Source of the DNA: Escherichia coli
Lineage (GTDB): Bacteria > Pseudomonadota > Gammaproteobacteria > Enterobacterales > Enterobacteriaceae
Assembly: GCF_003334355.1 (NCBI RefSeq)
Contig: NZ_QOWP01000056.1
Reading direction: 5' to 3' (one strand)
Length of the DNA: 10,236 bases
The translations under genes were made by a program, and so were the position numbers. Below, one piece after another: positions 1 through 10,236 of this stretch. The notes beneath the pieces are model-generated. The model searched no databases and was not told the origin of the DNA. It worked only from the letters and a program-made list of their open reading frames with translations. Positions within the stretch are counted from its first letter, which is position 1. The number at the start of each line of letters is the position of its first letter.

Positions 1-158
1 TCGAAACGTACTCTCAACAGTTCGCTTAGGCATGGAAGTTTTGCGGCATTCTGGCTACACAATAACAAGGGAAGACTTACTCGTGGCTGCAACCCTACTA
101 GCTCAAAATTTATTCACACATGGTTACGCTTTGGGGAAATTATGAGGGGATCTCTCAG
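1..158 (+). mobile_element. IS10 (Tn10-type) terminal segment: transposase 3' end plus terminal inverted repeat; element continues beyond the window edge
   Basis: 137-158 AAATTATGAGGGGATCTCTCAG is the reverse complement of the IS10 terminal repeat CTGAGAGATCCCCTCATAATTT as I recall it. The frame ending at 145 reads as an IS10 transposase C-terminus. Recognised from memory, not verified by search. Confidence 0.7.
2..145 (+). CDS. IS10 transposase, C-terminal fragment (5'-partial at window edge)
   Basis: Open frame from window start to TGA 143-145; translation ...[37 protein letters not shown] matches my recollection of the IS10 transposase C-terminus. Stop lies 13 bp inside the IS terminus. 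Confidence 0.65.
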
Positions 159-267
159 CACCCTGCGTGAGTTTCACGAGAAGCTGCGTGAACTGCTGAC
201 GACGCTGAATCTGAAGCTGGAACCGGCGGATGATTTTCGTGATGAACCGGTGAAGTTAACGGCGTGA
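159..267 (+). pseudogene. crl: crl 3' remnant (sigma-S-binding factor Crl); 5' two-thirds replaced by the IS10 insertion
   Basis: Frame translation [35 protein letters not shown] (stop 265-267) matches the Crl C-terminus as I recall it. Convergent with phoE as in E. coli. Sequence upstream of 159 is IS10, not crl. Confidence 0.7.
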
Positions 268-276
268 GTGAAATGT

Positions 277-297
277 GCCGGATGTATCACATCCGGC
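277..297. terminator. Hairpin between convergent crl and phoE; candidate bidirectional intrinsic terminator
   Basis: GCCGGATG (277-284) / CATCCGGC (290-297) perfect 8-bp stem, 5-nt loop, A/T-rich flanks on both sides, placed between two convergent stop codons (267 and 306). Confidence 0.5.
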
Positions 298-305
298 AAT
301 ATCCA

Positions 306-1361
306 TTAAAACTGATAGGTCATGCCAACCGCGACAATATCATCATTATTAATATTCAATTTGTTATCGCTATCCAGTTGGTTGATTTTATAATCAACAA
401 ACGCTGACATATTTTTGTTGAAATAATACGTAGCCCCGACATCGATATAATTGACCAGATCTTCATCACCGATACCTTCAATATCTTTCCCTTTCGATAA
501 GACATAACCCAGCGATGGACGCAGACCAAAGTCAAACTGGTATTGAGCGACCGCTTCAAAGTTCTGTGTCTTATTGGCAAAGCCGCCAGTTATTGGCGTC
601 ATTTTGCGTGTTTCAGAATAAAAAGTTGCCAGATAAATATTATTGGCATCGTATTTCAGACCTGTAGCCCATGCTTCTGCACGCTTGCCTGTGCCACGGC
701 TTTGCAGGTTCTGCTCGTTGGTGCGATCTGAGTTGGTATAGGCCCCACTAATGGCGAAATCGCTGCCGCCAAAGTCATATGTCAATGACGTGCCGAAGCC
801 ATCGCCGTTTTGCTTTTTAACGTCGCGGTTTTCGTTTTTCCCTTGATATTGCAGGGTTAAGTTCAGGCCATCGATAACGCCGAAGAAGTCGGTGTTCCGA
901 TACGTCGCCAGACCGCTGGCGCGTTTGGTCATAAAGTTGTCGGTCTGCGCCGAGGAGTCGCCACCAAATTCCGGGAACATATCGGTCCAGGCTTCCACGT
1001 CATACAACGCGCCCAGGTTACGACCATAATCGAAAGAACCCAAATCTTTATATTTCAACCCGGCAAAAGCGAGACGCGTTTTTTGCTGTGCAGTATCACT
1101 CTCTGCTTTATTACCGGCAAACTCTGCTTCCCAACGACCATAACCAGTCAGTTGATCGTTAATTTGTGTTTCGCCTTTAAAACCAAAACGGATATAACTC
1201 TGGTCGCCATCTTTACTGTCGTTATCACTCATATAATGCATGGCTTTAACTTTGCCATAGACATCCAGTTTATTACCGTCTTTGTTATATATTTCTGCGG
1301 CCTGTACGGATGCAGATGCCACAATGCCCATCACCACTAATGCCAGAGTGCTCTTTTTCAT
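306..1361 (-). CDS. phoE: Outer membrane phosphoporin PhoE
   Basis: 351-aa ORF; signal peptide [21 protein letters not shown], porin-type C-terminal ...VGMTYQF. Sequence recognised as E. coli PhoE. Start placed at the second ATG (1359-1361), which has AGGA 6 nt upstream; the ORF track starts 2 codons earlier at 1367. Confidence 0.96.
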
Positions 1362-1442
1362 TTTCATTCCTGATTTTAATTAACGCGCGAATATTCAGCG
1401 GGAGAGTCCCGTTGAAAACAGGAAAGTTTTTAACCTAAGATT

Positions 1443-1460
1443 GTTAAAGATATATTACAG
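1443..1460 (-). promoter_or_regulatory. Pho box (PhoB binding site) of the phoE promoter
   Basis: Minus-strand CTGTAAT-ATAT-CTTTAAC, ~85-100 nt upstream of the phoE start; fits the CTGTCAT-N4-CTGTCAT Pho box pattern and the known PhoB dependence of phoE. Confidence 0.5.
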
Positions 1461-1497
1461 ATTAATAATATTCTTAAAATGTGGTAATTTAGTAAAT

Positions 1498-1517
1498 CTG
1501 TAATAAAAGCGTAAACA
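1498..1517 (+). promoter_or_regulatory. Possible second, inverted Pho box upstream of phoE
   Basis: CTGTAAT-AAAA-GCGTAAA-CA on the plus strand, i.e. inverted relative to phoE. First half-site is good, second is degenerate. Position is consistent with my recollection of an upstream inverted Pho box at phoE. Confidence 0.3.
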
Positions 1518-1648
1518 ACTGCCGCTAGGCTTGCTGATCCCGCGCAACAAAACGCCATGCTTTGCTCGCAGATAGTTGGCAACCGACGACAGTCCTGCTA
1601 AAACGTTCGTTTGATATCATTTTTCCTAAAATTGAATGGCAGAGAATC

Positions 1649-2752
1649 ATGAGTGACAGCCAGACGCTGGTGGTAAAACTCGGCACCAGTGTGCTAACAG
1701 GCGGATCGCGCCGTCTGAACCGTGCCCATATCGTTGAACTTGTTCGCCAGTGCGCGCAGTTACATGCCGCCGGGCATCGGATTGTTATTGTGACGTCGGG
1801 CGCGATCGCCGCCGGACGTGAGCACCTGGGTTACCCGGAACTGCCAGCGACTATCGCCTCGAAACAACTGCTGGCGGCGGTAGGGCAGAGTCGACTGATT
1901 CAACTGTGGGAACAGCTGTTTTCGATTTATGGCATTCACGTCGGGCAAATGCTGCTGACCCGTGCTGATATGGAAGACCGAGAACGCTTCCTGAACGCCC
2001 GCGACACCCTGCGTGCGTTGCTCGATAACAATATCGTTCCGGTAATCAATGAGAACGATGCTGTCGCTACGGCAGAGATTAAGGTCGGCGATAACGATAA
2101 CCTTTCTGCGCTGGCGGCGATTCTGGCGGGTGCCGATAAACTGTTGCTGCTGACCGATCAAAAAGGTTTGTATACCGCTGATCCGCGCAGCAATCCGCAG
2201 GCAGAACTGATTAAAGATGTTTACGGCATTGATGACGCACTGCGCGCGATTGCCGGTGACAGCGTTTCAGGCCTCGGAACTGGCGGCATGAGTACCAAAT
2301 TGCAGGCCGCTGACGTGGCTTGCCGTGCGGGTATCGACACCATTATTGCCGCGGGCAGCAAGCCGGGCGTTATTGGTGATGTGATGGAAGGCATTTCCGT
2401 CGGTACGCTGTTCCATGCCCAGGCGACTCCGCTTGAAAACCGTAAACGCTGGATTTTCGGTGCGCCGCCTGCGGGGGAAATCACGGTAGATGAAGGGGCA
2501 ACTGCCGCCATTCTGGAACGCGGCAGCTCCCTGTTGCCGAAAGGCATTAAAAGCGTGACTGGCAACTTCTCGCGTGGTGAAGTCATCCGCATTTGCAACC
2601 TCGAAGGCCGCGATATCGCCCACGGTGTCAGTCGTTACAACAGCGATGCATTACGCCGTATTGCCGGACACCACTCGCAAGAAATTGATGCAATACTGGG
2701 ATATGAATACGGCCCGGTTGCCGTTCACCGTGATGACATGATTACCCGTTAA
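1649..2752 (+). CDS. proB: Glutamate 5-kinase (proline biosynthesis)
   Basis: 367-aa ORF beginning [19 protein letters not shown]..., recognised as E. coli ProB. The track ORF begins at an upstream TTG (1562); the ATG at 1649 matches the known N-terminus. Confidence 0.96.
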
Positions 2753-2763
2753 GGAGCAGGCTG

Positions 2764-4017
2764 ATGCTGGAACAAATGGGCATTGCCGCGAAGCAAGCCT
2801 CGTATAAATTAGCGCAACTCTCCAGCCGCGAAAAAAATCGCGTACTGGAAAAAATAGCCGATGAACTGGAAGCACAAAGCGAAATCATCCTCAACGCTAA
2901 CGCGCAGGATGTTGCTGACGCGCGTGCCAACGGCCTTAGCGAAGCGATGCTTGACCGTCTGGCACTGACGCCCGCACGGCTGAAAGGCATTGCCGACGAT
3001 GTGCGCCAGGTGTGTAACCTCGCCGATCCGGTGGGGCAGGTAATCGATGGCGGCGTACTGGACAGCGGCCTGCGTCTTGAGCGTCGTCGCGTACCGCTGG
3101 GGGTTATTGGCGTGATTTATGAAGCGCGCCCGAACGTGACGGTTGATGTCGCTTCGCTGTGCCTGAAAACCGGTAATGCGGTGATCCTGCGCGGTGGCAA
3201 AGAAACGTGTCGCACTAACGCTGCAACGGTGGCGGTGATTCAGGACGCCCTGAAATCCTGCGGCTTACCGGCGGGTGCCGTGCAGGCGATTGATAATCCT
3301 GACCGTGCGCTGGTCAGTGAAATGCTGCGTATGGATAAATACATCGACATGCTGATCCCGCGTGGTGGCGCTGGTTTGCATAAACTGTGCCGTGAACAGT
3401 CGACAATCCCGGTGATCACAGGTGGTATAGGCGTATGCCATATTTACGTTGATGAAAGTGTAGAGATCGCTGAAGCATTAAAAGTGATCGTCAACGCGAA
3501 AACTCAGCGTCCGAGCACATGTAATACGGTTGAAACGTTGCTGGTGAATAAAAACATCGCCGATAGCTTCCTGCCCGCATTAAGCAAACAAATGGCGGAA
3601 AGCGGCGTGACATTACACGCAGATGCAGCTGCACTGGCGCAGTTGCAGGCAGGCCCTGCGAAGGTGGTTGCTGTTAAAGCCGAAGAGTATGACGATGAGT
3701 TTCTGTCATTAGATTTGAACGTCAAAATCGTCAGCGATCTTGACGATGCCATCGCCCATATTCGTGAACACGGCACACAACACTCCGATGCGATCCTGAC
3801 CCGCGATATGCGCAACGCCCAGCGTTTTGTTAACGAAGTGGATTCGTCCGCTGTTTACGTTAACGCCTCTACGCGTTTTACCGACGGCGGCCAGTTTGGT
3901 CTGGGTGCGGAAGTGGCGGTAAGCACACAAAAACTCCACGCGCGTGGCCCAATGGGGCTGGAAGCACTGACCACTTACAAGTGGATCGGCATTGGTGATT
4001 ACACCATTCGTGCGTAA
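2764..4017 (+). CDS. proA: Gamma-glutamyl phosphate reductase (glutamate-5-semialdehyde dehydrogenase)
   Basis: 417-aa [35 protein letters not shown]..., recognised as ProA. AGGAG 2751-2755 precedes the ATG; 11-bp gap after proB indicates an operon. Confidence 0.96.
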
Positions 4018-4022
4018 ATAAA

Positions 4023-4088
4023 ACCGGGTGATGCAAAAGTAGCCATTTGATTCACAAGGCCATTGACGCATCGCCCGGTTAGTTTTAA
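4023..4088 (+). terminator. Long-loop stem structure downstream of proA followed by a short U-run; possible proBA terminator overlapping the thrW promoter region
   Basis: ACCGGGTGATGC (4023-4034) pairs with GCATCGCCCGGT (4067-4078): 12 bp with one G-U, 32-nt loop, then TAGTTTTAACC. The loop is too large for a classic terminator, so this is weak. Confidence 0.3.
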
Positions 4089-4131
4089 CCTTGTCCACCG
4101 TGATTCACGTTCGTGAACATGTCCTTTCAGG

Positions 4132-4207
4132 GCCGATATAGCTCAGTTGGTAGAGCAGCGCATTCGTAATGCGAAGGTCGTAGGTTCGACTCCTATTATC
4201 GGCACCA
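4132..4207 (+). tRNA. thrW: tRNA-Thr (anticodon CGU)
   Basis: 76-nt sequence GCCGATATAGCTCAGTTGGTAGAGCAGCGCATTCGTAATGCGAAGGTCGTAGGTTCGACTCCTATTATCGGCACCA with encoded CCA; anticodon loop carries CGT; matches E. coli thrW. Confidence 0.96.
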
Positions 4208-4224
4208 TTCAAACATCTCCCCAA

Positions 4225-4245
4225 GTCTACTAAAGTCTTTCAAAA
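4225..4245 (+). repeat. Direct repeat copy 1 (GTCTACTAAAGTC + YYTCAAAA) between thrW and int; candidate integrase arm-type or accessory-factor site
   Basis: 13-bp core GTCTACTAAAGTC at 4225-4237 is identical to 4288-4300; flanking CTTTCAAAA vs CCCTCAAAA. Confidence 0.7.
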
Positions 4246-4287
4246 CCCCTTATAATCCGCGTATTAAAGCCCCGTTCGTCTTTTGAC

Positions 4288-4308
4288 GTCTACTAAAGTC
4301 CCTCAAAA
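4288..4308 (+). repeat. Direct repeat copy 2 (GTCTACTAAAGTC + YYTCAAAA)
   Basis: Identical 13-bp core, 63 bp downstream of copy 1. A perfect TATAAT hexamer (4251-4256) lies between the two copies. Confidence 0.7.
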
Positions 4309-4372
4309 TCTACGGTCAGATGGGGGTACTTATGGGGGTATTTGCTGTTCGGTTTAGTGGAGGTACCCCCAA

Positions 4373-5587
4373 GTGAAACTCAATGCCCGTCAAATAGACA
4401 CAGCCAAGCCAAAAGAGAAGGCTTACAAGCTGGCCGATGGTGGCGGTTTGTATCTCTTGGTAAAACCTAATGGAGGTAAATACTGGCGACTTAAATATCG
4501 TGTAGCTGGTAAAGAGAAGCTATTGGCACTAGGTGTGTATCCTGAGGTTACTCTAGCCGATGCTCGGGCAAAACGTGAAGATGCGAAAAGAGGTATCGCT
4601 GGTGGTATCGATCCGATGGAAGCGAAACGAGAGGAAAAGATTGCCCGGGAAACGCAGTTAAACAACACCTTCAAAGATATTGCCCTTGAGTGGCACAGCA
4701 GCAAATTAAAAAAATGGTCTGCTGGTTATGCTTCAGACATCCTCGAAGCCTTCAACAAAGATGTGTTCCCTTACATTGGCAAAAAACCAATCGCCGAAAT
4801 CAAACCACTTGAACTTCTGAATGTGCTGCGGCGCATTGAGGGGCGCGGTGCTACAGAAAAAGCCAAAAAAGTGAGGCAGCGGTGCGGGGAAGTTTTCCGC
4901 TATGCAATAGTCACTGGTCGCGCAGAGTATAACCCTGCACCAGACCTTACTAGCGCGATGCAAGGCCATGAATCTAATCATTACCCTTTCCTTACAGCCA
5001 AAGAATTACCTGATTTTTTCAAGGCATTGTCCAGTTACTCAGGAAGCGCATTGGTTGTTATGGCGGCTCGTCTACTGATTATCACAGGCTTGCGGACTGG
5101 CGAACTACGTGGCGCATTATGGGATGAAATTGATTTCAACAAGGCTCTCTGGGAGATACCCGCTTCACGTATGAAAATGCGGCGGCCTCATATTGTGCCA
5201 TTGTCTGAGCAGGCTCTTTCGCTTATTGGGAAGATTAGAGAAATAACAGGCAATTACCCTCTTATGTTTCCCGGGCGCAATGATCCAAGGAAAACAATGA
5301 GTGAGGCCAGCATAAACCAAGTGTTTAAGCGCATTGGCTACGCTGGACGTGTAACTGGTCATGGGTTCCGGCACACTATGAGTACGATTTTGCATGAGCA
5401 GGGCTATAACACCGCGTGGATAGAAACGCAGCTCGCTCACGTTGATAAGAACTCAATTCGTGGCACATACAACCATGCGCAATATCTGGATGGAAGGCGG
5501 GAGATGCTTCAATGGTATGCCGACTATATGGATTCTCTCGAGCATGGCGGAAATGTGGTGCATATGGTGTTTGAAAAACACGCATGA
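4373..5587 (+). CDS. Site-specific tyrosine recombinase, P4-type integrase family
   Basis: 404-aa ORF with GTG start, GGAGG 4359-4363. N-terminus KLNARQIDTAKPKEKAYKLADGGGLYLLVKPNGGKYWRLKYR is typical of the P4-family integrase N-terminal arm-binding domain; C-terminal GHGFRHT...RGTYNHAQY carries the H-x-x-R and catalytic Tyr motifs. Sits immediately 3' of a tRNA. Confidence 0.92.
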   Translation: MKLNARQIDTAKPKEKAYKLADGGGLYLLVKPNGGKYWRLKYRVAGKEKLLALGVYPEVTLADARAKREDAKRGIAGGIDPMEAKREEKIARETQLNNTFKDIALEWHSSKLKKWSAGYASDILEAFNKDVFPYIGKKPIAEIKPLELLNVLRRIEGRGATEKAKKVRQRCGEVFRYAIVTGRAEYNPAPDLTSAMQGHESNHYPFLTAKELPDFFKALSSYSGSALVVMAARLLIITGLRTGELRGALWDEIDFNKALWEIPASRMKMRRPHIVPLSEQALSLIGKIREITGNYPLMFPGRNDPRKTMSEASINQVFKRIGYAGRVTGHGFRHTMSTILHEQGYNTAWIETQLAHVDKNSIRGTYNHAQYLDGRREMLQWYADYMDSLEHGGNVVHMVFEKHA

Positions 5588-5840
5588 AACAACTGGACAA
5601 GTATACAGAGGTTTACTAAAGTATAGGGGAGTAGATTGATAAAAACTCACAGAGGATTACTATTTAACAGTTAGCCCTGGAGAAGGGCAATCGCTCTTTT
5701 AACAACGAAGATGGAATCTTCTACGCAGCTGAAAAGCTGGATGCTCTTTAACAGCCTTTGGTGCTTTCCTGATGCAGGAAAGAATAGGGATACATGCACC
5801 TTTACAATGCATGTAATGATTCATCCATGAGGCTGCGGAT

Positions 5841-5863
5841 CGCTGACAAAGCGCAATTGCTCT
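5841..5863 (+). repeat. 23-bp direct repeat copy 1 (CGCTGACAAAGCGCAATTGCTCT) with palindromic GCAATTGC core; candidate operator
   Basis: Identical to 5954-5976. Part of a 26-bp imperfect dyad TGACAAAGCGCAA|TTGCTCTTTAACA. The right arm GCTCTTTAACA recurs at 5743-5753 and, with one extra T, at 5692-5704. Confidence 0.8.
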
Positions 5864-5953
5864 TTAACATTGATGTGGGCGGGATGGTTCGTCCCGCAGT
5901 GACCGATAGATTTCTATCGGGAAACATACAATGATTCAAATATGAATCTACGG

Positions 5954-5976
5954 CGCTGACAAAGCGCAATTGCTCT
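5954..5976 (+). repeat. 23-bp direct repeat copy 2 (CGCTGACAAAGCGCAATTGCTCT)
   Basis: Perfect copy 113 bp downstream of copy 1. Similarity extends upstream imperfectly (ATGAGGCTGCGGAT vs ATGAATCTACGG). Confidence 0.8.
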
Positions 5977-6238
5977 CTTGCCTGCCCACCATGCCCTGAA
6001 AAAGGGCGTTCTTTAAAACTACTGGATGTCACGCCTAATAGCGTGATCCTGCCGAAATGCAGGGTAGCTCTACCCTTGTGGAGCAAACAAACCAAAACAA
6101 TCTGACTATCTTTTATAAAAGACCGCAATATGTTTTTCATATTGTGGTCTTTGGCGTATTCGACATTTGATGCAAATAAAACTCTCGCCATTCGTTGCAG
6201 GAGGGAGTTATTGCGTCATTAGTACAGGATATTAATAA

Positions 6239-6442
6239 ATGGCTAATTACAATTCATTAATTCGTCTCTCTGAAGTTCAAAGGCGAACTGGTTATAGCAA
6301 AGCATGGATTTATCGTCTTATTAGTCAGGGGAGGTTCCCTAAACAGGTAAAAATTGGAAGTCGGGCAATTGCTTTTGTTGAGTCTGAAATAGATGAATGG
6401 ATTGAGAAGTGTATATTAGAATCTAGAGACGAGGTGGCCTGA
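6239..6442 (+). CDS. alpA: AlpA-family phage regulatory protein (Xis/Vis-like winged-helix DNA-binding protein)
   Basis: 67-aa ORF MANYNSLIRLSEVQRRTGYSKAWIYRLISQGRFPKQVKIGSRAIAFVESEIDEWIEK...; helix-turn-helix segment and E-I-D-E-W motif characteristic of AlpA/Vis family; typical position downstream of a P4-type integrase. Confidence 0.85.
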   Translation: MANYNSLIRLSEVQRRTGYSKAWIYRLISQGRFPKQVKIGSRAIAFVESEIDEWIEKCILESRDEVA

Positions 6443-6873
6443 TGGAAAAGAAAAACCGCCCATTACAGGCGGCTAATTCAGATATTCGCGTATCTGATGT
6501 TACGCCCCTGACAAAATCCCTTCAAGCACCAAAGCGCACACCGAAAAAGCATCGTGCCAGAGTCTATATGCTGCGTACTGGTATAGAGGGATGGACAGAA
6601 AATGACATTCTTCGCTACTGCCGTCTGTCTTCTGGTCGTAACTATGCAACAGAGTTAGAACGCCAGCTTGGAATCACTCTGGAGCGTATCGACGAAAAGA
6701 ATCCTGATGGTATCGGAACACACCTTCGCTACCGTTTCTCCTGCCGTGGTGATGTTCTGAAAGTGATCACTCATGTTAACCATCTTGCGAGCATAAATGA
6801 TCACAACGGACTTTCTCAGCAGGAAATTGCCGACATTCTGAAACTCTACCCGGACGCGTTTAACGCCGCCTAA
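6442..6873 (+). CDS. Hypothetical protein (143 aa), basic N-terminal tail; function unknown
   Basis: ATG overlaps the alpA stop (TGATG); GAGGTGG SD at 6431-6437. No family recognised. Confidence 0.7.
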   Translation: MEKKNRPLQAANSDIRVSDVTPLTKSLQAPKRTPKKHRARVYMLRTGIEGWTENDILRYCRLSSGRNYATELERQLGITLERIDEKNPDGIGTHLRYRFSCRGDVLKVITHVNHLASINDHNGLSQQEIADILKLYPDAFNAA

Positions 6874-6885
6874 CGGAGACTGAAA

Positions 6886-7719
6886 ATGAACATCGAAAAA
6901 AGCAGATTAATTTCTGAGGCCGCCCCTCATCTGAACGCCTCTCTGGGCACAATTAACGGTAATGAATTTGCCGCAATTGTCCCGGTTATTCCTGGTCATA
7001 TCGGTGGGCGTGAAACCAATATTGTTAGCGCAAAAGCGTTACACAAAGCGTTGGGCGTGGGAAAAGACTTCTCTACATGGATCACTGATCGCATCTCTGA
7101 ATATGACTTCACCATTGGGCACGATTACTCAGTCCATAAAACAATTTCCCCAAATTTGGGGAAAAGCCCGAATGGCGCGGCTTACAGCAAGATTAAGCAG
7201 TCTGGCAGACCCGGCAAAGACTATCTGTTAAGTGTCGGAATGGCGAAAGAACTGGCAATGATCGAACGCAATGATCAGGGTCGCGCTATCCGCCGTTATT
7301 TCATCCAGTGCGAGGAAGAATTACAGCGTAGCGTGCCTGAAATCGCCGCCCGCTATCGTCGCCAGCTAAAAGCCCGTATCAGTGCCGCAAACAACTTTAA
7401 GCCAATGTGCGATGCGCTGAATATGGCCCGTGCCGAGATGGGTAAAACGACGCAGCAACACCACTACACAAACGAGAGCAATATGATTTCTCGTATCGTT
7501 CTTGGTGGGCTAACTGCTAAGCAGTGGGCGCGGATAAATGGCTATTCTGGCGAACCTCGCGACCATATGAACGCAGAACAGCTTGAGCACCTCTCATATC
7601 TCGAAAGCACCAATATCACGTTAATTGATATGGGCATGGAATATGAGCAGCGCAAAGGAGAACTCACCCGCCTGTCGCAACGCTGGCTCGCCAAGCGTCT
7701 GGAGGTGGTCAATGTCTAA
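6886..7719 (+). CDS. Phage antirepressor-like protein (AntA/KilAC-type N-terminal domain), 277 aa
   Basis: GGAGA SD 6875-6879. Motifs ...AKALHKALGVGKDFSTWITDRISEYDF... and ...DYLLSVGMAKELAMIERNDQGRAIRRYFIQCEE... resemble the AntA-type antirepressor N-terminal domain as I recall it. Confidence 0.8.
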   Translation: MNIEKSRLISEAAPHLNASLGTINGNEFAAIVPVIPGHIGGRETNIVSAKALHKALGVGKDFSTWITDRISEYDFTIGHDYSVHKTISPNLGKSPNGAAYSKIKQSGRPGKDYLLSVGMAKELAMIERNDQGRAIRRYFIQCEEELQRSVPEIAARYRRQLKARISAANNFKPMCDALNMARAEMGKTTQQHHYTNESNMISRIVLGGLTAKQWARINGYSGEPRDHMNAEQLEHLSYLESTNITLIDMGMEYEQRKGELTRLSQRWLAKRLEVVNV

Positions 7720-7894
7720 GCCAACAGGAACACCACAACCACAAAAACGCTACAAAGATGCCCACGGAGCACTCGTTACTGTCGAAAGCGTGTCTCACAA
7801 CCGAGTGACGTTTTATCGCGACGGGTATCAATCGCCATGCGTACAACCGCTGGCGCGTTTCATGAAGGAGTTCGCGGAGGTTAACAAATGCTAA
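7712..7894 (+). CDS. Small phage-type protein (60 aa); tentatively DUF4222-like
   Basis: ATG 7712 with GGAGGTGG 6 nt upstream, overlapping the upstream stop (ATGTCTAA). Translation [60 protein letters not shown]. The track ORF starts further upstream (7625) inside the preceding gene; the internal start is better supported. Confidence 0.65.
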   Translation: MSKPTGTPQPQKRYKDAHGALVTVESVSHNRVTFYRDGYQSPCVQPLARFMKEFAEVNKC

Positions 7895-8955
7895 CCGTCC
7901 AGAAGAAGACATTTTCACTGGCTGGTATGTCGCCAAAATCCAGCAATATGACGGCAAAGTCAGGCATTAATACAGCAGATACAAGCAAAGTTTATCATTT
8001 GCTGGTGGTCGGAACGGATGCCTTAACCATATCAGAAATCTCGGGCGATGATATTAGCATTGAGAAGGTCAGCGGCTGCGCCAGAAAATTTCTGGTCGTA
8101 GATGATGTCTTCCGCTCGTGTAGTGACTCCACAAAAACATTCGTCCACGCGCGTGACGTTAACGAAATGAGCGCGATGTACTGTGCATCTGGTGCTTCCA
8201 ATAGCGAGTTTTCGGAGTCCATAAAAAAGAGCTTGCCGTTATGCGGCAACACGGTTTATGGTTATAAGGCACCTCATAAAACGGGTGCCGGGATTGGCGT
8301 CCTGGTAAATCGAATGGCGACATATGACGCGCCGAGCGTCTTTTTTTATGTCGTAGGTCTGACTCACCCATTTTTTGGGCGTTGGTGTATAATCCAGCGC
8401 CTTTGTCAATCAATGGTGGCTCAGGCAGGGGCTTCTTCGGAAGCGCCGGTATCCATTCGAGCCGGTTACGCCAACCCTGTCTGGGCTACCACCAGCGAAA
8501 TTGGCGTTTCCGGTGGTAGCGTTACATGCTATCGAATGGAGGCTGCCACATGCTGGCTACTACCCCTACCCAAAAACCGCAATTTATCTGGATTATCGCC
8601 GCAGTTCGCCGCGATTGCCCGACAATTACCGCCAAAATTCATCATATTGCTGCCGAGTCTGAACGCGATGCTCGCCGTTCTCTGGTGCGCGATCACGTCT
8701 GCTTTTTTGCTGGTCGTATCCGCATGGAGGTGGCACATGATTAAAACCTACGATGTGCATATGGATCCCCTCGAACGCACAAGCCAGATCATCACACTGA
8801 CAGAAGTGATTAACGACATTCTGGTGAGCAACTCTCCCTCACGAGACGAAAGACTGAAGGCGTTACTCGCGATATTGGATCTCGCCGTTCGTGACGTTCA
8901 TTTCCTGCTGGAAGGTGGCGAAATGCCAGGAAAAACGGGGGCAACCAATGAATAA
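7888..8955 (+). CDS. Unresolved 355-codon open frame: real N-terminal gene start at 7888; frame stays open through the structured RNA region, the Icd-like gene (other frame) and the 8737 small gene
   Basis: ATG 7888 with GGAGG 7 nt upstream and ATGCTAA overlap with the upstream stop supports initiation. No stop in this frame until 8953-8955. Residues ~176-215 ([35 protein letters not shown]) resemble what databases label ash family protein, but this stretch coincides with strong RNA hairpins. The true C-terminus is unknown. Confidence 0.3.
8326..8347 (+). terminator. Intrinsic-terminator-like element inside the 7888 frame
   Basis: GACGC (8326-8330) / GCGTC (8336-8340) 5-bp GC-rich stem, 5-nt loop, followed by seven T (8341-8347). 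A second T6 run is at 8371-8376. Confidence 0.35.
8388..8393 (+). promoter_or_regulatory. Consensus -10 hexamer TATAAT, TG immediately upstream; possible promoter for the structured RNA/icd leader
   Basis: GTGTATAAT at 8385-8393. No convincing -35 at 17 bp spacing, so weak. Confidence 0.25.
8428..8520 (+). ncRNA. Candidate c4/CI-type antisense regulatory RNA (three consecutive hairpins)
   Basis: HP1 8431-8444: GCTTC/GAAGC stem with TTCG tetraloop. HP2 8445-8466: 6-bp stem (2 wobble) with a 10-nt loop carrying TCCATTCGA (8452-8460). HP3 8485-8520: 9-bp stem CTACCACC.../...GGTGGTAG plus 6-bp inner stem, TTGG loop. The HP2 loop is exactly complementary to TCGAATGGA (8532-8540), which overlaps the GGAGG SD of the Icd-like gene, and 8/9 complementary to 8310-8317. 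Confidence 0.4.
8550..8744 (+). CDS. Host cell division inhibitor Icd-like protein (64 aa)
   Basis: ATG 8550 with GGAGG 8538-8542. Translation [64 protein letters not shown]; the F-x-W-x-x-x-A-V-R-R ... E-x-x-A-R-R ... F-A-x-R pattern matches my recollection of Icd-like proteins of P1/P4-type elements. The track start at 8526 lacks an SD. Confidence 0.6.
   Translation: MLATTPTQKPQFIWIIAAVRRDCPTITAKIHHIAAESERDARRSLVRDHVCFFAGRIRMEVAHD
8737..8955 (+). CDS. Small acidic hypothetical protein (72 aa), independently initiated
   Basis: ATG 8737 with GGAGGTGG at 8727-8734; overlaps the icd-like stop as ATGATTAA. Translation [72 protein letters not shown]. Same frame as the 7888 ORF. Confidence 0.55.
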   Translation: MIKTYDVHMDPLERTSQIITLTEVINDILVSNSPSRDERLKALLAILDLAVRDVHFLLEGGEMPGKTGATNE

Positions 8956-9142
8956 CTCAATTAATACCCCTCGCCTTACGTCCGCACTTCAATTAATCGA
9001 GCAAGCAGCGGCTGTCCTGGTTGCTGTCAGTCTTTCGGCTGAAGAAATGGACGCTGCTGATGTCGTGGATGCGATTAAAGCGTGCTCATCTTTGGTTAAC
9101 GATGCCCGTGCCGAGCTGGTAATTCTTGGGGGTGAAAAATGA
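8948..9142 (+). CDS. Small acidic hypothetical protein (64 aa)
   Basis: ATG 8948 overlapping the upstream stop (ATGAATAA); [64 protein letters not shown]. The track start at 8891 lies inside the upstream gene. Confidence 0.6.
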   Translation: MNNSINTPRLTSALQLIEQAAAVLVAVSLSAEEMDAADVVDAIKACSSLVNDARAELVILGGEK

Positions 9143-9402
9143 ATATCAACTTAATTTATCGTCATCCGTGTGAGCTGGAAATTGAATCATTGCTGGGGCG
9201 TGAAGAGCCATATCCAGACACATTCACTCCCGCAGATTGCGCGACTGAACGGCTTACCAGAGCGCGCACAGGTCTGGTTCATGTGATGAATGAGATTGTT
9301 CCCTCGGTGGGAGGGGAACAGGCGACAGTAATCAATAGCTGGCTACAAAAAGTTACCTCCCTGATAGATATCGGTTTAATCGATGTGGAGAGTGCGAAAT
9401 GA
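9139..9402 (+). CDS. Small acidic hypothetical protein (87 aa)
   Basis: ATGA overlap with upstream stop; GGGGGTG upstream; MNINLIYRHPCELEIESLLGREEPYPDTF... Confidence 0.65.
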   Translation: MNINLIYRHPCELEIESLLGREEPYPDTFTPADCATERLTRARTGLVHVMNEIVPSVGGEQATVINSWLQKVTSLIDIGLIDVESAK

Positions 9403-9620
9403 CCAACATCCAGCTCATTGAAGCGCAATGTCGCATCGAACAGGTTCAGACTGTTTTAGGGTTCTGGCTTGAAGGGGCCAGCCCCAGCAACAGAGACAAG
9501 TTAATGATTGGCGCGGTTATGTCACTGCTCAATGGCGTACCAGAAGCTATTCAGGAAGCGGACGAATTGTTGGGCAAATATGAGTTACAGAATCATTCAG
9601 GCGAGGCGAAACATGAATAA
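9399..9620 (+). CDS. Small acidic hypothetical protein (73 aa)
   Basis: ATGA overlap with upstream stop; GGAG at 9387-9390; MTNIQLIEAQCRIEQVQTVLGFWLEGASPSNRDKLMIGAVMSLLNGVPEAIQEADELLGKYELQNHSGEAKHE. Confidence 0.6.
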   Translation: MTNIQLIEAQCRIEQVQTVLGFWLEGASPSNRDKLMIGAVMSLLNGVPEAIQEADELLGKYELQNHSGEAKHE

Positions 9621-10161
9621 TTTCTTAACCTTCCATGCAGAAGCAACGCCTGACGGCGTAAACATCATGCACCGCAGCAACGATGGCATGACAGAACGCG
9701 TTGAGACCGTCTCATATATTGATGCCGTAAATCGTCTGGATGCCGGGGATTATGACGATAAACCAGATGAAGGCATGTTTATACATCTCGCTATTGCCAG
9801 TGGCGGCAACCAGGGATATTTCGATTACACATCACAGCATCACGTGATTATGTGGCGCTGGCTGATAGCAACAGCATTCATCAATGAAATGAGAAAGGAA
9901 AACGGCACCGTCAGCATTATTGATGACAGTGGCAATCATTCCGTGGTTTCTGTTTATTCCAATGGCATCGTCGCCATGCCGCTGTATCCAGTAGCAGAGC
10001 GCCTCGCTATGGCAAACAACATTGAGGGCGCAATGATCGAGAAATATGGTGTTGATGTCGGAACAAAGAATGCCATCATTTTTTACAGCAACATGTTCGA
10101 TGTCGAACAGGGAACACTCACTTCGTTTGGGCGAGAAGTGCTTGCCGATCTTCACAACTGA
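9613..10161 (+). CDS. Hypothetical protein (182 aa); stop codon supplied by the first 3 nt of the downstream IS, so possibly C-terminally truncated
   Basis: ATG 9613 overlapping upstream stop (ATGAATAA), GAGG at 9603-9606; MNNFLTFHAEATPDGVNIMHRSNDGMTERVETVSYIDAVNRLDAGDYDDKPDEGMF.... The track start at 9508 is inside the upstream gene. TGA 10159-10161 coincides with the IS terminal TGAACCGCC. Confidence 0.7.
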   Translation: MNNFLTFHAEATPDGVNIMHRSNDGMTERVETVSYIDAVNRLDAGDYDDKPDEGMFIHLAIASGGNQGYFDYTSQHHVIMWRWLIATAFINEMRKENGTVSIIDDSGNHSVVSVYSNGIVAMPLYPVAERLAMANNIEGAMIEKYGVDVGTKNAIIFYSNMFDVEQGTLTSFGREVLADLHN

Positions 10162-10236
10162 ACCGCCCCGGAAATCCTGGAGACTAAACTCCCTGAGAAA
10201 GAGGTAAACAGGATGACTAAAAATACTCGTTTTTCC
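10159..10236 (+). mobile_element. IS3-family insertion sequence (IS629/IS1203-like), left end; continues beyond window
   Basis: TGAACCGCCCCGGAAATCCTGGAGACTAAACTCCCTGAGAAAGAGGTAAACAGG then ATG...MTKNTRFS matches my recollection of the IS629-type left inverted repeat and OrfA N-terminus. From memory, not verified. Confidence 0.65.
10213..10236 (+). CDS. IS3-family transposase OrfA, N-terminal 8 codons (3'-partial at window edge)
   Basis: ATG 10213 preceded by GAGG; MTKNTRFS...; only 24 nt available. Confidence 0.5.

Follow-up and report, generated by a model that had tools for sequence, protein, structure and literature searches.

A hairpin and T-run inside an 'ash family protein' reading frame form the terminator of an IsrK/SeqA RNA in a P4-like satellite prophage of Escherichia coli

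A terminator-like hairpin followed by seven T residues, located within a long open reading frame (ORF) of Escherichia coli, is the built-in terminator of a known RNA, IsrK/SeqA, in a P4-like satellite prophage. The window (i.e., the whole 10,236-nucleotide stretch of DNA that was analyzed) very probably carries a P4/P1-type RNA immunity module, belonging to a P4-like satellite integrated at tRNA-Thr(CGU) and operating by the mechanism proposed below. This immunity system has been described previously, and the module is a further member of it. The evidence comprises RNA family matches, structures, target complementarity, a conserved promoter motif, and a conserved open frame. The original prediction had pointed to the hairpin with its T7, a second T-run (T6), and a TATAAT hexamer, and had read their arrangement as that of an immunity leader. 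All of these elements are in place inside the ORF at 7888–8955, and the layout holds, as IsrK/SeqA and its terminator are followed by C4/CI, with target boxes on both sides.

The surroundings of the module are those of a P4-like satellite. A tRNA-Thr gene (4132–4207) adjoins the integrase, and RefSeq annotation of a 99.9%-identical sequence includes the integrase, an AlpA-type/HTH regulator, and a TOPRIM/DUF927 primase. Integrase, regulator, and a primase of the alpha type are all present, and psu, delta, and sid fall beyond the window. Strains A29, TOK-001, and M10 are examples of E. coli carriers of the island, and E. coli genomes with a match number roughly 2,900. Genes for an AntA/AntB antirepressor (6886–7719) and a DUF4222 protein (7712–7894) are located upstream of the module, and small hypothetical genes and the primase are annotated downstream of its icd-like gene (RefSeq annotation). 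Protein-family searches with a 72-amino-acid (aa) ORF at 8737–8955 gave no match.

Within the module, the reported hairpin is the 3' end of a match to the Rfam isrK family (RF01394; 67.1 bits versus a gathering score of 50, E = 5.7e-13), which covers model positions 1–77 of 77 and window positions 8269–8346. The IsrK/SeqA-like leader RNA (8269–8347, plus strand) consists of hairpin 1 (8269–8288), hairpin 2 (8289–8304), a single-stranded linker, and the terminator, which corresponds to the two 5' hairpins and 3' Rho-independent terminator (a stem, then a U-run) of isrK RNAs. Compensatory changes were found in 5 of the 7 pairs of hairpin 1. The loop of hairpin 2 contains target box b1 (8294–8300), and the linker contains target box a1 (8310–8317). 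A predicted constitutive sigma-70 promoter of the PLE/PisrK type (8233–8262, plus strand) precedes the leader inside the long ORF, with a −35 element TTGCCG (8233–8238), an 18-nt spacer, a −10 element TATGGT (8257–8262), and a further 6 nt to the predicted start. The same arrangement (TTGCnn, 18 nt, TAT(A/G)GT, 6 nt, first isrK base) occurs in P4 and in 64/64 aligned loci, these being the 64 distinct homologous loci on which all pairing, promoter, and frame counts are based. Judging from these motifs, transcription would start at G8269.

The terminator itself (8326–8347, plus strand), equivalent to P4 t1, is composed of GACGC (8326–8330), the loop GCCGA, GCGTC (8336–8340), and T7 (8341–8347). 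Its stem is short (5 bp). A generic terminator scan lists it, and the number of terminator-like sites found by that scan in the region (6) did not exceed the expectation from shuffled sequences (4.5); its significance hence derives from its position at the 3' end of a highly significant isrK match and not from the generic scan. The terminator is kept in 13 divergent loci, in which the outer pair varies in a compensatory manner (GACGC/GCGTC versus CACGC/GCGTG), and is common to P4, SfV, the P1-like phage JL22, Klebsiella phage Kpn74, and others. A lower stem (8317–8354, plus strand; 8317–8324 with 8347–8354) surrounds the hairpin and part of the U-run (−15.8 kcal/mol, z = −3.5). It is paired in 76% of cells of alignment A1 with little covariation, and clearer compensatory variants are present in loci L003, L008, and L010. 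According to the folding model, the lower stem can form in read-through RNA only. In the Salmonella prophage Gifsy-1, short IsrK RNA ends at its own terminator, which a fraction of the transcripts pass, and Salmonella IsrK has been shown to be made as a short, Hfq-binding RNA (PMC4825925). Premature termination and processing, both anticipated by the original prediction, would therefore be expected here by homology with Gifsy-1 IsrK (PMC4825925) and P4 (PMC10111431). IsrK has been identified as a structural homolog of P4 SeqA (PMC4825925), and in P4-like prophages IsrK corresponds to seqA and C4 to CI (PMC3632133).

A C4/CI-type antisense immunity RNA with a tRNA-like cloverleaf (8409–8496, plus strand) was identified 62 nt downstream of the isrK match (Rfam RF01695; 79.5 bits versus a gathering score of 45). 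Its fold is stable (−47.2 kcal/mol, z = −5.8), and each of its three helices is 100% paired across the 64 sequences, 10 pairs having compensatory changes. C4 exposes two recognition boxes, a' (8453–8460) in a hairpin loop and b' (8468–8474) in a single strand, and these are complementary to targets on both sides of C4 in the same transcript, as in other C4 RNAs. Pairing between C4 and the IsrK boxes b1/a1 is present in 100% of 960 cells (64 distinct sequences), with 12 of 15 pairs compensatory. It includes the pairing of the upstream target copy that had been proposed at 8310–8317 with the C4 loop at 8453–8460, which is found in 64/64 loci with compensatory changes. Boxes a2 (8532–8539) and b2 (8501–8507) of the downstream target (8501–8552, plus strand; the SeqC or a2b2 equivalent) likewise pair with C4 a'/b' in 100% of 960 cells, 12 of 15 pairs being compensatory. 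When the partner was slid as a control, only 33%–47% of cells were paired. The Rfam c4-a1b1 model stayed below threshold in the window (17.9 bits versus a gathering score of 46.7), so the upstream boxes are not assigned to that family. Comparative data also indicate that heteroimmune variants arise through the swap of a cassette whose bounds are exactly the outer target boxes.

The downstream target lies over the start of a gene. Box a2 overlaps the Shine-Dalgarno sequence GGAGG (8538–8542) of an Icd/Kil-like cell-division inhibitor gene that begins with ATG at 8550 (8550–8744, plus strand, 64 aa) and matches NCBIfam NF033153 (phage_ICD_like; 71.7 bits versus a cut-off of 25). RefSeq annotates this gene in strain M10. 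As in P4-type modules, the first translated gene after the leader is kil/icd-like and has its ribosome-binding site under the downstream target.

All 16 related loci that were examined, P4, SfV, and a P1-like phage among them, have isrK followed by C4. The P4 leader consists of the PLE promoter, seqA, t1, the cI/CI RNA, seqC, and kil nested in eta, and the parts are in the same order here; in P4 itself (locus L006), isrK is at 1315–1392 and C4 at 1500–1587. P4 and the window further share the promoter architecture, the GACGC..GCGTC terminator with T7, target boxes that flank the antisense RNA, an Icd/Kil-like first translated gene (64 aa in the window, with 65 aa reported for P4 kil by Forti et al. 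in 1999) whose ribosome-binding site the downstream target covers, a long ORF across the whole module with an 8-nt overlap with the next gene, a primase gene downstream, and an AlpA/Vis-type gene upstream. Differences are also evident. The spacer between terminator and antisense RNA measures 62 nt in the window versus 107 nt in P4, and the loop of its hairpin reads TATAAT in the window, unlike P4. Moreover, orf143, the AntA/AntB antirepressor gene, and the DUF4222 gene separate alpA from the module, and the long ORF, which extends to 8955, is not in the icd frame. The specificity boxes differ as well, so that the two elements would be heteroimmune. Statements made here on P4 t1, t4, timm (a Rho-dependent terminator farther downstream), and eta/kil draw in part on secondary summaries (PMC10111431, PMC4825925).

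Two other systems offer partial parallels. In immI of P1/P7, as in the window, a C4-family RNA with two recognition boxes faces duplicated targets (a1/b1 and a2/b2), and icd has a covered ribosome-binding site; P1-like phages also have an isrK-like leader upstream of c4 (L010). In P1, however, the antirepressor gene ant follows icd and is coupled to it in translation, whereas the AntA/AntB gene of the window is upstream of the module, an order that differs from immI. The Gifsy-1 region IsrK–orf45/STnc1160–anrP (Hershko-Shalev et al. 2016, PMC4825925) has an RNA of the same Rfam isrK family, a terminator with partial read-through, a C4-like RNA immediately downstream, and complementarity between IsrK and the C4 region. 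Unlike the window, Gifsy-1 is a lambdoid prophage, and its module controls the antirepressor AnrP and, indirectly, AntQ (PMC4825925).

From the experiments on P4, P1, and Gifsy-1, we infer termination, processing, Rho dependence, and translational override for this locus, and propose the following mechanism. A constitutive promoter (8233–8262) inside the long ORF would start transcription at approximately 8269, and the first 78 nt would constitute the IsrK/SeqA RNA, ending at the reported hairpin and T7. Part of the transcripts would stop there to give short IsrK RNA, while the rest would read through the spacer into C4/CI. C4 (8409–8496) would then be cut from the read-through RNA by RNase P and 3' trimming, for which P1 and P4 provide precedents. 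Mature C4 may pair through its two boxes with b2/a2 over the icd/kil-like ribosome-binding site, blocking translation and thereby permitting premature Rho-type termination. Together, the translation block and Rho-type termination would leave the downstream replication genes silent, which would constitute immunity. C4 may also pair with b1/a1 directly upstream of the terminator and, like its P4 counterpart, regulate its own synthesis. Termination at P4 t1 is reportedly boosted by CI/C4 pairing just upstream, resulting in C4 autoregulation, and these t1 roles are attributed to Briani et al. 2000 (Mol Microbiol 36:1124). Upon induction, transcription from the alpA-side promoter, with ribosomes on ORF 7888–8955, would pass all of these signals and override them.

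The part played by the short IsrK RNA could be of another kind. It may act mainly in trans as an activator or decoy, pairing either with free C4 or with the C4 segment of read-through RNA and turning on icd and downstream genes, instead of serving as a P4-style co-target that strengthens termination. Boxes b1/a1 are perfect mimics of b2/a2, so IsrK must compete for C4. Moreover, the best consensus fold returned by RNAalifold for the whole 290-column alignment is a long-range IsrK:C4 pairing within one molecule, corresponding to 'structure A' of PMC4825925. In Gifsy-1, IsrK is a trans activator of translation, and IsrK supplied in trans raised downstream-gene translation >100-fold (PMC4825925). 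As the short Gifsy-1 RNA activates rather than represses, any trans effect of IsrK in the window could be of either sign. Nonetheless, the context is P4-like (integrase, AlpA-type regulator, icd/kil, and primase) and not a lambdoid antirepressor cassette, and in P4 seqA is required for establishing immunity (PMC3632133). We consider a mainly activating or decoy role possible but the less plausible option, and it is not mutually exclusive with the P4-type co-target role.

The 62-nt spacer between IsrK and C4 contains a second RNA structure. A hairpin (8377–8402, plus strand) is formed by GGGCGTTGG (8377–8385) and CCAGCGCCT (8394–8402) around the loop UGUAUAAU (8386–8393), and has a predicted stability of −15.8 kcal/mol (z = −4.75). 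Since RNAalifold returned the long-range pairing and not this hairpin, it was tested by per-sequence folding and with a named structure. It was found at the same place in 50/50 distinct variants of the segment (mean −13.4 kcal/mol, mean z = −3.6), and 8 of its 9 pairs have changed on both sides. Many of the pairs are G·U and workable on the plus strand only, and this covariation argues for constraint at the RNA level. Only 70% of the hairpin cells pair in a fixed register, owing to a one-base shift of the stem register between clades. The hairpin and the T6 run at its 5' side form a 38-nt module (8371–8408) that is absent from short-spacer relatives. For example, the lambdoid relatives SfV, sal3, and an Stx2a phage have a 24-nt spacer that lacks the U-run and hairpin module, and the P1-like spacer is 44 nt long and lacks the hairpin. 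The U-run and hairpin module is outside the Rfam isrK and C4 models and is unmentioned in PMC4825925, PMC3632133, and PMC10111431.

T6 (8371–8376, plus strand), which had been put forward as a further termination signal, is the U-rich 5' flank of this conserved hairpin and is not a terminator. As a six-T run approximately 30 nt past the first terminator, it could be taken for a second intrinsic terminator or attenuator. However, no GC-rich hairpin lies upstream of it, the terminator scan does not list it, and the conserved hairpin comes after the run rather than before it. The run is also only partly conserved across the family: near-invariance across alignment A1 is limited to a TT (columns 103–104), and all members of the TATAAT clade keep T5. 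A terminating role for T6 is thus very improbable.

The TATAAT hexamer (8388–8393, within GTGTATAAT at 8385–8393) occupies the loop of the spacer hairpin, and the reinitiation of transcription that the original prediction had placed there finds little agreement with the comparative data. Under that reading, TATAAT would be a genuine internal sigma-70 promoter with a start approximately 8–10 nt upstream of C4, which would make C4 in this clade independent of read-through at the IsrK terminator. The −10 hexamer is perfect and ends 15 nt before the 5' end of C4. It is invariant in one clade, where TATAATCC is the longest invariant run among 10 distinct spacers with a mean pairwise identity of 67% outside the hexamer; column shuffles, which ignore phylogeny, gave P values of ~0.015 for the run length and 0.003 for those six columns. 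A single variant, TATGAT, retains T1, A2, and T6 of the hexamer, the upstream T-run is likewise invariant in the clade, and the isrK −10 element of the window's clade is weaker (TATGGT) than that of the P4 type (TATAGT). In contrast, the best −35 match in the window is only 2/6 (≤2/6 in every clade member) despite the 6/6 −10, the TG that would make an extended −10 is misplaced (at −14/−13, not −15/−14), and the promoter scan made no call at this site. TATAAT is also no more frequent than expected by chance in the window (5 versus 5.08). Furthermore, the hexamer is the apical loop of a plus-strand stem that covaries with G·U pairs, most homologs with the same hairpin lack it, other clades having loops such as TTCTGTAT, TGCTTATA, TTTCTTTG, and GTGTCATA, and short-spacer relatives keep C4 without the whole module. 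Deletion of the isrK promoter in Salmonella abolishes the C4-like RNA STnc1160 (PMC4825925). Hence, the TATAAT at 8388–8393 is probably not a promoter, and we regard an independent start site for C4 as rather unlikely. Conservation of the TATAAT loop and T-run exceeds that of the remaining spacer in one clade, which a reading of the hexamer as a loop only leaves unexplained. We tentatively suggest, as a lesser possibility, that in this clade the same bases may serve both as the loop of a read-through structure in RNA and as a −35-less promoter or sigma-70-dependent pause site in DNA, which would supply C4 independently of autoregulation at the IsrK terminator. A kissing interaction between the loop (UAUAAU) and AUUAU at the 5' end of C4 was also considered and dropped, as members with the TATAAT loop differ in their C4 5' ends and no correlation was apparent.

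The promoter, IsrK, terminator, spacer hairpin, C4, and target boxes are all spanned by the 355-aa ORF at 7888–8955 (plus strand), annotated by RefSeq as 'ash family protein', which overlaps both the stop of the upstream DUF4222 gene and the beginning of the gene that follows at 8948. This ORF is the counterpart of P4 eta. The frame is open through the module in 64/64 loci, while the other two frames are closed in 64/64 and shuffled sequences remain open in 3.5% of cases. The eta ORF of P4 contains both CI and seqA, and termination is prevented when eta is translated from the late promoter (PMC10111431). The original prediction had called such signals unusual inside a genuine coding sequence; this is true, and the eta-like nature of the frame already accounts for it, as P4 eta translation from an upstream promoter overrides the signals. 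The ATG at 8550 is in frame with the long ORF in 46/64 loci and out of frame in 18/64, including the window. As the long ORF is thus out of frame with icd, unlike P4 eta and kil, the nested-gene logic of P4 is not exactly transferable.

The same frame could suggest that the region merely encodes a protein (a genuine 355-aa protein of the 'Ash family' or Bro network) in which the hairpin, T-runs, and TATAAT are incidental strings of codons. Identical sequence is annotated as a whole as 'ash family protein' in RefSeq, the Pfam Phage_ASH match is strong (E = 5.7e-30), and the frame is consistently open. However, the Phage_ASH and PHROG matches are limited to residues ~106–233, exactly the RNA module, and protein-family searches with the N-terminal 123 aa and C-terminal 72 aa gave no match. 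Homologous long ORFs have no sequence relationship in their N-terminal parts, and N-terminal substitutions relative to a 93%-identical relative are not biased toward third positions (10, 6, and 10 at codon positions 1, 2, and 3). Massive RNA covariation, including G·U pairs, and the encoding of Icd by the same DNA in another frame also argue against a purely protein-coding region, which we consider highly improbable. The historical P4 'cI protein' ORF was reportedly shown by Ghisotti et al. in 1992 to act as an RNA.

The main value of these results lies in annotation. Hundreds of E. coli genomes contain the 355-aa 'ash family protein' ORF, a frame that carries an RNA immunity switch, and PGAP gives identical DNA two annotations that are incompatible with each other. 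The comparative data provide a clean map of the specificity boxes and leave the current understanding of this type of immunity unchanged. The spacer hairpin and its clade-specific TATAAT loop present a small question for the field of P4 or PICI regulation; if the dual role suggested above holds, the U-run and hairpin would add a fourth, hitherto undescribed element to the P4-type immunity leader.

The hairpin GACGC-GCCGA-GCGTC with its U7 run (8326–8347, plus strand) is exactly the 3' end of a full-length Rfam isrK match at 8269–8346 (67.1 bits; gathering score 50). IsrK is a leader RNA of the P4 SeqA type, and the match is followed at 8409–8496 by a full-length match to the C4 antisense RNA (79.5 bits; gathering score 45), the counterpart of P4 CI. 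A check of the window sequence found every string of the original prediction where it had been placed. The hairpin and U-run were listed by a terminator scan, yet the total for that scan was not above shuffles (6 versus 4.5). The 5-bp stem and U7 are kept from P4 to a Klebsiella phage, and the outer pair shows compensatory change, with CACGC/GCGTG replacing GACGC/GCGTC in three loci. A lower stem that is possible in read-through RNA (8317–8324 with 8347–8354; −15.8 kcal/mol, z = −3.5) encloses the terminator; its support is moderate, with 76% of cells paired and little covariation in an alignment of 64 distinct homologous loci. In P4, a Rho-independent terminator (t1) reportedly lies between the PLE promoter and cI; its efficiency is said to depend on CI RNA and seqA, and t1 to autoregulate CI.

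The alignment begins with isrK, ends where icd starts, and covers the 62-nt-spacer class, its members being drawn from the loci (about 120 further ones) that a pattern scan of viral contigs returned. All 64 loci, and P4, carry directly 5' of isrK a motif consisting of TTGCnn, 18 nt, TAT(A/G)GT, 6 nt, and the first isrK base. In the window, this conserved motif gives a putative plus-strand promoter with a −35 at 8233–8238, a −10 at 8257–8262, and a predicted start at G8269; its counterparts would be PisrK in Gifsy-1 and the constitutive PLE promoter in P4. The −35 is overlapped by a perfect inverted repeat (TTGCCG-ttatg-CGGCAA, 8223–8249 region) that is preceded by A6 and, read on the minus strand, was listed by the terminator scan as a hairpin and T-run terminator. 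Inverted repeats also surround the −35 in other clades (e.g., CCCCGGC..GCCGGGG), in a different register. The 8223–8249 repeat may act as an operator, or else terminate antisense transcripts.

The arrangement is known from related systems. In Gifsy-1, IsrK occurs in two forms, a short RNA that stops at a Rho-independent terminator and an mRNA that reads through it; its middle pairs with the downstream orf45/STnc1160 region, the C4-like STnc1160 is lost upon deletion of the isrK promoter, and the authors describe IsrK as structurally homologous to P4 SeqA (Hershko-Shalev et al. 2016, PMC4825925). For P4-like prophages, IsrK has been equated with seqA and C4 with CI (Barquist et al. 2013, PMC3632133). 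We found isrK directly 5' of C4, at a distance of 10 to 110 nt, in all 16 divergent relatives compared (P4, SfV, Salmonella phage sal3, an Stx2a phage, a P1-like phage, a Klebsiella phage, and ten E. coli chromosomal loci). P1-like phages (JL22 [locus L010, 1018–1228], RCS47, and D6) also carry a full isrK-family leader and terminator directly 5' of c4, and IsrK/SeqA is thus common to the P1 immI, P4, and lambdoid versions.

The C4 recognition boxes a' (8453–8460, in a hairpin loop) and b' (8468–8474, single stranded) face the IsrK target boxes a1 (8310–8317) and b1 (8294–8300), all on the plus strand; 960 of 960 cells in the alignment are paired, with both-side changes in 12 of 15 pairs, and pairing drops to 37–47% when the partner is slid by 1–3 columns. 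The upstream target copy proposed at 8310–8317 is therefore exactly box a1, which pairs with a' across the alignment. The downstream boxes b2 (8501–8507) and a2 (8532–8539) pair with C4 equally well, and a2 overlaps the Shine-Dalgarno sequence GGAGG (8538–8542) of the Icd-like gene (ATG 8550; NCBIfam 71.7 bits, cut-off 25). The isrK and C4 matches and the boxes bear out the reading of this region as an immunity leader whose transcripts end early and are processed, but not reinitiation at TATAAT (8388–8393), which has no −35 (2/6) and no properly placed TGn, is not called by a promoter scan, and lies in the loop of an RNA hairpin. E. coli SCU-111 carries two tandem isrK-C4 modules about 450 nt apart (locus L014, 456–731 and 902–1090), with different specificity boxes.

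Spacers of the 62- to 68-nt classes contain a U-rich run and then a hairpin. The window's version joins 8377–8385 to 8394–8402 on the plus strand around the loop UGUAUAAU (8386–8393), with a fold of −15.8 kcal/mol (z = −4.75). A hairpin occurs at the same place in all 50 distinct versions of the segment (mean −13.4 kcal/mol, mean z = −3.6; z below −1.5 in 49 of 50), and both-side changes were found in 8 of 9 pairs, with many G.U pairs that are valid in plus-strand RNA only. Because the hexamer falls within this conserved hairpin, the proposed consensus −10 is its apical loop, and the T6 run (8371–8376) is its 5' flank. The suggestion that T6 is a second terminator was rejected, as no hairpin precedes it. 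The module as a whole (8371–8408) is covered by neither the isrK nor the C4 model of Rfam, and the IsrK and P4 papers cited here do not mention it; possible roles are those of processing site, folding insulator, or stabiliser. A longer counterpart of the hairpin is present in P4 and in the 68- and 80-nt spacer classes, and no spacer hairpin was found in the P1-like 44-nt spacer. The 24-nt spacers (SfV, sal3, Stx2a phage, and the close relative L003) are too short for the module and lack it. Relative to the window, L003 cleanly lacks the 38 nt of 8371–8408; a further 1-nt deletion, in its terminator loop, brings the loss to 13 codons of the ORF and so keeps the reading frame.

An internal promoter or pause site at TATAAT is an unlikely alternative to an apical loop, kept here because the hexamer run and T5 are invariant within one clade. 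Among the 10 distinct spacers of that clade, which average 67% identity outside the hexamer, the longest stretch without variation is TATAATCC; column shuffles that take no account of phylogeny give P ~0.015, and 0.003 when the six columns are considered. The one hexamer variant reads TATGAT. The clade also has a weaker isrK −10 (TATGGT, versus TATAGT in P4-type loci), but the correlation is incomplete, since four clade relatives have TATGGT without the TATAAT loop. Loops of other clades read TTCTGTAT, TGCTTATA, TTTCTTTG, GTGTCATA, and others, and TATAAT occurs in the window about as often as expected (5 versus 5.08). We regard the conserved spacer hairpin with a clade-specific TATAAT loop as a minor variant worth a note.

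These signals do lie within an open frame, as originally described, but what was called unusual is there by design in P4-type immunity and has been described before. In P4, CI and seqA lie inside eta; transcripts from the internal constitutive promoter are quickly terminated and processed to CI, and eta is translated in full only when transcription comes from the late promoter upstream, with coupling to the alpA homologue, and this translation prevents termination (PMC10111431). For the counterpart here (ORF 7888–8955), no stop interrupts the frame anywhere in the module in any of the 64 distinct loci; both other frames are closed in all 64, and only 3.5% of shuffled sequences are open. In every annotated relative, the ORF overlaps the stop of the preceding gene and ends 8 nt past the start of the next. 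Pfam Phage_ASH (E = 5.7e-30) and PHROG matches are restricted to residues ~106–233, where the RNA module is translated; neither the N-terminal 123 aa nor the last 72 aa match any protein family. Phage_ASH thus amounts to a translated IsrK-C4 module (residues 124–232). N-termini are unrelated among different relatives, and N-terminal substitutions between the window and L003 are evenly spread over codon positions (10, 6, and 10). These observations on the ORF all fit the published picture of P4. Whereas kil is in frame within eta, the icd ATG here is out of the long-ORF frame, as in 17 other loci (nested in frame in P4 and 46/64); the long ORF crosses icd (8550–8744, 195 nt open in two frames) into a 72-aa ORF (8737–8955) that matches no protein family. 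This, too, is a minor variant worth a note. Where the DNA is the same or 99.9% identical, PGAP annotations differ (NZ_CP028746, NZ_CP010200), the region appearing as a 355-aa "ash family protein" (7888–8955) or as a partial "ash" pseudogene (8314–8523) and a 64-aa Icd-like protein (8550–8744), all on the plus strand.

The module belongs to a P4-like satellite integrated at thrW. The window starts with phoE (minus strand), followed by proB and proA and then tRNA-Thr(CGU) (4132–4207), after which the island begins. RefSeq annotation of 99.9–100% identical sequence labels its genes as a tyrosine integrase (4373–5587), a minus-strand hypothetical gene, an AlpA-type HTH regulator (6239–6442), a hypothetical gene, an AntA/AntB antirepressor (6886–7719), a DUF4222 protein (7712–7894), and, 3' of the ash/Icd region, small hypothetical genes and a TOPRIM/DUF927 primase, all but the first hypothetical gene on the plus strand. 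The P1 antirepressor is 3' of icd, whereas AntA/AntB here is 5' of the RNA module, in the alpA-side operon; hence, C4 would be unable to control it in the P1 manner.

Sequences like 8200–8760 were found in 2,909 of 5,426 complete E. coli genomes. Between the window and L002, a relative with near-identical flanks, divergence (~40%) is confined to ~8293–8537 (L002 1594–1838), a segment bounded by b1 and a2 in which all three box sets have changed together. The segment has the look of a cassette for immunity specificity that recombination has exchanged, and the restriction of divergence to it suggests that heteroimmune types arise by cassette exchange.

Follow-up and report, generated by a model that had tools for sequence, protein, structure and literature searches.

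The closest described relative of the locus analysed here is EcCIMP1, a phage-inducible chromosomal island (PICI) of Escherichia coli MP1 that is mobilised by the P22-like phage Kapi1, and for which helper-dependent excision and transfer have been demonstrated (Pick, Stadel & Raivio, ISME J 2025, PMC11773190). The att core TCCTATTATC and the integration site at proA/tRNA-Thr were also reported for EcCIMP1, and the genes of the operon considered below were labelled only as hypothetical proteins (PMC11773190). Commensal and pathogenic E. coli alike often carry islands of this type, and their genes between the immunity RNA and the primase have so far been called "hypothetical". A second point of reference is P4, with the order AlpA-like gene, CI RNA/Icd-like ORF, epsilon, orf151, ORF106 (DUF5375) and alpha, and with 8-nt overlaps. 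The Cnr protein of P4 reportedly regulates copy number by acting on alpha. Its function as the P4 copy-number regulator is also described in PMC8628076.

We analysed a window of 10,236 nucleotides (the whole stretch of DNA under study) that carries five consecutive small ORFs, here termed A to E. The window is 94.4% identical to EcCIMP1 at the nucleotide level across positions 5996-10158, and gene order and att core are identical. The att core has one exact match in the window, with 0.01 expected by chance. Insertion in tRNA-Thr next to proA, the att core and the int-alpA...primase synteny place the island in the EcCIMP1 type, the primase gene itself lying beyond an insertion sequence (IS) and outside the window. 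The relevant features are the following:

4191-4200, + strand: att core TCCTATTATC within tRNA-Thr (4132-4207), the left island boundary
8269-8346, + strand: isrK-like leader element (Rfam RF01394, 67.1 bits; gathering score 50)
8409-8496, + strand: C4/CI-type antisense RNA, the immunity RNA (Rfam RF01695, 79.5 bits; gathering score 45)
8501-8542, + strand: second C4 target pair, b2 (8501-8507) and a2 (8532-8540), by exact complementarity
8550-8744, + strand: Icd-like gene, 64 aa from the ATG at 8550 (NCBIfam NF033153, 71.3 bits; cut-off 25)
8737-8955, + strand: ORF A, small accessory protein of 72 aa, pI 4.8, with diverged full-length orthologues
8948-9142, + strand: ORF B, orphan small protein of 64 aa, pI 4.2, with homologues in E. 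coli only, bar one
9139-9402, + strand: ORF C, helical-hairpin protein of 87 aa, pI 4.7
9399-9620, + strand: ORF D, 73 aa, pI 4.7, usually directly upstream of E (phrog_20558 match, 2.9e-9)
9613-10161, + strand: ORF E, putative long-form Cnr-like protein, residues 1-182 of a native 200, with the stop supplied by the IS
10159-10236, + strand: left end of an IS3-like IS1203/IS629 element, orfA start at 10214; homology to other islands ends at 10158

ORF D is identical in EcCIMP1 and the window; the residues that differ number 1 of 64 in B, 8 of 87 in C and 27 of 182 in E. In EcCIMP1, E is separated from the primase gene by two extra ORFs (113 and 123 aa), and the window copy, unlike EcCIMP1, has its E gene interrupted by IS1203. 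The IS end at 10159-10236 is 98-99% identical to annotated IS1203 copies in thousands of records, and the TGA that terminates E (10159-10161) is the first triplet of the inserted element. The 182-aa ORF that had been described is thus present, but it is not native, being a 200-aa protein cut by the insertion. Excision and transfer of the window copy may have been disabled by this event. Intact related islands contain P22-type ejection-protein genes, and the psu/delta/sid capsid-size module is absent from the EcCIMP1-type island. The preliminary description had proposed a phage-satellite context with early genes lacking experimental characterisation, and this was confirmed. The best explanation, to which we assign a probability of about one half, is that the five ORFs are genuine genes of an early, replication-proximal operon in an EcCIMP1-type phage-inducible chromosomal island at tRNA-Thr.

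The five ORFs of 72, 64, 87, 73 and 182 aa are arranged head-to-tail exactly as originally noted, with stop/start overlaps of 8, 4, 4 and 8 nt (ATGAATAA at A/B, ATGA at B/C and at C/D, and ATGAATAA again at D/E). The proposed five-gene operon is indeed coupled, but the chain is longer: it begins with the Icd-like gene, which overlaps ORF A in an 8-nt ATGATTAA motif, runs in the order icd-A-B-C-D-E (junctions in the window of -8/-8/-4/-4/-8 nt from icd onward), and in intact islands reaches the gene for a 918-aa primase-helicase located 12 nt downstream of E. In the gene arrays of 40 related loci, 132 junctions are of these two kinds, 101 of -4 nt and 31 of -8 nt, and this recurrence shows that the coupling is not due to chance. 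Each of the five ORFs has an ATG start preceded at 5-12 nt by a Shine-Dalgarno-like purine run, and a terminator scan found no terminator-like site on the + strand within 8500-10161, in keeping with a single operon.

It is very improbable that this operon carries along chance or decaying frames among its ORFs, B being the foremost candidate. Such a reading could draw on the absence of A from the RefSeq annotation (A is also intact yet unannotated in EcCIMP1), on a frameshift that fuses A and B in locus L008, on the polymorphic sites of C among close relatives, which are spread 7/7/6 over the three codon positions without third-position bias, and on the homologues of B: in a search of 5.8 billion protein clusters, the full-length ones came from E. 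coli and were at least 94% identical, except for a single 76-aa match at 68%. However, the A-B fusion leaves both frames open, B keeps its frame and length in 17 of 17 close loci with polymorphic sites of 2/2/6, and every ORF combines a Shine-Dalgarno-like sequence with a coupled start. In D, polymorphic sites are confined to third codon positions (0/0/6). Moreover, for A, C, D and E there are diverged orthologues that span the full length and keep the start. Those of A, C and D share 33-54% identity; A is found full-length at 37-53% in the loci L035, L042, L039 and L040, in the third of which it is a stand-alone ORF at a different position of the array, and D is present in 35 of the 40 loci at 33-48%. 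An objection from lack of conservation therefore fails for A, C, D and E, which are kept as ORFs in diverged elements, while B, conserved only in close E. coli relatives, may be of recent origin or lack a function.

The earlier view that none of the five proteins belongs to a nameable family holds for A, B and C, which matched no family in Pfam, NCBIfam, PHROGs, PADLOC or PDB, but not for D, which matches phrog_20558, or for E, which matches phrog_1515 and remotely Cnr. For A to D, no relative of solved structure was found by sequence in the PDB, no function-giving match in family, PDB or defence libraries, no homologue at E ≤ 0.1 in 50,697 records of deposited phage genomes (tblastn with concatenated proteins), and no detectable similarity to epsilon, orf151 or the 75-aa family common in P4-like satellites. 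A literature search by the RefSeq accessions of B to E found no paper. The predicted structure of C is a plain, generic helical hairpin, a fold that is uninformative.

The region in which these genes lie varies between loci, with 18 gene orders in 40 loci built from about 11 interchangeable families. A to D are variable accessory genes from this shuffled set of small, mostly acidic cassettes. We considered whether A to D and the other cassettes form one helical-hairpin family, and rejected this since the best E-values in 55 hhalign pairs (0.009-0.012) were insignificant after multiple testing. An equivalence of D with phrog_10110, the 75-aa ORF found in P4-like satellites, was likewise rejected (hhalign E-value 0.11-0.12). 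The families of 113 and 123 aa are the sole pair that looks related (hhalign E-value 1.2e-4). With about 11 small protein families, the array offers a compact screening set for helper-specific modulators, anti-defence factors or parts of superinfection immunity.

ORF E, by contrast with the variable cassettes, was found in every one of the 40 primase-bearing loci, either immediately before the primase gene or separated from it by 1-2 ORFs, and a Cnr-type gene likewise lies upstream of the primase gene in P4 and in the P4-like loci L092 and L093. When a 60-sequence alignment of E was compared with a 16-sequence alignment of Cnr, hhalign matched residues 73-188 of E to positions 7-102 of Cnr/DUF5375 (93.1%, E-value 3.2e-7, 94 columns); the reversed control gave an E-value of 0.22, and the minimum over 20 column-shuffles was 0.25. 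In addition, E matches phrog_1515 (7e-41) and remotely phrog_5991, the P4 ORF106 family (E-value 0.0055), and E and Cnr share a C-terminal ..PV(T/L)H. Precomputed annotation places PF17345 on 3 of 120 listed E homologues; our hmmscan of E and nine relatives returned no Pfam family even at E ≤ 0.1, PF17345 included. To judge from these profile comparisons, E is distantly homologous to Cnr, which regulates copy number in P4.

The two proteins differ considerably in architecture. The AF2 model of E (pLDDT 93.4) has two domains, and not the single all-helical domain of about 106 aa found in Cnr: E is twice as long, with an extra alpha/beta domain at the N-terminus (residues 1-66; three strands, two helices) and, at 99-124, an insertion of three strands. 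An origin of the N-terminal domain as a fused 75-aa protein, P4 orf151 or epsilon was rejected (hhalign E-values 0.24-0.7). Sequence searches for solved structures related to E returned one insignificant match, to ribosomal protein bS6 (E-value 0.084); in the AFDB50 fold search, the 50 matches listed comprised uncharacterised or prophage proteins and a few entries whose labels are evidently spurious, and the about 170 clusters of the E family are all "hypothetical".

In genetic setting, E and Cnr are alike, both being encoded inside C4/CI-RNA-controlled operons and upstream of a primase-helicase gene, and the primase domains are homologous (33% identity). The island primase shares only this domain with P4 alpha; it has a DUF927/SaPI-type helicase (resembling PDB 8tch), where alpha carries a D5-type helicase and a C-terminal domain. 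Cnr acts on a region of alpha outside the shared primase domain, in the helicase part, which counts against a Cnr-like function of E. Because of the Cnr homology and the primase-adjacent position, E points to replication control and not to host takeover, a function that is extrapolated from a remote homologue. This link gives the 200-aa protein a testable role, the control of satellite replication. Homologues of E at 33-38% identity also occur in temperate phages, within their early-left operons. The phage phiP27, which carries one such homologue, replicates with DnaC/DnaB-type proteins and lacks an alpha-like primase; the E family is therefore not strictly tied to the island primase, and strict co-occurrence of E and primase in phages is ruled out.

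The preliminary description had called all five proteins strongly acidic and, on that account, candidates for DNA mimics, anti-defence or host-takeover factors. All five are acidic (pI 4.82, 4.21, 4.69, 4.70 and 4.64 for A to E), and the upstream island genes encode basic proteins (pI 8.9-9.7). "Strongly" is an overstatement: Asp and Glu make up 14-17% of residues, against roughly 25-30% expected of DNA mimics, and the net charge is -7 to -8 per 100 aa. The net charge of T7 Ocr is about -24 per 100 aa, so that by this comparison the charge density of DNA mimics is about three times that of A to E. The proteins are thus moderately acidic, and neither sequence nor fold similarity to known DNA mimics of the Ocr/ArdA type was found, the fold search with the E model likewise returning neither a DNA mimic nor any other relative of solved structure. 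We found no evidence for DNA mimicry.

More broadly, A to D and perhaps E might inhibit restriction-modification or other host defences, some of them by mimicking DNA. Like the DNA mimics T7 Ocr and ArdA, they are small, acidic, early-expressed proteins of mobile elements; the early-left operons of temperate phages in which the E family occurs are a frequent home of anti-restriction genes; and the cassette-like variation between conserved flanks, described also for phage accessory regions (Silas et al., bioRxiv 10.1101/2023.04.06.535777), is what arms-race accessory genes would be expected to show. We nonetheless regard this explanation as unlikely. The charge is too low, Pfam, NCBIfam, PHROGs and PDB gave no anti-restriction or anti-defence family match, E is related to a replication regulator, and C is a plain hairpin. 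The candidacy proposed earlier was therefore not upheld for the set; for A to D, an anti-defence role is possible, though no positive evidence of it was found.

The regulatory region upstream of the operon bears on the same question. The isrK-like leader contains a first C4 target pair, b1 (8294-8300) and a1 (8310-8317), recognised by complementarity to C4, followed by an intrinsic terminator at 8326-8340 with a T run (terminator scan). The C4 RNA itself exposes the loops a' = UCCAUUCGA (8452-8460) and b' = ACGCCAA (8468-8474), and in the second target pair a2 overlaps the GGAGG Shine-Dalgarno sequence (8538-8542) of the Icd-like gene. As in P1/P4-type systems, a C4 RNA scoring above the gathering threshold thus lies 5' of an Icd-like ORF, and two loops face two target pairs, one of which covers the icd ribosome-binding site. 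In 14 of 14 loci, P4 among them, changes in the loops are matched by changes in their targets, and the layout of a2 target, GGAGG, 6-9 nt and ATG is constant in these loci despite differing loop sequences. An alternative ATG at 8526 would give an Icd-like protein of 72 aa; for strain MP1, RefSeq annotates the form of 64 aa. The isrK/C4 RNA region, when translated, is matched by the Pfam "Ash" model, which serves as "epsilon" marker in the recognition of P4-like satellites; this annotation problem touches both genome annotation and satellite-finding tools.

From the sequence, we propose that in an uninduced resident island the C4 RNA would block translation of icd, and that this block would silence A to E and the primase through coupling and probably also polarity. 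Upon induction, icd, A to E and the primase would all be made together. Like Cnr with alpha in P4, E might then modulate the neighbouring primase-helicase, either in its activity or in its binding to the origin. A to D would be protein-binding modulators produced only under induction, most likely directed at proteins of the helper phage or the host that vary from helper to helper, by analogy with P4 epsilon in the same slot. Since the predicted C4 repression lifts only upon island induction, A to E would be produced late, which argues further against anti-defence factors that shield incoming DNA; once transferred to a new cell, they could still act.

The linkage of an Icd-like gene to small ORFs and a DNA primase is shared with the programmed-cell-death module of ECOR61, to judge from the gene order here and the published description of that locus. 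The suppressor insertions obtained in ECOR61 hit the Icd-like gene and two small hypothetical genes (Silas et al., bioRxiv 10.1101/2023.04.06.535777). One could accordingly imagine an abortive-infection or superinfection-exclusion module in which Icd-like toxin, small proteins and primase detect the arrival of a phage and arrest either the cell or the phage, with A to D as sensors, adaptors or antitoxins; that PADLOC finds no defence system here would fit as well. This appears improbable, for the small genes hit in ECOR61 lie upstream of the Icd-like gene and not downstream, nothing indicates that A to E are needed for the EcCIMP1 phenotype, and the equal gene order of P4 is accounted for by replication and helper derepression. 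Equally doubtful is a more elaborate proposal, that the whole C4-gated operon icd-A-B-C-D-E-primase would be a superinfection-immunity/abortive-infection device of EcCIMP1-type satellites, with A to D and their alternatives as specificity modules, each of which would recognise a different phage protein and pass the signal on to either the Icd-like division inhibitor or the replication switch of Cnr-like protein and primase.

An early, replication-proximal satellite operon is also the reading suggested by comparison with known immunity systems. The P4 left operon and the immI region of P1/P7 (c4 RNA, icd, ant) agree with the island in the order of their elements, in which the regulatory RNA is followed by an Icd-like ORF, then by small coupled ORFs and finally by the primase gene, and P4/P1 and the island follow the same logic of two loops and two target pairs with one target on the icd ribosome-binding site. 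In contrast to P4, the island is without the psu/delta/sid module. P4-like satellites and the EcCIMP1-type PICI lineage thus share one early-operon blueprint despite their different helicases and helpers.

The preliminary description had proposed a head-to-tail operon of five small, strongly acidic proteins, and all five ORFs (A to E) are present on the + strand at the positions and lengths it had assigned:

8737-8955, + strand, ORF A, 72 aa
8948-9142, + strand, ORF B, 64 aa
9139-9402, + strand, ORF C, 87 aa
9399-9620, + strand, ORF D, 73 aa
9613-10161, + strand, ORF E, 182 aa

Each starts with an ATG preceded by a purine-rich Shine-Dalgarno-like run, and the claimed stop/start overlaps are found at the A/B, B/C, C/D and D/E junctions (ATGAATAA, ATGA, ATGA and ATGAATAA). 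The products are all acidic (pI 4.2-4.8, net charge −5 to −14), and those of the upstream island genes are all basic (pI 8.9-9.7). "Strongly", however, overstates the degree: Asp and Glu make up 14-17% of residues, and each 100 residues carry a net −7 to −8. This density is about one third of that of T7 Ocr, and the idea that the proteins are DNA mimics or anti-defence factors found no support.

The biological context had been rightly placed, since the genes sit in a phage-inducible island of the EcCIMP1 type. The chromosomal setting is as follows:

phoE, proB and proA, followed by tRNA-Thr at 4132-4207, with the mobile element next
4191-4200, att core TCCTATTATC, the same core as in EcCIMP1

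The tRNA-Thr/proA integration site is common to both islands, and EcCIMP1 is 94.4% identical to window DNA 5996-10158. The order in the window is integrase, AlpA, a 143-aa ORF, an AntA antirepressor, DUF4222, two RNA elements, the Icd-like gene and A-E. EcCIMP1 is a phage-inducible chromosomal island of E. coli MP1 that is excised and transduced only with its P22-like helper Kapi1; it increases superinfection immunity, carries no recognised defence system, and its small genes are listed as "hypothetical proteins" (PMC11773190). In intact EcCIMP1-type islands among the loci collected for comparison, P22-type DNA-ejection genes (DUF2824, gp7-like, Inj_translocase, lytic transglycosylase) lie 3' of the primase gene (L001 14070-17819; L005 10647-12603; L174 5481-10827), an unusual cargo for a satellite with a P22-like helper. 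An int-alpA RNA (Rfam RF02996) lies between integrase and alpA in six loci (L009, L024, L026, L029, L039 and L040, at about 660-1750), and none reached the Rfam gathering score in the window. Antisense between the same two genes, the window has a 129-aa ORF (5802-6191, − strand; hypothetical in RefSeq) that, judged by position, appears to be the gene whose 'UvrB-like' label the EcCIMP1 paper treats as a mis-annotation.

The coupling of A-E thus stands, but the proposed boundaries of the operon do not. An Icd-like gene (NF033153, 71 bits) overlaps the start of ORF A through ATGATTAA, and intact islands continue from E into the gene for a 918-aa Zn-ribbon/Toprim/DUF927 primase-helicase, with either 12 nt or two additional coupled ORFs (113 and 123 aa) in between. 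No terminator-like sites were found on the + strand within the icd-E unit of the window. With these neighbours on both sides, the unit is icd-A-B-C-D-E-(primase) rather than five genes. In the window this unit is interrupted:

10159-10236, end of an IS3-like IS1203/IS629 element, inside ORF E; its first triplet, TGA, is the ORF E stop

Homology to every other island copy ends at 10158. The 182-aa ORF is therefore real but not of native length: uninterrupted E has 200 aa, and the window version lacks the last 18 residues, a conserved C-terminal tail (...NGxPxxPxxH). The insertion also parts the operon from its primase gene. Because E is stopped by the IS, its tail is lost and the operon is cut off from the primase, this island copy may be replication-defective. 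A search of 5,426 complete E. coli genomes found the IS/ORF E junction in none of them.

Two RNA elements identified with Rfam lie directly ahead of the operon:

8269-8346, isrK-like element, carrying an intrinsic terminator
8409-8496, C4 antisense RNA

The C4 loops, UCCAUUCGA and ACGCCAA, show exact complementarity to two pairs of targets. One pair lies within the isrK element (8294-8300 and 8310-8317), the other at 8501-8507 and 8532-8540; the last of these sites (a2) overlaps the GGAGG ahead of the icd start (ATG 8550). In 13 further loci, including P4 and one typical P4-like satellite, the loops differ and both target pairs change in step, and in all these loci the a2 target abuts the icd Shine-Dalgarno sequence. 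This arrangement is the known logic of P1/P7 c4-icd-ant and P4 CI. In P1, the coupled gene downstream is silenced when translation of icd is blocked. In the island, C4 control of icd would be handed down to A-E and the primase through the uninterrupted series of stop/start overlaps, so that all of them would be made only upon island induction. The same region carries a misleading annotation. A 355-aa RefSeq 'ash family protein' ORF (7888-8955) spans the genes of both RNAs and shares sequence with the Icd-like gene in a different frame. Its match to Pfam PF10554 (Phage_ASH), residues 124-232, corresponds to 8257-8583 and is a translation of exactly the isrK/C4/target stretch; hence this family, by which 'epsilon' is recognised in P4-like satellites, appears to be a model of an RNA locus read as protein.

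Conservation of the ORFs was uneven among 40 related primase-bearing loci:

E: 40 loci; diverged orthologues with 38-62% identity
D: 35 loci; diverged orthologues with 33-48% identity
C: 32 loci; diverged orthologues with 47-54% identity
A: 22 loci; four full-length diverged orthologues with 37-53% identity

Thus A, C, D and E have orthologues at 33-62% identity in related elements, whereas full-length homologues of B are confined to E. coli (at least 94% identity), plus one match at 68%. Polymorphic sites at the three codon positions among close relatives number 0/0/6 for D, that is, third positions only, and 2/2/6 for B, the weakest gene of the five. In locus L039, A sits between another cassette and E and is therefore a separate gene. 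It is not the 3' end of the "ash family protein" ORF found in some RefSeq annotations. In a close relative (L008 5126-5530), a frameshift at the 8-nt A/B overlap creates a single 134-aa A-B ORF. In the icd-to-primase interval, about 11 small families (A, B, C, D, E and cassettes of 59, 63, 65, 86, 104, 113 and 123 aa) combine into 18 gene orders among the 40 loci. Most of the cassettes are acidic, and the joins are overlaps of 4 nt (n = 101) or 8 nt (n = 31). Profile comparisons detected no significant paralogy among A-D.

The claim that no family could be recognised holds for A, B and C but not for D, which matches two PHROGs without assigned function, nor for E. With 173 clusters at 50% identity in a set of 1.84 billion representatives, the E family is small; nearly all of its members are 190-220 aa long, and none is annotated. 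A confident model predicted from a 60-sequence alignment (pLDDT 93.4, pTM 0.88) has an N-terminal three-stranded sheet with two helices and a helical core (74-97, 126-145, 147-161, 171-191) broken by a three-strand insertion. P4 shares the island's operon plan (AlpA-like, CI RNA/Icd-like ORF, epsilon, orf151, ORF106, alpha). P4 Cnr is a 106-aa negative regulator acting on alpha. ORF106 belongs to DUF5375; according to PMC8628076, this family, found between epsilon and alpha, includes cnr. The E and Cnr profiles align over 94 columns (E 73-188, Cnr 7-102) with 93.1% probability and an E-value of 3.2e-7; the reversed control had an E-value of 0.22, and none of 20 column-shuffles fell below 0.25. 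E also matches phrog_5991, the ORF106 family (E-value 0.0055), three E homologues carry a precomputed PF17345 assignment, and E and Cnr have a ..PV(T/L)H ending in common; the Pfam PF17345 model itself gave no match to E. These sequence relationships identify E as a long-form homologue of Cnr that probably regulates the neighbouring replication enzyme, and this homology contradicts a DNA-mimic or anti-defence role for E. That enzyme (L001 10729-13485) is a chimera: it has only the N-terminal primase domain in common with P4 alpha (33% identity over 360 residues), and its helicase part resembles a staphylococcal pathogenicity-island (SaPI-type) protein (PDB 8tch, E-value 1e-11). E homologues at 33-38% identity are also encoded in the early-left operons of temperate phages; one of these phages, phiP27, replicates with DnaC/DnaB-type genes. 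About 230 nt upstream of the homologue, 45 of 47 temperate-phage loci (L043-L089) have a coupled 67-aa ORF with no sequence relation to D, and P4-like satellites have a different, 75-aa ORF in the slot upstream of the Cnr-type gene. A small upstream partner whose identity changes is thus seen repeatedly.

A-D had no matches in Pfam, NCBIfam, PADLOC or the PDB, nor by tblastn against 50,697 phage genomes. They occupy the slot of epsilon, the P4 helper derepressor, and orf151, with no detectable sequence similarity to either. In our best reading, A-D would be protein-binding modulators that are produced solely upon induction and target strain-variable helper or host proteins. An anti-defence action of A-D is possible. 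The still unexplained immunity phenotype of EcCIMP1, together with a cell-death locus linked to an Icd-like gene and a primase in ECOR61 (Silas et al., bioRxiv 10.1101/2023.04.06.535777), suggests abortive infection as another role; protein-binding modulators directed at helper or host are preferred.

Three points are new: the relation of E to Cnr, the recognition of A-D as cassettes, and the "Ash" annotation artefact. As far as its sequence tells, the operon as a whole follows the known RNA-gated early operon of P4/P1 type in variant form, and the phage-inducible islands that carry it form a published family.

Follow-up and report, generated by a model that had tools for sequence, protein, structure and literature searches.

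Why does an island gene of Escherichia coli stop exactly where an insertion sequence (IS) begins, and what would the island have lost by it? The question is raised by a stretch of 10,236 nt (hereafter the window), which is the entire draft contig QOWP01000056.1 of assembly GCA_003334355.1 and has IS repeats at both ends. Close to its right end, an open reading frame (ORF, 9613-10161) starts with an ATG at 9613 and, after 182 codons, ends on a TGA at 10159-10161. A sequence-only reading had proposed that an IS3-family element begins at this stop codon, that the ORF was truncated by the insertion, and that a primase may have been displaced or lost downstream. The comparisons reported here bear it out on the element, on the truncation and on the primase gene, which follows in the closest IS-free relatives. 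We consider it very probable that the overall explanation is an IS insertion which truncated the gene and parted the primase from its operon. This is a routine case, an ordinary insertion into a prophage-like element, of a kind already well understood. Beyond annotation little is at stake, and wider interest attaches only to the sharing of the junction between two island haplotypes.

The IS boundary and the truncated gene

The features of the window are collected in Table 1. Megablast of positions 9300-10236 against 5426 complete E. coli genomes gave many matches of 99.8-100% identity, all ending at 10158 (position 859 of the query). The empty site reads ...CTTCACAAC|AGCTTTATT..., i.e. ...CACAAC|AGC..., and in strain 510016 it is found as ...GATCTTCACAAC|AGCTTTATTGCCGAACTAAACGAAAACGGCATCCCAGAAGCACCAGTGACGCACTAA. 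Because homology stops at 10158 and the empty site lacks the IS, the boundary of the element lies between 10158 and 10159, that is, between codons 182 and 183. Comparison with the empty site also confirms the proposal that the TGA of the ORF is made of the first three nucleotides of the IS terminal repeat. With a 141-nt probe, the empty site was found in 231 of the 5426 complete genomes; the filled junction (147-nt probe, at least 80% coverage) was found in none of them.

The window closes with TGAACCGCCCCGGAAATCCTGGAGACTAAACTCCCTGAGAAAGAGGTAAACAGGATGACTAAAAATACTCGTTTTTCC, which occupies 10159-10236. This sequence starts with TGAACCGCCCCGG, exactly at the end of the empty-site homology, and the IS3-family end proposed at the terminus of the ORF turned out to be the left end of IS629/IS1203, with 78 identical positions out of 78 from 10159. 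This identity was tested on 78 of 1310 bp, 6% of the element, with no difference within the visible part. The same 78 nt are present in 5746 records and in 3566 of the 5426 complete E. coli genomes, where RefSeq names the product "IS3-like element IS1203 family transposase". IS629, IS1203 and IS3411 are isoforms of one IS3-family element, the sub-types of IS629 being 4-5% apart (PMC3271280). A full copy in the O157:H7 strain PV15-279 (locus L002, 2001-3310) served as reference: it is 1310 bp long, starts with TGAACCGCCCCGG, ends with CCGGGGCGGTTCA, has imperfect inverted repeats (23 of 28 positions) with TG...CA termini, and lies between the two copies of a 3-bp duplication, AAG. The transposase coding sequence begins 54 nt in and includes a programmed frameshift. 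In the window, the element reads in the same direction as the island operon. Since it starts with an in-frame TGA, the truncated protein carries no foreign tail; such a stop is unremarkable, being expected for one third of insertions in the same orientation.

The IS-free loci encode a protein of 200 aa (WP_001058739.1), identical to the ORF over residues 1-182 and continuing ...ADLHN|SFIAELNENGIPEAPVTH. Codon 183 is AGC in the empty site, and the reading frame stays open for 18 more codons. The 200-aa gene was found in 10 out of 10 further loci fetched via the primase (see below). The exact 200-aa sequence occurs in at least 1000 contigs, and the exact 182-aa form in 9-13 contigs, with protein records WP_087899586.1, OWD70153.1 and RCQ16931.1. 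In an alignment of 57 sequences, whose named sources are Escherichia, Salmonella, Klebsiella, Enterobacter, Citrobacter and Kluyvera, the intact homologues are 196-210 aa long, about 60-92% identical, and retain the C-terminal tail beyond residue 182. Seven tail residues are invariant in this alignment (I185, A186, L188, N191, P194, P197 and H200). The family profile phrog_1515 (203 positions, function unknown) matches with E=1e-47 and extends to residue 200, its last position being reached only by the 200-aa form. The sequence-only reading had held that homologues ending at ADLHN in IS-free contexts would speak against truncation. None was seen among the aligned intact, IS-free homologues, and the shorter relatives encountered were solely contig-end partials or otherwise disrupted alleles. 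The ORF is truncated by the insertion, as that reading had supposed.

Searches with the truncated protein gave no Pfam match, and a PDB fold search with its AF2 model gave no significant hit (best E=0.39, TM<0.21). In the model, whose mean pLDDT is 70, the last helix is formed by residues 171-191 and spans the cut at 182. The truncated protein is without the second half of this predicted helix and without the conserved 18-residue C-terminus. Judging from conservation, it is probably impaired. WP_087899586.1 (182 aa) is to be annotated as the product of a truncated pseudogene, not as a member of the family.

Disrupted alleles of the same 200-aa gene were also seen in other public genomes (P0049, P0039, P0045 and P0041). 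One is a fusion of 255 aa, in which the N-terminus of an IS3-family OrfA (PF01527) is joined to residues ~67-200. The three others have a diverged C-terminal part and look frameshifted; two are 187 aa long and one 209 aa.

Table 1. Features of the island and of the IS junction in the window.
Feature	Position	Strand	Basis
tRNA-Thr(CGU), thrW, downstream of proA; attachment site and left island boundary	4132-4207	+	ARAGORN; same arrangement in L003, L012 and MP1
Tyrosine integrase, 404 aa	4373-5587	+	Pfam Arm-DNA-bind_3, Phage_int_M, Phage_integrase; RefSeq identical locus
129-aa ORF between integrase and alpA	5802-6191	-	
Island operon upstream of the truncated gene	6239-9620	+	Gene calls, Pfam, RefSeq products, EcCIMP1 synteny
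alpA-like regulator	6239-6442	+	Pfam Phage_AlpA
143-aa ORF	6442-6873	+	
AntA/AntB antirepressor	6886-7719	+	
DUF4222 protein	7712-7894	+	
Ash-family protein	7888-8955	+	
Three small ORFs	8948-9142, 9139-9402, 9399-9620	+	
Truncated island gene, codons 1-182 of a 200-codon gene, phrog_1515 family	9613-10158	+	Translation, homology
AAC, last target bases; predicted left copy of a 3-bp duplication	10156-10158	.	Inferred; right copy beyond the contig
IS629/IS1203 (IS3 family), first 78 nt of 1310 bp	10159-10236	+	78/78 identity to IS1203-family copies
IS left inverted repeat	about 10159-10186		Comparison with full reference copy
TGA, first three IS bases, stop codon of the truncated gene	10159-10161	+	
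IS orfA/transposase, first 8 codons, MTKNTRFS	10213-10236	+	54-nt offset in L002

The satellite island and the primase gene of its IS-free relatives

Upstream of the tRNA gene, the window holds the 3' end of crl, followed by phoE, proB and proA. By its sequence, the island belongs to the EcCIMP1 family of phage-inducible chromosomal islands (PICIs, phage satellites), with thrW, beside proA, as its integration site. In E. coli MP1, the P22-like phage Kapi1 mobilises EcCIMP1, whose excision and transfer also require alpA and the integrase of the island (PMC11773190); induction, excision and packaging by a helper have been demonstrated by experiment for this pair only. AlpA of the closest IS-free loci, WP_000035054.1, has the same accession in MP1. 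By analogy with that system, the target of the insertion would be the replication module of an EcCIMP1-family satellite, for which dependence on a helper is only predicted here. The 129-aa ORF on the minus strand is a RefSeq hypothetical protein in close relatives (WP_225389441.1) and is missing from the annotations of MP1 and of strain J6 (locus L003). In satellites, this position is often taken by a repressor or by variable cargo.

The primase that the sequence-only reading had guessed to lie downstream was found in the closest IS-free relatives, where a gene for a primase of 918 aa starts 13 nt past the TAA of the 200-aa gene. It contains the domains Zn_Ribbon_Prim, Toprim_3 and DUF927 and matches phrog_1139, "DNA primase", with E=3.5e-178. 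An intact 200-aa gene followed by the primase was present in the 12 independent IS-free loci examined that have the same gene arrangement. The window itself contains no primase gene, its sequence ending 78 nt into the IS.

Downstream of the primase, IS-free relatives encode homologues of the P22-type DNA ejection/injection proteins (Pfam Inj_translocase and Phage_P22_gp16; L001 10270-12859, L012 29411-33160, and L023, the MP1 locus, 14481-19827). MP1 has in addition a DUF2824 protein and a lytic transglycosylase. Ejection proteins are an unusual cargo for a satellite with neither capsid nor terminase genes; they fit a P22-like helper. In J6, direct and inverted TGAACCAAC / GGTTGGTTCA repeats, resembling the iterons of a replication origin, are located downstream of the primase (L003 16370-16480). 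A copy of the same IS, of the GGG isoform, is found at L003 16693, ~200 nt past the repeats and about 350 nt downstream of the primase.

The event in the window is best explained as follows. A copy of IS629/IS1203, an element whose two overlapping ORFs (orfA and orfB, for a DDE transposase) are joined by a programmed -1 frameshift and which moves by copy-out/paste-in, transposed into the 3' part of the 200-codon gene of an EcCIMP1-family PICI at thrW. IS629/IS1203 normally leaves a target duplication of 3-4 bp, and AAC is the duplication predicted here. After a simple insertion of a presumably complete IS, the right side would read ...GGGGCGGTTCA-AAC-AGCTTTATTGCC... and run into a primase gene that would still be there. 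Translation of the interrupted gene stops at once at the TGA of the IS, leaving the 182-aa product. The IS would sit between the primase and the promoter of the island operon, with 1.3 kb added, and expression of the primase would then have to rely on read-through across the IS or on IS-borne transcription.

A consensus scan, in itself weak evidence, revealed no promoter-like site on the plus strand from the insertion point up to the ATG of the primase. As no primase promoter is recognisable in the region of the 13-nt gap, the IS would separate the primase from the operon promoter. Inside the IS, a scan of the same kind and of the same weak value found no strong plus-strand terminator, and one weak plus-strand terminator-like site. 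Replication of the satellite would, at best, depend on read-through of the IS. Decay of the island is probable, and this EcCIMP1-like copy is probably impaired in replication.

Competing explanations of the junction

Positions 1-158 of the window are an ISVsa5/IS10-like (IS4-family) terminus inserted in crl, and chromosomal homology begins at 159. From there to 10186 the window is matched at 100% identity by L005, a Logan contig in which crl is intact; the crl::IS10 insertion is therefore specific to the source strain, and the IS629 junction is shared. Short-read assembly broke off in a repeat on both sides of the window. The right end does not mark where the island stops, and is for this reason silent on the presence of the primase and of the remainder of the island. 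All contigs with the left junction end 27-78 nt into the IS. An exact pattern search for the left junction (CCGATCTTCACAACTGAACCGCCCCGG[AAA]) gave no match in the collections genome_contigs, metagenome_contigs and viral_contigs. No match was found either for the right junction (CGGGGCGGTTCA-N0-8-AGCTTTATTGCCGAACTAAACG) in these three collections, which are without the left junction too. The contigs found to encode the exact primase are long IS-free contigs only.

Could the 182-aa ORF be full length by nature, with the IS just past its stop codon and nothing truncated? That the ORF ends cleanly, without a foreign tail, would suit such a reading, but this is only a coincidence: the empty site has no stop there, AGC being followed through to the end of 18 more codons, and all aligned full-length homologues carry the tail that the PHROG profile also covers. 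Empty site and homologue alignment together refute it, and it is almost certainly wrong. Nearly as improbable is an assembly chimera, in which the end of the contig would have been mis-joined to a repeat. The window is a short draft contig with repeats at both ends, and the junction is in no complete genome; against a chimera, an exact IS terminus (TG...) meets an exact break in homology, and the junction is seen in Logan runs ERR4578542, SRR3823860 and SRR30947255, in the ENA metagenome ERZ28645592 and in at least two NCBI protein records. Its recurrence in independent assemblies and runs (L004, L005, L007 and L011) shows that the junction is no assembly artefact. A more serious contender, which we nevertheless hold to be unlikely, is that an IS-mediated deletion or inversion borders the element, the primase having been lost or relocated together with the 3' end of the gene and the rest of the island. 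The right junction, an IS end followed by 0-8 nt and AGCTTTATTGCCGAACTAAACG, is indeed in none of the scanned collections. Target duplications of IS629 are 3-4 bp long, and matching ones were found at only 21 of 47 sites in O157, more than half being without (PMC3271280); IS629 is known to promote deletions (PMC9943667). However, the collections do not contain the left junction either, hence their silence is uninformative, the junction contigs all end within the IS for technical reasons, and plain insertion accounts more easily for a left junction common to two haplotypes. A plain insertion with duplication of AAC is fairly likely.

The two haplotypes came from a look-up of the exact 182-aa sequence, which returned five contigs with a real IS junction. 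Group A is made of the window itself (L006), L005 and L007. Its island is at thrW in L005 and L006, while L007 starts inside the island; the integrase is that of 404 aa, and the IS isoform reads ...CCGGAAATCC...AAACTCC. Identity to the window is 100% over 10,028 nt for L005 and 100% over 6,007 nt for L007. Group B is made of L004 (ENA ERZ28645592 scaffold_174, island at 4192-10598) and L011. L004 has yicC as its neighbour, its locus carries no tRNA, and its integrase is a different one, of 419 aa. The IS isoform of group B reads ...CCGGGAATCC...AAACTTCC, and group B shares with the window only 6432-10210, from the end of alpA onward, at 98.3% identity. The two groups show two differences in the first 52 bases of the IS. 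The 674 nt flanking the junction are identical between them, but also in most aligned IS-free alleles (with a few differing bases in L003 and L009), and this flank is therefore uninformative. Farther upstream, group B is mosaic and carries SNPs of its own, and its nearest IS-free relative among complete genomes is only 98.9% identical.

Two accounts of this sharing have to be set against each other. The two haplotypes may represent independent insertions of IS629/IS1203, identical in nucleotide position and in orientation, or one old insertion may have spread by recombination, its IS end being converted from resident copies. Groups A and B differ in IS isoform and, in L004, in integrase and chromosomal site, and sub-types of IS629 diverge by 4-5% (PMC3271280), all of which speaks for independent events. 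On the other side, IS629 reportedly lacks a sequence-specific target (PMC3271280), no sequence resembling an inverted repeat was found at the site beyond chance, only two haplotypes are available, and the islands are mosaic, so that a single ancestral insertion could have travelled by recombination with gene conversion of the IS end. We lean, without great conviction, towards one old insertion; independent insertions are possible but somewhat doubtful. That 10158/10159 is a true hot spot for IS629-type elements, hit independently by two isoforms in two diverged satellite lineages, is more doubtful still, and we regard it as unlikely. Were the insertions independent, they would point to a rare site preference in an IS considered to have none. 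A hot spot would mean an unrecognised target preference of IS629/IS1203, e.g. for a DNA structure or a protein-bound site by the primase gene, or alternatively recurrent selection for knocking out satellite replication.

Some observations on the target itself may be added. Insertion beside sequences resembling IS ends is reportedly known from IS911. Such targeting was considered here and discarded: the best match to an IS end in the 80-nt target region was no better than in shuffled sequences. In E. coli MS 196-1 (L024 4990-5022), an IS copy in the tnpC gene of an IS66 element has the left flank GGAAGGCTTCCGTCTCTTCAACC, which resembles the left flank in the window, GAAGTGCTTGCCGATCTTCACAAC, at about 18 of 24 nt. 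A target motif derived from this likeness was not retained, as the sites in L002 and L003 are without similarity to it, and the likeness was treated as possibly due to chance; it could reflect either chance or a weak target preference. Finally, three Logan contigs (L008-L010) were retrieved solely for ending at the junction or 2 nt past it. L009 (SRR30750646) and L010 (SRR28469833) are unitig-derived contigs that end exactly at the AAC before the IS. Such ends would be expected of a branch in the assembly graph where filled and empty alleles coexist.

Likeness to known systems

The element in the window shares its left end, 78 nt out of 78, with IS629/IS1203/IS3411; the TG...CA termini, the length of 1310 bp and the -1 frameshift were seen in the reference copy. 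What sets the window apart from known IS629 copies is the site, which is missing from all 5426 complete E. coli genomes. In O157, 62% of IS629 copies reside in prophages or prophage-like elements (PMC3271280). The gene-inactivating insertions in prophages and prophage-like elements of O157:H7 resemble the present one in the element, in the class of target (an integrative phage-related island) and in the outcome, a split gene with a possible polar effect. In the present case, the target is a gene of a putative satellite replication module and not one of a lambdoid prophage, in a host not identified as O157.

The island itself is best compared with EcCIMP1 of MP1, which occupies the same thrW/proA site. 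Gene order is the same in both, i.e. int, alpA, the 143-aa ORF, AntA, DUF4222, Ash, small ORFs and the 200-aa gene, followed in EcCIMP1 by the primase. Nucleotide identity between MP1 and the window is 94.7% over 6008-10158 and 97.5% over 1871-5760. MP1 differs in having an Ash pseudogene and, between the 200-aa gene and the primase, two additional small ORFs. The 200-aa gene of MP1, with 86% amino acid identity, is intact, whereas the copy in the window is interrupted by the IS.
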